From contig JAZKJH010000002.1 in NCBI GenBank assembly GCA_040384485.1, positions 22,235 to 86,234 of the forward strand: a stretch of DNA of 64,000 bases. Reading direction: 5' to 3'. Under the pieces are notes generated by a model. That model was not told the origin of the DNA. It saw only the letters and a list, made by a program, of their open reading frames with translations, and searched no databases. Below, one piece after another: positions 1 through 64,000 of this stretch; positions within the stretch are counted from its first letter, which is position 1; each line of letters opens with the position of its first letter. The translations under genes and the position numbers were made by a program. This stretch comes from Patescibacteria group bacterium (GTDB taxonomy: Bacteria > Patescibacteriota > Minisyncoccia > Phycocordibacterales > DATDWN01).

Positions 1-1
1 G

Positions 2-1183
2 ATTGCAGACAGTAGGGTAGTTATTACAACAGCTCACGGTTCAAAGGGATTAGAGTATGACTATGTGTTTGTTCCTTACGCAACGGATGAATCATGGGTA
101 GGCAGAAGCCACGGACGGAGTTTTGTTTTACCACAAGAAAAAGGGGAAGGTGATGAAATAAAAGATGCTAGAAGACTTTTTTATGTAGCAATAACACGTG
201 CCAAAAGTCATGTAAGTATTCTTACTCCGAAAATGGATATGGATGGCAAGACTTTAACTCCTGTCAGATTTCTGGAAGAAATAGACAGTCGGTTTGTGTC
301 GAGTAAAAACTTTGTTGGAAAACTACCTATCACAACTAGTGTTTATGGAGATATAAAGAAAAAAGAGAAAAAAGAACTAGTAGAGTACGCCAAAAATATA
401 TTACAAGAAAAAGGTTTGTCAGTAACTGCAGTAAACCACTACTTTACTTGTACAAGACAATTTCTATATAAAAGTATTTTGAAAATACCTGAGCCCCCGA
501 CTCCAAGTTCAGAAAAAGGTATTGCTATGCATAAAGCATTCGCAGAGGTTTGGAGTTTGGACAAGAAGGATGTAAAAAGTATTGAGAAAACAATTAACTA
601 TGTAGTTGCTAAACACATAAAGGAATCCTTGCTTACACCGACCGATAAAGAAAATGTTTTGGAAGAGTTACTTAAAGATTCCTCAGCAGTCAGTAGTTCA
701 ATGGTAGAGCACTTTAACCTAGAAGGCAGAGTACTTACAGAAAACTGGAATGAGAAAAGTTTTGTAACTAATTTCGAGGATAAACAGCTGGTTATAAACC
801 TTCATGGGCAACTAGATGCGATAGTAGATACTGAGAAAAAGGTTTTTGTATTTGACTATAAAACCAAAAAACCTATGAGTGAAAAAGCAATAAAAGGGGA
901 AACTCAAAGCGATGACGGGAACTACTGGAGACAACTCGTCTTTTATCGAATGTTGCTCGACGGGAATCATAATTACAAAAATAAAGCCATTCAACCTAGT
1001 TTGTGGTTTGTAAAACCGGACAATGGGGTATGCAAGGAGGCAGTGTTGCCAATAGAGGAGAGTGACATAGAGACGTTACAAAAAGAACTAACTGTTTTAG
1101 TAGAGGATGTATGGAGCGGAAAATTTATTGATAAAAAATGTAGTGATCCTAAGTGTAAATGGTGCGCGATGATTGAGCTATAA
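2..1183 (+). CDS. UvrD/PcrA-like helicase C-terminal region fused to a PD-(D/E)xK RecB/AddA-type nuclease domain with a C-terminal Cys cluster; 5'-partial, the frame is open from the window start
   Basis: Frame 2 reads ...VITTAHGSKGLEYDYVFV... and then ITRAKSHV (helicase motif VI-like). The C-terminal region has GQLDAI, FDYKTKK and a QxxxY-like YRML nuclease signature, plus CSDPKCKWC. Confidence 0.6.
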   Translation: MADSRVVITTAHGSKGLEYDYVFVPYATDESWVGRSHGRSFVLPQEKGEGDEIKDARRLFYVAITRAKSHVSILTPKMDMDGKTLTPVRFLEEIDSRFVSSKNFVGKLPITTSVYGDIKKKEKKELVEYAKNILQEKGLSVTAVNHYFTCTRQFLYKSILKIPEPPTPSSEKGIAMHKAFAEVWSLDKKDVKSIEKTINYVVAKHIKESLLTPTDKENVLEELLKDSSAVSSSMVEHFNLEGRVLTENWNEKSFVTNFEDKQLVINLHGQLDAIVDTEKKVFVFDYKTKKPMSEKAIKGETQSDDGNYWRQLVFYRMLLDGNHNYKNKAIQPSLWFVKPDNGVCKEAVLPIEESDIETLQKELTVLVEDVWSGKFIDKKCSDPKCKWCAMIEL

Positions 1184-1205
1184 TTAAGTATCCTCTTTTC
1201 AACAT

Positions 1206-1295
1206 TATTATTTTTTGAGACTTCGCAGACGGGTAGTCGAGACAGAGCAAAATCGTACCAACGATTTATGCGTGCTCTAAAAATGATAATGTTGA
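1206..1295 (+). repeat. Conserved about 85-nt intergenic motif, copy 1 (core gagacttcgcagacgggtagtcgagac...caacgatttatgcgtgctct), immediately followed by a terminator hairpin; candidate structured sRNA/repeat
   Basis: About 80-85% identical to 4392..4478, with one compensatory change in the internal hairpin aaatcgt/acgattt. Confidence 0.4.
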
Positions 1296-1302
1296 ACGAG
1301 AA

Positions 1303-1333
1303 AAAACAACTGCTAATGAGCAGTTGTTTTATT
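1303..1333. terminator. Intrinsic terminator hairpin acaactgct-aatga-gcagttgt followed by a T-run; sits between convergent genes
   Basis: Perfect 8-9 bp stem followed by TTTTATT. Confidence 0.6.
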
Positions 1334-1360
1334 CGTATATATTGAATTCGTATGCTTGTA

Positions 1361-2056
1361 TTACTCTAGTACCGCATCGATAACTGACTTCAAGTTCTCG
1401 TAAGGTTGAGCACCTACGATTGTTGTTTTTGTTCCGTCCTTTGTGATAAGGATAGAGTTAGGAGTACCTGTTCCACCTGCTTTCACTGCATCTTCGTAGT
1501 GAGCTTGAACTTTGGCTGTAAATTTTCCACTTGATAGACAAGTGTTAAAAGCTGCAACATCTAGACCAACTGTTCCAGCCATTCTTGGTAGTTCTGATTC
1601 TGGTAGAGAGTCGTTTGAGTTTGTTGTGTCATACAACAAGTTGGTGTATTCCCAGAACTTACTTGGACCACCTAAGTCATTTGCACACTCTAGAGCCTCA
1701 GCCTCTTTTCTAGCTTTTCTGTGTAGCTGGTCTATTGGGAAGTGTCGATATACCCAAGCCACTTTTCCACTGTCCCCATATTCTGCCATAACTCTTTTCA
1801 TTGTAGTGTGGAATGTTTTACAGAAAGGACACTCTGTATCAGAGTACTCCACGATAATAACTTCAGCATTTGGATTACCAAGTATGTGGTCGTCAGCACT
1901 AACTGGTCTCATGTCCACTTCCCCTGTATTAACTCCAGGGTTATTGAAAACAGCCTGTTTGGAGTCTACTTTTCCTCCTGAATAATAAAGCGAAACAGCA
2001 ATTAGTGCTCCTGCTATAACTATTGCTATCGGTACCGACAATTTTTCCATGGTCAT
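1361..2056 (-). CDS. Membrane-anchored DsbA-like thiol:disulfide oxidoreductase (thioredoxin fold, CPFC active site)
   Basis: N-terminal TM helix, then the ...YSDTECPFCKTFH... motif. Confidence 0.7.
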   Translation of the reverse strand: MTMEKLSVPIAIVIAGALIAVSLYYSGGKVDSKQAVFNNPGVNTGEVDMRPVSADDHILGNPNAEVIIVEYSDTECPFCKTFHTTMKRVMAEYGDSGKVAWVYRHFPIDQLHRKARKEAEALECANDLGGPSKFWEYTNLLYDTTNSNDSLPESELPRMAGTVGLDVAAFNTCLSSGKFTAKVQAHYEDAVKAGGTGTPNSILITKDGTKTTIVGAQPYENLKSVIDAVLE

Positions 2057-2089
2057 AATATAATGCGAAATTAACGAATAATTTTTACT

Positions 2090-2893
2090 ATGGTAACATT
2101 ATATACCATGGATATTTTAACAGCAATTATACTAGGTTTTGTGGAAGGAGCGACAGAATTTATACCAGTTTCCTCATCAGGGCATCTCATTTTAGCTCGA
2201 GAAATTTTGGGAATAACTGAGGGTGGACTTTCATTTGATGCAGTTCTGCAGTTATCTGCCTCTTGTGCGTTACTGGTTTATTTTTGGAAGGACATATTGC
2301 ACATATTCAAGACTGCTTTTTTGTGGATTAAAAAAGATAAAGTATTAGATGATGATAAAATACTAATCAAGGCAATTTTTTGGGGTACCATTCCAGCTGT
2401 TATTTTTGGACTACTGCTTGAGGATTATATGGATACGGCCTTTAGGAATATTGATTTAGTTGCTGTAACACTTATTCTAGGAAGTATACTTTTTTACGTC
2501 GCACAGAAATTTGCAAAACAAAATGAGACTCTCACTTTAGGAAAGGGAATTATGATCGGTGTGTTTCAATGTCTCGCACTGGTTCCAGGTGTATCACGAT
2601 CGGGCGCTACTATTTCTGGAGGGCTTTTGGCTGGACTTAAACAAGTAGATGCTGTTAGGTTTAGTTTTCTACTATCCATACCTGTTGTTTTTGGTGCAGG
2701 GCTCAAGAAACTGTTTGAAGTTTGGTCAACTATACAGGGGGATGTTGTGATGGCACTTATTATTGGCTCAATTACTGCTTTTATTACTGGTTTAGTTGCA
2801 ATAGGGTTTTTAATACGATTTTTGAAGAACAACAGTCTAAATATTTTTATAGTTTACCGTATAGTCTTGGCCGTAATTATCTTGTCTCTATAA
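2090..2893 (+). CDS. uppP: Undecaprenyl-diphosphatase UppP/BacA (the start may instead be the ATG at 2108)
   Basis: GFVEGATEFIPVSSSGHL motif and multiple TM segments. Confidence 0.85.
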   Translation: MVTLYTMDILTAIILGFVEGATEFIPVSSSGHLILAREILGITEGGLSFDAVLQLSASCALLVYFWKDILHIFKTAFLWIKKDKVLDDDKILIKAIFWGTIPAVIFGLLLEDYMDTAFRNIDLVAVTLILGSILFYVAQKFAKQNETLTLGKGIMIGVFQCLALVPGVSRSGATISGGLLAGLKQVDAVRFSFLLSIPVVFGAGLKKLFEVWSTIQGDVVMALIIGSITAFITGLVAIGFLIRFLKNNSLNIFIVYRIVLAVIILSL

Positions 2894-3061
2894 GTCCTTA
2901 TTTCTAGCTATATTTACATCCTAAAAACACCTTAGGTCTGAACAGATACAAAATATCGGTAGTTCTATTGACAACTCTAAATAATTGTGCTAGACTAGTA
3001 CCAGAGCAAGTATCAGCAATCCCACCATATCGGTATCTGCCGATTTCTCAGGAGACACATA

Positions 3062-3622
3062 GTGAAGCACACAATTGAAGAGTATGTTGACAACGGCCTT
3101 CGGATTCTGCTCGGTGAAGTTGATGCTGCGGTCGGTGAGTCCACTGGACGACCCGTTATCCCCGCATATCAGCTCCCCAGCAACCTGAAGAAGGTGACCA
3201 AGGAGATCCAACTTCTCACAGAGAAGGAGGGAACCTCGGAAGAAGAGCTTCTCGTCATCAAGGAAAAGATCAAGAAGACGCGAGGCATCCTTCGCAACAG
3301 CCAGTTGCGACACTGCGTCGACGGCATGCCTGGACTCACGCAACGCTACGAGTCCCTGCCGAAGTCGCTGCGGACGCCTGAGCTTCTGGCGCACAAGGAA
3401 GCATTCGAGTCTGCGGTCACCCTGATCAACGAGAAGAAGATCTGGTACCCGGCCGACATCTCGAAGCTCGCCTGGGCTTACCGTGACGCGATTTGCGAAG
3501 CGGAGGAAAGCCGGGCTGCGCAGAGGGCTCGTGTTACCCAGCAGAAGAGGATCAGCAAGGAACGGGCCGTCGGGCGCCGGACCATTGCTGAACAGATCAT
3601 GGATCTGGTGGGAGCACAGTAG
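3062..3622 (+). CDS. Hypothetical protein encoded in a GC-rich (about 55%) island; GTG start; its own promoter-like TTGACA-17-TAGACT and an AGGAGA RBS
   Basis: GC content is far above the flanks. A protein-like ORF is present only on the plus strand. A terminator follows immediately. Confidence 0.5.
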   Translation: MKHTIEEYVDNGLRILLGEVDAAVGESTGRPVIPAYQLPSNLKKVTKEIQLLTEKEGTSEEELLVIKEKIKKTRGILRNSQLRHCVDGMPGLTQRYESLPKSLRTPELLAHKEAFESAVTLINEKKIWYPADISKLAWAYRDAICEAEESRAAQRARVTQQKRISKERAVGRRTIAEQIMDLVGAQ

Positions 3623-3628
3623 CAACAA

Positions 3629-3671
3629 CCGGTTGATAAGGAAAAAGTTTCCTTATCGACCGGTTTTTTTA
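3629..3671 (+). terminator. Intrinsic terminator (ccgg-t-gataagg...ccttatc-ga-ccgg followed by TTTTTTT)
   Basis: Long hairpin followed by a T7 run. Confidence 0.65.
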
Positions 3672-3718
3672 TATTTAGATTTTTAGTTATCATTAGTTAT
3701 CCAAGGGATGCCCTTGGA

Positions 3719-4300
3719 TTAGAACAAAGACTGGGTTTTGATATCATTCACTTCTTCCCAATGCTTTGTATCAAGTTTTATTTCTTTTTTGAAAGGTCCC
3801 TCTTTGAACAAAAGCTTTTTATTTTTTACGGCGTACTCATAAACGTCTTTTGTTATTTTTACATCATCTAGGCAGTATTTACGCACCTTATCAACCTCTC
3901 CCTGTCTCCACCAAGTCACAGCTTCTAAACCGTTTCCGCTTTTGTTTATATTGAAAGTGCCTTCTGCTATTTGATCTAGTCGCATTCTGCGTCCATACGA
4001 GTTTCTGATTTCCTTTAGTAAGTCGAGTGACCGGATTTCAGTAAGGTCTCCTAAGCCTGCTTTTCGGTAGTATTTGTTAAGCAGAGGAATGTCGAAATGA
4101 TCCCCGTTAAAAGTAATTAACATTGAACTGTTCTTAATTATTTCCCACATAATAGGAAATTCTTCTTCGACAAAACTCTGGTATTTTCCGGTTTCATAGT
4201 CGTACAACCCGACAACTGATATATCCAAATCCTCGGCTCGGTTTGAGCCCACGTCTTGGAAAATATTCTTAGTCTCAATATCAAAAACAATTTTTCTCAT
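3719..4300 (-). CDS. DnaQ/PolB-exo-like 3'-5' exonuclease (RNase H-like fold)
   Basis: FDIET (Exo I), FNGDHFDIP (Exo II) and YCLDDVKITKDVY (Exo III YxxxD) motifs. Confidence 0.6.
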   Translation of the reverse strand: MRKIVFDIETKNIFQDVGSNRAEDLDISVVGLYDYETGKYQSFVEEEFPIMWEIIKNSSMLITFNGDHFDIPLLNKYYRKAGLGDLTEIRSLDLLKEIRNSYGRRMRLDQIAEGTFNINKSGNGLEAVTWWRQGEVDKVRKYCLDDVKITKDVYEYAVKNKKLLFKEGPFKKEIKLDTKHWEEVNDIKTQSLF

Positions 4301-4391
4301 AATTTATATACGAATAATACTAAATACGGATACCTACAAATGTCTACGAATGAACATAGGGAACAATCATAATATAAAACTCGATGAAAGC

Positions 4392-4478
4392 TTATTATTT
4401 CAGGAGACTTCGCAGGCGGGTAGCCGAGACGGAGGAAAATTTTAACAACAATTTATCCGTGCTCTTGAAATAATAAGT
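4392..4478 (+). repeat. Conserved about 85-nt intergenic motif, copy 2 (see 1206..1295)
   Basis: gagacttcgcaggcgggtagccgagacggaggaaaat...caacaatttatccgtgctct; followed by an AT-rich hairpin. Confidence 0.4.
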
Positions 4479-4491
4479 TAAATAAAAGTTT

Positions 4492-5769
4492 TTAACTATT
4501 CACTATATTCACCACTTCCTCTATCTTAACTTTTACCTCAGATCCAGTTTCCATGTTTTTGACTGGATAAGTATCGGTTTTTATCTCATCTTCGCCAACA
4601 ACTAGAACAAACGGAACTTTCTGTCGGTCTGCAGTTTTTATTTGGTCACCCAGCTTTTTATCAGTTATATCTACTATCACATTTAGTCCTTCATTTCTTA
4701 GGCTATCAGCAATCTGAATGGCGTTAGGAATGTACTCAGATTTCACGGTAGCGATATACAAATCTGTAGCAGGCTTGTAGTCTGGGAGGAGTTTATGAGC
4801 CTCAAGGAAGTCACGAGCAGTAACATCTCCAGCTCCAAAACCAACGGTTGGAACTTTTCTGCTACCAAATATATCAAGTAAGTCGTCATATCTTCCACCG
4901 CCGAATACAGAGCGATTGTTGTCTGGGTGTAGGTCGAATACTTCAAAAACTATTCCAGTATAGTAGTCAAAACCTCGCATTAAAGTTGGGTCGAATATAA
5001 CATTCTTTATCCCTGAACTAGATAGTTTTTCAATAAGTGTGACTATTTCTTGGACATTTGAATCACTTTCGCCGATATACTGTAAAAGTTTTTCGTCAGA
5101 AGATAGTAAAGTTGAAAACTCAGTTCCTCGTTCACCCATAATCTCCGTTAAGGCATTAACAAAATCCTCGTTAGAAATTTTATTTTTCTTGTCTATTATT
5201 TTAGATACCTTATATGAAGAGTCAGAATCAAGATCAAACTTTGCATACAAAGCATTCATTAGTTTTCTGTTGTTTATTTTTACAACATAATCTGACTCCG
5301 ATGCTCCGAATTCTTTCATTATTTTACAAGCAACAGTTATGATTTCTGTGTCAGCATCGTTTGAGTCTATACCAAACAAGTCAACATTGAGTTGCCAGTG
5401 CTCTCGCAACCTTCCTCTTTGAGGTTTCTCGTATCTAAAAAGGTTAGGAATAGAATACCAACGTAGTGGGAAAACCAACTCTCTTTCTTTCTGAGCCACA
5501 AGTCTAGCTACTGTAGGAGTCATTTCTGGACGCAGAGTAACCTCTCTTTCACCTCTATCTATGAATGTATATGTTTGCTCGTTTACTATCTCGCTTCCAG
5601 TTTTTGCCCTGTATAACTCTGCAGGTTCCAGTATGGATGCATCGTACTGGACATATCCGAAACTTTCCACAACCTTTTTCCATTTAGAAAAAATGTAGTT
5701 CTGGATAAAGTAATCTTCTGGGTAAAAGTCTCGAACACCTTTGTAGCTTTCTGTGCTTATTTTTGACAT
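4492..5769 (-). CDS. hisS: Histidyl-tRNA synthetase
   Basis: Class II aaRS motifs and a HisRS-like N-terminus (RGVRDFYPED, TLRPEMTP), about 425 aa. Confidence 0.9.
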   Translation of the reverse strand: MSKISTESYKGVRDFYPEDYFIQNYIFSKWKKVVESFGYVQYDASILEPAELYRAKTGSEIVNEQTYTFIDRGEREVTLRPEMTPTVARLVAQKERELVFPLRWYSIPNLFRYEKPQRGRLREHWQLNVDLFGIDSNDADTEIITVACKIMKEFGASESDYVVKINNRKLMNALYAKFDLDSDSSYKVSKIIDKKNKISNEDFVNALTEIMGERGTEFSTLLSSDEKLLQYIGESDSNVQEIVTLIEKLSSSGIKNVIFDPTLMRGFDYYTGIVFEVFDLHPDNNRSVFGGGRYDDLLDIFGSRKVPTVGFGAGDVTARDFLEAHKLLPDYKPATDLYIATVKSEYIPNAIQIADSLRNEGLNVIVDITDKKLGDQIKTADRQKVPFVLVVGEDEIKTDTYPVKNMETGSEVKVKIEEVVNIVNS

Positions 5770-5842
5770 GTTTTATTATAATTTTCGCAACTCTTACTTG
5801 TCGAGTTTCAAATTTTTCTTATATGTTATAGTGTATCAAAAT

Positions 5843-6610
5843 ATGGAAAAACAGAAAGGTCTACATTTGGTGTATAAAAAGTTGGGGGAGACGCCCTTGG
5901 AAGCCATCCAAAGGTTAAAAATAGATGAACCAGAATCGGCAGGTCTACCGATTACTTACGCAGGAAGACTCGATCCTATGGCAGAGGGGCTTCTTATTTT
6001 GTTGTCCGGAGAAGAAGTGCATAACAAGGAGAAATACAATGAATTATCAAAAACCTATGAAGTTGAGGTTTTGTGGGGTTTTGAGACTGACACTTTGGAT
6101 GTGCTCGGTTTGGTTAAAAGCTTAGATCCAAAACTTATCAACTTAAAAGTCGCTGATTTAGAAAATGCGTTAGCGGAAACAGTTCGAGTATTTGAACAAA
6201 AGTATCCAGCCTATTCTTCAAAGCCAGTTGAAGGAAAGTCCCTTTTTATCTGGGCACGAGAGGGGAAGTTGGGTGATATTGAAATACCAAGCCATCAGGT
6301 TGAAATTTTCAGTTCAAAGTTTCTAAACAGAAGAACGATAATCGGGTCCGACTTACTAAAAGAAATAAAAGAAAAAATAGATCTTGTTTCTGGAGACTTT
6401 AGGCAGCAAGAAACTATAAGTAAATGGGGCGAAGAGTTGAAAGACAGATTGGAAGAAGAATTTTTCCTAGATAAGGTTGAACTAGAAGTCTCATCGGGAT
6501 TTTACGTACGACAGTTTGTATACGATCTGGCCAAATCATTTAATGAGAATGCTATTACATTTCATATAAAAAGAACAAAAGTTGGTGAATATAACCTTGC
6601 AAACATTTAG
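5843..6610 (+). CDS. truB: tRNA pseudouridine(55) synthase TruB
   Basis: YAGRLDPMAEGLLIL catalytic Asp motif. The start is taken at MEKQKG; the ORF-track start at 5753 is unlikely. Confidence 0.8.
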   Translation: MEKQKGLHLVYKKLGETPLEAIQRLKIDEPESAGLPITYAGRLDPMAEGLLILLSGEEVHNKEKYNELSKTYEVEVLWGFETDTLDVLGLVKSLDPKLINLKVADLENALAETVRVFEQKYPAYSSKPVEGKSLFIWAREGKLGDIEIPSHQVEIFSSKFLNRRTIIGSDLLKEIKEKIDLVSGDFRQQETISKWGEELKDRLEEEFFLDKVELEVSSGFYVRQFVYDLAKSFNENAITFHIKRTKVGEYNLANI

Positions 6611-6682
6611 AAAAAGTGGTTAGATATTGTTTGGAAGTTCACGTAAGTAAAATTAACGTCGTTCGTTCGGGAAGGAAATCGG

Positions 6683-6976
6683 ATGTCACAAAGTATGACA
6701 AAACAGGAAGCTCGCGACTTTTTCAATGGGAGAGTCAAGGAGTTTCTTGTGAGGTGCAGTATAAAAGGGGAAGACCTTTGTGCAAGAACGGGTCTCCTCA
6801 AGACGACTCTGGGTGCTGTTTTGCAAGGAAACTTTACTCGATGCCATCATGACGATTTGTTATCAGTGGCGAAGGTGATTTTTCCTCCAGCCGACAACCC
6901 TAAGTCATACGGAGATATGGAACGTGCCATTCACGTTATCTTCGATGTCGTCCAGTCAGGTAATGTAACCGTTTAG
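6683..6976 (+). CDS. Small HTH (XRE-like) DNA-binding protein in a GC-rich island
   Basis: ...GEDLCARTGLLKTTLGAVLQG... helix-turn-helix pattern; GC-rich; followed by a terminator. Confidence 0.45.
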   Translation: MSQSMTKQEARDFFNGRVKEFLVRCSIKGEDLCARTGLLKTTLGAVLQGNFTRCHHDDLLSVAKVIFPPADNPKSYGDMERAIHVIFDVVQSGNVTV

Positions 6977-6984
6977 ACACATAA

Positions 6985-7022
6985 CCACTGCAGTTGCTAG
7001 GACAACTGCAGTGGTTTTTTTA
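6985..7022 (+). terminator. Intrinsic terminator ccactgcagttg-ctagga-caactgcagtgg followed by T8
   Basis: Perfect 12-bp stem and a T-run. Confidence 0.7.
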
Positions 7023-7078
7023 TTTGCATAATTTTTGTATTAGGTATTTAATAATATAGGAAACTGACTGGAGGTCAC

Positions 7079-7426
7079 TTGGGCAGAAAGATTCAGCGCA
7101 CAGCACTTGCCAGGGCAATGGGTCGGGAAATTCGCGATTGGAGAGATAGATTCTCCCGCGAGCAAATCGTTGAGATATCAAGAGTCAAGAAGAACACGAT
7201 TATCAAAATCGAACATGGTAAATGTCAGCATGTTTCTTCGCGTGACATTAACCGGGTGATTACCGCTCTTTCTCGGCTTAACAAAATCAACGAAGACAGG
7301 CTCCTGCGGATCAAGGATCTTGCCAAAAGGATCACTGAGCCTAAAAACGGCGTTAAAAAAAGGATTGCTCACCGAGTAATGCCATTTAAGCACAGAACTT
7401 TTCGTAGAGGCCTTCGCAAGAAGTGA
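7079..7426 (+). CDS. Small HTH (XRE-like) DNA-binding protein in a GC-rich island; TTG start after a GGAGG RBS
   Basis: ...FSREQIVEISRVKKNTIIKIEHGK... HTH pattern; GC-rich; TGA stop. Confidence 0.45.
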   Translation: MGRKIQRTALARAMGREIRDWRDRFSREQIVEISRVKKNTIIKIEHGKCQHVSSRDINRVITALSRLNKINEDRLLRIKDLAKRITEPKNGVKKRIAHRVMPFKHRTFRRGLRKK

Positions 7427-7444
7427 CCTTTCAAAAACCCCCCA

Positions 7445-7479
7445 GACTTTATAAGCTGGGGGATTTTTTCAACATATTT
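7445..7479. terminator. Bidirectional intrinsic terminator (cccccag...ctggggg, T-run) between convergent genes
   Basis: A-run, hairpin, then T-run. Confidence 0.6.
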
Positions 7480-9260
7480 TATTTCGCTTTCAAGATTTTC
7501 TTTCTAAGTCTAGTTGATTTCGGAGTTATTTCTATGTATTCATCTCCAGACATTATTTCCATGGCTTTCTCGATGTCGAGTTTGTAAGTAGCTGCTAAAT
7601 ACACACTTCCATCAGAACCAGAGGCACGCATGTTAGTAAGCTGTTTTCCTTTGGTAGGGTTTACATACAAGTCTTCACCTTTTGAGGTGTTTCCAATAAC
7701 CATTCCTTCATAAACTTCTGTTCCAGGGTCTACATACAGTGTTCCTCTTTGTTGTAGGTTATCCAATGCAAATGCCAGAACTTTTCCAGATGTCATAGAC
7801 ACCATAGAACCATACTGAGTCTTTTTTATTTCACCAACATACTCTCTAAATTCAATAAATCGAGAAGACAGTATTCCTAATCCTTTTGTATCCACAACGA
7901 ACTGACCTCGGTAACCTAAGAGTCCTCTTGTTGGAATTTCAAAAACCAATCTCTGGTGTCCTTCTGATTGTCTAACATTCATAAGTAGACCTTTTCTTTC
8001 TGTAAGTCGTGAGATAACTGAGCTTGCCATTTCTTCCGGCACGTCTATCGTCACTTCCTCAAAAGGTTCAGTTTTAGCACCTGCTTCTTCTTTTATAATA
8101 ACCTGTGGTTGTGATACCTGAAGTTCAAAACCTTCTCGTCTCATGTTTTCAAGTAGGATAGCGATGTGAAGTTCTCCACGTCCATACACTGTGAAGAATT
8201 CGTTTGCGTTCCAATCCACCTTTAGTCCAACGTTCACTTCAAGTTCTTTTTCTAGTCGGTCTCGGATTTGTCTACCAGTTACAAACTTTCCTTCCTTTCC
8301 AGCAAAAGGGGAGTCGTTAACGAAAAAGTTAAGTGAGATGGTTGGTTCATCGATGTTAATAGAAGGAAGTCTCTCGGCTGACTCATCTTTACAAACTGTG
8401 TCACCGATATATACAGTCGGAAGTCCAGCTATCATAACGATGTCACCAGCAGAAGCGTTATCTGTCTCAACTCTTTTTGTTCCTTCAAATGTAAAAGCTT
8501 TTGTTATTTTACCAGTTATTACTTTTCCGTCAGTTTGTTTTACAAAAACATTGTCTCCAGTTTTGATAGTTCCTTCATAAACTCTACATACCGCCATTCT
8601 CCCAAGGAAGTTGTCGTAAGCTAGGTTAAAAGGCTGAAGTCTGGCTGGAAGTGTAACATCTCCTTTTGCAGGTGGAACCTCGGACAAAATAGTTTCAAGA
8701 AGTGGGAAAAGGTTCTCTGATTCTTCATTCAGTTTCATTTTAGCAATTCCTTTTACTCCAATAGCGTAGACAGTAGTAAAGTCTAATTGCTCGTCGTTTG
8801 CCCCTAGTTCCATGAAAAGCTCCAGTACCATTTCGTGTACTTCATCAGGTCTTGCAGCTGGTTTATCTATCTTGTTTATAACTACAATAGGTTTCAAACC
8901 AAGTTCAAGAGACTTCTTAAGAACAAACCGTGTTTGCGGCATAGGTCCTTCTTGAGCATCCACAAGTAAAAGCACAGTATCAATAGAACGAAGTACTCGT
9001 TCTACTTCAGACCCGAAGTCGGAGTGTCCTGGTGTATCTACAATGTTTATTTTGGTAACTTCTCTTCCTGATTCTGGAGTAGGGTAGTAAACAGAGGTGT
9101 TTTTAGCATATATGGTAATGCCGCGCTCTTGTTCTAGGGCGTTAGAGTCCATACTTACTCCTTCGGCAGTTACCATTCCAGTCTGGCGCATAAGAGCGTC
9201 TGTCAGGGTAGTCTTTCCGTGGTCCACGTGCGCTATAATAGCTATATTTCGAATCTCCAT
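7479..9260 (-). CDS. typA: Translational GTPase TypA/BipA
   Basis: IAIIAHVDHGKTTL G1 motif, DTPGH, NKIDK and an EF-G-like domain order, about 593 aa. Confidence 0.9.
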   Translation of the reverse strand: MEIRNIAIIAHVDHGKTTLTDALMRQTGMVTAEGVSMDSNALEQERGITIYAKNTSVYYPTPESGREVTKINIVDTPGHSDFGSEVERVLRSIDTVLLLVDAQEGPMPQTRFVLKKSLELGLKPIVVINKIDKPAARPDEVHEMVLELFMELGANDEQLDFTTVYAIGVKGIAKMKLNEESENLFPLLETILSEVPPAKGDVTLPARLQPFNLAYDNFLGRMAVCRVYEGTIKTGDNVFVKQTDGKVITGKITKAFTFEGTKRVETDNASAGDIVMIAGLPTVYIGDTVCKDESAERLPSINIDEPTISLNFFVNDSPFAGKEGKFVTGRQIRDRLEKELEVNVGLKVDWNANEFFTVYGRGELHIAILLENMRREGFELQVSQPQVIIKEEAGAKTEPFEEVTIDVPEEMASSVISRLTERKGLLMNVRQSEGHQRLVFEIPTRGLLGYRGQFVVDTKGLGILSSRFIEFREYVGEIKKTQYGSMVSMTSGKVLAFALDNLQQRGTLYVDPGTEVYEGMVIGNTSKGEDLYVNPTKGKQLTNMRASGSDGSVYLAATYKLDIEKAMEIMSGDEYIEITPKSTRLRKKILKAK

Positions 9261-9386
9261 TTAGGGTTTTAAGTTAATGATTTTAAAAACCGGGCTAGCC
9301 GGCAATTTGACCATAATTAAAGCAAAATTTTGACTTTAAGTCAATGTGAATAGTTTTCTGTCTTTAAAACTGATAATATAGTATTC

Positions 9387-9986
9387 ATGCCTTCAATCGA
9401 TGAAATACTCTTTGTTCTGGAACAGTACAAATACTGGGTTATTTTTCCCGCGGTGATAATAGACGGCCCGATTATTACAGTTCTTTCTGGATTTCTGGTT
9501 CATATGGGAGTTTTGGGGGGGTTGGTAACATATGTAATCCTGGTAGTAGGTGATGTTATTGGGGATACAAAGTACTTCCTTATAGGTAAGTACTCACGTA
9601 AATTCTCTTGGGCAAAAAAGGCAACTACTTTTCTGGGATACACCGAGGAGAGAGAAAAAAGCTTGCAGAAACATTTTCAAACCCACGCTTACAAGACTTT
9701 TTTTATGGCCAAACTTTCGCAAGGTCTTGGTGGGGGAGTTTATGTGGTTGCTGGTATGACCGGGTTCAATTTTAGAAAATTTATTTGGATAAGTTTCTTA
9801 GGGACCTTGCCTAAGACATTTATATTTATGGTTATTGGGTACTACATGGGTAATTCATATGTAAAAATAAGTGAGTACATGAACTCAATAGCTACCGCCA
9901 GTATCCTAGTAGTATTCTTTTTGGTTCTTTATTTTACCTTCAAAAAGCACATAAAGAATTTCTTAAACAAAAGAGATAGTTTTTAA
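9387..9986 (+). CDS. DedA/VTT-family membrane protein
   Basis: Multi-TM protein with the DedA-like G(x)nF/Y...GK..R pattern. Confidence 0.6.
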   Translation: MPSIDEILFVLEQYKYWVIFPAVIIDGPIITVLSGFLVHMGVLGGLVTYVILVVGDVIGDTKYFLIGKYSRKFSWAKKATTFLGYTEEREKSLQKHFQTHAYKTFFMAKLSQGLGGGVYVVAGMTGFNFRKFIWISFLGTLPKTFIFMVIGYYMGNSYVKISEYMNSIATASILVVFFLVLYFTFKKHIKNFLNKRDSF

Positions 9987-10013
9987 TTTTTTACTTTTTG
10001 ATACAATATATAC

Positions 10014-10259
10014 ATGATAAACACTAGTCCTATACTTCCGGCGAGTATAAATTTTAATTTATTTTCATTTGTGGAGGGGAATGTGCTCGGTATTATTTTG
10101 GTCCTATTTTTTTTATTTTACTGTGCGGTGAGTGTGGCATTGTTTTATCACTGGGTAAAATACGGCATGTCAGCAGGAATATACCTAGCTGAGGCGGTAT
10201 TTTTGGCTGGTTCAGTCTTGTTATTTACAGTATCCCTATTATCACTTAACTACTACTAG
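10014..10259 (+). CDS. Small two-TM membrane protein; its stop overlaps the next gene's start
   Basis: Hydrophobic 81-aa ORF. TAG at 10257 overlaps the ATG at 10261. Confidence 0.35.
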   Translation: MINTSPILPASINFNLFSFVEGNVLGIILVLFFLFYCAVSVALFYHWVKYGMSAGIYLAEAVFLAGSVLLFTVSLLSLNYY

Positions 10260-10260
10260 C

Positions 10261-10812
10261 ATGTTATATCACGCACTGAATCTAGAAAAAGATGAACATG
10301 TTATCCAAGAAGTCAGAAAGCACTGGATAGTTTTTGTGGGTCAAGGATTCGTTACAGGTTTTTTGGGTCTGTTTCCTGTTTTTTTGAAAGGGATTGTTGA
10401 TGTATTTATGCCAGGTATTTTAGACGTGCCTGTTCCTGGTAACGTAAATGCTTTATTGTTGTTTTTGTACTCTATTTGGCTTTTGTTCTTATGGTTGTGG
10501 TTCTTTATCGACTGGACCAAGTACTATCTAGATGTTTGGTATGTTACGGAAAAGCGCATCATTATCGTTAATCAGAAAAAAATTTTTGATAGAGAAGTTT
10601 CAAACCTGCGCTTCGACAAAATACAAGATATAACTTTGGATGTTCATGGTTTTTTGTCCACGCTTTTAAATTTTGGAACCATTCGAGTTCAAACAGCGAG
10701 TGAAGATAGTAAAAGCTTTCAAATCAGCGCAGTTAGATATCCAGAAAAAATTCGAAAGGTTATTTTCAGCCAACAAAATAAAAACAGTCACAACTACACT
10801 AGCAGTGCATAA
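10261..10812 (+). CDS. Membrane protein with a bacterial PH (bPH2/YdbS-like) domain
   Basis: Two N-terminal TM helices, then a ...YYLDVWYVTEKRIIIV... bPH-like segment. Confidence 0.5.
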   Translation: MLYHALNLEKDEHVIQEVRKHWIVFVGQGFVTGFLGLFPVFLKGIVDVFMPGILDVPVPGNVNALLLFLYSIWLLFLWLWFFIDWTKYYLDVWYVTEKRIIIVNQKKIFDREVSNLRFDKIQDITLDVHGFLSTLLNFGTIRVQTASEDSKSFQISAVRYPEKIRKVIFSQQNKNSHNYTSSA

Positions 10813-10882
10813 CTTTATTGTGAGTGAACGCGGTGAGGTAGTATAATATATACTGTTCTTATTAATAGCATAATTTTAAATT

Positions 10883-11101
10883 ATGAAGTCATTACATATG
10901 GTAACCTTTATCCTTCTAGTTGTAGGAGGACTAAATTGGTTGTTAGTAGCATTTGGATACAACTTGGTAGATGGCATTTTTGGAGTTGATTCATCAATCT
11001 CTATGATTGTTTACATACTAGTTGGACTATCTGCTTTACATCAAGTTTTGACACACAAGAAAGGTTGCAAAGAATGTGCCCCATCTGGGTCTTCAATGTA
11101 A
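10883..11101 (+). CDS. DUF378-family small membrane protein
   Basis: ...VVGGLNWLLVAFGYNLVDGIFG... DUF378 signature. Confidence 0.55.
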   Translation: MKSLHMVTFILLVVGGLNWLLVAFGYNLVDGIFGVDSSISMIVYILVGLSALHQVLTHKKGCKECAPSGSSM

Positions 11102-11120
11102 GTTTTCTACTTAAGAAACA

Positions 11121-11147
11121 AAAAACCGCCCAGGCGGTTTTTTGTTT
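11121..11147 (+). terminator. Intrinsic terminator accgcc-cag-gcggt followed by T6
   Basis: Hairpin and T-run directly after the stop at 11101. Confidence 0.6.
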
Positions 11148-11160
11148 TGAGTAAATAAAA

Positions 11161-11195
11161 AATCGCACAGAGACCAGTTGGTTTCTGTGCGATTG
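11161..11195 (-). terminator. Long hairpin (15-bp stem, aatcgcacagagacc/ggtttctgtgcgatt) acting as a minus-strand terminator for the GC-rich gene 11201..12400
   Basis: On the minus strand the hairpin is followed by TTTTTTATTT. Confidence 0.55.
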
Positions 11196-11200
11196 GGCTT

Positions 11201-12400
11201 TTATCCTGCAAACGGTCGGCATACCCGGCGTTTGAGGTTGTGCCATCGGAGCTCAAGAGTCTGGTGGTTTTTCGGGAGACTCTTGTAAGCGAATGCACTT
11301 TTATTTCTTTCGGTTGAACAGGCAAGAAATCTTACAGATTCTTCAAGTTCAGCTTTTCTTCGTATTTTGGCGAGTTCCACGTTTTTCCATTGTCGCTCTT
11401 TGATTTTTGGTTCGAGCTTTGTAAAGGTGTATAGTCCACCGATACCAAGAACAACGAGGACTGCAGCCCACAACACAAGAGTGTAAATTGACTTGAACTC
11501 TCGCACAATGAAGTACCAGATTCTTTCAAGTCCAACTCCTGTGTAGGAAACCAGCAGGAAATGCGTAGTCGCTAAAAGTATTCCGAAGAGAGGCGACACT
11601 AGCAGTCTGTATGACTTGTTGTTGCCTTGGGTGTCTTCAACGCACCAGTAAGAGGGGCGGGGTTTGCTTCCACTGATCCACACTTCGTCTGCGACATCAA
11701 GCTCATGTTGCCATATAGCTTTGAAGTTCAAACCTCTTGCACATAATGAGGCTAGGCAGACAAACTTGATAGTCCTGAATACTCCAATAAGGAGTGAGGT
11801 TGCTGCAACCAACATGAGTGCTGGCAGGGCAAGTACTGCTCTCTTGCGGAAGTGACAGTCATCCCGAGTCTTTCCTTCAAAACGATTGTTGATGAGCTCG
11901 GTGATCCATTTCGGCCTCTCTTTTGCGAAATGACGACTGTCCACAGTGATTTCAGTAACTGCGTCTGGACCAGCCTCAACAGGCTGAAATTGTCTCTCTA
12001 TGTGGCCTTCAGTAAACCTGATACTGCCGTTGGAAACGAGTTTGAGATAATAGTCGAATTGACTATATTTCTCTGTGAGGTTTTTGAAAAACTTCTCTGG
12101 CTCGTAGTCATCTCTTTCTTCTTTTTTTACCACCGCAACACTCGCCAAAACTTTGTGAGTGCCCGGAAAACGGAAGGTGAGGGGCATAACACCATCACTC
12201 AGGTTTCTGAGGAAGCGTTCTTCTTTGCCGTTATCGTAAACGACACAGATAATTACCTTTGCAAATTCATCCCCAATTAGTCTCTCTGCTGTCCTTTTTG
12301 ATAAGCACCAGCGAACAAAGATTGTGGGGTTTTCGGGTCTAGTACTTTCAACTAGTAATTTGATCACGAGTCCTCTTCTCTTGTTTGGCGTAATTGCCAA
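11201..12400 (-). CDS. Hypothetical protein with a cytoplasmic N-terminal domain and C-terminal TM helices, encoded in a higher-GC island
   Basis: 399-aa ORF with GC-shifted composition and several hydrophobic helices in the middle and C-terminal parts. Confidence 0.4.
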   Translation of the reverse strand: MAITPNKRRGLVIKLLVESTRPENPTIFVRWCLSKRTAERLIGDEFAKVIICVVYDNGKEERFLRNLSDGVMPLTFRFPGTHKVLASVAVVKKEERDDYEPEKFFKNLTEKYSQFDYYLKLVSNGSIRFTEGHIERQFQPVEAGPDAVTEITVDSRHFAKERPKWITELINNRFEGKTRDDCHFRKRAVLALPALMLVAATSLLIGVFRTIKFVCLASLCARGLNFKAIWQHELDVADEVWISGSKPRPSYWCVEDTQGNNKSYRLLVSPLFGILLATTHFLLVSYTGVGLERIWYFIVREFKSIYTLVLWAAVLVVLGIGGLYTFTKLEPKIKERQWKNVELAKIRRKAELEESVRFLACSTERNKSAFAYKSLPKNHQTLELRWHNLKRRVCRPFAG

Positions 12401-12492
12401 CGAACGAAATTCTGCTCAAAACAATATAGTATTTATTATCTTTGTCAAATAAAAACTACCCAGTTGTCGCAGTGACAAAAGGGTAGTTATTA

Positions 12493-12714
12493 CTAAACAT
12501 CGAGGTACATCTCGTCTGCAGTCGGGATGTGCCGCACTGGTGGGAATGCCTTGCTCCAGCAGGTTGGGCAACGTTGCCCACTGCATTCAATGTACAACCC
12601 CATACGACGCGGGTGATCTATGTGTAAGTTCCATGGAAACCCCATATCGACTCCACACCCTTTGCACGTTTCGTTCTCAACTGTCGACGCTTTTTGCTCC
12701 AACTGTTGTTCCAT
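12493..12714 (-). CDS. Small zinc-ribbon-like protein (CxxC...CxxC), GC-rich
   Basis: CKGCGV...CSGQRCPTCW. Separated from the downstream gene by a strong hairpin at 12455-12490. Confidence 0.35.
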   Translation of the reverse strand: MEQQLEQKASTVENETCKGCGVDMGFPWNLHIDHPRRMGLYIECSGQRCPTCWSKAFPPVRHIPTADEMYLDV

Positions 12715-12835
12715 AGTATCTCCTTGGAGAGTTTACGAACGGATACAGAAAACGATATCTAGGTATAATTCAATATTAAATGAGCATTTGTGTCAAGTAA
12801 GCAGTCTGGTAGATTGGTTGTATCCAACAACTAGC

Positions 12836-13192
12836 TTATTTCTTAGCAGGTTTTCTTTTCGGAGTTACTTTTTTACCACTTAGAACTTTCCAGTGCTTTT
12901 TTAGATCAGTAGCTAGGTCAGCTATTTCTTCATTGGTAGCTTTCTTTGCTTTTTCGTATTTTGAAGCAATCTCGTCTATCACTTGTGTATATTTTACTTC
13001 GTTCATGTCTTTAGCCATCTCAAGTTTTTCAATAACATCTGCTTTCATTTTTATGGCCCAGGCTTTAGCATACTTCTGGTGCTTTTTTCCTTTCGGTCCT
13101 AGGAAAAAGTAAGCTGTTGCAGCTATTCCCGCGATTCCTAGTCCAACTAATGCTGTTTTTACTCCGTCATCGTTTTTTGTTGCTTTTTTCAT
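12836..13192 (-). CDS. YtxH/DUF948-like membrane-anchored coiled-coil (general stress-type) protein
   Basis: N-terminal TM (ALVGLGIAGIAATAYFFLGPKGKK) followed by a charged helical region. Confidence 0.4.
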   Translation of the reverse strand: MKKATKNDDGVKTALVGLGIAGIAATAYFFLGPKGKKHQKYAKAWAIKMKADVIEKLEMAKDMNEVKYTQVIDEIASKYEKAKKATNEEIADLATDLKKHWKVLSGKKVTPKRKPAKK

Positions 13193-13206
13193 TTTATGTA
13201 TTTTAT

Positions 13207-13470
13207 TTAATTATCTTTTTTAATTTTTCTTTTAGTACTGCTCTTTGGGAATAGAAACCGAAACAAAATGTTTCTTTCAAACCTATCAACCAAATCAGTT
13301 ACGAACTCCTCGGATTCGTTATAACTATTCTTTAATAAATTCGACAATTCGCGCAAATTTCTAGCTGCTTTTATTAAGTAGAAAAACAGAATTGATAAAA
13401 GGATTGTGAGTATAACTGTTGCTGTCGAAGATATAAAAAAGAATATGTCTGCTTTTATAAGTGAATCCAT
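13207..13470 (-). CDS. Small membrane-anchored protein (DUF948-like)
   Basis: N-terminal TM followed by a charged helical tail. Confidence 0.3.
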   Translation of the reverse strand: MDSLIKADIFFFISSTATVILTILLSILFFYLIKAARNLRELSNLLKNSYNESEEFVTDLVDRFERNILFRFLFPKSSTKRKIKKDN

Positions 13471-13479
13471 GTTTTAATG

Positions 13480-13833
13480 TTATTCTTGGTTTTCTAATTT
13501 AACTGCTGCTTCCGGAGTAGATACAGTTTTACTCATTAGGAAGATTTTTATAATACCGATGGCTATTACCCAATATACAAACATAGCCAATAATGTTGTC
13601 CACTCAAATATACTACCAGAAACTCGTGAAGTTTTAAATACGGATATGAAAGGGTATACGAAAGGGTGTGAGACGGTGTAGATAATATCAGTAAATGCTG
13701 CTCCGGTGTTGGCTCCCAATAATTTCATTGCAAAACGGAAGGCTAGAAGTACCTCAATAAAACCCAAGATATACCATGTTATTTGTGTTCCTCGAAAAAG
13801 CGGTTTTGTAGAAGGTGAGCTATAAGAATCCAT
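13480..13833 (-). CDS. YggT-family-like small membrane protein (start taken at MDSYSS; the ORF track extends to 13890)
   Basis: Two TM segments with a T.P...P motif between them. Confidence 0.35.
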   Translation of the reverse strand: MDSYSSPSTKPLFRGTQITWYILGFIEVLLAFRFAMKLLGANTGAAFTDIIYTVSHPFVYPFISVFKTSRVSGSIFEWTTLLAMFVYWVIAIGIIKIFLMSKTVSTPEAAVKLENQE

Positions 13834-13973
13834 ATGTTTATTATTTAATGTTAATTTAATAATTATGTTCCTATTTTGTGTGATAGTCAATGCTATAGCT
13901 CTTAGGCTGTGAATAAGGTTGTTAACGTTAAGTTAATGGAGACTTTACTATTTTTTGGATATATAGTATAAAT

Positions 13974-14651
13974 ATGGATATGACAATTTTAATAATCGAG
14001 GATGAAAAGAAGCTGGTAGATATACTGAAAAAAGCGCTTAAAAGCGAGCGGTATTCTGTCGACACTGCGCTCGATGGACAGGAGGGACTAAGTAAGGCAA
14101 AAAAGAATAAATATGAATTAATCATACTGGATCTTATGTTACCTAAAAAGGATGGGATTGAAATTTGTAAAGAACTTAGAGCCGGCAATATCCATACTCC
14201 TATTATTATGCTAACAGCGATGGGCACAGTGGATGACAGAGTAAAAGGTTTGAATATCGGAGCTGATGATTACCTAGTAAAGCCTTTTGGTATCAATGAA
14301 CTATTCGCGAGAATACGTGCAGTTCTGCGAAGAAGAAAAACAACAGATTCAGATGTCTGGAAAGTAGGGGATTTGGTAATGGACAAAGTAAGACATGAGG
14401 TAACTCGAGCTGGAAAACTAGTTGAGCTTACACCAAAAGAGTATAAAATTTTAAACACCCTAATAACACATACTGGAGAAGCGATAAGTCGAGAACAACT
14501 AATAAATGATGTATGGGGTCCGGCATTCAAAGAGTCCAACAACGAGCTCAACGTGCATGTACGATATCTAAGAAAGAAAATAGAAAAGAAAGGTGCAAAA
14601 CCTCTAGTTCACACCGTTCGAGGAGTCGGCTTTATGATCAAGGATAAGTAG
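13974..14651 (+). CDS. OmpR-family two-component response regulator
   Basis: Receiver domain (ILIIEDE...DLMLP...K) followed by a winged-helix trans_reg_C domain. Confidence 0.85.
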   Translation: MDMTILIIEDEKKLVDILKKALKSERYSVDTALDGQEGLSKAKKNKYELIILDLMLPKKDGIEICKELRAGNIHTPIIMLTAMGTVDDRVKGLNIGADDYLVKPFGINELFARIRAVLRRRKTTDSDVWKVGDLVMDKVRHEVTRAGKLVELTPKEYKILNTLITHTGEAISREQLINDVWGPAFKESNNELNVHVRYLRKKIEKKGAKPLVHTVRGVGFMIKDK

Positions 14652-14704
14652 CTCTTTCCTTATCTACCATTATGTGGTATAGATGTAGTTAGATAGGGGG
14701 AGTG

Positions 14705-15550
14705 ATGACAAAACAAGTAGCCGGCCTTAAGCAAAAACTAGAGGTCAGTCTTGGCCTCTCTCAGTTAGCTATCCAAAAAATGGAAAGCAAGTGGAATGAA
14801 ATTGTGGAGAATGATCCATACGCCTTTATCCCACATGAACTCAAAGGAAAAATGTCCACCTCGGATGCTTTTTTGGAGAACATGCGGTTTGGAAGTTTTT
14901 CATCCAGCGCCTTTGCTAAAGTGCTTCGTACTTCTAATACACTCGACAGACGACGAAGATACCTAGAAGGTAAAAAACTCGTTGCTGTTGGTGGTGGGAG
15001 GGCCTACGACGCCAATTGGATTGAGGAAGCTGTGTTGTACGGGGGCTTGGGTGTAACATGGGTGGATGTTTCGGAAAAAGCTTGTGAGTTCTTACGACGC
15101 AGTGTCGAAGAGCAGTTTGTGAGATTGGAGAGGAATAAACATATCCATTTCATAGACAGGTTACGACCAAAGGTTGTTAAAGCGGAGATCAGAACTGCAC
15201 TTTTAAACCCTAGTCTGATTGATTTACCAGATCTTACTTCTGTTGAGGTCTGGTATCTCGCAAGGACACTGGGATGTCTGTCCACCCGTTCAGCGAAAAT
15301 TGTGCTGAGGCTTATGGGTCAGTCACTTTCAAGTGAAAGCGATCCCTTCAAGGAAAACTGCATATTTATTGTAAGTGCCTTGCGGGACGACAACCCATCT
15401 AGAGTTGCTAAATCGAGTAAGCTTTATACTCTCAACACAATCAAATCCAACCTTCGACTTGGGTCAAAGCGTCAAGTTAAGGCTGAAATTATTGAGCGAC
15501 ATTCCTACTTTGGGCAGGAATACTCAGCCGTTCTGTTTAGAGCGAAGTAA
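14705..15550 (+). CDS. Hypothetical protein with intermediate GC (about 45%), inserted between the response regulator and histidine kinase genes; possible Rossmann-like G-rich motif (LVAVGGGRAYDA...VTWVDVS)
   Basis: 282-aa ORF with shifted composition, followed by a 17-bp-stem hairpin. Confidence 0.35.
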   Translation: MTKQVAGLKQKLEVSLGLSQLAIQKMESKWNEIVENDPYAFIPHELKGKMSTSDAFLENMRFGSFSSSAFAKVLRTSNTLDRRRRYLEGKKLVAVGGGRAYDANWIEEAVLYGGLGVTWVDVSEKACEFLRRSVEEQFVRLERNKHIHFIDRLRPKVVKAEIRTALLNPSLIDLPDLTSVEVWYLARTLGCLSTRSAKIVLRLMGQSLSSESDPFKENCIFIVSALRDDNPSRVAKSSKLYTLNTIKSNLRLGSKRQVKAEIIERHSYFGQEYSAVLFRAK

Positions 15551-15551
15551 A

Positions 15552-15592
15552 AATGGCGGATGAGAGCAACATTGCTCTCATCCGCCATTTAT
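15552..15592 (+). terminator. Strong hairpin (aaatggcggatgagagc / gctctcatccgccattt) with a weak T-tract
   Basis: Perfect 17-bp inverted repeat. Confidence 0.5.
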
Positions 15593-15614
15593 TGTATTGT
15601 AGTAGTATATTTAT

Positions 15615-17204
15615 ATGATTTCTGATCAAATTACTCAAATCAATCAAACAGTACTGGATTGTCTTCGTAAGCCAGATGAGGCAAGTGTAGTAAAGGCTTT
15701 TACTGAGGTAGGGTTAAAAACTCTCGGGGCAGATTATGGGTTTGTGTGGCTTAACTCACTAGACTCAAATGAGCTTGAACTAGTATATAAAACGAGTGGA
15801 CTTCCTTTTGAGCCACATAAACCAAGAGAAGGTGGAAGAAATTATACTGCCTTGGAAAGTGCAGTTCCTGACTTCGTGGACAATATCGAAGACAAACCGG
15901 ATGCTAACTATCTAGATGGGTTTATAAAAAGTTTCGTAATAATTCCTCTAACTTACAAAGAGAAAGTTTACGGCACTATGGTTCTTTGTTTTAAAAATAA
16001 AGAACTTTTTTCAAAAGAGAAGAGAACTCTCTGTGTTTTTATTGGAAATAGTGCGGCTCAAGCTATAACTATAAATCGTCTTGTTTCAAAAGAACATATC
16101 GCACGACTTGCTTCCGAGCAACAAGAAGCTTATTTTCGAGCTCTTATCGAGAACAGTTATGAGGTTATAGTTTTGATAGATCGTAACGGGACTATTCTAT
16201 ATATTAGTCCATCCGTATACAAAGTTTTTGGACATAAAGCATCCAATCTTTTGGGAGAAAAAGTAGGGGATTTTGTATACCAAAGTAATCCAGAAAAAGT
16301 GACTGGATATCTTGAAAAAATTGTAGATGCGCCAAGCGTAATACACGCCATAGAATTTCACTATACTCAAAAAGACGGTACCGTTTGTACTATGGAGTGC
16401 AACGCCTTAAATCTTTTGAATAATCCTCATGTAAAAGGGATAGTACTAAACGTTCGTGACATAACAGAGCAAAAAAAAGCAGAAATTTTAAGAGCTGCTC
16501 AAATCCAGTTAAAGGAAGAGAAACAAAAGAACCAGTTTATTGCCAATGCTGCGCACGAATTCCGAACACCACTTTCCATAATAAAAGGCAATGCTGAGTT
16601 ATCTCTCAGGGAAAAGAACGCTTCAGTAAAATCTCTAAGAAGTACCTTGCGAGCAATCAACGTAGAGGTGGATCACCTCGCTTGTTTAGTTTCTGATATG
16701 GCCCTGCTCACAAACAGAATAGACCATCTTCAAAATATGTCCAATAAGGAAAAAGTGAACCTCAGTGAGTTGATTGCTGTTTTAGTAAAGAGAGTAACAG
16801 TATTAGCTGAGGAAAGAGAGATAGGAGTCAAATTTAAAAACCTGGAAGATGTATATGTTTTAGGTGATGTGGGTTATTTGGATAAGCTTTTTATTAACCT
16901 TATAAAAAACGCAATTATATACGGTAAAAAGAAAGGGTATGTATCTATTGAGATCACTAAGGTGAAGAATCAAGTTTCTGTTAGGATTGAGGATAACGGT
17001 ATCGGAATTTCTAAAGACGATCTTCCACATATTTTTGAAAGATTCTATCGAGCAGATAAATCCCGCACAGGTAGAGAGAGTGGAACTGGACTAGGACTCG
17101 CAATAGTAAAATGGATTGTTATTGCTCACGGAGGGAACATAACAGTAGAAAGTGCTGAAGGAGAAGGTACTATTTTCCTGGTTACGCTACCTACATTAAA
17201 CTAG
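15615..17204 (+). CDS. Sensor histidine kinase with GAF and PAS sensor domains
   Basis: H-box AAHEFRTPLSIIKGNAE, and N, G1 and G2 boxes (NLIKNAIIYG, DNGIGI, GTGLGLAI). Confidence 0.85.
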   Translation: MISDQITQINQTVLDCLRKPDEASVVKAFTEVGLKTLGADYGFVWLNSLDSNELELVYKTSGLPFEPHKPREGGRNYTALESAVPDFVDNIEDKPDANYLDGFIKSFVIIPLTYKEKVYGTMVLCFKNKELFSKEKRTLCVFIGNSAAQAITINRLVSKEHIARLASEQQEAYFRALIENSYEVIVLIDRNGTILYISPSVYKVFGHKASNLLGEKVGDFVYQSNPEKVTGYLEKIVDAPSVIHAIEFHYTQKDGTVCTMECNALNLLNNPHVKGIVLNVRDITEQKKAEILRAAQIQLKEEKQKNQFIANAAHEFRTPLSIIKGNAELSLREKNASVKSLRSTLRAINVEVDHLACLVSDMALLTNRIDHLQNMSNKEKVNLSELIAVLVKRVTVLAEEREIGVKFKNLEDVYVLGDVGYLDKLFINLIKNAIIYGKKKGYVSIEITKVKNQVSVRIEDNGIGISKDDLPHIFERFYRADKSRTGRESGTGLGLAIVKWIVIAHGGNITVESAEGEGTIFLVTLPTLN

Positions 17205-17343
17205 CATTAAGTTATTCACAGTTTATAAACATATTATCCTAATTCAGGCCTGTTTTTTCGTTGACTTACTGGTTTTCTGATAATAGAATATTAATATTAG
17301 ATTAAATATCTAATACATTAGTAACTGTAATTAAAACAAATAT

Positions 17344-17604
17344 ATGTTAACCAAACTTAAAGTACTCACTAAAAAGTGGGCCAAACAAGAGGGGGGTAGA
17401 TTCCCAAAAACCAAAAATTTTAGAGCTCTAACTATGTGTAAGCAATGCTACACATTCTATTATAAAAACTCATGGCACTTTGAAATGCCTAACGAGATAG
17501 ATGGTGATAGCGAAACTCAAGTTCCAGTAAGATTTACTCAGTGTCCAGCATGCATAGAGCAAGAGCTAGCATTATACGATACAGAATCTGGGGCTTTTGC
17601 TTAG
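17344..17604 (+). CDS. Small zinc-ribbon protein (CxxC...CxxC)
   Basis: CKQCYTFYY...CPACIE. Confidence 0.35.
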   Translation: MLTKLKVLTKKWAKQEGGRFPKTKNFRALTMCKQCYTFYYKNSWHFEMPNEIDGDSETQVPVRFTQCPACIEQELALYDTESGAFA

Positions 17605-17640
17605 ATATTAGTATCCTTTATCATTTAACCTGTAAACAAC

Positions 17641-17751
17641 ATGGACTTAAGAAAAATGACCAAGTATCAATCTAACGATTTTGATCGAGCGATGGGATGG
17701 GCTACCTTTGCCTGGCTCTGCTTATTCTCTATCGTACTTGCACTAATATAA
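17641..17751 (+). CDS. Possible 36-aa single-TM micropeptide
   Basis: The ATG-initiated ORF MDLRKMTKYQSNDFDRAMGWATFAWLCLFSIVLALI is followed by a terminator. Low support. Confidence 0.2.
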   Translation: MDLRKMTKYQSNDFDRAMGWATFAWLCLFSIVLALI

Positions 17752-17778
17752 AAATGTACATTCCTAAATTTGCTAAAT

Positions 17779-17809
17779 AAAATAACAGCCCTCGAGCTGT
17801 TATTTTTTT
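17779..17809. terminator. Bidirectional intrinsic terminator aataacagc-cctcga-gctgttatt followed by T7
   Basis: Perfect 9-bp stem flanked by A/T runs. Confidence 0.65.
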
Positions 17810-17827
17810 ATCATTATTTTAAATTAC

Positions 17828-20086
17828 TTAATACAGGACTAGCTCGGTTGACGTAGATATTATTTGTATATCAGTTGATGTTCCAGTTATAGGAGACGGT
17901 TCAGGTGTAAGTGTTGCGAGTGCCCACGCTTGGACTGGATATTCCCATAATGCAAACTGTGGGTCTCTCCACGGGTTCTGAGGTTCACCTTCTTGAGGAT
18001 TTTCCTTGTTTACCCAGTAAAGGATATCGTGAACTCCGAGTTCGGGGCTTGGGTTCCAGTTGCCTTTTAATACTTCAGGAATCTCAGCAAACTCAGCCAT
18101 AGGAGTTGGTTTTGTGAAAGGTTTAGAAGGGTAGTTTTTTTTCATTGCATAGTCCATAACCTCGTGCCATAAAGGCGCCGCACTAGCTTCTGCAATTCTT
18201 CGAAGCATCGGGCTGTTGTCGTTGTTTCCAGCCCAAACACCAATAGCTATGGAGCTGTTGTAGCCAATTATCCATGCATCTCTGAAGTCGTTGGTAGTTC
18301 CAGTTTTAGCCGCGACTTGTGCGTTAGGAAAGTACAAAGCAGAGTTCCATCCGAATTCCGGTGCTCTAGCAGGATTGTCCGACAAGATATCTGAAATAGT
18401 TCTAGCAATCTCTACATCCAAGACTTGTGTGCTTGATGTGGTATACGTTTCCAATATCTCACCTTTACTATTTTCAACAGAAAGTATTCCCGTTGTAGGA
18501 TTCTTTACACCGTCGTTGGCAAATACACCATAGGCTCCCGTGATATCTAGAAGTGTGACTTCACCTCCTCCCAATACCAGTGATAAACCAAAACGATTTC
18601 TTTGTCCCAAGGTGCTTATTCCCAAAGATTCAGCCATATCGATTGAATCATTTATTCCTGCCAAGTACAAAACTTTAACGGAAGCTATGTTTACTGACTG
18701 TGCCAATGCACTTCTCATGCTAATTGGCCCGTGGATCTTGTCTCCATAGTTGCTCGGTGAGTAACAGATGTCGGTAGTGACAAAGTTATTGGGTTCACAA
18801 GCAGTAGAAAATTGGGTTTTAAGGTCAAAAATTATAGTCTCAGGAGTGTATCCTTTTTTGAAAGCTGTAGCATAGGCAAAAGGCTTAAAAGAGGATCCCG
18901 GCTGTCTCTTTGCAACAGCAATATTTACCATGCCGTCTATTTTTTTATCAAAATATCCGCGTGATCCAACCATGGCTAGAATATGTCCAGTCTTCGGCTC
19001 AATAGCAACTAACCCAGCGTTAGATGCACGCAATCTTGTTTCGTTCTGTAGGGCTTTTTTTGTAAGTAGTTCCTCAGACTTTTTTTGTAGATCCCAATCT
19101 AGTGTTGTGATAACTTTTAATCCTCCTTTTTCTACCAGGTCGGCACCATATTTTTTGATTAGCTGGTCTTTAATATAGAACACAAAATGGGGAGCTTTGA
19201 TTCCTAAGTTGGTTCTGTCAGAAAACTCAACTTTTTCAGCTAGTGCAATGTTGTATTCCTCCTCTGTTATGTAACCCTCTTTTTGCATCTCTTTTAGGAT
19301 CATGTTTTTTCGGCTCTCAAGTAGATCTCTATTTTTACCATATGGAGAGTAAAAAGTTGGACCTTTTGGTAATGCAGCTAAGTATGCTGATTGTTCAATA
19401 GATAGGTCTTTTGCATTTACACCAAAGTAATACTGGCTAGCTTCTTCTACTCCATAAACAACTCCACCATATGGAGTTTCATTGAGGTAAGCTTCAAGTA
19501 TCTCGTCTTTAGTATATTTTTGTTCCAAGCGTATAGCCAGTATAACCTCCTTAAGTTTTCGACTTATTGTTTTTTCGTTTGAGAGTAGGGTGTTCTTAAC
19601 TAGCTGTTGAGTTATAGTGGAACCACCTTGCTCAAGTTCCCATGAACTCAAATCCTCTTTGAGGGCTCGGATTATAGCGGTTACGCTAAAACCGGAATGT
19701 TTATAAAAATCTTTGTCTTCTGTGGCAATGGTCGCTTTCAGCATATGAGGTGCAATTTCATTTAAATCCACCTGAGTTCTTCTAACCTCTCCGTGGATAT
19801 CATATAAAAGAATTTTACCAGTTCTGTCATATATCTTCGTCGATTCGGTGACTTGTCTGTTGTGGAAATTCTCAATGTGGGGTAGGGGTCTAAAGAAAGT
19901 CCAGACAACAAAAATAAAAAAAAGTGCAAAAAAGGAGTACAACACTTTTAAAACAACCTTCTTATCTGAGAGATTATATTTTTGGGCAACCAACTGCACC
20001 TTGTTTTCTGCCTGGTTAAATTTTACCAAAAACATTTTCCAGTACTTTTTTATTGAAACTTTTATTTTTTTCTTATCGATTATCAT
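17828..20086 (-). CDS. Class A penicillin-binding protein (glycosyltransferase plus transpeptidase), PBP1A-like
   Basis: GT51 motifs (EDKDFYKHSG, GGSTITQQLVKN) and transpeptidase SxxK, SxN and KTGT motifs. Confidence 0.85.
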   Translation of the reverse strand: MIIDKKKIKVSIKKYWKMFLVKFNQAENKVQLVAQKYNLSDKKVVLKVLYSFFALFFIFVVWTFFRPLPHIENFHNRQVTESTKIYDRTGKILLYDIHGEVRRTQVDLNEIAPHMLKATIATEDKDFYKHSGFSVTAIIRALKEDLSSWELEQGGSTITQQLVKNTLLSNEKTISRKLKEVILAIRLEQKYTKDEILEAYLNETPYGGVVYGVEEASQYYFGVNAKDLSIEQSAYLAALPKGPTFYSPYGKNRDLLESRKNMILKEMQKEGYITEEEYNIALAEKVEFSDRTNLGIKAPHFVFYIKDQLIKKYGADLVEKGGLKVITTLDWDLQKKSEELLTKKALQNETRLRASNAGLVAIEPKTGHILAMVGSRGYFDKKIDGMVNIAVAKRQPGSSFKPFAYATAFKKGYTPETIIFDLKTQFSTACEPNNFVTTDICYSPSNYGDKIHGPISMRSALAQSVNIASVKVLYLAGINDSIDMAESLGISTLGQRNRFGLSLVLGGGEVTLLDITGAYGVFANDGVKNPTTGILSVENSKGEILETYTTSSTQVLDVEIARTISDILSDNPARAPEFGWNSALYFPNAQVAAKTGTTNDFRDAWIIGYNSSIAIGVWAGNNDNSPMLRRIAEASAAPLWHEVMDYAMKKNYPSKPFTKPTPMAEFAEIPEVLKGNWNPSPELGVHDILYWVNKENPQEGEPQNPWRDPQFALWEYPVQAWALATLTPEPSPITGTSTDIQIISTSTELVLY

Positions 20087-20433
20087 AGCTAAGGAGTTTA
20101 GATTTTAATATATTCTTAATATCCTACATTTTAAAAAAATAAAGTCAATTTTTTGGTGTATAAGGTGGGGATATTTGTCGTATATTTTGACGCTCGCGGT
20201 GTCAATATATTACTACTCTAAATTATTATTTACATTAAAACTAGATTAAAGTCGTTTTATGTGTTGTAAAGGTTTTTTGGAGTTGATTTTTATCAATATT
20301 AAGTTTATATTAAATAGAGTACTGGAATACAAACTCTCGCTTTTCGTAAGAAAGGCACTTAGAGGGCGTCTTCTAAGTTACATGAGTTACTTACTTAACT
20401 CATAAATATTTATTAGTAAATTAATTTTTAATC

Positions 20434-21132
20434 ATGAAAAATATAAAAATGTTCCAAAGTAATATAGTTCGCTCAATATTCGGAGCGGGAATGGTATTAA
20501 GTTTTGTTTTTGGAATAATGCTTCCATTAAGTGCATCTGCTGCTCCACTATATAGACAGCTGCAGCTTGGAATGCGAGGCGGAGACGTTTCTGATTTGCA
20601 AGTATTTCTTGCAACAAATCCAAGTATCTATCCTTCAGGATTGGTAACTGGTTATTTCGGTTCACTTACTCAGTCTGCTGTCCAAAGATTTCAGGCCGCA
20701 AATGGTATTGTGAGTTCAGGTACACCTAGCACAACTGGTTACGGACGCGTAGGTCCAACTACTATGGCCACAATAAACGCGCAAATGGGAGGTGGAGTTA
20801 CAACTGGTGTAGATAGAATGTCTCCAATTATCGGCGCAGTTACAGTGAGTGCTGGTAACAGCTCAAGTGTTATCAACTGGAACACAAGTGAGAATGCATC
20901 AGCAATAATTTATTACAGTACTTCACCACTATTTATGATGGAGGGAAGTGCAACTACTGGGGTAACTATCTCAGGAGCGAGTAACTTAGTTCACAGTGAT
21001 TTGAAAGCATCTCACTCTGCTAATCTTACTGGTCTACAAGCAAATACAACATATCACTATGTAGTATACGTAAGAGATGTAAATGGTAACGAAAGTATCA
21101 CATGGCCATCAACTTTCCGAACAACTAACTAG
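20434..21132 (+). CDS. Secreted protein with a signal peptide, a peptidoglycan-binding (PG_binding_1-like) domain and a C-terminal FN3-like domain
   Basis: GDVSDLQVFLATNP...GYFGSLTQSAVQRFQAANGI, then ...NTTYHYVVYVRDVNGNES... Confidence 0.5.
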   Translation: MKNIKMFQSNIVRSIFGAGMVLSFVFGIMLPLSASAAPLYRQLQLGMRGGDVSDLQVFLATNPSIYPSGLVTGYFGSLTQSAVQRFQAANGIVSSGTPSTTGYGRVGPTTMATINAQMGGGVTTGVDRMSPIIGAVTVSAGNSSSVINWNTSENASAIIYYSTSPLFMMEGSATTGVTISGASNLVHSDLKASHSANLTGLQANTTYHYVVYVRDVNGNESITWPSTFRTTN

Positions 21133-21152
21133 ATGTTAGGTAGGTAACTAGA

Positions 21153-21180
21153 AAAACCACTACTTTAAGTGGTTTTTCTT
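21153..21180 (+). terminator. Intrinsic terminator aaccact-actttaa-agtggtt followed by a T-run
   Basis: Hairpin followed by TTTTTC. Confidence 0.55.
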
Positions 21181-21228
21181 TAGAAGATCTTGGGTTTAAA
21201 GATAAAATTATTTAATTAAAAAAAATTT

Positions 21229-22317
21229 ATGAGCACAAAACTTGTAGTAGGCTTGGTTATCGGAATCGCGGTGCTTCTCATGGGTTTTCTTTACTTCACC
21301 TCAGATTCATATGATAACGAAGTAGAGAACAACGTAGCTACCACAACCCCAGTAGATAATACTCCTGTGACAGGACAACCTTCTGTCCCAGTGGTGGTAA
21401 CTAGTGCATCCGTGTCAGCATCTGATAATGCAGTGATGGTTAACGGTACAGTTAATCCAAGAGGAGCCTTTACTACTTATTGGTATGAATATGGATTTAC
21501 AACAGCCTTGGGTTCTAAAACAAATAACCAAACAATTGGATCGGGATTTTCGTCCATTCAGGCTCCGATATAGATATCCAATGTTAAAAAAATTACCAGC
21601 TACTATTATAGACTCGTAGCGGAAAATGAGAACGGTCGGGTTTATGGTAGTCAGTATTCATTTAGAACCACTGACGGCGGGACGGCTCCAGTAGGCAGTA
21701 TTCCAACTCTTCGAACACTTTCCGCAAACAACATAACTCAAACAGGAGTTAAGATGAATGGAGAGGTTACACCTAACAGAGTGACAACTCAGTATTGGTT
21801 TGAGTACGGTAAAACTACATCTCTAGGAAATATTTCAGCATTTTCTTCTGCTGGGGATGGGACAGCTAGAGTTCCAGTTTCTGTTTCATTGGCTAACTTG
21901 GAGAGTGGCACTACGTACTATTTTAGATTGAATGCCCAAAATCAGTACGGAACTGTAAATGGTACTATCTTGAACTTTAAAACTGATGGACCTGCTCCAA
22001 GTACTACTCAATCCGCACCATCTGTAGTTACCAAGAACGCTACGGCTGTCACAGGAAGTACAGCAAAGCTCAACGCTACTGTTAGCCCAAACAACCTCTC
22101 TACTATATATTGGTTTGAATACAGTACAGACTCATTGCTAGGTGCATTGGTCGTTAAAACTACCAACCAAGTAACATTAGCTGAAATGCGTGACCCATCC
22201 AATGTATGGGCCGATGTAAGCAGCTTAGCCGGAAACACAACTTATTATTTCCGTGTAGTTGCAGAAAATAGTCGGGGAGTTGTTCGGGGGGAAAAATTAA
22301 CATTTAAAACAAACTAA
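21229..22317 (+). pseudogene. Secreted/membrane-anchored protein with three FN3-like repeats (YWFEYG...TTYYFR), interrupted by a single in-frame TAG at 21571-21573. The frame is otherwise open across 21229..22317.
   Basis: ORFs 21229..21573 and 21754..22317 are in the same frame. Translation through the stop continues the repeat (...APIxISNVKKITSYYYRLVAENENG...). Confidence 0.5.
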
Positions 22318-22321
22318 ACAT

Positions 22322-22471
22322 ATGTTATCAACAATAGCAATTATTCTTGTAGTGCTTTGGTTACTAGGAATAGTAACATCGTACACTATAGGAGGATTTA
22401 TTCACGTATTACTTGTGGTCGCCATCATAATGGTACTACTCAGATTCATACGAGGAGAAAGAGTTTTATAG
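22322..22471 (+). CDS. lmo0937-family 49-aa small membrane protein
   Basis: MLSTIAIILVVLWLLGIVTSYTIGGFIHVLLVVAIIMVLLRFIRGERVL matches the family pattern. Confidence 0.45.
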   Translation: MLSTIAIILVVLWLLGIVTSYTIGGFIHVLLVVAIIMVLLRFIRGERVL

Positions 22472-22488
22472 GTAACAGATTATAATAA

Positions 22489-22518
22489 AAACACCGGCTA
22501 AATAGTCGGTGTTTTTAT
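22489..22518. terminator. Bidirectional terminator acaccg-gctaaatagt-cggtgt flanked by A5/T5
   Basis: Hairpin between convergent genes. Confidence 0.6.
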
Positions 22519-23381
22519 TATAATCTTTCCAAAATACTTTTTAGAATAGGTGTCTCCGGCTCTTCCAAGGAAGTATCGTCGGGAGAATCCTGCGTCTGCT
22601 GGTTTTTGTCATTAGTTTGGAGTGTTGTGTTTACTTCGGCATTTTTTTCAGTTGAGGTGCTCGTTTCTGTTACTATCCGAGATTCCATCATTAGTGTGGC
22701 ACTAGCCGGTTCAATTTTAGCGTCTTCTTCAGGGGTTTTTTTGTTCGAAGTATATTCTTTGTTATTTTTGTTACGTTTGTTGTCGTAATAATCAGCATTG
22801 TTTTCTTCAGTCTTTTTTTCTAAGATTTTATCAACTACGCCTTTGTACTTTGTTAGAGAACTTTCTATATTGATTTTTATCTTGTTTGCATTTTTTCTGT
22901 TACCTTGAGAGTTAAGTGTATTTATGTGCTCCACGGCATTTTTTATATCTGATTTAAAACCTGACTCTATATCCGCTTTCCTAGTACCGTCGAGTTTGTT
23001 AGCAGTTTGTAGTGTCTCTGCTTCCATAAGTCGGTTGTCGATATGTTTTATCTCTACTAAAGCTTTGGTTTCAGTATCAAAAGACATAAAAGATTCTAGC
23101 TTTTCATTCACATTTATCTTGACTGGGTACAGCAAATCTCCAGGAAGTGCGTATTGAGCAACAGAAGATGTTCCGCCGGTTACTGAGACAATAAGAACCA
23201 GCATCGCCATAGACCCCAAGAGCATTCTATGGGTAGCAAAAAAGGTATGGTAGAAAGGGGATGGTGTGGCTGCTTCCTTAACAGGATGTTGAGCCATGAA
23301 TGACTTGATAGAATTAAGTCCCGCAAGCTTTTCATCTTGGGTCATCTTCTCTTCTTTTATTTTTTTAAAAAAGTCTTTCAT
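22518..23381 (-). CDS. Putative anti-sigma factor (single-TM, low-complexity extracytoplasmic tail) co-transcribed downstream of the ECF sigma gene
   Basis: Its start overlaps the sigma gene's stop. The N-terminal cytoplasmic segment, one TM helix and the K/N/T-rich tail fit an anti-sigma arrangement. Confidence 0.45.
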   Translation of the reverse strand: MKDFFKKIKEEKMTQDEKLAGLNSIKSFMAQHPVKEAATPSPFYHTFFATHRMLLGSMAMLVLIVSVTGGTSSVAQYALPGDLLYPVKINVNEKLESFMSFDTETKALVEIKHIDNRLMEAETLQTANKLDGTRKADIESGFKSDIKNAVEHINTLNSQGNRKNANKIKINIESSLTKYKGVVDKILEKKTEENNADYYDNKRNKNNKEYTSNKKTPEEDAKIEPASATLMMESRIVTETSTSTEKNAEVNTTLQTNDKNQQTQDSPDDTSLEEPETPILKSILERL

Positions 23382-23385
23382 GTGT

Positions 23386-23919
23386 TTATTTGCTATTATT
23401 TTTGGATTCTAACAATTCCTTTAGTTTTTTTATGCCTCGATTGAGTCTTACCGAAATTACGTTGGGTGTTTCTCCAATTACTTCCGATATTTCTGTGACC
23501 GATAGTTCTTCGGCATACTTCATAAGTAGAACTGTAGAGTAAATTTGCGGGAGCTCTTGGATTACTTTCATGATCTCTTTTCCATCCAAATGGTTGGAGA
23601 GCACTTCCAATTCATTTATATCCAAACTTGGTTCAAAACCTTCTTCGTTTAGCCCATCCAAAGAGGAGGTTAGATGGTCCTTTCTTCCTCTTTTTCTGTA
23701 CTCGTCAATAACCAAGTGACCAGCTACTGTATATAAAAATGCCTTGGTGTTATCTATTGCTTGGTTTTTAGACATGTGGAGCCAGGTTTTCATAAAGGTC
23801 TCCTGAACCAGGTCCAGAGTCCTTTCTCGGTCATTTAGTTTAAAGAATATGAACCTGAATATTGCATCAGAATGCTGTTCATAGGCTATAAGAAAGGATT
23901 TTTCGAGATCTTGGTTCAT
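23386..23919 (-). CDS. ECF-type RNA polymerase sigma-70 factor
   Basis: Sigma-70 region 2 (...LVQETFMKTWLH...) and region 4 (LSVTEISEVIGETPNVISVRLNRGIKKL). Confidence 0.8.
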   Translation of the reverse strand: MNQDLEKSFLIAYEQHSDAIFRFIFFKLNDRERTLDLVQETFMKTWLHMSKNQAIDNTKAFLYTVAGHLVIDEYRKRGRKDHLTSSLDGLNEEGFEPSLDINELEVLSNHLDGKEIMKVIQELPQIYSTVLLMKYAEELSVTEISEVIGETPNVISVRLNRGIKKLKELLESKNNSK

Positions 23920-24115
23920 GTTTTTAGACGAAATAGCCCTCTATTTCTTACGGCAAGAGCATTTTTTCACTTACATATTATAGCCTATTTTTGGAAAAAT
24001 AAAGCATTCTGGAAGCATGTTGTGTAATTTTATAAGCTGTAAGATGGCTAGCTTGCTGGCGTCAGTATAAACATGTCGATATTTAATAGTTAATTAATAT
24101 TGATATAACAAAAAT

Positions 24116-25027
24116 ATGAACAAAAAAAACAGCATTATAATCGGAGCGTTAGCTTTGGCAATTCTGGGAGTATCACCAAGCCAGACTAATGCTTTGAACC
24201 TAAACTTAAGTAATGAATCAGAAGTTAGAATTAACGATAAAATCGAATCTTACTTGGAATTAAAAGCAGATGCCAAGGAAGACGTTAGAAAGGATGGAGA
24301 AAGAATTAATAACGATAATGCCCGTGCCTCAGTTACTTTAGAGTCAAAAGCTAAGGTTGAGGACAAGAAGGAGATAAGGCAGGAAAATAGATTCGCTAAT
24401 TGGTTGAAGCAATTTATCAAGAAAGAAAACAAGGTCAATCAATTGAGAATTAATGGTGGCCATCTAGTGTCTGCAACATCAACAGCGAGTATTTCATGGA
24501 AGACCAATGTACAAGCTGAAGGATATGTTATGTTCAGCGAGGATAGAAATATAGCTACCTCAAGTACTAAAATTGTGAGTAGTACAGGACTAAGTACAGA
24601 ACACAAGGTTACACTAAGCGGTCTAAAACCTGGTACAGTTTATTACTATGCAATAGGTTCTAAGGATGCATCTGGTAAAGTTTTAGAAGAAAAGATAAAA
24701 AGCTTCAAAACTAAGAAAGAAGCAGTAGTAGAAAATGCCGCGTTGAAAGTATTGTTTGCGAACGAATTTAACATCGAAGCAACAAAAGCAAATGTTATCT
24801 GGATAACAAACAAGCCAACAAACTCTAAAATTTGGGTTAGTGCTACGAGTACAGTAGATACTACCGGTACACCTACACTAAGTTTTACAGAGATGTCGTA
24901 CTTTCATAACCTTAGTCTAGCTAACCTTGCTACTAGTACCACATACTACTATGTAGCTGGGGGAGTGGATGCTGAAGGTAACACGATTCTGAGTACAAAA
25001 GGATCATTTACTACAGAAGCGAGATAA
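24116..25027 (+). CDS. Secreted protein with two FN3-like repeats
   Basis: Signal peptide, then ...LKPGTVYYYAIGSKDASG... and ...TSTTYYYVAGGVDAEGN... Confidence 0.45.
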   Translation: MNKKNSIIIGALALAILGVSPSQTNALNLNLSNESEVRINDKIESYLELKADAKEDVRKDGERINNDNARASVTLESKAKVEDKKEIRQENRFANWLKQFIKKENKVNQLRINGGHLVSATSTASISWKTNVQAEGYVMFSEDRNIATSSTKIVSSTGLSTEHKVTLSGLKPGTVYYYAIGSKDASGKVLEEKIKSFKTKKEAVVENAALKVLFANEFNIEATKANVIWITNKPTNSKIWVSATSTVDTTGTPTLSFTEMSYFHNLSLANLATSTTYYYVAGGVDAEGNTILSTKGSFTTEAR

Positions 25028-25046
25028 ATAAAATCTAATAACAAAC

Positions 25047-25073
25047 AAAGCCCCGAAAGGGGTTTTGTTTTAT
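25047..25073 (+). terminator. Intrinsic terminator agcccc-gaaa-ggggtt followed by a T-tract
   Basis: GNRA-loop hairpin followed by TTTGTTTT. Confidence 0.55.
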
Positions 25074-25097
25074 GAATTCCAAAAAGTATTATGTTAA

Positions 25098-25122
25098 AAC
25101 CCGTCCTTGGACGGGTTCTAAG
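25098..25122 (-). terminator. Hairpin aacccgtcc-ttgg-acgggtt serving the minus-strand gene 25125..25328
   Basis: 8-bp stem preceded by an A/T-rich stretch. Confidence 0.45.
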
Positions 25123-25124
25123 AA

Positions 25125-25328
25125 CTAGTTTCTCACATCTTTTATTTGAACTCGTACATGAGATTTAAAATTCTCTGTACCAAGTAATTCCTTCGAAACA
25201 TTGGCTTGAATTTTGTTTATCGCCTCGACTTTACTGGAAGCTGGGACGTTGGTTGTTCCCGAGGTTTGTCTTGGTTTGATCGTGGGATGTTTAAATCTCC
25301 ACTGACCCTCCCATGTACGTTGCTGCAT
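25125..25328 (-). CDS. DUF2188-like small protein
   Basis: W..W.FK...G....F..K.EAI..A pattern. Confidence 0.4.
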   Translation of the reverse strand: MQQRTWEGQWRFKHPTIKPRQTSGTTNVPASSKVEAINKIQANVSKELLGTENFKSHVRVQIKDVRN

Positions 25329-25413
25329 ATACTACTCCTACTTACAAAATATTCAATTCCGCTGACTTTGTCAATGATGGTGTTACTTGGACACTTTATG
25401 CTATACTGATTGT

Positions 25414-27126
25414 ATGAAAATACTTGCTGCACAAATAAATATGGTTGTCGGTGATTTGGATGGTAATACTAAAAAAATTAGCGATATCGTGGATCAGTAC
25501 AAAAATGTGACGGATGTTCTTGTTTTTCCCGAGCTGTCTATAACAGGGTACCCACCGCTAGACCTCATCGAACAGTCAGGATTCTTCGAGGAACAGTATT
25601 CATGTTTAGAAAAAATTGCAGACTTAACTCAGGACAGTAACATAACGGTTATACTAGGTTATTTTGATAAACACGAAGGGAACGGTAAGCCGTTCCATAA
25701 CGGACTGGCAGTTTTGTCGAACGGAATTATTTCCCACAAATATTTTAAACGTTTGTTACCTACCTACAACATATTCGATGAAAGTAGACATTTTGAAGCA
25801 GGTAAAGATATTAAGGTTATAGAGATCCAAGGAATAAAAGTCGGGCTACTTATTTGTGAAGATATGTGGAACGACAAAGCTATTACAAATAATTTTATTT
25901 ATCCAATAAACCCTATAGAAGAAACTGTGAAAGCCGGTGCAGAAATATTAATAAGCATCAACGCTTCACCCTCTCAGGTAGGTAAACCGAGGTATCGTTT
26001 GGAGAAATTCGCTAAAATTACAAAAAACTATGGGGTGCCGCTGGTTTATGTAAACCAAGTTGGTGGCAATGATGATATTGTGTTTGACGGTACCAGCTTC
26101 GTAGCGGATGGAACGGGCTCCTTGGTTTCTGTGCTAAAGAGTTTTGAAGAGGATCAAGCTATTTTTGATATTATCAAAAATGACGAAAAAATATCTATAC
26201 AGGTCGTTAAAGGGGATGCGGTTTCAAGCACCTTACCAAAAACCTCTTCGGAGTTTTATTTCAAACAAATCGTTTTAGGGATAAGAGAATACATAAAAAA
26301 ATGTGGCTTTAAAAAGGTAGTAATTGCGTCGAGTGGTGGTGTGGATTCAGCTTTGGTGCTAGCGCTGGCAGTAGAGGCAGTGGGGGGAGAAAATGTTGTG
26401 GCTATCACTATGCCGTCTGCTGTCAGTTCTACCGGAAGTGTTACTGACTCTGAAAGGTTGTGTCAAAATTTGGGTGTAAAACTTTATAATTACGCTATCA
26501 AATCTCACGTGGATCTATTTATGGATGATTTTGCAAAATATATAAAGAAATCAGAAAAAAGTCTTACAGTAGAAAATATGCAAGCTCGTTTTCGAGGTAT
26601 GGTACTTATGGCATTTTCTAATGAATACCCTGAGTACTTACCTTTGACCACTGGAAATAAAAGTGAGTCAGCAGTGGGATACTGTACGTTGTATGGAGAT
26701 ATGAATGGTGGGCTAGCTCCAATTTCTGATTTGTATAAAACAGAGGTGTGGGATTTATGTCGGTATATCAATGATTTTCATGGTAAGGAAATAATTCCTA
26801 CTACTATTATTGATAAAGCTCCTTCTGCAGAATTGTACGATGGTCAAAAAGATACTGATTCGCTCCCACCTTATCCAGTACTCGATTCTATTCTTATTCC
26901 TTATATTGAAGGGAGGGCGATTGACCCTCAAGTACTAGAGCAGTGTAAAAAAATAGTTACTGAATCTGGTTTTACCGACTTTGCAAAAATTCATCGCATG
27001 GTTGATAGGGCAGAGTTCAAAAGGAGACAGGCTGCACCTACGATCCGTGTTCACGAGAAAGCTTGGGGTGCGGGTAGGAGATTTCCGATTGCTCAGAACC
27101 ATAAACCTTTCAATAATTTGATTTAG
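25414..27126 (+). CDS. nadE: Glutamine-dependent NAD+ synthetase (N-terminal nitrilase/CN-hydrolase domain plus C-terminal NAD synthetase)
   Basis: PP-loop VVIASSGGVDSALV. N-terminal CN-hydrolase with FPEL...E, K and C (LICED) elements. Confidence 0.85.
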   Translation: MKILAAQINMVVGDLDGNTKKISDIVDQYKNVTDVLVFPELSITGYPPLDLIEQSGFFEEQYSCLEKIADLTQDSNITVILGYFDKHEGNGKPFHNGLAVLSNGIISHKYFKRLLPTYNIFDESRHFEAGKDIKVIEIQGIKVGLLICEDMWNDKAITNNFIYPINPIEETVKAGAEILISINASPSQVGKPRYRLEKFAKITKNYGVPLVYVNQVGGNDDIVFDGTSFVADGTGSLVSVLKSFEEDQAIFDIIKNDEKISIQVVKGDAVSSTLPKTSSEFYFKQIVLGIREYIKKCGFKKVVIASSGGVDSALVLALAVEAVGGENVVAITMPSAVSSTGSVTDSERLCQNLGVKLYNYAIKSHVDLFMDDFAKYIKKSEKSLTVENMQARFRGMVLMAFSNEYPEYLPLTTGNKSESAVGYCTLYGDMNGGLAPISDLYKTEVWDLCRYINDFHGKEIIPTTIIDKAPSAELYDGQKDTDSLPPYPVLDSILIPYIEGRAIDPQVLEQCKKIVTESGFTDFAKIHRMVDRAEFKRRQAAPTIRVHEKAWGAGRRFPIAQNHKPFNNLI

Positions 27127-27132
27127 TGTTAA

Positions 27133-27172
27133 CAAAAAAAACTCCCTCTATGTTTATAGAGGGAGTTTTTTG
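27133..27172. terminator. Bidirectional terminator A8-actccctctat-gttt-atagagggagt-T6
   Basis: Perfect 11-bp stem. Confidence 0.7.
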
Positions 27173-27180
27173 TATTTCAC

Positions 27181-27429
27181 TTATTTTCTAACCGCCTTCA
27201 CTATTGCTATTAACACTATTGCACCTATTAGAGCGACAATAAAGCTGTAAACATTGAAGCCAGTTGTGCCTGATTCTCCGAGCATGTTCATAATCCATCC
27301 TCCAAGTACGGCACCTATAATACCAACTATTATATTCATTAAGGCACCTTGTTGTGCATCAGTTTTCATAATAAGTGATGCAATCCAACCAACCAGTGCT
27401 CCAAATATAATCCATAATATGAATCCCAT
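27181..27429 (-). CDS. GlsB/YeaQ/YmgE-family (transglycosylase-associated) small membrane protein
   Basis: [21 protein letters not shown]... family pattern. Confidence 0.65.
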
Positions 27430-27465
27430 ATTTTTATATATTATTTAGTAAATTAATTTTAAGTT

Positions 27466-27981
27466 CTATTTCTGATACTGTCTTACTTCCTCCGCACCAT
27501 TTTCCATGAAGATATCCATTGCGCTTGCATCATCAGCTCTACTCACAACCAAGACTCCTCCTCTTCGAACATGGTTTTCATACAGCTTGGCATCCTCGTC
27601 AGAGACTCCTAGCTGGCTCAGTCCTCCAATAAGACCACCTGCAGCGGCTCCTGTAGCTGCTCCAGCGACTGTAGTGGCTGCAGCTCCAGATAGACCTAGT
27701 GCTGTTGCCAAAGGCCCAGCTACGAACAGTGTACCCAACCCAGGCAGAATACCATTGGCTACAACTAAGCCAGCTATCGTTCCTAACACTGCGCCTGTGG
27801 TTGCACCAGCTACTGCTCCACCACCTACTTTTTCTCCAGTTTGGCTATCCTTCACATCACCTTCATGGTCTTTATAAACACATGAAATATCTTTATCAGA
27901 GATATTAATATCTCTTAATTGGTTGATTACTTCTTCAGCTTTCGCTTTGTTAGGAAATACTCCACTAGTTATTGTTGTCAT
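27466..27981 (-). CDS. DUF1269-like general stress protein with a Gly/Ala-rich membrane segment
   Basis: Charged N- and C-terminal domains flank a G/A-rich hydrophobic core. Confidence 0.45.
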   Translation of the reverse strand: MTTITSGVFPNKAKAEEVINQLRDINISDKDISCVYKDHEGDVKDSQTGEKVGGGAVAGATTGAVLGTIAGLVVANGILPGLGTLFVAGPLATALGLSGAAATTVAGAATGAAAGGLIGGLSQLGVSDEDAKLYENHVRRGGVLVVSRADDASAMDIFMENGAEEVRQYQK

Positions 27982-28016
27982 ATTTTATTTATTTAGAATT
28001 AGATATTTTTTTGTAT

Positions 28017-28289
28017 TTAAGCACTGTGCCAATTATGGTTGTTGTTAGATTTTTTGAATTCATTCCATTCGTCTTCCAGATTGGTCCAGGCACTATCTAC
28101 ACTTCCTTTGAAATCATCCCACTTGTCTTCTGCCACATCCTGCCACTTGTCTAAGTTTCTTTTGAACTCATCTCTAGTGCTCTCATATTGAGAGCGCATG
28201 TTCGACTTCCACTTTGAAGCCTCTTTATCCATGTTTTCTATTTTTGATGAATATCTATTTACATAACTTTCTTGATCTCGATGTGTCAT
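28017..28289 (-). CDS. Hypothetical Trp/acidic-rich small protein
   Basis: 90-aa ORF with no recognisable motifs. Confidence 0.3.
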   Translation of the reverse strand: MTHRDQESYVNRYSSKIENMDKEASKWKSNMRSQYESTRDEFKRNLDKWQDVAEDKWDDFKGSVDSAWTNLEDEWNEFKKSNNNHNWHSA

Positions 28290-28427
28290 GGTTTTTATGG
28301 TTATTTGTAATGTATTAGATATTTAATCTAATTTTAATATTATATTAGATATATGCAACAAAAGTCAATCAGATTTATCTACAGCATGTTAATATAAAGT
28401 TAATAAACTGTGGAAAAGAAAAAAGTC

Positions 28428-29237
28428 TTATTCACAGGCTGTAACTGAGCCGGATTCATAACCTTTATTAAAAGCAGAAATTCTTTGAGCTGAAGAACCA
28501 TGAGTCCAGGATTCTGGATTAACTCTACCTTGGGTTGTTGCTTGGATTCTATCGTCGCCTACAGCCGAAGCAGCATCAATGGCTTCATGTATTTCTCCAG
28601 GCTCAAACACTCCCAAATCTTTAATTGAGTATGCCCATAAACCAGCAAAACAATCCGCTTGCAATTCTGCTTGTATTGACTCGGCATTTGATTGGTCTTG
28701 TCTTAGTCCAAACAACTGTTGTTGAACATGGTGACCAACTTCATGAGCTATAACATATGCTTCGGCCACATCGCCACCAGTTGCACCAAAACGCCTTTGC
28801 AGCTCATCAAAAAAGGTTTCGTCCAGGTAGATAGTCTCGTCCAGTGGACAATAATGCGGGCCTACACTAGAGTCAGCCCCACCACATCCAGATGCAGTAC
28901 CTCCTCGAAACAGCACGAGTTTTGGCTCGTTATAAACTAAGTTATTTCTAGTAAAAACATCGGACCACATATCATTGGCTGAACCTAGTACAGTAGAAAC
29001 AAAAACTTCATATTCATCTGTTCCTTCAAAATCACTAGCGTTATACATCTGTGCATTTTGTGACGATACGTTTTGAAGCTGATTTAAAACATCACCCACA
29101 TCTCCACCCCCAAGAAAGTTCATAAGTAAAACTAGTACTATCCCTGTTATTCCTAAACCCCCGCCTATCATAGTGGCAGGGGATCCACGTCTATCTTCCA
29201 CATTTCCTCGGCCCCCAAGTTTGTTCCATATGGCCAT
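28428..29237 (-). CDS. Putative neutral zinc metallopeptidase (YpfJ-like), membrane-anchored
   Basis: HEVGHHVQ HExxH motif and an N-terminal TM. Confidence 0.65.
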   Translation of the reverse strand: MAIWNKLGGRGNVEDRRGSPATMIGGGLGITGIVLVLLMNFLGGGDVGDVLNQLQNVSSQNAQMYNASDFEGTDEYEVFVSTVLGSANDMWSDVFTRNNLVYNEPKLVLFRGGTASGCGGADSSVGPHYCPLDETIYLDETFFDELQRRFGATGGDVAEAYVIAHEVGHHVQQQLFGLRQDQSNAESIQAELQADCFAGLWAYSIKDLGVFEPGEIHEAIDAASAVGDDRIQATTQGRVNPESWTHGSSAQRISAFNKGYESGSVTACE

Positions 29238-29368
29238 AGTTTTTAAATGAGTTAAGCTTGTAAGTATATATCTTAAAACTTAATATATTTTTAATCAAGT
29301 TTACTTTTTTAAATATATAAAAATAGTCACTTTGTTTAAGAACAACAAAGTGACTATTCGTGTTTGAT

Positions 29369-29740
29369 TCAGGCAATATCCGATGGGTACATGAACTTTC
29401 CACCCGGGTATTTTCTGATTAGTTGAAAAAAAGAACGCAAATCATCTCGACCAGCCTCTGGTGTAAAGACGATAATGTCCAAAAGCTCATCTTTCCTGCT
29501 CGGTTCTTCCGAGCCACTCAAGAGCTGAATACCATTTGGTAGGTATTGCGCTGCGAGACGCACTAAGTGTGGATTGGCAGAAGGAGGAATTGCATGATGC
29601 ATGTAGGAACTGATGAGCGCCTTGAGTAGATCTGCAAGCGCTGCTGGCAATTCCTGGCTTCGCACACGTCCCTCAAGGTCTTGCCAGAACTCTGAGCGTA
29701 AAACAGTGAGAGGTTGTTCGCTAGTTGTGGTTGTTGTCAA
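29369..29740 (-). CDS. Hypothetical protein (GC-rich island)
   Basis: GC-rich 123-aa ORF. Confidence 0.35.
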   Translation of the reverse strand: MTTTTTSEQPLTVLRSEFWQDLEGRVRSQELPAALADLLKALISSYMHHAIPPSANPHLVRLAAQYLPNGIQLLSGSEEPSRKDELLDIIVFTPEAGRDDLRSFFQLIRKYPGGKFMYPSDIA

Positions 29741-29762
29741 CGTGTTCTCCTCGGAAAAGAAT

Positions 29763-30065
29763 CTATCTGCTGAAAATGAAATGAGCTTCGTAGTTTTCGT
29801 TATAGCCAGGTGAGTCGTACTTCACTTTCCATCCTGCTGCCCGGTATGCTTCTTCAACGTTCAGCCACTTACTTGAAAACCTGCGACTACCGTTCAGTTT
29901 TGCAATGATGAGTTTGGAAACTTCGGGAGTTTCGATTTTTGCCCTACCATCGGCAAAGTTTTGAGCGATGAGCTCATCGAAAGCCTCAAAGACCTCAGGT
30001 GGGAAACTTTCTCGCTGTCTTGCTCCAACCTCACTCGGCTTCATAGGTCCAGTACGTTTAGCCAT
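29763..30065 (-). CDS. Hypothetical protein (GC-rich island)
   Basis: GC-rich 100-aa ORF, 23 bp upstream of the previous gene on the same strand. Confidence 0.35.
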   Translation of the reverse strand: MAKRTGPMKPSEVGARQRESFPPEVFEAFDELIAQNFADGRAKIETPEVSKLIIAKLNGSRRFSSKWLNVEEAYRAAGWKVKYDSPGYNENYEAHFIFSR

Positions 30066-30114
30066 TCGGCCTCCTTTGGAACATTACCATTTATATGAGA
30101 TATGTCAAATAAAA

Positions 30115-31020
30115 CTAATCAAATATTTTTATTAGATACTGGTTGATTTCTCTCTGGTCTAAGTCGTAAAAGAATTTATTTTCATTACGTAATTTGGTTG
30201 CAAGTTCAACACCGACGAAACGCCAATGCCATGGTTCGTATTGATAAAAAGTGTTGTTTTTAGGGTAGGAGAGTATGAACCCGAAACGATGGGCGTTTTT
30301 TGTCAGCCATTCATATCCTTGAGTCTTATCGAAACTGTTTAAGAGTTCACCTGCAGTGGAGTTAGTAAAATCCACAGTACTTCCAAGTTGGTGTTCCGAG
30401 TATCCCTGGTCTGCAGAAAATTGGTTTGCACCGGATCCATAGACTATTTTGTAGTTAGCTTTCAGGTTCGCCTGAGTATTGAATGAACGATATCCAGATA
30501 AAACTAGAAGATTAACTCCCTCAGCTTCCGCAGTTTTAATCATGTTTTCCAAGTAAGGTTTTACGTTGGAGTGAATGGTTTCAGGTTTGTCCTTCCTTAA
30601 TAAAAAGGTCGTCTCTATGGGTGCCAAAGAAGAGGGGAGAAAATACTCGTTCAAAAAATATACCTTCGAATATTTCTGAAGGAGTTCCTCATCAGTTTTA
30701 CTAAGCTTGTCTAGAATACCAACAGTAGATGATAGAGACTGAATTTGCTGGAAAAAAGAATCGTTTCGTAAAGTCTCTCCAGTTAGTTTGGTGTAAAGCT
30801 CAGAGTTCTCTGTTTTTGCAACTAGTAGATGTTGAGTTTTTTCTTCCAGTGCTTTGGTTGTAGAGGCGAGTTCGTTTTGTGTGGCAAGTAAGTTAGTATT
30901 CAAGTCTTTGTATCTAAAACTGCCGAATACAATAAAACCAATGAGTGCTAAAAGTACCAAACTTAGTATGTATGTAGAAGCGGGTATTGAAGACAAATAA
31001 TATTTAAATTTGTGGGACAT
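30115..31020 (-). CDS. M15-family D-alanyl-D-alanine carboxypeptidase (VanY-like), with an N-terminal TM and a coiled-coil
   Basis: SGYRSF..Q, SEHQLGSTVDF and EPWHWRFVG (zinc-binding H/D/H) motifs. Confidence 0.7.
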   Translation of the reverse strand: MSHKFKYYLSSIPASTYILSLVLLALIGFIVFGSFRYKDLNTNLLATQNELASTTKALEEKTQHLLVAKTENSELYTKLTGETLRNDSFFQQIQSLSSTVGILDKLSKTDEELLQKYSKVYFLNEYFLPSSLAPIETTFLLRKDKPETIHSNVKPYLENMIKTAEAEGVNLLVLSGYRSFNTQANLKANYKIVYGSGANQFSADQGYSEHQLGSTVDFTNSTAGELLNSFDKTQGYEWLTKNAHRFGFILSYPKNNTFYQYEPWHWRFVGVELATKLRNENKFFYDLDQREINQYLIKIFD

Positions 31021-31067
31021 AAATACAATTATAGCATGTCCAAAAACTATGTTTTATATAAAGCAAA

Positions 31068-31108
31068 ACCCGCGCGATTGCACGGATCGTGCTATCGGCG
31101 GGTGTTTT
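31068..31108 (-). terminator. GC-rich long hairpin (acccgcgcgattgcacg...cgtgctatcggcgggt) terminating the minus-strand genes of island 31120..32438
   Basis: Imperfect about 15-bp stem, followed on the minus strand by a T-rich tract. Confidence 0.45.
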
Positions 31109-31119
31109 GAGAGAGTTAT

Positions 31120-31323
31120 TTATTTCTTCTGACGTTTCTCCCATTTGTCCAGAGCCTTAACTGCCTGGGCAAAGGTCAGATCACCCTCACGGAATGCATT
31201 TAGGATGCCACCCGGGGTGGAGCTGTAACCCACCTTTAAATGGCGTGGTTTCTTTTTCAGAATTTTAGAGATTATGTTCGCTGTCTCGACTAAACCTCTC
31301 CACTCGTTGTCTGTCTTCGGCAT
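31120..31323 (-). CDS. Hypothetical small basic protein (GC-rich island)
   Basis: 67-aa ORF with shifted GC. Confidence 0.3.
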   Translation of the reverse strand: MPKTDNEWRGLVETANIISKILKKKPRHLKVGYSSTPGGILNAFREGDLTFAQAVKALDKWEKRQKK

Positions 31324-31493
31324 CGGACCTCCCGCTGTTAGAATGACATAATAAAATTATAATGTCAAACATGGTGGTTGATAGTGCAGTTTTTATTCAT
31401 AAGAATCATTTTGAAGGAACATTTCACAAGAAAACATGTAAAAAAAGAGCCCGTGCAGAGGGGGTGTAATACTACACGAACTCTTTCACGGAC

Positions 31494-31892
31494 TCAAACC
31501 TCGCAACCTTCCTTGCGAAGGGCTTCGAGGTATTCGGGTGTCGGACGCTTTGCTTCCGCCGCTTCCTCAATCTGGCTGTCTTTGGCTACAAAGGTGCGAA
31601 GGGCATCCAGGATTTGGGGGACAAGGATTTCCCACGAAAACATTGGACTTTTCAACATCTGGATTTGATATCGGTTGTAGGAAATCCTCTCTTCCATTCC
31701 ATCCAGGGCACTGATTGCCTGAGAGAAGTTGATGAGACCATCAGTGTTGATAGCTTCTTTCTCAAACTCCTCTTTGGCACGATCGGAGATGCTGAAGTGA
31801 GAAAAAACAAGGATGCTTCCACGAATGAGACGTTGATCGACGTGAATCTGCAAGCAGTTGGGATTCGGACAATATTCAATCTGGTATTTCAA
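31494..31892 (-). CDS. Hypothetical protein (GC-rich island), N-terminal YCPNPNC zinc-finger-like motif
   Basis: 132-aa ORF. Confidence 0.35.
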   Translation of the reverse strand: MKYQIEYCPNPNCLQIHVDQRLIRGSILVFSHFSISDRAKEEFEKEAINTDGLINFSQAISALDGMEERISYNRYQIQMLKSPMFSWEILVPQILDALRTFVAKDSQIEEAAEAKRPTPEYLEALRKEGCEV

Positions 31893-32021
31893 AACTCACC
31901 TCCAAAGTTGGTCTAATAAAAAGCTAGCACAATTTTAGCATGTGTCAATGTGTACTCTGAGGCTATGGGTATTTTTGAGATACAGAAACCGCTCGCATAG
32001 CGAGCGGTGGTCTTTGAATCT

Positions 32022-32438
32022 CTAGAGTTTGCGGCAATTGATTGCCCAAACAATGGCTTTCCATTCTTCTTTTGTAAGCTTCGACTTGCCTAGCTTTGCT
32101 GTTCTTAATGTCTGAGAGATTGATTTCTTACGCTCCTTCTCTCGGTCTCTCTCCGCGCGAGCTTTCAATCTTTCTGCATGTTTACCGAAGCAGTCGGGTT
32201 GTCCCATGAGAAGTCTGACATTTTGTTTGTAACGCTCACAGAGTCCTTTGTACTTCTCAGTTTCGAAACTTCGGCTTGAATCCTGCCTCGCTCGAGTTAT
32301 TAGTTTTTTCGCATGGCTCCCGTAGCAATCTGGTGATCGATCGTCCGAGTACACGACCTTTTCATTGTACTTACCACAAAGAAATTCGTATTCCCGGATA
32401 TCGTCAGAGATTGCACTCATAATACTGCCCATATACAC
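32022..32438 (-). CDS. Hypothetical protein with an internal repeat of P-D-C-[YF]-G-x-H-A-[KE]-[KR]-L...RA (GC-rich island)
   Basis: ...SPDCYGSHAKKLITRAR... and ...QPDCFGKHAERLKARAERD... are both present. Confidence 0.35.
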   Translation of the reverse strand: MYMGSIMSAISDDIREYEFLCGKYNEKVVYSDDRSPDCYGSHAKKLITRARQDSSRSFETEKYKGLCERYKQNVRLLMGQPDCFGKHAERLKARAERDREKERKKSISQTLRTAKLGKSKLTKEEWKAIVWAINCRKL

Positions 32439-32501
32439 CTCTACTTTTAAAGATAGGGTTTAGTGATAAAAAAGTCAAATAATGGATTTTTAAATGTGTT
32501 C

Positions 32502-32554
32502 CACAGCTTTACTCCCGCAACGCAAAAAACGCCTTTCGGCGTTTCTCTTGCTCC
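32502..32554. repeat. Direct repeat copy 1 (53 nt, 3 mismatches) of the tRNA-Asn 3'-flank terminator plus the last 4 nt of the tRNA
   Basis: cacagctttactcccgcaacgcaaaaaacgcctttcggcgtttctcttgctcc versus 32942..32994. Confidence 0.7.
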
Positions 32555-32607
32555 AAACTTGTAACTATGTTCGAAATGGTATATCAGAAGGATAGACGGG
32601 AATTAAA

Positions 32608-32745
32608 TTAAAACTTAACCACTAATAGAACACCTATAACAATAGCTGCGATTGCAGAAATTACCCCTGAGTGCTTAAAGGGATAAAAATGGCTTATACC
32701 AAAAACAAGAAAGAATACGACTTGAGCGATAGTGAGTAGTGACAT
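32608..32745 (-). CDS. Possible 45-aa hydrophobic micropeptide lying between the two direct repeats
   Basis: The minus-strand ORF MSLLTIAQVVFFLVFGISHFYPFKHSGVISAIAAIVIGVLLVVKF is not in the ORF track (under 60 aa). Speculative. Confidence 0.2.
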   Translation of the reverse strand: MSLLTIAQVVFFLVFGISHFYPFKHSGVISAIAAIVIGVLLVVKF

Positions 32746-32941
32746 ACAAGAAAAATGTTAAAAAACTTTATAATAGATGCTTTTATAATTATAGCATGAA
32801 CAAACTTTTCATATGTGCTTTCCTGGCTACTGCGGGGAGGGGTATCGAAACTTACAGTTTCAGTACACCTTTTCTATTTTTTACTTCACAAAGTTTGTAA
32901 AAAATTATCACAGGTTTTCGATCCCTAACGTAAAGCTGTAA

Positions 32942-32994
32942 CACAGCTTTACTCACGCAACGCAAAAAACGCCTTTCAGCGTTTTTCTTGCTCC
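32942..32994. repeat. Direct repeat copy 2; this one is the functional terminator of tRNA-Asn and overlaps the tRNA 3' end
   Basis: cacagctttactcacgcaacgcaaaaaacgcctttcagcgtttttcttgctcc. Confidence 0.7.
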
Positions 32995-33062
32995 GCGGGT
33001 AGGGATCGAACCTACGACCAATCGCTTAACAGGCGATTGCTCTACCACTGAGCTACCGCGGA
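32991..33062 (-). tRNA. tRNA-Asn (anticodon GTT)
   Basis: Reverse complement TCCGCGGTAGCTCAGTGGTAGAGCAATCGCCTGTTAAGCGATTGGTCGTAGGTTCGATCCCTACCCGCGGAG: 7-bp acceptor stem, anticodon loop CTGTTAA, T-loop TTCGATC. Confidence 0.85.
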
Positions 33063-33201
33063 ATGGGGTGTTTGTTGGTTGCAAACACAAAATCATAATA
33101 TCAAAAATAGAGGATAATGCAATTAAATGCAGACATGCCAACAAAAACTGGTAGCTTATATTGACTTTTAATATAAATATAGTATAATATAAGAGGAGAC
33201 A

Positions 33202-33489
33202 ATGATGAATAGAAACTCTTTGTGGATGGCCATTTCAGGCGTCACAGGGTTTCTATTCTTCCTTGTGGCTAACTTATCCGAACTGTTTGTCGGACTTAAC
33301 TTACTTGCAGGGTCGTTGCAACTCTGCCTCAATATCTTCGTGTTTACGGTTTGGCTAAAAGCTTTCCGTGAATTAAAAGGCTTGAAAAAATTTGTGGCTT
33401 TTTGGGGAGTCTGTGTGCCAGTCGTAATGGCTAGTTACACTCTCTACAAGGTTTTTCTACCGACTTTGCAGCAATACATGCGAAGCTAA
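33202..33489 (+). CDS. Small three-TM membrane protein
   Basis: Hydrophobic 95-aa ORF followed by a terminator. Confidence 0.35.
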   Translation: MMNRNSLWMAISGVTGFLFFLVANLSELFVGLNLLAGSLQLCLNIFVFTVWLKAFRELKGLKKFVAFWGVCVPVVMASYTLYKVFLPTLQQYMRS

Positions 33490-33490
33490 C

Positions 33491-33523
33491 ACCCTCAAGG
33501 AGTCTATCCTTGAGGGTTTTTTC
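33491..33523 (+). terminator. Intrinsic terminator accctcaagga-gtctat-ccttgagggt followed by T6
   Basis: Perfect 10-bp stem. Confidence 0.7.
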
Positions 33524-33585
33524 ATGTTATTTTAATTATCCACTTTTATGTTTGTCCGAGTTTTTTGAGGTGATATAATGAACTT

Positions 33586-33957
33586 ATGAATATAAAAATA
33601 CGTTCAACAAATTTCGAATTAACACCAGCTATAGAAGAATACGTATACAAAAAACTTTCTTCTCTAGATAAGTTTTTCGTAAGTGAAGCGTTATGTGAGG
33701 TAGAGATAGGTAAGTCTACGAATGCACATAAAACAGGAGATATATTCAAAGCTGAAATAAATATAGTTGGAGGCGGGATAGACCAAGTGTATGTCACAAC
33801 TGAAGAAATAGATTTATATACTGCAATAGATATTGTTCGAGATGAGGCAGAAAGAAGTATCGTTAATAAAAAGAAAAAGAAGGACACCATGATAAGAAAG
33901 GGAGGAGCGATGGTAAAAAATTTACTTAAACGATTGGACTTTAGAAAACCACGCTAA
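33586..33957 (+). CDS. hpf: Ribosome hibernation promoting factor (HPF/RaiA family)
   Basis: MNIKIRSTNFELTPAIEEYVYKKL... canonical N-terminus. Confidence 0.85.
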   Translation: MNIKIRSTNFELTPAIEEYVYKKLSSLDKFFVSEALCEVEIGKSTNAHKTGDIFKAEINIVGGGIDQVYVTTEEIDLYTAIDIVRDEAERSIVNKKKKKDTMIRKGGAMVKNLLKRLDFRKPR

Positions 33958-34121
33958 TGGAATTATCGAATCGATTAAAACAGAAGGCAAGTAATGGCTT
34001 GGTGCTGTTTGTTCTAGCTTGCACTATTATAATTGTCGGACTGCTGTATGTTATGCAAAAAGCAGAAGCGACTCGGGAACACTTGAATGAACAATCAGAC
34101 TTCGAAAGTTATTTGAATTAA
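33957..34121 (+). CDS. Small single-TM protein (54 aa) translationally coupled to hpf
   Basis: TAATG overlap at 33955-33959; hydrophobic core LVLFVLACTIIIVGLLYV. Confidence 0.3.
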   Translation: MELSNRLKQKASNGLVLFVLACTIIIVGLLYVMQKAEATREHLNEQSDFESYLN

Positions 34122-34990
34122 TGTATTCCGTTTAGATAATCCTGATGCGCTATTTCTTTGCCTCCCTCAGGGGTAACTTTTTCTATAGTAAAAACTCCGT
34201 TCTGAATACTAGCTTTTCTTATTACCACCCGCTTGTTTTTGTTGTTTAAGTCAAAAAAATGTGGGTTTAAATGTTGATATGCTCTTACTTTTTTAATATT
34301 AACAACTGGGTCGTCACTAAGGTTAACTAAGGCATCTTTTTTGTCTAATTTTTGGCAGAACGTAGCCAGACTATGGTTTTGCTCTAAGGGTTCTATTGTT
34401 CTATTTATTATTTTTTCAAAAACAGGAATTAAAATTTCTACACTTTTTTTAGCAAGTTTCTGCTCGAGGTCGTCGGCATATGGCGGATTATTTTCCTCTA
34501 TATCAACTGTCTTTTCTTGTGCCAGTATTGGTCCGTGATCCATCTCTTCATCAAGTTTAATAATAGTTACACCGGTTTCCTTTTCTGACAAAATTGCACT
34601 CTCAATAGGGGAGGCTCCTCGAAGTTTTGGAAGAAGGGAAGGATGCACGTTTATTGTTCCGTGTTCCGGTATATCTAAAATGTTTTTAGGTATTATTTTT
34701 CCATAAGAAGCTACTACAGTAAGATCAATATTATCCCCTGAAGTTTTTTTTATTTCTTGAAACGCCTCATCGGTTCTCAAGGTTTTCAGTTGAAGAAAAG
34801 GTATTTTGTTCGATTCAGCCCATATTTTTACCGGGGGTGGGGTTAAAACAAGTTTTCTTCCCTGAGGTTTGTCCTCTGTTGTGACAACAAGCATCGGCAT
34901 AATGCCATACTTTTTTAGCTCATCAAGAATAATTACAGAAAACTTGGATGTTCCAAAGAAAATCCATTTCAATTTATTTAGTTGTTCCAT
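34118..34990 (-). CDS. fmt: Methionyl-tRNA formyltransferase
   Basis: N-terminal Rossmann (IFFGTSKFS), the HPSLLPKLRG motif and a C-terminal domain. Confidence 0.85.
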   Translation of the reverse strand: MEQLNKLKWIFFGTSKFSVIILDELKKYGIMPMLVVTTEDKPQGRKLVLTPPPVKIWAESNKIPFLQLKTLRTDEAFQEIKKTSGDNIDLTVVASYGKIIPKNILDIPEHGTINVHPSLLPKLRGASPIESAILSEKETGVTIIKLDEEMDHGPILAQEKTVDIEENNPPYADDLEQKLAKKSVEILIPVFEKIINRTIEPLEQNHSLATFCQKLDKKDALVNLSDDPVVNIKKVRAYQHLNPHFFDLNNKNKRVVIRKASIQNGVFTIEKVTPEGGKEIAHQDYLNGIH

Positions 34991-35525
34991 CTTTTTTGGG
35001 TAAGATTTCTTCTAAATCTTTTGCTTTATCTATAAAAAGGATACCGTCCAGGTGATCTATCTCATGCTGGAATATTTGTGCCAAAAGTCCAGTTCCTCCT
35101 CGGCTAAATTTTTTTCCGTTTTCGTCCAATGCCTCAACAGTTGCTTTTTCTGACCTTTTAACTTTTCCGTATAGATATCTAACTGAAAGACAACCTTCTT
35201 CTAGAACTTTCTTTTCTTTGGATATTTTTTTAATAATTGGGTTGATGTATACAGAGTCTTTATATAGTGATTCCGTTTCTGGAGTAACCTTTTTGTTCAT
35301 CATTGCCACCTTCCTAGAAACAACAAAAATTCGGAGTGAATATCCTATCTGGGGAGCAGCAATAGCCACACCATCGTCTTGGGAATCAAGAGATTCTCTC
35401 ATCTCCTTTAGGATTTTCTGTATTTTACTGTAAGGGATTTCCCGAGGGTCTACTTCTTTGGCGACCTCACGAAGTACCGCGGAGTCTTTTTGGACTATTT
35501 TCTTCATAAGGTTAAAATACCACAA
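34974..35525 (-). CDS. def: Peptide deformylase
   Basis: GVAIAAPQIG, EGCLS and HEIDHLDG motifs; overlaps the fmt start. Confidence 0.85.
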   Translation of the reverse strand: MWYFNLMKKIVQKDSAVLREVAKEVDPREIPYSKIQKILKEMRESLDSQDDGVAIAAPQIGYSLRIFVVSRKVAMMNKKVTPETESLYKDSVYINPIIKKISKEKKVLEEGCLSVRYLYGKVKRSEKATVEALDENGKKFSRGGTGLLAQIFQHEIDHLDGILFIDKAKDLEEILPKKDGTTK

Positions 35526-35534
35526 AAAAAACCA

Positions 35535-37436
35535 TTATAAAAGCGAAGAAGGGTTAACCTTTATTGCAAAGCTCAGAGGCAGTTCTCTCAATTTTCTTAG
35601 TAAATCTCTATTAACCCATTCAGCTTCTTCCATGGAAATAAGCCCATGTCCGGTGTATTTTGCATCTCCTCCCGGTCTCCATCCTGGGAAAATAGAAAGC
35701 TCGTGGGGTTTTAAAAACAATGCCACACTCTCCATGTTTTTTTTGACTGCTAGCTTCTCGCCCTCAGTTGTGATTTTTATGTACAGTGCAAAAGGAGGGT
35801 AGCCAATATTTTTTCTGTCGGCTATCTCATCCTTATAAAAGTCGAGCAGGTTTCCTCTCACAGCATATTCAAATATTTTTAACCCGAAAGAATCTGGCTC
35901 TTGCCTTGTTTGTATAAGAAAGTTTCTTTGAGTAAGTGCACGCATTTCTAGTAGGATGTGAAATATTTTTTCGTTAATTTGAAAATCAGGTATCGAAAAA
36001 TATGAATCAATCGATGCGACAGCAGAGTTTTCTAGCTCTTGGTTTAAATAAGATATAGCCATTTCAGTTCCTATGAGCACGCTTCCTGGGGTACTGTAAA
36101 AAGCATCTCTCATTTTTACTGCCTGCTTGTGGGTTTTTACATTGTCTTTATCCATCACAAACACTGCCATTCCAGGAAACAAAGTAAGTATTTCCTCTTT
36201 TATTTTTTCTGTGCCAATTCCGAGTGGGGTGAGTCTCCACCCGTTACAGTGCACACACAGCTCTTCAGCCACTCTTCTTTCTCCACAATGATTACAAACA
36301 AACATATGTTTACTTACACCTTCTTTTTTGCCATACAATACTATCGGAGCCTTGCAGTTTTTACATGCCACGGTAGTGCCACAGTCACTACACACAGTGA
36401 TAGGATACATACCTTTTCTACCGCAGAATACAAAAGTGCGTTCGTTGTTCTCTTTGGTTTTTTCCAATATTGCTTTTAGTTCAGGACTTAGTAGCGAGAA
36501 CTCCTTTTTTTTCATATCCTTGGAATGGTTGTTTTGGATGATTTCACATTTCGCGCTCGTTAGAGATCTGAATTTTAGGGGAGCTAGGGCTGTGTATTTT
36601 CCGCTTTTTTCCTTCCACAAAGTTTCAACTCGCAAAAGGATGTCTCCAAATATTATTTTTGTTTTTGTTTCCTTGGCGATTGTCTCGGCAACATGACGGA
36701 TATCTAGAAAAGGTCTAGCTTGCATTTTGTATCCTCGAGAACTTTCTTTGTCTAAAATAATAACTCCAATATCTTTTCTTGGTATAGATAAAAAGGACCC
36801 TGTTCCTATGATTAGCACAGGGTGGGGGTTTTGAACAACCTCGTTCCATTTAGTTTCCATATCTTTTTTGGAAAGACCCCCATGAAAAATATATGTATAC
36901 GGTTCGATACCTTTTTCTAGGGTGTTTTTACTATTTAAAATATCTTCTGTAGTAGGTAAGCAAAAGAACACACTTCGATTTTTTGCAAATTCTTCTCTTA
37001 TAATACTCCTGTATGTAGCGTATCTTTCTTCAGTTTCTGTTTGGAGCAACTGAGTTTCATAAAAGTTTTCTATTTCTCCTTCAGTGGCTTCTTGTAAATT
37101 CGGAGACTCAAGTATGGACTGAGGCAATAGGGAATATATAGTTGAACCCAAACTTGCTGCTGCATAGTCGGCCACCTTTTCACAACTTTTGATAAATGAA
37201 TTTAAAAATATTTTTTTTCCGTTCCCTTTGTTTATTTTCCTAATTCCATAAGGAAGGTTTTTAATTTCCGACTTAATATCCTTTACTTCTTTTGTTTCCA
37301 CAACCAAACCAAAGCTTTCTTTGTTTCTTATGGGTATAGATACCACAGATCCTATGGCTATATCTTGGTTTGTAAAATAAGTGAGTGTGTCTGTACCTAT
37401 CCCTTTTTTTATCGGTATTACAGTTACAGTTTGCAT
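35535..37436 (-). CDS. priA: Primosomal protein N' (PriA) homolog with degenerate Walker A and Walker B motifs
   Basis: N-terminal 3'-BD-like domain, Cys-rich zinc-binding region (CSDCG...CKNC...CNHCG...CVHCNG) and C-terminal domain. LLQTETEERY sits where the GxGKT P-loop is expected, and DKES where DEEH is expected. Confidence 0.65.
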   Translation of the reverse strand: MQTVTVIPIKKGIGTDTLTYFTNQDIAIGSVVSIPIRNKESFGLVVETKEVKDIKSEIKNLPYGIRKINKGNGKKIFLNSFIKSCEKVADYAAASLGSTIYSLLPQSILESPNLQEATEGEIENFYETQLLQTETEERYATYRSIIREEFAKNRSVFFCLPTTEDILNSKNTLEKGIEPYTYIFHGGLSKKDMETKWNEVVQNPHPVLIIGTGSFLSIPRKDIGVIILDKESSRGYKMQARPFLDIRHVAETIAKETKTKIIFGDILLRVETLWKEKSGKYTALAPLKFRSLTSAKCEIIQNNHSKDMKKKEFSLLSPELKAILEKTKENNERTFVFCGRKGMYPITVCSDCGTTVACKNCKAPIVLYGKKEGVSKHMFVCNHCGERRVAEELCVHCNGWRLTPLGIGTEKIKEEILTLFPGMAVFVMDKDNVKTHKQAVKMRDAFYSTPGSVLIGTEMAISYLNQELENSAVASIDSYFSIPDFQINEKIFHILLEMRALTQRNFLIQTRQEPDSFGLKIFEYAVRGNLLDFYKDEIADRKNIGYPPFALYIKITTEGEKLAVKKNMESVALFLKPHELSIFPGWRPGGDAKYTGHGLISMEEAEWVNRDLLRKLRELPLSFAIKVNPSSLL

Positions 37437-37679
37437 CTGTAAATTATAGCCTAAAACGCTGTAAATTAGCCATTTTATTAGAAAATACAGGGCTCAAGAA
37501 GTAAATATTGACAATATACATAATAAGGTGTATAATAGTAAAAGTAGTTCTTTCAAAACAAGATCGTAACCTGTATAAATCAGGCCTTTTAGGATAGCAC
37601 TTTGAACGCCATTTTGGTTTTTAAAGTGCTACCCTTAAGGAGCTGTGTGACGAGCAAGAACTCGTTATGGAGTTATCAA

Positions 37680-38501
37680 ATGATGCGAAAGTTTTTCCTT
37701 GCAATGGTTTTGGTCTGCCTCGGCATGTCCAGTGTCGCTTGCAGTGCGGTTTCCCCGGACGCTGGCTACGAAGCCGTGTTGGTGAAGAAGCCGTGGTTGT
37801 TTGGGTCTGGTGGTATTGATCCCACGCCGATCAAGGCCGGCAAGACAACGTACGTTGCATTAAGCACCGAGGTTGTGTATGTGAACATGCAGCCTCAGGA
37901 GACTGAGATCGAATTCAAGGACGCCATGACCTCGACGGGTGTTCCTGTTGAATTCCACTCAGCAATGCAGTGGAAGTTTAATGACAGCGTCAAGGCGGTC
38001 TCGGACTTCGGAGTCGACGCTGGCTTTTTCTCTCGGAATATCGAGCAGAAATATCGTATGTCGGTTCGGGATGCAGTCAAAAAGCAGTCCCTGATCGCGA
38101 TTGCCATCGATGCGTCGGCGGCAGAAACCGTTGACTTGGAAGTGAAAACTGCAACGCTGGCAGTCATTAAAGAAGTGGGTGCCCCGATGGAGTTGTTAGG
38201 CGTAACTCTCGGTAAAGCCAACCCTCCTGACGCAGTGAAGACACAGCGTATCCACACTGCCGAACAGCAGCAGCGTCAGGAAACGGAACGGCAGGGCAAG
38301 TTGGCCGAAGATGCGCGAAAATTCCATGAGGAAAGTCGTGCCGAGGCTGACATGGCATATCTCCGAAAGATGAATCTGTCGCCTGAGCAGTTTATTCAGC
38401 TCAAGCAGATCGAAACATTGAAGCAGGTGTGTGCCTGGGAACGTGGCAACTGCACGTTCGTCACAGGCAACACCGGCGGTGCCATGTTCACCATTAAGTA
38501 A
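37680..38501 (+). CDS. SPFH/band-7 domain lipoprotein encoded in a GC-rich island (start taken at MMRKFF...; ORF track start 37602)
   Basis: Signal peptide with a lipobox-like LGMSSVAC, an SPFH-like core, and a C-terminal coiled coil rich in Q/E/R/A. Confidence 0.5.
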   Translation: MMRKFFLAMVLVCLGMSSVACSAVSPDAGYEAVLVKKPWLFGSGGIDPTPIKAGKTTYVALSTEVVYVNMQPQETEIEFKDAMTSTGVPVEFHSAMQWKFNDSVKAVSDFGVDAGFFSRNIEQKYRMSVRDAVKKQSLIAIAIDASAAETVDLEVKTATLAVIKEVGAPMELLGVTLGKANPPDAVKTQRIHTAEQQQRQETERQGKLAEDARKFHEESRAEADMAYLRKMNLSPEQFIQLKQIETLKQVCAWERGNCTFVTGNTGGAMFTIK

Positions 38502-38518
38502 CAGAATTTTGCAAGACA

Positions 38519-38556
38519 CAGGGCCTAGACGTATATGCGTCTAGGCCCTTTTTTAT
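38519..38556. terminator. Intrinsic terminator gggcctagacg-tatatg-cgtctaggccc followed by T6
   Basis: Perfect 11-bp GC-rich stem. Confidence 0.7.
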
Positions 38557-39293
38557 ATAGCTACCTGCATTAACATCTGGTTATCATCTATATATATAGT
38601 TTTCTCTGTTTCCACCACAAAAAAAGGATCCTTACCTTTGTAGATAGGCATGAAGTTTTGAGTCCCGACTTTGCTGACTTCTATAGCATAGATAGCTCCA
38701 CCGGCTGAAAACATAACCACATCAGTTCTATTTTTATAAAAATCCAGGTTTTTAATCTTCACTTCAGATTTCAGTACTTCCAAAGTCTCTCCATTTTTTA
38801 CAGCAAAAATTGTATTATCTTTTACAAATATTTTTACATCTTCAGTTTTATGTACTTTGGGAGTATTCTCATCAGGTAACTTATTTTCTAGGATGCTTTT
38901 TTTGATAGCTCGATAATCTTTATCTGTTTCTCCAATAATATAACCAGATGGATTTTGTGGAACGAACATTGGGTTCAATGTTACGAGTCCCTTGCTTGGC
39001 ATGACAATATCTTTGGTCCAAGGATAAAATTCTTTTAGAGCAACTATAATTTTATGAGTTTTAGGAGAAACTTTTTTTTCAATACTCTCATTCTCTACAA
39101 TAGTTGTTATTTTTTGGTCGTCATTTATATAAACATCAGTTCCTATGTATGGAGTGTTGATGACCAATGTTCCTGTTTTTCCTATGCCAACTTCAGATGT
39201 TATTCTCCACCCACTTACATACATAATTATTAAAAACAATACGAAGGCTAGAGCTATTGACCACAAGATTTTCTGTTTTTTATCTTTGTTCAT
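38553..39293 (-). CDS. Hypothetical membrane-anchored (N-terminal TM) extracytoplasmic protein
   Basis: 246-aa ORF with one TM near the N-terminus. Confidence 0.35.
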   Translation of the reverse strand: MNKDKKQKILWSIALAFVLFLIIMYVSGWRITSEVGIGKTGTLVINTPYIGTDVYINDDQKITTIVENESIEKKVSPKTHKIIVALKEFYPWTKDIVMPSKGLVTLNPMFVPQNPSGYIIGETDKDYRAIKKSILENKLPDENTPKVHKTEDVKIFVKDNTIFAVKNGETLEVLKSEVKIKNLDFYKNRTDVVMFSAGGAIYAIEVSKVGTQNFMPIYKGKDPFFVVETEKTIYIDDNQMLMQVAI

Positions 39294-39335
39294 TCCTGTT
39301 AGAAATTGGTTATTATTTATGGTATTCTACCCTAT

Positions 39336-40349
39336 ATGGGAATTTTTTCAAAAAAGCTCGGAATAGACTTAGGAACTGCCAACATCTTAGTTTTTTTGCC
39401 TGGCAGAGGAGTCGTATTAAATGAGCCATCTGTTGTTGCTGTGTCAGAAGAGGATAACAGGATAATTGCTATTGGTCTAGAAGCAAAAGAGATGATAGGC
39501 AGAACTCCTGACAATATAATTGCTTACAGACCAATGAAGGATGGAGTGATAGCTGATTATAGAGTGACAGAGGCGATGCTACGATACTATATAGATAAAG
39601 CACTAGGAAAATGGAATTTTGTTAAACCAGAGGTTTTAGTTTCTGTTCCTGCCGGGGTAACATCTACGGAAAGACGAGCCGTGATAGAAGCAGCGGTTAG
39701 AGCAGGGGCCAAAAATGCGTATGTGGTGAAAGAACCTATTCTTGCAGCTATCGGGGCGGGCATCCCTATCAATGAAGCGATGGGACACATGATAGTGGAT
39801 ATAGGAGGAGGAACAACTGACGTTGCTGTAATATCGCTTTCCGGAATAGTTGCATCCACTTCTGTAAAATGTGCAGGAAATAAAATCGATCACGCTATTA
39901 CTGACTATATCAAAAAAACTTTTAACCTAGCTATCGGAGATAAAACCGCAGAAGATATAAAAATAAAAATTGGTTCAGCTATTCCACTTGAGGAAGAATT
40001 GTCTATGATGATAAAAGGCCGAGACTTTGTTACCGGACTTCCGCGAAGTGTAGAAATAAAAACAAATGAGATAGTAAAAGCTATAAGTAAGGACCTTCGA
40101 GAAATGATAAAAGCTATCAAGGATGTGCTTCAAGAAACTCCACCGGAACTTTCATCAGACATTATAGACAAAGGAATTATTATGACAGGAGGAACATCTC
40201 AACTTAGAAATTTTCCAGAGCTTGTATTTAGACGAACTGGAGTGAAGTCAGTTCTAGCAAAGGATCCGTTGTATTGTGTAGTAAAGGGAACAGGGATTGC
40301 ATTAGAACATTTAGATACCTACAAGCGGCTTATTATATCCAAAAGATAG
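39336..40349 (+). CDS. mreB: Rod shape-determining protein MreB (paralog 1)
   Basis: MGIFSKKLGIDLGTANILVF...NEPSVVAV...DIGGGTTD actin-fold motifs. Confidence 0.85.
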   Translation: MGIFSKKLGIDLGTANILVFLPGRGVVLNEPSVVAVSEEDNRIIAIGLEAKEMIGRTPDNIIAYRPMKDGVIADYRVTEAMLRYYIDKALGKWNFVKPEVLVSVPAGVTSTERRAVIEAAVRAGAKNAYVVKEPILAAIGAGIPINEAMGHMIVDIGGGTTDVAVISLSGIVASTSVKCAGNKIDHAITDYIKKTFNLAIGDKTAEDIKIKIGSAIPLEEELSMMIKGRDFVTGLPRSVEIKTNEIVKAISKDLREMIKAIKDVLQETPPELSSDIIDKGIIMTGGTSQLRNFPELVFRRTGVKSVLAKDPLYCVVKGTGIALEHLDTYKRLIISKR

Positions 40350-40398
40350 GATTTGAATTTATTTATAAAAATGATAGTGTTCTATCCGGAGGTTAGTT

Positions 40399-40602
40399 AT
40401 GTGGACGATTGAATACGGTTCTAAAAACTACGGAGCACTTCACTCAGAAGAGGAGGCCAATGAGTTTCTGTTGAATAAAGGCTGGAAACGAGTTACCGGC
40501 ACACGAAAGCGACGCACGTTTTCCAAAAAGATTGATGGAAATATCAAACTAGCTACAGTTAAGCAAGTCTTCTCATATGAGAGCTACACCCTGTTGCCCT
40601 GA
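40399..40602 (+). CDS. Small basic protein of unknown function, paralog A (MWTIEYGSKNYG...LLP), higher GC
   Basis: GGAGG RBS, its own terminator, and a paralogue of the next ORF. Confidence 0.4.
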   Translation: MWTIEYGSKNYGALHSEEEANEFLLNKGWKRVTGTRKRRTFSKKIDGNIKLATVKQVFSYESYTLLP

Positions 40603-40610
40603 TCGTTCAA

Positions 40611-40640
40611 AATCCAGCAGACTACTCGCTGGATTTTTTG
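40611..40640 (+). terminator. Intrinsic terminator aatccagc-agactact-cgctggatt followed by T6
   Basis: Hairpin and T-run. Confidence 0.6.
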
Positions 40641-40736
40641 TATAAGAAACAGATTTCCAAGAGGTGATCGAAGCACCCAGTAGGTTGCTTGAGAAAATAC
40701 AAAAGGATGCTACTATCTTTGTGGAGGTGTTTAGAA

Positions 40737-40948
40737 TGTGGACCATTGAATACGAAGGTAAATTCTACGGGGAATTCCGTGAAGACCAGTCCGCTATTAT
40801 GTTTTTGATAAACAGGGGCTGGCGATACCGCCCACGTAGATTTTCTCAGCGCAGGTATTTGAGAGGAGTGGGGAGTCGTCTTAAGATGGTTCAGGTTGTG
40901 TGGAAGGCAGGTTTCTTTATTGCTGAAGATCGAGAGCTACTTCCATAG
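40737..40948 (+). CDS. Small basic protein of unknown function, paralog B (MWTIEYEGKFYG...LLP); start taken at the internal ATG after a GGAGGTG RBS
   Basis: Clear N-terminal and C-terminal identity to paralog A. Confidence 0.4.
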
Positions 40949-40956
40949 AATTGTTG

Positions 40957-40996
40957 AATCCAGTGATAGCATCGTGCTGTTACTGGATTTTTTTAT
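40957..40996 (+). terminator. Intrinsic terminator atccagt-gatagcatcgtgctgtt-actggat followed by T8
   Basis: Hairpin and T-run. Confidence 0.55.
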
Positions 40997-41039
40997 TTGC
41001 CGACATTTCGGTGACGATTTGATATACTGGGATATATTT

Positions 41040-41708
41040 ATGCAAACATTTTTTGAGTCATACAAGAATTCTGGAGATTTGCACCATGCCTATTTTTTAG
41101 TGGGGGATACAAAACACATCCTCTCAAACCTTATCCCTTTCCTGAAGGATAAGGTAGGGGTGTCGGTCCAAGGTTCAGCAGATTTTTGGCATGGCAAGTT
41201 CCACAACATGACAGTGGAGGAGACAAAAAGCATCTACGCAATGTCACAAAACAAGGACTTCGCTCGAGGCAAAAAGATTTTTATAATTGAAACTGATTTT
41301 ATAACAGAGGAAGCTCAGAACACCATGCTCAAGTTTTTTGAAGAGCCTACCCCAGGCACTCACTTTTTTATTGTGTCACCTCAAGACTTTCTACTTCCTA
41401 CTTTGCAATCTAGAATAATCAAGATTCACACGATTGCTAGATCCTCGGAAACAAAAGAAAGTATCTTGAGTTTAAATTTAAAAGAAAGGATAGATAGAGT
41501 AAAAGTAATTACCGAGTCAATTAAGGACGACGAGGGCACAAAACAGGATGCCATAAGTTTGTTAAATGACATAGAAAAGGAACTCTATACTGATGGAGTA
41601 GAAAAAAACTATGACAGGTTGGAGTTATGTCAGAAAACTAGGCAATCTCTATATGATAGAGGTGCTCCAATTAAAATCGTGTTGGAAAACCTACTTATTT
41701 CAATTTAA
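41040..41708 (+). CDS. holB: DNA polymerase III delta'-like subunit (clamp-loader, inactive AAA+)
   Basis: HAYFLVGD (no P-loop Lys), Walker B-like FIIETD, SRC-like region TLQSRI. Confidence 0.55.
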   Translation: MQTFFESYKNSGDLHHAYFLVGDTKHILSNLIPFLKDKVGVSVQGSADFWHGKFHNMTVEETKSIYAMSQNKDFARGKKIFIIETDFITEEAQNTMLKFFEEPTPGTHFFIVSPQDFLLPTLQSRIIKIHTIARSSETKESILSLNLKERIDRVKVITESIKDDEGTKQDAISLLNDIEKELYTDGVEKNYDRLELCQKTRQSLYDRGAPIKIVLENLLISI

Positions 41709-41736
41709 AGGACGGTTATGTTAATATCATAGCCAT

Positions 41737-42288
41737 ATGGCATACAATTTTTCACCATTTAAAACTGCAACAAAGGACACTGAAGAGTGGCTAAAAAGAG
41801 AATACTCAGGGATAAGAACAGGAAGAGCAACTCCCGCTATACTTGATGTCGTTTCTGTAGAAGCCTACGGTTCAATGATGCCAATAAACCAAGTAGCAAA
41901 CATATCTGTAGAGGACGCTCGAATGATTCGTATTTCTCCTTGGGATGCAACTCAGGCAAAAGCTATAGAAAAAGCTATTATGCTTTCTGATCTTGGACTT
42001 TCAGTTACAGTGGACGACAAAGGTCTTCGTGTAGTTTTTCCAGATCTTACTTCAGAAAGAAGACTATCTCTTGTAAAAATAGCCAAACAAAAACTTGAGG
42101 ATGCGAAAATTACTATGAGAGGAGAGAGAGAAAAAGTGCTAAAGGATTTGGATAGACAGGAAAAAGAGGACGGAATGTCAAAGGACGATGTTTTTAGATA
42201 TAAAACTGAACTTCAGAAATTAATAGACGAATCAACTCGGGCACTTGAGGAGTTATTCGAAAAGAAAGAGAAAGAAATAACAGAATAA
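41737..42288 (+). CDS. frr: Ribosome recycling factor
   Basis: ...LKREYSGIRTGRATPAILDVVSVEAYGSMMPINQVANISVEDARMIRI... Confidence 0.9.
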   Translation: MAYNFSPFKTATKDTEEWLKREYSGIRTGRATPAILDVVSVEAYGSMMPINQVANISVEDARMIRISPWDATQAKAIEKAIMLSDLGLSVTVDDKGLRVVFPDLTSERRLSLVKIAKQKLEDAKITMRGEREKVLKDLDRQEKEDGMSKDDVFRYKTELQKLIDESTRALEELFEKKEKEITE

Positions 42289-42291
42289 TCC

Positions 42292-43389
42292 ATGTCTATA
42301 ATTTTATTTATCATAATTTTAGCTGTTTTAATTTTGGTTCACGAGTTCGGGCATTTTATCGTAGCCAAAAAATCAGGAGTAAGGGTTGATGAATTTGGCC
42401 TAGGATTTCCTCCAAAACTTTGGGCAAAAAAATTTGGTGATACATTATATACACTTAACGCGATACCGTTTGGGGGATTTGTGAAAATATTTGGAGAGGA
42501 TCCACACAGCACTGAGATAAAAGAAGAAGACAAAGCAACAAGTTTTTACTATAAGCCAAAATGGATCCAAGCTTCTATTCTTGTTGCAGGAGTAGTGTTC
42601 AACCTTATTTTTGCTTGGTTGCTGATTTCCGGAACATTTATGATGGGTGTGCCAGCTACAGAGGGTCATTCAAGGTGGGGAGAGGTGATGGACGCAAAAA
42701 TGTCCATAACTGCAGTTGCACCAGATTCACCAGCAGCACTTGGTGGTATTGAAACAGGCGACACAGTTCTATTTGTTTCTTCTGAGGTCGGTTTTGCTCA
42801 AGGGGAGAGTCTGACTGTTGAGAATATACAAAAAGTTATAAGTGAGAGTGAGAGTCAAGTTGAGATTTTATATAAAGATCCATCAGGCGTAACTCAAACT
42901 GCCTTTATTGAACCAACCTTAGACGATGCTTCTGGTAGAAAAGTAATAGGTGTTTCTTTAGACAAAGTCGGAATATTGAGACTACCTGTTCACTATGCTT
43001 TTCTAGAAGGTGCGCGTACTACATATTTATTTACAAAAGCTACTGCAATAGGTTTAGGTGACTTTTTGTGGAATGTTGTTACTTTTAAATCAGACTTTTC
43101 TCAAGTCTCTGGCCCTGTCGGTATCGCTGGCATAGTTGGGGAAGCAAGCGGACTAGGTTTGGTATACGTTTTGTCACTTGTTGCAGTCATCTCAATCAAC
43201 CTTGCTATTATCAATCTTGTACCTTTTCCTGCTCTTGATGGGGGAAGACTACTCTTTGTACTAATAGAGTCTATAACCAGGCGTCCAATCAATCCAAAAT
43301 TCGCAATCTGGGCTAACACTATAGGTTTCGTACTTCTTATTATTCTAATGATAGTAGTGACTGGACACGACATATTCCGCCTATTTTAA
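42292..43389 (+). CDS. rseP: Site-2 protease RseP-like (M50 zinc metalloprotease with a PDZ domain)
   Basis: HEFGHFIVAK HExxH, PDZ region, C-terminal LDGG motif. Confidence 0.8.
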   Translation: MSIILFIIILAVLILVHEFGHFIVAKKSGVRVDEFGLGFPPKLWAKKFGDTLYTLNAIPFGGFVKIFGEDPHSTEIKEEDKATSFYYKPKWIQASILVAGVVFNLIFAWLLISGTFMMGVPATEGHSRWGEVMDAKMSITAVAPDSPAALGGIETGDTVLFVSSEVGFAQGESLTVENIQKVISESESQVEILYKDPSGVTQTAFIEPTLDDASGRKVIGVSLDKVGILRLPVHYAFLEGARTTYLFTKATAIGLGDFLWNVVTFKSDFSQVSGPVGIAGIVGEASGLGLVYVLSLVAVISINLAIINLVPFPALDGGRLLFVLIESITRRPINPKFAIWANTIGFVLLIILMIVVTGHDIFRLF

Positions 43390-43432
43390 GCCATTTTTTG
43401 ACCTAACAGTTTTTTTAAGATAAGATTTAAGA

Positions 43433-44680
43433 ATGTTACAATCAAAGCTATTTACAAAAACAAGAAAGGAATTTCCAGCTGACGAAACTTCAAAAAATGC
43501 TCAGTTGCTAATACGTGCTGGTTTTATATATAAAGAAATGGCAGGTGTTTATTCCATAATGCCTTTAGGTTTGATGGTGGTAAATAAAATCAAGAAAGTT
43601 GTAAATGAGGAGATGAAGAAAGTAGGTTCTACTGAAATTATAATGTCTACTTTGCAAAACAAAGAGATTTGGGAAACTACAAACAGATGGGATGATAATA
43701 AAGTAGATGTCTGGTTTAAATCCGCATTGAAAAGCGGCGCTGAAGTTGGATTCGGTTGGTCTCATGAGGAACCTATTACAAATATGATGAAAGATCATAT
43801 TTCTAGTTATAACGATCTTCCAAGTTATGTACATCAGTTTCAAAATAAATTAAGAAACGAAGTTCGAGCGAAAAGCGGAATAATGCGCTGTAGAGAATTT
43901 ATCATGAAAGATATGTATTCCTACACTGTAAATGAGGAACAGCACATGGAGTTTTATAACAAAACTATTGAGGCCTACATGAATGTATATAGAAGCCTTG
44001 GATTAGGCGACATTACTTTCGTGACTTCTGCTTCTGGTGGTGTGTTTACCGATAAATTCAGTCACGAATTTCAAACATTGTGTGAAGCAGGTGAAGACAA
44101 TATATATGTTCATGCAGATGGAAAAACTGCTTTAAATGAAGAAGTTTTCAGTGATGAAATGCTAGAAAAACTAAACCTTAAAAAGGAGGATTTTAGTATT
44201 AAAAAAGCAGCAGAAGTCGGAAATATTTTTACATTCGGTACTGCAAAATGCGAAGAACTCGGACTGTATTTTAATGATAAGGATGGTGTTAAAAAACCAG
44301 TTTATCTTGGTTCATATGGAATAGGTATCACAAGGCTTGTTGGGGTTATGGCTGAAACTTTTTCTGATGAAAAGGGACTTGTTTGGCCAAAAGAAGTGGC
44401 GCCTTTCCGTGTGCACTTGGTTCGCCTAGGAGAAAGTGAATCCGTAAAAACTTTTGCAGATGAGTTGTATACACAGTTATTAGAAAAGAATATAGAAGTT
44501 CTCTATGACGATAGAGAGCTACGTCCTGGTGAGAAATTTGCTGACTCTGACCTTATCGGTATTCCTACCCGTTTTGTAGTGAGCGAAAAGACTGTAGCTG
44601 AGGGCAAGGTGGAGATTAAGGATAGAAAGAGTGGGGAGGTCGTGATTGTTTCAAAGGAAGAAGCGGTATCTTCATTGTAA
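43433..44680 (+). CDS. proS: Prolyl-tRNA synthetase (short form lacking the INS editing domain)
   Basis: LLIRAGFI...GVYSIMPLG and class II motifs, with a C-terminal anticodon-binding domain. Confidence 0.75.
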   Translation: MLQSKLFTKTRKEFPADETSKNAQLLIRAGFIYKEMAGVYSIMPLGLMVVNKIKKVVNEEMKKVGSTEIIMSTLQNKEIWETTNRWDDNKVDVWFKSALKSGAEVGFGWSHEEPITNMMKDHISSYNDLPSYVHQFQNKLRNEVRAKSGIMRCREFIMKDMYSYTVNEEQHMEFYNKTIEAYMNVYRSLGLGDITFVTSASGGVFTDKFSHEFQTLCEAGEDNIYVHADGKTALNEEVFSDEMLEKLNLKKEDFSIKKAAEVGNIFTFGTAKCEELGLYFNDKDGVKKPVYLGSYGIGITRLVGVMAETFSDEKGLVWPKEVAPFRVHLVRLGESESVKTFADELYTQLLEKNIEVLYDDRELRPGEKFADSDLIGIPTRFVVSEKTVAEGKVEIKDRKSGEVVIVSKEEAVSSL

Positions 44681-44741
44681 TTTTGTACTTGTTTATTCAC
44701 CTGTCCGCGCAGGCAGGTAATGTTTTCTATTCGTAATACTT

Positions 44742-45803
44742 ATGATTAAAAACTTTGAACAACTGAAAAGATTTCTTTCCAACGATATCGGTATCGACCT
44801 TGGTACCGCTAATACACTCGTGTATTTAAGTGGAAAAGGAATAGTTCTTAATGAACCATCTGTTGTGGCAGTAAACCAAAAGACTGGTCGTGTTGTTGCG
44901 GTAGGAAAAGATGCAAAGCAAATGTTGGGTAGAACACCTGGGCATATTCTAGCAGTCCGGCCACTAGTTGATGGTGTTATTTCTGACTTCGAAGTCACAG
45001 AGGAAATGATTACTTATCTTTTAAATAAGGCACAAAAAAATAACAAAAAACTTTTGGGTCCTCGTGTTGTGGTAGGAGTTCCATCTGGAGTTACAAACGT
45101 TGAGACACGAGCTGTGCGAGATGCAACAAAAAACGCAGGAGCAAGTGAGGTTCATATAGTGGAAGAACCAATGGCGGCTGCAATTGGAATAAGACTTCCT
45201 ATCATGGAACCAGTTGGAAACATGATTGTTGATATAGGGGGAGGAACTAGTGACATTGCTGTTATATCTTTGGGTGGAGTTGTACGCTCTAAAAATCTAC
45301 GAATTGCGGGGGACAAACTGAACAACGATATTATTTCGTATGTACGTGGTGAGTTTAAAATTTTAATAGGTGAAAAGACTGCAGAAAATATAAAAATATC
45401 CATCGGGGCTATTTTACCCGGCGATACACCACTTGAAGCTTCTATAAAAGGGCGTGACTTGATTTCCGGTTTGCCACGAGAAGTTATTATTACTGATTCT
45501 GATATTCGGGAAGCTATCTCACAGTCTATAGATACCCTGATAGAGTCGATCAAAGAAGTTTTAGAGACCACACCACCAGAGGTTTTGTCGGATATAATGC
45601 AGAGAGGAATGTATCTAACAGGTGGAGGCGCTCTTATCAATGGACTTGCTCCTCTTATTGAGGAATATACAAAAATTCCTGTTCATGTAGCTCCAGATCC
45701 ACTAACTGCTGTTTGTAGGGGTACAGGTATTATTTTGGAAAATGTAGAAAAATATAGAGATGTGCTAATAGCCAACGAAGATGAACTACCCCCTAAAAAG
45801 TAA
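44742..45803 (+). CDS. mreB: Rod shape-determining protein MreB (paralog 2)
   Basis: IGIDLGTANTLVY...NEPSVVAV...DIGGGTSD. Confidence 0.85.
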   Translation: MIKNFEQLKRFLSNDIGIDLGTANTLVYLSGKGIVLNEPSVVAVNQKTGRVVAVGKDAKQMLGRTPGHILAVRPLVDGVISDFEVTEEMITYLLNKAQKNNKKLLGPRVVVGVPSGVTNVETRAVRDATKNAGASEVHIVEEPMAAAIGIRLPIMEPVGNMIVDIGGGTSDIAVISLGGVVRSKNLRIAGDKLNNDIISYVRGEFKILIGEKTAENIKISIGAILPGDTPLEASIKGRDLISGLPREVIITDSDIREAISQSIDTLIESIKEVLETTPPEVLSDIMQRGMYLTGGGALINGLAPLIEEYTKIPVHVAPDPLTAVCRGTGIILENVEKYRDVLIANEDELPPKK

Positions 45804-46572
45804 ACCAGGGAAAAGTCCGAACAGAAATAAGATAATTTTAATAGCTGTTGTTTTCCTGATTCTTTTAGGTACATCTTTTTTCTTTGCCCCTTCAGCCCGT
45901 AGCGGAGGAAGGTCCGTGCTGACACCTCTTTGGTCAGTTAGAACTGCTGTTTTACGCCCATTTAGTGCCATAGGACAATTTTTTAGTTTTAAAACAACTC
46001 TTATAGAAAAAAACAAAGTCTTAGAGGAAGAGAATGCAACATTGAGATTAAAATCATTTGATTACGATATTTTGCTTCAGGAAAACGAAAGTCTAAAAAG
46101 TAGTTTGGGTAGAAAGGAGAATGAATCTTTTCTTTTTGCAAAAGTTTTATCAAAACCACCAGTTTCTCCATACGATACCTTAGTTTTAGATATCGGTTCG
46201 GAGGATGGGGTTATGCTCGGGAGTAAAGTTTATTTATCAAGCAATGTAATTATTGGTTTGGTAAAGAATGTGACACCAAAAACAGCCTTGGTTGAACTTT
46301 TTTCAAGTAGCTCACAAGAAAATCAACTAACAGTTCTGAGAACAGGTTCTTCGTTTTTAATTGCAGGAAAAGGTGGAGGAAATTTGCAGTTAGAGGTACC
46401 AAAAGACACGGATATTGTGTGGGGTGATGTGTTTGTTTATCCGGATCTAAAAACATCTGTTTTAGGTACTGTGTATTATGTTGATGCGACATCTCAAGGT
46501 TCTTTTAAAACCATACACATCCGACTTTTTGCAAATATTTTTGAAATTAATTCTGTGTTTGTTGCGCGCTAA
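45781..46572 (+). CDS. mreC: Rod shape-determining protein MreC
   Basis: N-terminal TM, coiled-coil (LEEENATLRLK) and a beta-rich C-terminal domain; overlaps the mreB end. Confidence 0.65.
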   Translation: MNYPLKSKPGKSPNRNKIILIAVVFLILLGTSFFFAPSARSGGRSVLTPLWSVRTAVLRPFSAIGQFFSFKTTLIEKNKVLEEENATLRLKSFDYDILLQENESLKSSLGRKENESFLFAKVLSKPPVSPYDTLVLDIGSEDGVMLGSKVYLSSNVIIGLVKNVTPKTALVELFSSSSQENQLTVLRTGSSFLIAGKGGGNLQLEVPKDTDIVWGDVFVYPDLKTSVLGTVYYVDATSQGSFKTIHIRLFANIFEINSVFVAR

Positions 46573-46623
46573 TAGGTTTTGCAAAAAACCTAATTTTAAG
46601 TAGTATATTCTACGGAGGTTTGC

Positions 46624-46944
46624 TTGGTAGATTTTGTTAAGGGATTCTTTTTTCATTGGAGGATTGGGTTGTTGTTGTGGGTGCTCACAGCACTAGGAGG
46701 ATGTTTAAAGTACTCCAACTACCTAGCTCTGTTCATGTTTGTGTCTGGTGGGTTGTTTGGTTATGTTACAAAATTTTATAAACTGAGCCGATCACAGTTT
46801 TTTGTTTTCTGTCTCTTTTTTCTTTGGAAATACGAAGCATTTATGTGGTATGTTGGCGGTTCATTCGAAAGCAGCTTACCCGAATTTGCTCTTGGCTCAG
46901 TTTTGTTTTTTATTGGCACTTTTCTTTACCGGTTTAAACCCTAA
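46624..46944 (+). CDS. Small polytopic membrane protein (possible MreD-like)
   Basis: Hydrophobic 106-aa ORF at the mreD position. Confidence 0.3.
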   Translation: MVDFVKGFFFHWRIGLLLWVLTALGGCLKYSNYLALFMFVSGGLFGYVTKFYKLSRSQFFVFCLFFLWKYEAFMWYVGGSFESSLPEFALGSVLFFIGTFLYRFKP

Positions 46945-46992
46945 CCCGCTCGGCAGATACCTGCTTACGAGCGGGTTTTCTGTTGTGTTACA

Positions 46993-47256
46993 ATGTGTCG
47001 TATGAATAGTAAAAGACTGAGGATGCTAGCTGGTGTAGTGTTACTTATTTCTATCACGTTTGTTCCGTGGTGGGTGTCTTTTTTGTTGATGCTTGCTGCC
47101 GTAGTGTATTTTTACCTGTATGTGGAAGTTTTGTTTCTCGCCTTTTTGTTAGATTTAGTTTATTCACCAGTGTCTACTTTCCCATACGCGCTGCTCTGTA
47201 CTGCATTTGTGGTTTTAGTTTTGTCCGTGTTAATAAAAAGTACAATTAGAAAATAG
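46993..47256 (+). CDS. Small polytopic membrane protein (possible MreD)
   Basis: Hydrophobic 87-aa ORF immediately upstream of PBP2. Confidence 0.3.
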   Translation: MCRMNSKRLRMLAGVVLLISITFVPWWVSFLLMLAAVVYFYLYVEVLFLAFLLDLVYSPVSTFPYALLCTAFVVLVLSVLIKSTIRK

Positions 47257-47257
47257 T

Positions 47258-48958
47258 ATGTTTCATCAATTTAAAAAATTTTTTAAACAAAGAAGATATA
47301 CAAGAAACAAGGATATTGATCCCGATGAGATTTTTTTGGATTCACAAAACTTACCGGATTTTGATGTCAGTCAGTTCGAAGGCACTATCGAAAAACCTAT
47401 TCCAAAAAGTACTTTGAAAGCCCTACTATCTTTTTTACTTCTTGTTGGGGTGTTGTTCGGTTGGAAAGTGTGGGATTTGCAGGTGGTCCAAGGAGAGGAA
47501 CTTAGAAAAAGAAGTGACAATAACAGCTTAAGAAGAATATATATATATGCCGACAGGGGAGTAATCCAAGACAGAAATGGAAAACCACTAGTTTCCAACA
47601 CCATAAACCCGAATTCTGAGGATTTTTCTTTGAGGGTGTATGAGGGGGGATCTGGGTTGTCTACTGTGTTGGGGTACTTAAAGTATCCAACAAAAGACTC
47701 TTCAGGATTTTATTATCAAACCAAATTTGAGCCAAAAGATGGAGTGGAAAAAATATATGATAGTCTGTTATCTGGTGAAAATGGTATCAAAATAATAGAG
47801 ACAGATGTAAAAGGCAGTGTGGTGTCTGAGAGTGTCGTTCAACAGCCGAGAAACGGAACAAATGTTGTGTTGTCTATTGATGCTGGCTTACAAAAGAAAC
47901 TATACGAGTCCATGCTCGATGTCGCAAACAGAGCTGGTTACAAAGGTGGTTCAGGAGTTATTATGGATGTGAGAACAGGAGAGATTTTAGCAATGAGTAG
48001 TTTTCCTGAGTACGATTCGGGAGTAATGACAGACGGCGGTGACTCTGCAAAGATATCAGGTTGGTTACGCGATACCAACTATCCGTTTTTGAACCGTGCA
48101 GTAAATGGGTTGTATACACCAGGCTCTATTATGAAGTTATTTGTTGGTTTAGGTGTATTGGAAGAAGGAGTTATAAATCCCAGCAAGCAAATATTGAGTA
48201 CCGGAACCATGACAGTTCCGAACCCGTTTTTTCCTGACAAGCCGTCCGTTTTTGTTGATTGGAAGGCACACGGACTAGTCGACTTTAGGCGTGCCATTGC
48301 GGTGTCTTCCAACATATATTTCTATCAAGTAACAGGAGGGTACGGAGATCAAAAAGGAATTGGAATTGATAATATTGGAAAGTATGCAAGCATGTTTGGT
48401 TTTGGGCAAAAAACTAATATTAATTTTCCAGGAGAAAAGAACGGTACTATACCTAGTCCCGAGTGGAAGGAAAAAAATTTTGAAGGTGAGATTTGGAGAC
48501 TAGGAGATACTTACAACACTTCTATTGGACAATATGGTTTTCAAGTCTCTCCATTACAAGCTGTGAGAGCTGTCGCAGCTTTGGCTAATGGAGGCAAGCT
48601 CTACACCCCAACTTTACTGAAAGAGGGCGGAGGAGACTTTACATCGCTTCCAGAGCTAAAAGAAAGCAGTTACCGAATAGTAAAAGAAGGTATGAGGCAA
48701 GGAGTAACGGAGGGTACTTCAGGATCCCTGAACTTTCCATTTGTAAAAGTGGCTTCTAAAACAGGTACAGCTCAAATAGGTGTAGGTAATACTGGCGTTA
48801 ACTCTTGGGTAGTGGGTTTTTGGCCATATGAGGATCCAAAATATGCTTACGCAATTGTTATGGAAAGAGGCTCTCTAAATAACCAGTTCGGAGCAACTTT
48901 GGTGATGTATGAATTCCTAAATTGGGCTAGTCTGTATGCAGAGGAGTACTTAAAATAG
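47258..48958 (+). CDS. mrdA: Penicillin-binding protein 2 (elongasome transpeptidase)
   Basis: SIMK (SxxK), SSN and KTGTAQ motifs; N-terminal TM plus dimerisation domain. Confidence 0.8.
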   Translation: MFHQFKKFFKQRRYTRNKDIDPDEIFLDSQNLPDFDVSQFEGTIEKPIPKSTLKALLSFLLLVGVLFGWKVWDLQVVQGEELRKRSDNNSLRRIYIYADRGVIQDRNGKPLVSNTINPNSEDFSLRVYEGGSGLSTVLGYLKYPTKDSSGFYYQTKFEPKDGVEKIYDSLLSGENGIKIIETDVKGSVVSESVVQQPRNGTNVVLSIDAGLQKKLYESMLDVANRAGYKGGSGVIMDVRTGEILAMSSFPEYDSGVMTDGGDSAKISGWLRDTNYPFLNRAVNGLYTPGSIMKLFVGLGVLEEGVINPSKQILSTGTMTVPNPFFPDKPSVFVDWKAHGLVDFRRAIAVSSNIYFYQVTGGYGDQKGIGIDNIGKYASMFGFGQKTNINFPGEKNGTIPSPEWKEKNFEGEIWRLGDTYNTSIGQYGFQVSPLQAVRAVAALANGGKLYTPTLLKEGGGDFTSLPELKESSYRIVKEGMRQGVTEGTSGSLNFPFVKVASKTGTAQIGVGNTGVNSWVVGFWPYEDPKYAYAIVMERGSLNNQFGATLVMYEFLNWASLYAEEYLK

Positions 48959-49021
48959 CTTTGACCAAACCCTTATTTTCTGATATACTTTCGTCATTAA
49001 ATTTAATTCATTTCAAAACCA

Positions 49022-49480
49022 ATGAACGAACACGAGTATTTGACACAAGAGAAATTTGAAGAATTCACAAAAGAGTTAGCTCATCTTAAAAATGTCAAAA
49101 GAAAGGAAGTTGCAGAAAATCTAGAGTATGCAAAGTCACTTGGCGACTTGGCTGAGAATGCAGAATACCACGAGGCAAGAGATGTACAAGGAACTGTAGA
49201 GGATAGAATAATGAAACTTGAGCATTTGCTAAAGTATGCAAAAATCGTATCTGCTAGTTCAGGTGGAGTTGTTAGTATTGGTTCTACTGTGACTGTAAAC
49301 AAAGATGGCAAGAAAACAGACTATATTATCGTAGGTTCAGAGGAATCAAACATTGCTGAAGGAAAGATATCCATGAAATCACCATTTGGACAGGCTATCT
49401 TGGGTAAAAAGAAGGGAGATGAATTTAGTTTCAATGCTCCGAGCGGGGAGGTTTCCTATACAATTGTAGACGTAAAATAA
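49022..49480 (+). CDS. greA: Transcription elongation factor GreA
   Basis: ...GDLAENAEYHEARD... acidic coiled-coil tip and a C-terminal FKBP-like domain. Confidence 0.85.
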   Translation: MNEHEYLTQEKFEEFTKELAHLKNVKRKEVAENLEYAKSLGDLAENAEYHEARDVQGTVEDRIMKLEHLLKYAKIVSASSGGVVSIGSTVTVNKDGKKTDYIIVGSEESNIAEGKISMKSPFGQAILGKKKGDEFSFNAPSGEVSYTIVDVK

Positions 49481-49488
49481 ACGAAACA

Positions 49489-49516
49489 ACAAAAACCCGC
49501 CACTGGCGGTTTTTTG
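49489..49516 (+). terminator. Intrinsic terminator acccgcc-act-ggcgggt? (ccgcc/ggcgg) followed by T6
   Basis: A5 ... hairpin ... T6. Confidence 0.6.
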
Positions 49517-49555
49517 TGCCTTTTAACTTTATAACACATACTATATACTTAAATT

Positions 49556-51013
49556 ATGGCATCACTAGAAGAAATAAGAGAGGGTAGAGTCGCAAAATTA
49601 GAACTATTAAGAAGTAAGGGAATCAATCCTTACCCAGCAAAGGTTCCGAGAGATTTTTCTATTGCTGAACTAAAAACAGATTTTGATAAAAAAATACAAG
49701 AAGCTAAGCCTGTTTCAGTAGCTGGAAGAGTTATGGTAAAGCGCGGACAAGGGGCAATACTTTTTGCTGTTATGTTCGACGGCACAGAAAAAGTTCAGGC
49801 TATTTTCAAAAAAGATGCTATGAGTGAAGAAAGTTTTGCACTTTTTGGAGACACAGTGGATATGGGAGATTTTATTTCCATAACAGGAGTTCCAATGGTT
49901 TCTAAAACTGGAGAGAACAGTATTATGGTAGATACTTGGCTTATGGCTTCTAAATCACTTCTTCCTTTGCCTGAAAAGTGGCATGGACTACAGGATGTGG
50001 AGGAAAGATACAGAAAGCGATACCTGGATTTTTTGATGAACGATGAGTTGCGAGATTTGATATTGAAAAAATCAAAGTTTTGGTCAGCAACCAGAAACTT
50101 TATGATTAAAAAAGGTTTTCTAGAAGTAGAAACACCAACCCTTGAGACTACTACAGGTGGAGCAGAGGCAACACCGTTTAAAACCCACCACAACGATTTT
50201 GACCTGGATGTTTATATGCGTATTTCTATAGGAGAGTTGTGGCAGAAAAGACTCATGGCCGGTGGTTTTCCTAAAACTTTTGAAATAGGGAGGGCTTATA
50301 GAAACGAGGGAACTAGTCCTGAACATGCTCAGGAGTTTACTAACATGGAGTTTTACTGGTCTTTTGCTGACTTTAATGACGGAATGAACTTGGTTCGCGA
50401 AATGTACATCGAAATAGCTAATGAAGTTTTTGGTACTACAAAGTTCACTGCAAAAGGTCACACATTTGATTTGGGAGACGAGTGGACCAAAATAGATTAT
50501 GCTGGAGAAGTTTTAAAACAAACAGGCATAGATATTCACAGTGCCACGATGGAGGATATGGAGAAAAAGCTTCAAGAGCTTGGTGTAAAATATGATGGAG
50601 AAAATCGAGAGAGGCTTATGGATACTTTGTGGAAGTACTGCAGGAAAAACATTTCTGGTCCAGCTTTCCTAATAAACCACCCAACTATCGTAGCTCCACT
50701 TGCAAAAAGTAATGTTGACGGCAAAACAGTACAGAGATTTCAGCCTATTTTTGCGGGGAGTGAAGTGGGTAACGGTTACTCAGAGTTGAACGACCCAATA
50801 GATCAGCGAAATAGATTTGAAGAACAACAAAAACTAATAGACAAAGGAGATACAGAAGCTATGATGGCCGACTATGAATTCGTAGAGATGCTAGAACACG
50901 GAATGCCACCTACATGTGGTTTTGGTTTCGGGGAAAGAATGTTTGCAATCCTTGCAGACAAACCATTACGTGAACTACAAGCATTTCCACTCATGAGACC
51001 AAAAAGCGACTAG
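49556..51013 (+). CDS. lysS: Lysyl-tRNA synthetase (class II)
   Basis: N-terminal OB anticodon-binding domain and class II motifs (..FLEVETP.., ..GFGFGERM..). Confidence 0.9.
   Translation: MASLEEIREGRVAKLELLRSKGINPYPAKVPRDFSIAELKTDFDKKIQEAKPVSVAGRVMVKRGQGAILFAVMFDGTEKVQAIFKKDAMSEESFALFGDTVDMGDFISITGVPMVSKTGENSIMVDTWLMASKSLLPLPEKWHGLQDVEERYRKRYLDFLMNDELRDLILKKSKFWSATRNFMIKKGFLEVETPTLETTTGGAEATPFKTHHNDFDLDVYMRISIGELWQKRLMAGGFPKTFEIGRAYRNEGTSPEHAQEFTNMEFYWSFADFNDGMNLVREMYIEIANEVFGTTKFTAKGHTFDLGDEWTKIDYAGEVLKQTGIDIHSATMEDMEKKLQELGVKYDGENRERLMDTLWKYCRKNISGPAFLINHPTIVAPLAKSNVDGKTVQRFQPIFAGSEVGNGYSELNDPIDQRNRFEEQQKLIDKGDTEAMMADYEFVEMLEHGMPPTCGFGFGERMFAILADKPLRELQAFPLMRPKSD
50937..50997 (+). repeat. 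Direct repeat copy 1: the functional 3' end of lysS
   Basis: gaatgtttgcaatccttgcagacaaaccattacgtgaactacaagcatttccac... is repeated at 51401..51458. Confidence 0.7.
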
Positions 51014-51035
51014 TACTTATTAAGTTATCTAGATT

Positions 51036-51311
51036 ATGAGTCCAAAATTTAAAACAATATTATCTACCGTTCTTCTGTTGGCTATCATACCTGTCTGGTT
51101 TTGGAGTTTATTGATGGCAATGCTTACAGATGGCAGAGTTTGTTACGGTAGTGATGTTTGTTGGTATTCAGTATACTTTAGTTTGTATATTTTACCTCTT
51201 ACTCCGATCGCATATGTTACATATCTAATAACAAAAAAAGATATCTACTTTTATATTATTTTGAGTTTGTTTGGTTTTGCATGCCTAGCTTTTTTATTGA
51301 TGACTTTATAA
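51036..51311 (+). CDS. Small three-TM membrane protein located between the duplicated lysS 3'-end segments
   Basis: Hydrophobic 91-aa ORF. Confidence 0.35.
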   Translation: MSPKFKTILSTVLLLAIIPVWFWSLLMAMLTDGRVCYGSDVCWYSVYFSLYILPLTPIAYVTYLITKKDIYFYIILSLFGFACLAFLLMTL

Positions 51312-51400
51312 CAAACAAATGTAAGTAATATTTCTGCAATACACTTGGAGAATTTATTAACTGAATAAATAATTAGTAACATAAGCTGATTTTATAGAGA

Positions 51401-51458
51401 GAATGCTCGCAATCCTTGTAGACAAACCATTACGTGAACTACAAGCATTTCCATTGAG
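51401..51458 (+). repeat. Direct repeat copy 2: an orphan, slightly diverged fragment of the lysS 3' end (would encode ...ERMLAILVDKPLRELQAFPL...), with no upstream ORF
   Basis: About 93% identity to 50937..50992; in-frame stops lie immediately upstream. Confidence 0.7.
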
Positions 51459-51536
51459 GTGTCGTAATACAGTATAAAATTTGTTTTTCCTGGGGATGGA
51501 CTACTGTACCTAGATCTGATAGTCTTTTTCACAGAG

Positions 51537-51848
51537 GTGAAAATGTTCGAGTCAGTCAGGGAATTTCTTGCCAAATATAACATCAGTTTGTGGTCAACCG
51601 CTGAGAGCAAACCGAAGGAAGTCAAAAGACTGTATTTTGACTTCTCAGAAGCTGGATGGAATAGGCTGGTTGAGCTGTCAGAAGCTGCAGATCAGACACC
51701 CCAAGCTTTCGCGATCGATGCGATGCGGGAGTCCATGCTGTTTCGAGATCTTTTGGCCACAGCCAAAGCACAAGGCCACGATTTAGTCGTGGGGGTCATC
51801 CACGAAGACGGTTCTGCAGAAGAGATACCGCTTTTCAAAGCACAGTAA
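51537..51848 (+). CDS. Hypothetical protein (GC-rich island)
   Basis: GC-rich 103-aa ORF followed by a terminator. Confidence 0.35.
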   Translation: MKMFESVREFLAKYNISLWSTAESKPKEVKRLYFDFSEAGWNRLVELSEAADQTPQAFAIDAMRESMLFRDLLATAKAQGHDLVVGVIHEDGSAEEIPLFKAQ

Positions 51849-51854
51849 TTTTAA

Positions 51855-51888
51855 GGTCCTAACTACATCAGTAGTTGGGGCCTTTTTG
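51855..51888 (+). terminator. Imperfect hairpin aggtcctaactac/gtagttggggcct followed by T5
   Basis: About 13-bp stem with two mismatches or wobbles. Confidence 0.45.
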
Positions 51889-51986
51889 TTATCCACATAT
51901 AGAGTGGGATGCGGTGTTTCACAGTGGGAAGGAGTGGTATATAATGTTATCTAAGTGGGAAAGAGTGGGAAATTAATAAAAATGAA

Positions 51987-52421
51987 ATGCTCATAGGCGA
52001 ATACACACACGCAATAGACGATAAAAACAGATTGTCTTTGCCTGCAAAGTTTCGAAAAATAATGGGCAAGAAAGTTTATATAACTCCAGGACTCGATTCT
52101 TGCTTGTTCGTTTTTACACCAAAAGAGTGGGAGAAAATAGAAGAGAAACTTTCCCAATCTTCGATGGGTCAATCTGACAGTAGAAGTTTCAGTAGACATA
52201 TGTTTGCTGGTGCATCTGAAGCAGAGGTCGACTCTATTGGTCGTATACTCGTTCCTGATTTTCTACGAGAAAAAGCAAACCTAAAAAGCAAATGCGTGAT
52301 TATAGGTGTCTCAAGTAGAGTAGAAATATGGAATGAGAAAACTTGGATCGAGTATAAAAAGGTTGTTGAAAAACAAGCTGACAATCTCGCTGAAAAGTTG
52401 GGACAAGTAGGAGTGATTTAA
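51987..52421 (+). CDS. mraZ: Transcriptional regulator MraZ
   Basis: Two DxxxR-type repeats (DDKNRLSLP...; DSIGRILVP). Confidence 0.85.
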   Translation: MLIGEYTHAIDDKNRLSLPAKFRKIMGKKVYITPGLDSCLFVFTPKEWEKIEEKLSQSSMGQSDSRSFSRHMFAGASEAEVDSIGRILVPDFLREKANLKSKCVIIGVSSRVEIWNEKTWIEYKKVVEKQADNLAEKLGQVGVI

Positions 52422-52422
52422 T

Positions 52423-53322
52423 ATGATCCACAAATCAGTTCTTTTACATGAATCAATAGATGGTTTGGAAATAAAGAAAGGTGATGTTTTTGTTGATGGA
52501 ACTCTAGGCAACGGAGGACACACTGAAATTGTTGCAAAAAGGTTTGGCGATGCCGTTGTCATGATCGGTATCGACCTTGATCCTGAAGCTATATCACGCA
52601 CAAAGGAGCGTCTCGCTCCACTAAATGTGTCAGTAAAGTTTGCAGAAGAGAGTTTTCGCCACATAGATAAAGTTATAAAGTCGCTCGGTGTGGCCCAAGT
52701 AGACAAAATACTTTTAGACATCGGCCTTTCATCAAACCAGTTTGAAGAGTCAGGAAGGGGATTTTCTTTTCAAAAGAATGAACCTTTGATTATGTCTTTT
52801 AAAAAAGACCTAACTGAGAACGACCTGACAGCTCGAGAGATAGTAAACACCTGGGAGGCAGAAAACATCCAGGCGATACTATCTGGCTACGGTGAAGAAC
52901 AGTTTGCTTGGAAGATAGCCAAAGCAATAGTTGCCAGAAGGGAAGAAAGTCCTATTGAAACAACCTTTGACTTGGTGGAGATAATCAAAATAGCAACACC
53001 AAAGTTCTATCATCACAGAAAGATTCACCCAGCTACTAAAACATTCCAAGCTCTTCGTATCGCTGTGAACGACGAGTTGGAGAGCTTGAAGGATGGGTTG
53101 AAGAATGGTTTTGACTCACTCTCAGTCGGCGGAATGATTGCGGTCATATCTTTCCATAGTTTGGAGGACCGCATAGTAAAAAGGTTTTTTAAAGAAAAGG
53201 AAGAAAGCGAAAAAGGTGAGAGGGTTACCAAAAGACCTGTGACTGCCAAGGATTCAGAGTTAAAAGAGAATCCAAGAGCACGAAGTGCAAAACTAAGGAT
53301 ATTTAAGAAAACAGCGAACTAA
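52423..53322 (+). CDS. rsmH: 16S rRNA (cytosine1402-N4)-methyltransferase RsmH/MraW
   Basis: HKSVLLHE...DGTLGNGGHT SAM-binding motif. Confidence 0.85.
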   Translation: MIHKSVLLHESIDGLEIKKGDVFVDGTLGNGGHTEIVAKRFGDAVVMIGIDLDPEAISRTKERLAPLNVSVKFAEESFRHIDKVIKSLGVAQVDKILLDIGLSSNQFEESGRGFSFQKNEPLIMSFKKDLTENDLTAREIVNTWEAENIQAILSGYGEEQFAWKIAKAIVARREESPIETTFDLVEIIKIATPKFYHHRKIHPATKTFQALRIAVNDELESLKDGLKNGFDSLSVGGMIAVISFHSLEDRIVKRFFKEKEESEKGERVTKRPVTAKDSELKENPRARSAKLRIFKKTAN

Positions 53323-53352
53323 ATTATTAATTAACAAATACATATAAAAGTT

Positions 53353-53676
53353 ATGACAGAAAAGATTTTAAGTAAGGTTTCAACTTTGGACAAAGAGAGA
53401 GTGTTGTTTTGGGCCATGTTGTCGCTACTTGTTTTGTGTGCTGGTTTTTACATGTATTTCATAAACTCTACAGTTTACAATACTGTCGCGAGACAAAACT
53501 TTGAGACAGAGGCTTCAGCTCTTGCTCTAGAGATAGGAAAGGATGAATTTTCATATATAGCAAAAAGAAACACCATAACTGTGGATTTGGCTTATACACT
53601 AGGTTTCAAGGATGTTGCGGTGAAAAAATATGTTACACGAGGAAGTAGTGACAAGTTTGCATTCTTAGATAGATAG
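53353..53676 (+). CDS. FtsL-like small single-TM division protein (assigned by position)
   Basis: 107-aa ORF with one TM, lying between rsmH and ftsI. Confidence 0.4.
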   Translation: MTEKILSKVSTLDKERVLFWAMLSLLVLCAGFYMYFINSTVYNTVARQNFETEASALALEIGKDEFSYIAKRNTITVDLAYTLGFKDVAVKKYVTRGSSDKFAFLDR

Positions 53677-53736
53677 GTTTTTGTAGGTTTGTTAATCCTC
53701 CGTTTTCTGAGATAATAGAGCGAACCTAATATTTTA

Positions 53737-55440
53737 ATGAAAAGTAATACCAGAATACGTATTATCTCAATTTTTGTGTTTGCATTCGCTCTCGTGTTAA
53801 TAGGGAGATTGTATTTTGTGCAAATAGTTAACCATGACCTTTATATACAAAAGGGTGATAAACAGTACTCATCTACCTCAAAAAAAGTTTTTGACCGTGG
53901 GACCATATTCTTTCAAAACAAGGATGGTAGCTTAGTGTCTGCTGCCACTCTAAAATCTGGATACATAGTCGCCATAAATCCTGAGGTGCTTAAAAATCCT
54001 GATGATGCTTGGAAAAAGTATAACGAGATACTGCCAACAGAGCGGGATGTGTTTATGCAAAAAGTTGCTAAGAAAAATGACACGTATGAGGAGCTGGCTC
54101 AAAGAGTGGATACAGAGGTGGGTGAAAAAATTAATGCTTTAAAGATACCAGGGCTCCAAGCATACAAAGAAAGGTGGAGGTTTTACCCAGGTGGAAATAC
54201 TGCTAGTCGAGTTGTTGGGCTTTTGGGTTACAAAGGTGATGAATATGCAGGACGTTACGGTCTTGAACGGCAGTATGAAAACAATATGCTGAGACAGGAT
54301 GGAGGGTACGTAAACTTTTTTGCAGAAATTTTTTCTGACATAAAATCTTTCGCTGAGGAAAAAGGAGAAGTAGAGGCGGATATTGTAACTACTATAGAAC
54401 CGGCCTTACAATCATATTTGCAAGGGATTTTGAAAGAAACAACTCAGAAGTTCGGAGCAGAAACTATGGGTGGGATTATTATGAACCCTAAAACAGGGGA
54501 GATATATGCTATGGATGTTTATCCAACATTCGACCCCAACAATACCCAGGCTGAAAAGGATATAACGGTTTTTTCTAACCCTTTGGTTGAAAACGTATAC
54601 GAGATGGGTTCGGTAATAAAACCACTCACGGTTTCTGCAGGACTTGATGCTGGAGTTATTAAGGCGAGTACCACTTACTATGATCCGGGGTATCTTGTGG
54701 TGAACAACAAAAGAATATCTAACTTTGATGGTAAGGAAAGAGGGATGGTGGATATTCAGGAAGCACTGTCTCAGTCCCTAAACGTTGGGATGGCAAAGAT
54801 AACTAGTTTACTTGGTAACAAACTTTTTTCTGAGTATATGTATTCGTTTGGGATAGGTGAAAAAACTGGGATTGATTTGCCAAACGAAGGTAGAAACCTG
54901 GTGGATAACCTAAAGAGTCCGAGAGATATAGAGCATGTTACTGCTTCGTTCGGGCAGGGTTTGGCTTTAACTCCTATTTCCACAATACGTTCTTTGGCAG
55001 TTCTGGCAAACGGTGGATTTTTGGTAGAGCCACATGTGGTAAAAAGTATAAACTACAAGATAGGAATATCTAAAACTATAGAACCAAAAACTATACGACA
55101 AGTATTAAAACGAGAAACAACAGAAGAGATATCTCGAATGATGGTACATAGTATGGACAAGGTTTTGCTTGAAGGTAAGCTCAAATTGCCAAACTATAGT
55201 GTGGCCGTAAAAACAGGAACAGCTCAGATGGCAAAACCAGGTGGAGTCGGAGGGTATTACGATGATAAATTTTTACACTCGTTTGTAGGTTATTTCCCAG
55301 CATACGACGCCAAGTTTATTGTGTTCATGTACGTTATTAACCCTAGAGGAGTTAGATACGGATCCGAGACACTTTCCCAGCCATTTGCCGATCTGACAAA
55401 CTTTATCATCAACTACTACGAGGTGCCCCCAGACAGATAG
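53737..55440 (+). CDS. ftsI: Peptidoglycan D,D-transpeptidase FtsI (PBP3-like)
   Basis: N-terminal TM, SVIK (SxxK), SQSLN (SxN) and KTGTAQ motifs. Confidence 0.8.
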   Translation: MKSNTRIRIISIFVFAFALVLIGRLYFVQIVNHDLYIQKGDKQYSSTSKKVFDRGTIFFQNKDGSLVSAATLKSGYIVAINPEVLKNPDDAWKKYNEILPTERDVFMQKVAKKNDTYEELAQRVDTEVGEKINALKIPGLQAYKERWRFYPGGNTASRVVGLLGYKGDEYAGRYGLERQYENNMLRQDGGYVNFFAEIFSDIKSFAEEKGEVEADIVTTIEPALQSYLQGILKETTQKFGAETMGGIIMNPKTGEIYAMDVYPTFDPNNTQAEKDITVFSNPLVENVYEMGSVIKPLTVSAGLDAGVIKASTTYYDPGYLVVNNKRISNFDGKERGMVDIQEALSQSLNVGMAKITSLLGNKLFSEYMYSFGIGEKTGIDLPNEGRNLVDNLKSPRDIEHVTASFGQGLALTPISTIRSLAVLANGGFLVEPHVVKSINYKIGISKTIEPKTIRQVLKRETTEEISRMMVHSMDKVLLEGKLKLPNYSVAVKTGTAQMAKPGGVGGYYDDKFLHSFVGYFPAYDAKFIVFMYVINPRGVRYGSETLSQPFADLTNFIINYYEVPPDR

Positions 55441-55442
55441 TT

Positions 55443-56738
55443 ATGGATTATTTAAAACAAACAGCAAAAAAAATACTGCAATGGCAAGCAAAACGAGTGT
55501 TGCAAAAATATAACCCAAAGATAGTGGGGATTATTGGAGCAGTTGGAAAGACTGTTACGAAAGAAACCATATATACTGTTTTGTCTAAAAAAGTCTTTGT
55601 TCGTAAGTCTGAAAAAAGTTTTACTACAGAAGTAGGAGTCCCTTTAACCATACTTGGTCACGCATATGGCACAAACACACTTTTAGAGTGGTTACAGTGT
55701 ATTTTTTCTGGACTCAATTTGATTTTATTTAAAAAGACCTACCCAGAATGGCTTGTTTTAGAACTAGATAGCGACAAGCCAGGAGACCTGGAAGGAGTGA
55801 GTTCTTGGGTTAAACCGGATATATTAGTGGTAACTGCTATTGGAACGGTACCATCACATATAGAGTCTTTTGGGGATATTGAGAATTTTGTTAGGGAAAA
55901 GAGTTTTATGGTAGACGCGGTAAAGAGAGAGGGAGTCATTATTTACAATTCAGACGATGTGTTGGTGGAGAATCTAGTGAAGGATTCTGAAGTTAGAAAA
56001 GTATCCTGTGGAACAAACCCTTTAGCAAATATCAAAGGAGGGGAGCTCGAAATGTTGCTTGGGGGAAAAGACAGCTCAGTTCTCACGGGAATGAAATTTA
56101 ATATAATTTATCGAAAGAAAGAGTACTCTGTTTCTAGACTAGAGTGTGTAGGTATTCACATCGAATACGCTTCACTTCTAGCTTTTGCAGTTGGGCACGA
56201 GTTTCATTTTTCTTCCAAGGATATTGTTACATCCCTAAACAAAGTAAAACCTCTGCAGGGGCGTTCACGAATAATTCAAGGAATAAAAAATTCTGTACTA
56301 GTAGACGATACTTACAATGCTTCGCCACTGGCCACTCGAGAGTTTGTTGGTTTGCTAGGAAAAATAAATACAAATACTAGAAAAGTTTTAATTTTGGGAG
56401 ACATGTTGGAGCTCGGAAAGTATTCGGCAGTGGAGCACAGGAGTCTTGCAGTTTTAGTAAAACAAAATGCTAATTTTGTAGTTACTGTTGGATTTAGAAT
56501 GAGGAAACTAGTGGACGAGCTTTTGAACGAAGGATTTGATGAATCATTAATAATTTCTTTTGACTCGGTAGAAGAGGCCAATAAAACTATGGATAGTCTG
56601 ATACAGGAAGGGGATGTTGTTCTGGTAAAGGGTTCACAAGCGATGCGAATGGAAAAACTAGTGGAGGAGGTAATGCGACACCCAGAGGACGCAAAAAAAG
56701 TTTTGGTTAGACAAGAAGAGGAATGGATGAGTAGATAA
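55443..56738 (+). CDS. murF: Mur ligase, MurF-like (UDP-MurNAc-tripeptide--D-Ala-D-Ala ligase)
   Basis: GIIGAVGKTVTKE P-loop and the DDTYNASP motif typical of MurF. Confidence 0.65.
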   Translation: MDYLKQTAKKILQWQAKRVLQKYNPKIVGIIGAVGKTVTKETIYTVLSKKVFVRKSEKSFTTEVGVPLTILGHAYGTNTLLEWLQCIFSGLNLILFKKTYPEWLVLELDSDKPGDLEGVSSWVKPDILVVTAIGTVPSHIESFGDIENFVREKSFMVDAVKREGVIIYNSDDVLVENLVKDSEVRKVSCGTNPLANIKGGELEMLLGGKDSSVLTGMKFNIIYRKKEYSVSRLECVGIHIEYASLLAFAVGHEFHFSSKDIVTSLNKVKPLQGRSRIIQGIKNSVLVDDTYNASPLATREFVGLLGKINTNTRKVLILGDMLELGKYSAVEHRSLAVLVKQNANFVVTVGFRMRKLVDELLNEGFDESLIISFDSVEEANKTMDSLIQEGDVVLVKGSQAMRMEKLVEEVMRHPEDAKKVLVRQEEEWMSR

Positions 56739-56740
56739 AG

Positions 56741-56774
56741 AAACACCACCCTTTAGAGGTGGTGTGTTTTTTTT
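56741..56774. terminator. Bidirectional terminator acaccaccc-ttta-gaggtggtgt? (acaccacc/ggtggtgt) followed by T9
   Basis: Hairpin flanked by A- and T-runs between convergent genes. Confidence 0.65.
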
Positions 56775-57108
56775 AGCTGTACATTCCTTTTCGGTGTAGA
56801 TCCAGCTTCATTGTGATTTGCGGATCTGTAATTTTTTTGAATCGTGGAACAGTCTCACCATTCACGGTGACTGTTTCCATCCACATTTCAAGTGGTCGCA
56901 AGTCAAAAAGCTGACCATTTACATACACGGAGGCCTCCGGGTACAAGGGCCTGTAGATGACCATGTTTGCGTCTTCAGGTCTGCAATTGTCTTCTGTGTG
57001 GCAACCAACCCCTACAAGCTCGTAGGCATAGTTGTTCACAGATACGGTAGGGTCGTGTTTGTAGTGGTAATAATAACCACGCTCTGGAACTTGTGTCGGT
57101 ATTTTCAT
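56773..57108 (-). CDS. DUF1653-domain protein with a C-terminal extension
   Basis: ...GYYYHYKHDP...YELVGVGCHTE...MVIYRPLY pattern. Confidence 0.45.
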   Translation of the reverse strand: MKIPTQVPERGYYYHYKHDPTVSVNNYAYELVGVGCHTEDNCRPEDANMVIYRPLYPEASVYVNGQLFDLRPLEMWMETVTVNGETVPRFKKITDPQITMKLDLHRKGMYS

Positions 57109-57216
57109 AATTTCTCCTTTTGGAGTTTAGCATTTTGGTGGATGATTTCCAACACCGTTACTTAACTGTGAGTATTTACAATTAATTAAATAAATGGCAT
57201 ATTAAAAAAGGAAACA

Positions 57217-57819
57217 ATGAGAACATTAAATCAAAATTTGGACTATCAAACAATCGATGAGATGTTAAATCTCCTCGATGAACCCAACGGTTCTATTTGC
57301 AAACGTATTTTGGCGGACCACAGAGATCTGTTCGAGAAAGCTCACGGTTCGACTCATAACCATCAGACCTGGGAAGGTGGTTACATCGACCATATTACGG
57401 ATGCAATGAACTATACACGGCATCTGTATGTGTTTGATGGGGCGTTCGGAAGACCGCTTCCATTTTCACTTTCCGATGCTTTGCTTGTAATTTTTCTTCA
57501 CGATTTGGAGAAGCCGTGGAGAATATTGGTTCAAAACGGTCAAGTCTCTAACAGGAAAGGTTTGGCTACCAAAGAGGAGTTCAAAAAGTTTCGTGAGGAC
57601 AAGCTTACGGAATACGGGCTTGTTCTTACTCCAGATCAACTCAACGCTTTTACTTATGTTGAGGGGGAGTACAAGGAGTATTCATCCACTCACCGTGTGA
57701 TGAACGAACTCGCAGCCTTTTGTCACAAAGTCGACACCTGGTCTGCACGTGGGTGGTTTGATTATCCGAAAGCAGAAGGGGATGAGTGGACTGGCGCTGG
57801 AAGGTTTCGTTCGAATTGA
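57217..57819 (+). CDS. HD-domain (metal-dependent phosphohydrolase-like) protein
   Basis: H...H (AHGSTHNH), GGYIDH and FLHDLEKP motifs. Confidence 0.5.
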   Translation: MRTLNQNLDYQTIDEMLNLLDEPNGSICKRILADHRDLFEKAHGSTHNHQTWEGGYIDHITDAMNYTRHLYVFDGAFGRPLPFSLSDALLVIFLHDLEKPWRILVQNGQVSNRKGLATKEEFKKFREDKLTEYGLVLTPDQLNAFTYVEGEYKEYSSTHRVMNELAAFCHKVDTWSARGWFDYPKAEGDEWTGAGRFRSN

Positions 57820-57893
57820 TTCAAGTTCATAATAAGAAAAAACACGGCTTGAGGGTCGTGTTTTATTTTTGCAAATTTTGGGAGTACTTTGGT

Positions 57894-58124
57894 CTATTTA
57901 AATAATCTTACTCTCGCTAAGGCATCAACCTGAGCAACGTTGAAGGCGATGCTATCAAGTGGTGTTTGCACATTTTGTACCCAACCAATACCAATACCTC
58001 TTGTATGGATTTCGAGGTCGTTGATGGCTTTTTCCAGGTGAGGGATGTGTGTTTTCACCACCTCAAGTTGTTTTAGTATTTCCTTCTTAAGATACTCAAT
58101 CTCTGGACTGACATTTGTTTCCAT
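57894..58124 (-). CDS. Hypothetical small protein (start taken at METNV, with an AAGGAG RBS 7 nt upstream)
   Basis: 77-aa ORF. Confidence 0.3.
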   Translation of the reverse strand: METNVSPEIEYLKKEILKQLEVVKTHIPHLEKAINDLEIHTRGIGIGWVQNVQTPLDSIAFNVAQVDALARVRLFK

Positions 58125-58224
58125 CGAACTTCTCCTTCTGTTTGTAAAGTTAGCATACTGAATAACAACTTTCAATGAATTTGATTTTTAGTAAAAATCG
58201 GGTTATTGTTTACCTGTGTTCAAT

Positions 58225-58296
58225 GGCCTTATCGTCTAACGGTTAGGACGAAGCCTTCTCAAGGCTTAAATCCGGGTTCGATTCCCGGTAAGGTCA
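58225..58296 (+). tRNA. tRNA-Glu (anticodon CTC)
   Basis: GGCCTTATCGTCTAACGGTTAGGACGAAGCCTTCTCAAGGCTTAAATCCGGGTTCGATTCCCGGTAAGGTCA folds as a cloverleaf; anticodon loop TTCTCAA. Confidence 0.85.
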
Positions 58297-58357
58297 CATT
58301 AGAAAAATCAGATTCAGGGATAGAAAGTGAGTTGTTCTGTCAAAAATGTCAAATATA

Positions 58358-58388
58358 TATTGTTGCAAGTATGAAAGTATGCTATAAT
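58358..58388 (+). promoter_or_regulatory. Putative promoter (TTGTTG-17-TATAAT) with direct TGTCAAA repeats upstream. The ATG at 58395 lies only about 7 nt downstream, suggesting a leaderless repressor transcript.
   Basis: ctataatgg -10 box; tgtcaaaaatgtcaaa at 58338-58353. Confidence 0.35.
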
Positions 58389-58394
58389 GGAAGC

Positions 58395-59036
58395 ATGCAC
58401 AACAAACAAAAACAGCTTTTAGCTCTCATAGACACTGATCCAAACATTGGGTCATATAGCCTTAGAACAATAGCCGATAAGATTGGTGTGCCTGATAAGC
58501 CACAAATAGTGAAATACCATTTACAACAGCTTGAGAAAGCCGGAATGATTCAAATGAACCTTGAACAAGGGGTTATAAGGCCCGTAAAGCGAGGCCATGT
58601 GAAATCAACAGTTAATACCGTATTCTCACTCCCTGTGGTCGGAAGTGCAAATTGTGGTCCCGCAACAATATTTGCAGAACAAAATATTCAGCAGTATCTC
58701 AAGGTCTCGTCTTCTATGTTGCCATACAGCAAAAAAGATCTCTATTCTGTTATCGCAGACGGTAATAGTATGAATCTTGCAAAACCAGACGATAAAAATT
58801 CTATCGAAAATGGAGATTTCGTTTTAGTAGACAGTGGACACAAAAACTACAAGAACGGAGATATTGTTGTCGCTGTAATAGACGGCATGGCAACTATCAA
58901 GCGGTATAAGTATGACAAGGAAAATCAGCGCATAATACTTGAAGCAGATTCGACTGATAAGTATCTTCCGATATTTATTCACGAAGGTGATGATTTTCAG
59001 TTAAGTGGAAAAGTTGTTGGAATTATTAAAAGTTAA
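58395..59036 (+). CDS. LexA/CI-like repressor: N-terminal winged-HTH plus C-terminal S24 peptidase (self-cleaving) domain
   Basis: ...ADGNSMNLAKPDD...ENGDFVLVD...VVAVIDGMATIKRY..., with Ser in GNSM and Lys in IKRY. Confidence 0.6.
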   Translation: MHNKQKQLLALIDTDPNIGSYSLRTIADKIGVPDKPQIVKYHLQQLEKAGMIQMNLEQGVIRPVKRGHVKSTVNTVFSLPVVGSANCGPATIFAEQNIQQYLKVSSSMLPYSKKDLYSVIADGNSMNLAKPDDKNSIENGDFVLVDSGHKNYKNGDIVVAVIDGMATIKRYKYDKENQRIILEADSTDKYLPIFIHEGDDFQLSGKVVGIIKS

Positions 59037-59051
59037 TTTATTAAAACACAT

Positions 59052-59423
59052 ATGAAGAGAATATTTATCGCATTCGCTATTGAAGACAAAACATCTAGAG
59101 ATTTTTTAGTTGGTCAAGCAAAAAATGACAATTCGCCATTTGAGTTCGTTGATATGTCTGTAAAAACACCATGGGAAACGGACTGGGAATCCAAGTGCCG
59201 TACAAAGATAAAAGGTTGTGACGGTGTAATTGCACTTATTAGTAAAAATACACCTTCAGCAACAGGACAGTTGTTTGAGATCGCGACAGCAGAAGAAGAG
59301 AAAATTCCAACAATGTTGATGTACTCAACTAGTGATCGACCCACTCTTCCTTATTTTTTAAATAAACGAACCATTAATGTTTGGAGCTGGGCTAACATTA
59401 AATCGTTTTTGAGTAAACTTTAA
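59052..59423 (+). CDS. TIR-like (DUF1863/ThsB-type) protein, possibly degenerate (no Trp in the SxWxxxE-type motif)
   Basis: N-terminal RIFIAFAIEDK (compare the canonical xFISYSxxD), ...SATGQLFEIATAEEEKIP... Confidence 0.5.
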   Translation: MKRIFIAFAIEDKTSRDFLVGQAKNDNSPFEFVDMSVKTPWETDWESKCRTKIKGCDGVIALISKNTPSATGQLFEIATAEEEKIPTMLMYSTSDRPTLPYFLNKRTINVWSWANIKSFLSKL

Positions 59424-59427
59424 TATC

Positions 59428-60369
59428 ATGAGAAAAGCACTTGTAATTGGTATTAACGATTACCCAACCATTCCTCTTAGGGGGTGTATTAACGACGCCA
59501 CTGCTTTTGGCACAACAATTGAAAAAAATGGTGATGGATCTCCTAATTTTGCCGTTAAATTGGAAACTAATGTCACAACAAAGGCACAGCTAAAGACAAT
59601 GATTAGAGAGTTGTTTGAAGGTGATAGTGATATAGCTTTGTTTTACTTTTCCGGTCACGGTTTTTTTAGCGATCTTGGTGGTTTTATTGTCACACCAGAT
59701 CACCAGCAAAATGACGAAGGTGTTTCTATGGATGAAATACTTACTTTAGCAAATAAGTCGAAAGCAAAAGATAAGGTAATAATTTTAGACTGTTGTCATT
59801 CTGGAGCGTTCGGCACACCTGCGATAACTGGAAATAGCTCCTCTCAAATAATAGAGGGTGTCGTGATATTGACTGCTAGTAGACCAGCAGAAAGTGCTAT
59901 TGAAATTAATGGTCACGGTATTTTTACTAATCTGTTGATTGATGCCCTGCAAGGAGGAGCTGCAGACCTACGCGGACACATAACACCTGGCAGTGTTTAT
60001 GCCTACATCGACCAAGCTCTTGGTCCATGGGATCAACGACCAGTTTTTAAAACTAACGTCACAAGATTCACTTCTTTACGCACCATTAGTCCACAAGTAC
60101 CAATTGAAGTTTTGAGAAAAATTACTGAGTATTTTTCTGTTCCAGAACAAGAATATCAACTTGATCCAACTTATGAGTTCACCAATAAGGATGTAGCGAT
60201 TACGGAAAATGTGGTTATGCTAAAAAACTTACAGAAGTTAGTTAGTATAGGTTTAGTGATGCCTGTTGGAGAGGATCACATGTTTTACGTAGCCCAAAAT
60301 TCAAAGACCTGTAAATTAACTGCGCTCGGCTATCATTATTGGAGATTAGTTAAGGAGGGAAAAATATAA
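59428..60369 (+). CDS. Caspase-like (peptidase C14) protease with an unassigned C-terminal domain of about 120 aa
   Basis: KALVIGINDY..L.GCINDA, catalytic His in FYFSGHG and Cys in ILDCCHSGA. Confidence 0.6.
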   Translation: MRKALVIGINDYPTIPLRGCINDATAFGTTIEKNGDGSPNFAVKLETNVTTKAQLKTMIRELFEGDSDIALFYFSGHGFFSDLGGFIVTPDHQQNDEGVSMDEILTLANKSKAKDKVIILDCCHSGAFGTPAITGNSSSQIIEGVVILTASRPAESAIEINGHGIFTNLLIDALQGGAADLRGHITPGSVYAYIDQALGPWDQRPVFKTNVTRFTSLRTISPQVPIEVLRKITEYFSVPEQEYQLDPTYEFTNKDVAITENVVMLKNLQKLVSIGLVMPVGEDHMFYVAQNSKTCKLTALGYHYWRLVKEGKI

Positions 60370-60372
60370 ACC

Positions 60373-60780
60373 ATGAGACATTACAACATATTCATAAGTC
60401 ACTCTTGGGCATACAGTGATGCATATGACAAGCTTATAAAAATGCTTAACGCAGATCCTCGATTTAATTTTAAAGATTATTCAGTACCAAAGAACGACCC
60501 TATCCATAATGCGCCAAATTCTACTGCACTATCTCGAGCCATACAGGATCAGATGCGTTTTTGCGATGTTATCATTATTCTTGCTGGAGTGTATTCAAGC
60601 TACAGTGATTGGATTAATAAGGAGATCGCTCTTGCAAAAGGATTTACTAATCCAAAACCAATTCTGGCCATCGAGCCATGGGCAAGTGAAAAAACTTCGT
60701 CGGTAGTAAAGAAGAACGCAAATAGGATCGTAAAATGGAATACAAGTTCAATTATTGCAGGAATACGTGAGCTTTCGTAA
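60373..60780 (+). CDS. TIR domain protein (ThsB-like; candidate catalytic Glu in YSDWINKEIALA)
   Basis: NIFISHSWAYSD N-terminus and a SxWxxxE-type motif. Confidence 0.55.
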   Translation: MRHYNIFISHSWAYSDAYDKLIKMLNADPRFNFKDYSVPKNDPIHNAPNSTALSRAIQDQMRFCDVIIILAGVYSSYSDWINKEIALAKGFTNPKPILAIEPWASEKTSSVVKKNANRIVKWNTSSIIAGIRELS

Positions 60781-60879
60781 ATATACGAAAAATATGGAGA
60801 TATGTATTTTAACCGTCATATTGGTAAATATAGAATTTATATAGATACCATTGAAAGACATTGATCGCAGACGAAAAGC

Positions 60880-61146
60880 ATGACTAGATATAGAAAATTT
60901 AAAAAACGAAGTAGCTATTTTAAAAAAAGAGAAAATGAATTTGAAATACCCAAATGGATCTTTTACTTTTTAACCCTAACAATTTTATTTATTGTTTTTT
61001 TCTCTTTCAACTTTGTTTCTAATTGTATTATTGAATGGCCACCTAGGTGGGATGTTCGTACTTGCTGGAGTGAGCAGTTTGAACCTGCTAAAACAAAAGC
61101 AATTGAGAAATCTGCTCCATTTATGCCACAACTAAAAGTAAGGTAG
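60880..61146 (+). CDS. Small membrane protein
   Basis: Basic N-terminus followed by a TM helix; 88-aa ORF. Confidence 0.3.
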   Translation: MTRYRKFKKRSSYFKKRENEFEIPKWIFYFLTLTILFIVFFSFNFVSNCIIEWPPRWDVRTCWSEQFEPAKTKAIEKSAPFMPQLKVR

Positions 61147-61286
61147 TTCTACCAGTACCCAACCTCTCTAGGTTTGGCTCACAGGTTAAAACACTCAGAG
61201 AAATCTGGGTGTTTTAATTTATAAAAAAATCAGTTTTTTATTGACAAAAAATACCATTAACATACTATGTTTGGCAGGAGGTTCAT

Positions 61287-61958
61287 TTGAATAAATCACA
61301 GAACACGGATATCCCAGTCATCACTCTTGATGGGGATGCTGGTGCTGGAAAGGGTACAACTAGAATACTGGTTGCCCAAAGACTTGCTTGGAACGAACTT
61401 GATAGCGGAGTTCTTTATAGGCTCGTGGCCTATTTGGGTCAGGATTCTCCTACAGAGGACCATTACAGGATCATTGCGCAAGGACTAGTCGGAGTTCGAA
61501 TGTCGGAAGGAAAAGTTTTCTTGTTCGACAGAGTCCTCACAGACAAGGAACTCCGAACTTCTGCTATGGACGCTGCAGCTGCAAAAGTTGCTCGTGACAA
61601 AGAAGTAAGGCTTGCACTTCGAGAGATTCAGGAAAGGGCACGCAGTGGTCGTGGCTTGGTCACTGACGGTAGAGATATGGGAACGATTTTCATTGCTCCC
61701 AATGTTTATCGCTTTTACCTTACAGCCGATGCAGAAGTACGAGCTAGACGGCGTGTCGCTCAGGACCTAGATAAAGACGTGGTCCCGAGCGTGCTCGAAG
61801 TTCGGCGCAGTCTGGAGGAAAGAGATTTGATGGACAAGACAAGAGCAGTCAGTCCACTTACTCTTCATCCTGAAGCGGTGGTTGTTGATACCACTCACAT
61901 GAAGCCGGAAGAAGTGGCGGAACATATTATCAGCATCTATAAGTCCAAGGCAGCATAG
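61287..61958 (+). CDS. cmk: Cytidylate kinase, GC-rich (about 49% GC) xenolog-like copy; TTG start 5 nt after an AGGAGG RBS
   Basis: ITLDGDAGAGKGT P-loop, ...LDSGVLYR..., NMP-binding and LID regions. Confidence 0.7.
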   Translation: MNKSQNTDIPVITLDGDAGAGKGTTRILVAQRLAWNELDSGVLYRLVAYLGQDSPTEDHYRIIAQGLVGVRMSEGKVFLFDRVLTDKELRTSAMDAAAAKVARDKEVRLALREIQERARSGRGLVTDGRDMGTIFIAPNVYRFYLTADAEVRARRRVAQDLDKDVVPSVLEVRRSLEERDLMDKTRAVSPLTLHPEAVVVDTTHMKPEEVAEHIISIYKSKAA

Positions 61959-61961
61959 ATA

Positions 61962-61994
61962 TACCGAGAAGGTAACACCTTCTCGGTTTTTTTT
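61962..61994 (+). terminator. Intrinsic terminator ccgagaagg-taacacc-ttctcgg followed by T8
   Basis: Perfect 7-9 bp stem followed by a T-run. Confidence 0.7.
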
Positions 61995-62052
61995 ATTACA
62001 CAAATCTGTGGAAAACTATTTGACCTGTGCTTACTGTATCTGATACAATAAC

Positions 62053-62266
62053 ATTGTGAGTTTAGGTTGAGTTGGTTCGTTTGGAAGTTGCACATGCACT
62101 TCCGAACACCTCCTCAATCTGGCTCGCACCAGTATCACTACCGTCATCAAAGCTATAGCTTAGATGACACCAGTTCTTTTGTTCGCACGTTCTCCCGTTT
62201 TTGGACCATGTGGTCCACCCCTTACAACCTCTTGCCACGGCACGAGGTTTTTTATATATAAACTCA
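62053..62266 (+). ncRNA. Candidate structured ncRNA of about 210 nt. It is locally GC-rich with several hairpins, lies between a putative promoter (TTGACC-18-TACAAT at 62016-62045) and a terminator-like hairpin plus T6 at 62241-62266. Identity unknown.
   Basis: ORFs on both strands here (62062..62277 minus, 62067..62261 plus) have non-protein-like composition. Hairpins: ggaagt...acttcc, gtcatcaaagc-tata-gcttagatgac, ggaccatgtggtcc. Confidence 0.3.
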
Positions 62267-62334
62267 ATCCGACGCACTTTACATAGGTGAGACCTATGTA
62301 TTTATAGATGTGTGTTTCGTGTTATAATCCAAAA

Positions 62335-62682
62335 ATGATACAAAAAACCATAAATTCTTTCAGGTATGCACTAAGAGGTCTCAAAACAACTTGGTCAGAG
62401 GAACATAACTTTAGAACGGAAGTCTTTGCCACTGTACTTGTTGTTATTTCTATTTTTTATTTTGATTTTACTTTTGTTGAAGCAGCAATCCTAGTTCTTG
62501 CTGTTACTCTTGTTCTTTGTGCAGAGATCATAAACACGGTGGTTGAAGATTTATGTAATAAAGTAGAGCCATCGCACGATCCAATAATCGCCAAAATAAA
62601 AGACACTTCAGGAGCATTTGTTCTGGTCGCTGTTATCGGCGCAGTTGTTGCTGGAGTTTTTGTGCTACTAAATCATTTTTAA
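62335..62682 (+). CDS. dgkA: Diacylglycerol kinase/undecaprenol kinase family (DgkA). The ATG lies 7 nt after an extended -10 (TGtTATAAT), so the transcript is possibly leaderless.
   Basis: ...FRYALRGL...EEHNFR...CAEIINTVVE...DTSGAFVLVAVIGAV... three-TM prokaryotic DAGK pattern. Confidence 0.7.
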   Translation: MIQKTINSFRYALRGLKTTWSEEHNFRTEVFATVLVVISIFYFDFTFVEAAILVLAVTLVLCAEIINTVVEDLCNKVEPSHDPIIAKIKDTSGAFVLVAVIGAVVAGVFVLLNHF

Positions 62683-62686
62683 TTGA

Positions 62687-63385
62687 ATGTTGGACGATAT
62701 CTATCGGGAAATAAACAGGAGAGGTAATAAAATAAAAGCGCAACAAGCACAGAGATTTTTTAAAACTGGCGAAAGTAGTTACAGTAAAGGAGATGTGTTT
62801 TTAGGCTTGAATGCAAAGGATGTAGACTTTGTTTCAGAAAAGTATGTTGATTTGGGGATTCCGTTTGTTGTGAAGCTTTTAAAATCTGAAATACATGATT
62901 ATCGAGATGTGGCACTATCGATTTTGGTTTTGAAATATAAAAAAGGAGACAAGATTGTTAAAGACAAGGTAGTCAAAACTTATCTTGCTAACAAAAAATA
63001 TGTTAATAACTGGGATTTGGTGGATGGAAGTGCCTACAAAATACTTGGGGACTATCTTTTGGATAAAAGTAGAGATGTTTTATATAAACTGGCTTGTTCT
63101 AAGGTCATGTGGGACAGAAGAATAGCTATAGTTTCGACTTTTGCCTTTATACGTTCTGGCGATACAAAAGATGCTGTAAAAATTTCTAAAATTTTACTGA
63201 ATAATAGAGAAGACCTAATGCACAAGGCAGTTGGTTGGATGTTAAGAGAGGTTGGTAAAAAAGATGAAAAAATCTTGAAGGATTTTCTAAATAAAAATAT
63301 AAAAGTTATGCCCAGAACAACATTGAGATACTCAATAGAAAGATTTCCAGAAAATATTCGACAGTATTATCTAAAACTTAAGTAA
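62687..63385 (+). CDS. DNA alkylation repair enzyme (AlkD/AlkC-like HEAT-repeat glycosylase family)
   Basis: ...NNWDLVDGSAYKILGDYL...MWDRRIAIVSTFAFIR...HKAVGWMLREVGKKD... family pattern. Confidence 0.6.
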   Translation: MLDDIYREINRRGNKIKAQQAQRFFKTGESSYSKGDVFLGLNAKDVDFVSEKYVDLGIPFVVKLLKSEIHDYRDVALSILVLKYKKGDKIVKDKVVKTYLANKKYVNNWDLVDGSAYKILGDYLLDKSRDVLYKLACSKVMWDRRIAIVSTFAFIRSGDTKDAVKISKILLNNREDLMHKAVGWMLREVGKKDEKILKDFLNKNIKVMPRTTLRYSIERFPENIRQYYLKLK

Positions 63386-63425
63386 CTTTGTTTTCAAAAG
63401 AAGTAGTATTGTATATAATATACAT

Positions 63426-64000
63426 ATGAATCAAGAGAGTCTCCCTAAGTTCAATAGCCCTGAAGAGGAAATTGCTTTTTTGCGTCAGCAAATCTCAAAC
63501 AAAGAGTTAGAGCTTCGAGAAAAAAAGGAAGATTTTAAACTTGAAGAAGTTGTTCAAGACCAAATATCTAGATATAGAGACACTCTACCGAAGCAAGTTT
63601 TAGAAGAAACATATGAGTTATCAAAGCACGATGCTGAATCTATTGTTTTAAACCTGGAGCCAGAACAACACGACGACAAGATGAGCGAGCTTTTGGGTAT
63701 TATGAATGAAAAGGGTTTGAAAAATGCCATGACCGTTCTGTCTCACTTCAAGGACCCTCACCTAGAAGATGACTTCCACAGGTTTTTAGTGCAATACATA
63801 AAACACGGTTATGTGTCAAAAGATATTGATACATATAGCAAGGAATTGAGAGGTCTCAGTATGACTCTATATGAGGTGGTGATGCTTGAAAGTCAGGATG
63901 ATAATGATCCCAACAAAAATAAATCCTTAAAGGAAGTTATTTCAAGTATGGAGCAGTTTTTGTCCGGTATGATATCAGTGACAGCAAAGGACGAGACAAA
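63426..64000 (+). CDS. Hypothetical protein, 3'-partial (the ORF runs off the window end)
   Basis: Open frame from the ATG at 63426 to the window end. Acidic, helical composition. Confidence 0.3.
   Translation, partial: MNQESLPKFNSPEEEIAFLRQQISNKELELREKKEDFKLEEVVQDQISRYRDTLPKQVLEETYELSKHDAESIVLNLEPEQHDDKMSELLGIMNEKGLKNAMTVLSHFKDPHLEDDFHRFLVQYIKHGYVSKDIDTYSKELRGLSMTLYEVVMLESQDDNDPNKNKSLKEVISSMEQFLSGMISVTAKDET

What the first reader, a model, noticed from the sequence alone, without database searches (positions are those of the whole stretch)
58225..60780. tRNA-Glu-adjacent operon: LexA/CI-like S24 repressor, TIR-like protein, caspase-like protease and TIR protein (candidate Thoeris-like anti-phage system with a caspase effector)
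Four same-strand genes are packed with gaps of 15, 4 and 3 bp immediately downstream of tRNA-Glu(CTC).

Seen in sequence:
- 58395..59036 encodes a winged-HTH plus S24 peptidase repressor (the GNSM serine and IKRY lysine are present).
- 59052..59423 encodes a DUF1863/ThsB-like TIR-like protein (RIFIAFAIEDK...FEI).
- 59428..60369 encodes a caspase/C14 fold with the catalytic dyad His (FYFSGHG) and Cys (ILDCCHSGA), plus an extra C-terminal domain of about 120 aa.
- 60373..60780 encodes a TIR domain with the hallmark NIFISHSW...YSDWINKEI motif.

Established knowledge: in Thoeris systems, ThsB TIR proteins sense infection and make a NAD-derived signal that activates a ThsA effector. Systems with several thsB genes are common. 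TIR-plus-caspase-like pairings have, to my recollection, been reported recently as a Thoeris variant, but I cannot verify which family this belongs to.

Inference: the TIR proteins are sensors or signal generators and the caspase-like protein is the effector. Its C-terminal domain is a plausible ligand sensor. The LexA/CI-like repressor may impose DNA-damage or phage-triggered control.

Context:
- The cassette sits at a tRNA, a classical island hot-spot.
- It follows the dcw cluster, which is truncated after murF.
- It has native (AT-rich) composition, unlike the GC-rich islands elsewhere in the window.
Basis: partly seen in the sequence, partly recalled or inferred. Interest (0 to 1): 0.85.

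Follow-up and report, generated by a model that had tools for sequence, protein, structure and literature searches.

The report
Type IV Thoeris behind mobile-element repressor

Summary

The core is type IV Thoeris, a known system (Rousset et al., bioRxiv 10.1101/2024.10.24.620036).
- Gene 2 is 41% identical over its full length to the validated PsTIR, and the catalytic Glu aligns.
- Gene 4 is 56% identical to the validated EcTIR.
- The protease is 43% identical over all 313 residues to EcCaspase, including the C-terminal domain. The His and Cys residues are invariant.

1. The S24 gene is not Thoeris-specific. Close homologues (57-95% identity) sit beside phage terminase, methylase and serine-integrase genes in Patescibacteria-type elements. 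They are followed by highly variable defence cargo: CBASS, Shedu, Thoeris types and others. The window keeps only the repressor, its promoter/operator and the cargo.
2. The second TIR's closest relatives pair with an 8xMP membrane protein. Only a 25-codon stub of that gene survives here.

Verdict: a new member of a known kind, of moderate interest. The defence hotspot next to the repressor in these elements is the more novel by-product.

The parts
58225..58297 (+). tRNA-Glu (anticodon CTC). It forms the left boundary of the cassette.
   Evidence: ARAGORN; Rfam tRNA 63.6 bits.
58337..58354 (.). Conserved operator-like element cTGTCAAAAATGTCAAAT, with two TGTCAAA repeats at 58338-58344 and 58347-58353. 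In relatives the element holds the -35 (TTGACA) of the leftward promoter of the phage-gene operon.
   Evidence: The motif GTGTAAAA(N0-2)TGTCAAA or a close variant recurs upstream of the S24 ATG, about 55 nt before it in most cases, among the 72 distinct upstream regions compared (its commonest 9-mers occur in 29-30 of them). Several loci extend it to inverted repeats (GTGTAAA-N12-13-TTTACAC or TGTCAA-N5-TTGACA).
58360..58388 (+). Predicted promoter of the operon: TTGTTG, 17 nt, TGcTATAAT (extended -10). The ATG follows 6 nt later, giving a leaderless-type transcript.
   Evidence: Read from the sequence. The string 'GTATGCTATAAT' is conserved in many homologous loci. The simple consensus scanner did not list it, so this is an inference.
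58395..59036 (+). LexA/CI-like repressor: winged HTH plus S24 autopeptidase. It is the backbone repressor of a mobile element of Patescibacteria-type (CPR) bacteria.
   Evidence: Pfam S24 7.5e-20. TIGR00498 4.6e-24, below the cut-off. PHROG 4 'transcriptional repressor' 5.5e-21. C87-G88, S125 and K169 are invariant. Genomic context.
59052..59423 (+). thsB-1 (called 'TIRa' here): a PsTIR-type TIR signal synthase with predicted catalytic Glu76.
   Evidence: 41% identity over 123 aa to the validated PsTIR; PsTIR E79 aligns with E76. E76 is invariant in 37 homologues. The AF2 model matches B. cereus TIR 8fz9, TM 0.66.
59428..60369 (+). thsE: caspase-like effector protease. The caspase domain covers about residues 1-190 (H77, C123). 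The conserved C-terminal domain covers about residues 195-313 and is the putative N7-cADPR sensor.
   Evidence: Pfam C14 6.5e-20. 43% identity over the full length to EcCaspase. Invariant residues. Foldseek matches caspases and MALT1. The C-terminal domain occurs almost only at the C-end of 310-340 aa proteins, and the four longer proteins checked also carry a caspase domain.
60373..60780 (+). thsB-2 (called 'TIRb' here): an EcTIR-type TIR with predicted catalytic Glu84.
   Evidence: ThsB_TIR 1.1e-16. 56% identity to the validated EcTIR. The ISHSW motif and E84 are invariant in 13 homologues.
60787..60864 (+). Remnant (25 codons plus a stop) of an 8xMP membrane-protein gene.
   Evidence: tblastn of the L001 and L164 8xMP proteins: residues 16-39 match at 46% identity, E 1.9e-4. 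The stub is in the same position as the intact gene in L001 (TIRa-CASP-TIRb-8xMP).
60880..61146 (+). ORF88, a small predicted membrane protein of unknown role.
   Evidence: A 53%-identical homologue lies in the cargo region after S24 in L226. There is no Pfam, PHROG or PADLOC family match.
61186..61217 (+). Hairpin (14-nt arms, 4-nt loop) that probably ends the cassette. The cmk promoter follows.
   Evidence: Inverted repeat I15. The cmk promoter TTGACA-16-TACTAT is at 61241-61268.

Best explanation
Genes 2-4 are a type IV Thoeris abortive-infection system.

Proposed mechanism:
- On phage infection a ThsB TIR protein converts NAD+ into a cyclic ADP-ribose isomer. This is TIRa (PsTIR-type, Glu76) and possibly also TIRb (EcTIR-type, Glu84). 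In the characterised systems the isomer is N7-cADPR.
- The signal binds the conserved C-terminal domain of the caspase-like protease ThsE (His77/Cys123).
- ThsE then cleaves cellular proteins promiscuously after arginine and stops phage replication at the cost of the cell.

Gene 1 is not part of Thoeris. It is the LexA/CI-like, self-cleaving repressor of a family of roughly 10-kb phage- or satellite-like integrative elements of Patescibacteria-type (CPR) bacteria. In these elements the slot directly downstream of the repressor gene is a hotspot for interchangeable defence cargo. The cargo is most likely co-transcribed with the repressor from its leaderless-type promoter, as lambda rexAB is with cI.

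In this window only the repressor, its operator/promoter and the cargo remain, abutting tRNA-Glu. The rest of the element is absent. A second effector gene (8xMP) that accompanied TIRb has decayed to a stub.

What is shown: homology, architecture, conserved catalytic residues and genomic context. What is inferred: the signal chemistry, the protease specificity and the regulation.
For: Homology to validated components:
- The PsTIR and EcTIR sequences come from Table S2 of Rousset et al..
- TIRa is 41% identical to PsTIR over 123 aa, with E79 aligned to E76. TIRb is 56% identical to EcTIR.
- EcCaspase was recovered from E. coli strain 165. The window caspase is 43% identical to it over residues 1-313, including WDQRPVFKTN in the C-terminal domain.
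- H77 and C123, plus the C-terminal residues W201, Q203, R204, P205, F207, K208, N210 and R218, are invariant across phyla.
- Folds: caspase and MALT1; B. cereus Thoeris TIR.
- The caspase homologues in loci L016 and L048 are 64-71% identical to the window caspase. They come from the Arenibacter echinorum DSM 23522 and Algoriphagus faecimaris DSM 23095 genomes, which Table S1 lists as type IV Thoeris with an 'additional TIR'. The table also lists Parcubacteria genomes.

The repressor as element backbone:
- Twelve Patescibacteria-type loci have S24 directly upstream of TIRa-CASP, and two more have it divergent.
- To its left, on the other strand, lie c7 (a conserved ~136-aa protein of unknown function), a ParB-methylase (phrog_498, 3e-82), TerS and TerL (phrog_38, 9e-80). 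A large serine integrase (phrog_95, 1e-59) and a D5-like primase are also present.
- After 69-88%-identical S24 genes the cargo is CBASS, TIR+8xMP, a Schlafen-like protein or Shedu.
- In 80 metagenome loci, 158 cargo genes fall into 63 clusters rich in known defence families.
- A conserved operator and promoter are found upstream of the S24 genes.

Against: - There is no functional data for this locus.
- All regulation statements are inferred from sequence. The operator element has not been shown to bind the repressor. In the window's own subclade it appears as a direct repeat, without an obvious second inverted arm.
- The presence of a decayed gene (the 8xMP stub) and the loss of the element's left arm show that the locus is eroding, so the remaining genes could be on their way to inactivation, although all four ORFs are intact.
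- Which TIR signals to the caspase here, and whether the signal is N7-cADPR in this distant lineage, is unknown.
Confidence: 0.85

Rival explanations
1. The S24 protein is a dedicated damage-responsive switch for Thoeris, analogous to CapH/CapP in CBASS. It represses the operon, and RecA-stimulated self-cleavage during infection induces the TIR and caspase genes.
For: The gene is co-oriented with TIRa and only 15 nt upstream, with no terminator between them. The cleavage site Cys-Gly and the Ser/Lys dyad are invariant. The arrangement recurs in 12 or more loci.
Against: The same repressor family precedes CBASS, Shedu, Schlafen-like and many other cargoes, so it is not Thoeris-specific. The conserved element is centred about 49 nt upstream of the predicted start, outside the core of the rightward promoter. 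It overlaps the -35 of the leftward phage operon. That geometry fits repression of the phage genes, not of the cargo.
Confidence: 0.25
2. The S24 gene is the host's own chromosomal LexA, and the Thoeris genes merely inserted next to it.
For: It aligns over its full length to the TIGR00498 lexA model, E 4.6e-24. JGI annotators call homologues 'LexA'.
Against: - The score of 85 bits is below the 111-bit equivalog cut-off.
- Homologues are flanked by terminase, phage methylase and serine integrase genes in many unrelated genomic positions.
- A second, only distantly related S24 class replaces it in front of a 91%-identical caspase in L001.
Confidence: 0.07
3. TIRb is a functional second sensor of the type IV system, widening the range of phages sensed. 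It is not a leftover of a TIR-8xMP pair.
For: - EcTIR-type TIRs are the only TIR next to ThsE in many loci and viral contigs, and EcTIR with EcCaspase is a validated system.
- Table S1 lists many type IV systems with an additional TIR.
- TIRb is intact, with the ISHSW motif and Glu84 conserved.
Against: Its closest relative aligned (L164) sits beside 8xMP with no caspase present. L001 has the order TIRa-CASP-TIRb-8xMP. The window keeps an 8xMP stub right after TIRb. The two readings are not exclusive.
Confidence: 0.45
4. The cassette is a decaying, non-functional remnant of a mobile element.
For: The element's left arm and integrase are absent from the whole 64-kb window. The 8xMP gene is reduced to a stub.
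Against: All four ORFs are full length with every catalytic residue intact. The DNA is 82% identical to L001 over 1742 nt without frameshifts. The promoter and operator are retained.
Confidence: 0.12

Closest known systems
Type IV Thoeris (ThsB TIR + ThsE caspase-like protease; Rousset et al., bioRxiv 10.1101/2024.10.24.620036; nomenclature from Yirmiya et al., 10.64898/2025.12.03.692087)
   Same: - A short TIR gene lies next to a ~313-aa caspase-like protease with the same C-terminal domain.
- Identity is 41-56% to both validated TIRs and 43% to EcCaspase.
- The catalytic Glu, His and Cys are conserved.
- An 'additional TIR' is common in the published list, and the list includes Parcubacteria genomes.
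   Different: - This locus carries both validated TIR subtypes, one on each side of the protease. Only 3 of 80 genome loci do so.
- It is preceded by a LexA/CI-like repressor gene.
- It carries the stub of a second putative effector (8xMP).
- The host is a Patescibacteria (CPR) bacterium.
Lambda cI-rexA-rexB (defence genes co-transcribed with the prophage repressor from a leaderless promoter)
   Same: An S24 self-cleaving repressor gene is followed directly by abortive-infection genes on the same strand. The predicted transcript is leaderless. The operator region is shared with a divergent phage operon in relatives.
   Different: There is no sequence relationship to rexAB. The element has terminase, methylase, serine integrase and primase genes, but no structural genes were seen. 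In the window the phage part is missing.
Defence hotspots of P2-like prophages and P4-like satellites (Rousset et al. 2022, PMC9122126)
   Same: A fixed slot between conserved backbone genes of a phage-related integrative element holds highly variable anti-phage cargo (63 gene clusters among 158 genes).
   Different: The backbone is unrelated, the host phylum is different, and the hotspot lies immediately downstream of, and co-oriented with, the repressor gene.
CapH/CapP- and CapW/BrxR-type regulators of defence operons
   Same: A DNA-binding regulator is encoded at the head of a defence operon, with a protease-based release mechanism.
   Different: This one has a fused LexA-type wHTH-S24 architecture. 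It is linked to the mobile-element backbone rather than to one defence family.

Membership tests
Type IV Thoeris | Effector with a caspase-like (C14) domain carrying the His/Cys dyad | tested here: met
   Pfam C14 6.5e-20. H77 and C123 are invariant. Foldseek matches caspase-6 and MALT1 at probability 1.0.
Type IV Thoeris | Effector carries the ThsE-specific C-terminal domain (putative N7-cADPR sensor) | tested here: met
   43% identity to EcCaspase through residue 313. The domain is modelled at pLDDT 85-94. It gives 622 representative hits, almost all at the C-end of 310-340 aa proteins; the four longer ones checked also carry a caspase domain.
Type IV Thoeris | Adjacent short TIR protein with a catalytic Glu, homologous to PsTIR or EcTIR | tested here: met
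   TIRa is 41% identical to PsTIR, with E79 aligned to E76. TIRb is 56% identical to EcTIR, with E84 conserved.
Type IV Thoeris | TIR and caspase genes within one gene of each other (the published detection rule) | tested here: met
   The gaps are 4 and 3 nt. The rule was read.
Type IV Thoeris | The TIR makes N7-cADPR, which activates arginine-specific promiscuous proteolysis | not testable with these tools
   This needs LC-MS/NMR and protease assays.
Type IV Thoeris | Confers phage resistance by abortive infection | not testable with these tools
   This needs expression in a host and phage challenge.
LexA (TIGR00498 equivalog) | Score above the curated equivalog cut-off | tested here: not met
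   85.1 bits against a cut-off of 110.95.
LexA (TIGR00498 equivalog) | N-terminal wHTH plus S24 domain with Ser/Lys dyad and a cleavage site | tested here: met
   The alignment covers residues 3-212 against model positions 6-200 of 203. S125, K169 and C87-G88 are invariant. The site is Cys-Gly, as in UmuD (from my own knowledge), not Ala-Gly.
LexA (TIGR00498 equivalog) | Host chromosomal SOS regulator in a stable housekeeping context | tested here: not met
   Homologues sit beside terminase, methylase and integrase genes in varied locations.
Phage/satellite CI-like S24 repressor | Divergently transcribed from a phage-gene operon, with a shared conserved operator | tested here: met
   Met in relatives. 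In the window only the operator, the promoter and the repressor remain.
Prophage/satellite defence hotspot | Conserved backbone flank with highly variable, defence-rich cargo | tested here: met
   63 clusters among 158 cargo genes. Families found include CBASS, Thoeris, Shedu, Lamassu and Pycsar.
Type I / type II Thoeris | SIR2-SLOG (ThsA) or Macro-TM effector next to the TIR | tested here: not met
   No such domain was found in the cassette.
TIR + 8xMP pair (uncharacterised) | Intact 8xMP membrane-protein gene next to the TIR | tested here: not met
   Only a 25-codon stub remains at 60787-60864.

The most novel reading that the evidence does not exclude
The S24 repressor marks a previously undescribed family of roughly 10-kb satellite- or prophage-like integrative elements in Patescibacteria-type (CPR) bacteria. 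Their backbone is a large serine integrase, TerL, TerS, a ParB-methylase, sometimes a D5-like primase, and the LexA/CI-like repressor. Their defence hotspot lies directly behind, and is co-transcribed with, the repressor gene. This would make it a major route by which these tiny-genome episymbionts exchange CBASS, Thoeris, Shedu and unknown systems. The many unannotated cargo clusters, and the TIR-8xMP pair, would then be candidate new defence systems.
Probability: 0.45. Interest if true: 0.6.

Novelty: new member of a known kind. Interest (0 to 1): 0.4.

Why it matters
The Thoeris part adds little beyond confirming that type IV Thoeris, with both validated TIR subtypes, occurs in CPR bacteria.

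The context is more useful. It shows that a LexA-like gene at the head of a defence operon can be a mobile-element backbone gene rather than a component of the system. It also points to a conserved anchor, the S24 gene plus its operator. That anchor could be used to harvest defence cargo, including many unannotated gene clusters, from uncultured Patescibacteria, and to ask how abortive-infection systems are expressed in organisms with minimal genomes.

Tried and rejected
- Sequence search of the PDB with the caspase and both TIRs. It gave only distant metacaspase and MTH538 hits and no solved ThsE.
- A viral-contig scan with the single S24 protein found nothing. The caspase alignment did find about 40 viral contigs, but none has an adjacent S24.
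- Search for att-type direct repeats of the tRNA 3' end. Only a 15-nt, 13/15 repeat was found at 58300-58314 and 61222-61236. It flanks the cassette but could be chance in AT-rich DNA.
- Test of variable presence at this site. Look-ups of the exact flanking proteins (cmk and the 200-aa protein) returned only the same organism, so nothing could be concluded.
- Comparison of the tRNA-to-S24 spacer with L004, which has a similar layout next to tRNA-Glu(TTC). There is no similarity beyond the tRNA.
- A literature search for '8xMP', and for Patescibacteria defence hotspots, found nothing specific.
- Rejected: host LexA (see the rival explanations).
- Rejected: type I or type II Thoeris, because no SIR2-SLOG or Macro effector is present.
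Full report
**Observation**

ARAGORN and Rfam place tRNA-Glu(CTC) at 58225-58297. Four + strand ORFs follow at 58395-59036, 59052-59423, 59428-60369 and 60373-60780, separated by 15, 4 and 3 nt.

Profile searches give the following:
- ORF1: Peptidase_S24 (7.5e-20), plus a full-length but sub-threshold match to the LexA model TIGR00498 (85 bits against a cut-off of 111).
- ORF2: only sub-threshold TIR matches.
- ORF3: Peptidase_C14 (6.5e-20).
- ORF4: ThsB_TIR (1.1e-16).

The description is therefore accurate. One detail is not: the window shows no GC-rich islands at 2-kb resolution, with GC at 36-42% throughout.

**What the core is**

Rousset et al. (bioRxiv 10.1101/2024.10.24.620036) described type IV Thoeris. 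A short TIR protein senses infection and makes N7-cADPR. [quoted passage not shown]

Their Table S2 gives the cloned operons. Translating them and comparing with the window gives these results:
- ORF2 ('TIRa') is 41% identical to PsTIR over the whole 123 aa. The mutated catalytic Glu79 of PsTIR aligns with Glu76.
- ORF4 ('TIRb') is 56% identical to EcTIR.
- I recovered EcCaspase from E. coli strain 165, where the pair sits in a lambdoid prophage between the Q antiterminator and the holin gene. The window protease is 43% identical to it over all 313 residues, including the C-terminal domain.

Across 23 homologues from many phyla, H77 and C123 are invariant. So is a C-terminal set: W201, Q203, R204, P205, F207, K208, N210 and R218.

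The AlphaFold models support the folds:
- The protease model matches caspase-6, MALT1 and caspase-4/-7 at probability 1.0. No ThsE structure has been solved.
- The TIRa model best matches the B. cereus Thoeris TIR, 8fz9.

The C-terminal domain on its own finds 622 cluster representatives. Almost all lie at the C-end of 310-340 aa proteins, and the four longer proteins checked all carry a caspase domain.

Loci L016 and L048 come from the Arenibacter echinorum DSM 23522 and Algoriphagus faecimaris DSM 23095 genomes. Their caspase homologues are 64-71% identical to the window protein. Both genomes are listed as type IV Thoeris with an 'additional TIR' in Table S1, which also lists Parcubacteria genomes. 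Membership of type IV Thoeris is thus met on every sequence-level criterion. Chemistry and phenotype cannot be tested here.

**Distribution**

The protease has more than 7800 close homologues. Eighty genome loci span Patescibacteria, Bacteroidota, Bacillota, Desulfobacterota, Spirochaetia and an archaeon at 53-91% identity.
- The PsTIR-type TIR is the commonest partner, often in two copies.
- The EcTIR-type TIR occurs in a minority of loci.
- Only L001, L072 and L074 have both types.
- About 40 IMG/VR viral contigs carry full-length ThsE with one TIR.

**The S24 gene**

In the 80 genome loci an S24 gene directly precedes TIRa-CASP only in Patescibacteria-type loci. It is on the same strand in twelve and divergent in two. 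Two only distantly related S24 classes occur. L001 combines a 91%-identical protease with the other class.

To the left of S24, on the opposite strand, most loci carry four genes:
- a conserved ~136-aa gene, called c7 here;
- a ParB-N6/N4 methylase (phrog_498, 3e-82);
- a small terminase subunit;
- a large terminase subunit (phrog_38, 9e-80).

Wider views add a large serine integrase (phrog_95, 1e-59), a nuclease and in one case a D5-like primase. No capsid or tail genes were seen within roughly 10 kb.

S24 proteins 69-88% identical to the window's are followed by quite different cargo:
- CBASS (SAVED plus a cyclase);
- DUF2188 + TIR + TIR + 8xMP;
- a Schlafen/AlbA_2 protein;
- Shedu.

A metagenome scan with an S24 alignment gave 80 loci.
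- Where enough DNA is present, the left arm is usually conserved.
- The 158 same-strand downstream genes fall into 63 clusters.
- Cluster representatives hit CBASS cyclases, SAVED, Cap15, S_4TM, patatin, E1-E2, ThsB_TIR, ThsA_Macro, 8xMP, SduA, LmuA, PycTM and others.

The S24 gene is therefore a backbone gene of a phage- or satellite-like element, and the slot behind it is a defence hotspot. It is not a Thoeris component, and it is unlikely to be the host LexA.

None of the other backbone genes is present anywhere in the 64-kb window. The window holds only the repressor, its control region and the cargo, abutting the tRNA.

**Control region**

Among the 72 distinct upstream regions compared, the motif GTGTAAAA(N0-2)TGTCAAA or a close variant recurs, in most cases about 55 nt before the S24 ATG. 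Its commonest 9-mers occur in 29-30 of the regions.
- In several loci the motif is part of an inverted repeat, GTGTAAA-N12-13-TTTACAC or TGTCAA-N5-TTGACA.
- Read on the other strand, its TGTCAA is a consensus -35 (TTGACA) correctly spaced from a -10 and the c7 start. In L005 this reads TTGACA-17-TACAAT-6-ATG.
- The window keeps the motif at 58337-58354.
- It is followed by TTGTTG-17-TGcTATAAT, with the ATG 6 nt later. This is a leaderless-type arrangement.

The motif is centred near -49 of the rightward promoter and overlaps the leftward one. The simplest reading is that the repressor shuts off the phage operon while the repressor-cargo operon stays on, as with lambda cI-rexAB. This is an inference. 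The alternative, a damage-inducible switch for the cargo, is not excluded.

The repressor looks cleavage-competent: C87-G88, S125 and K169 are invariant.

**The second TIR**

- The closest relative of TIRb among those aligned (L164) lies next to an 8xMP membrane-protein gene, with no caspase present.
- L001 has the order TIRa-CASP-TIRb-8xMP.
- The window is 82% identical to L001 at the DNA level from 59039 to 60780.
- Immediately after TIRb, at 60787-60864, the window encodes a 25-codon stub matching 8xMP residues 16-39 (46% identity, E 1.9e-4).

So the window once carried a second putative effector that has since decayed. TIRb may now be an orphan, or it may serve the caspase, as EcTIR-type TIRs do elsewhere.

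ORF88 (60880-61146) has a 53%-identical homologue in another element's cargo. Its function is unknown.

**Limits**

- Variable presence at this exact site could not be tested. Exact-protein look-ups of the flanks return only the same organism, and that short-read assembly breaks at the tRNA.
- A 13/15 direct repeat flanks the cassette at 58300-58314 and 61222-61236, but it may be chance.
- All functional statements rest on homology.

**Verdict**

This is a bona fide type IV Thoeris locus, a new member of a known kind, embedded in the remnant of a mobile-element defence hotspot. The role assigned to the repressor and the unity of the four genes are revised. Interest is moderate. The hotspot anchored on the repressor in Patescibacteria-type elements is the lead most worth following.

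Noticed in passing
L082 (2327-12159), L164, L165, L166, L163, and L167-L246: A family of roughly 10-kb integrative elements in Patescibacteria-type contigs. The backbone is a large serine integrase, TerL, TerS, a ParB-methylase, a ~136-aa gene and a divergent LexA/CI-like repressor. Very diverse defence cargo lies directly behind the repressor. No capsid or tail genes were seen, so the elements look satellite-like.
   Followed up: partly
L164:8277-9225, L183:6863-7771, L190, L001:5946-7148: TIR genes paired with an 8xMP (PF24838) membrane-protein gene and no caspase. This is a possible Thoeris-type system with a membrane effector. I found no paper mentioning 8xMP in this sense.
   Followed up: partly
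P0440 (836 aa), P0499 (1017 aa): The ThsE C-terminal domain also occurs in a single-chain fusion, TIR_2 + TPR + caspase + C-terminal domain, and in a protein with two caspase-like regions.
   Followed up: partly
L004, L007, L009, L164, L166, L189, L243, L245 and others (first gene after S24): A small gene often sits between the repressor and the cargo: DUF2188 (17 loci) or one of two other 66-84-aa families (12 and 10 loci). Yirmiya et al. list DUF2188 as a putative Thoeris effector. Here it precedes non-Thoeris cargo too (Shedu in L166).
   Followed up: no
window 58300-58314 and 61222-61236: An imperfect 15-nt direct repeat (13/15) lies just after the tRNA and just after the terminal hairpin, so it brackets the whole cassette. 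It may be an insertion scar or chance.
   Followed up: no
L081 (E. coli strain 165, NZ_CP020509.1 3886579-3887956): The validated EcTIR-EcCaspase pair sits as a moron (accessory prophage gene) between the Q antiterminator and the holin gene of a lambdoid prophage. It is present in 14 of 5426 complete E. coli genomes.
   Followed up: partly
L004:3526-4998: This is a second case of a tRNA-Glu (anticodon TTC) followed after about 126 nt by an S24 gene (the other class), DUF2188, TIRa and the caspase. It also lacks the terminase arm.
   Followed up: partly
L247 / L248 (Logan SRR26324625): An independent short-read assembly of the same organism breaks between the 93-aa ORF and the S24 gene, at the tRNA. 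This could reflect strain variation or a repeat at this junction.
   Followed up: no
window 1-64000: GC content is 36-42% in every 2-kb bin.
   Followed up: partly
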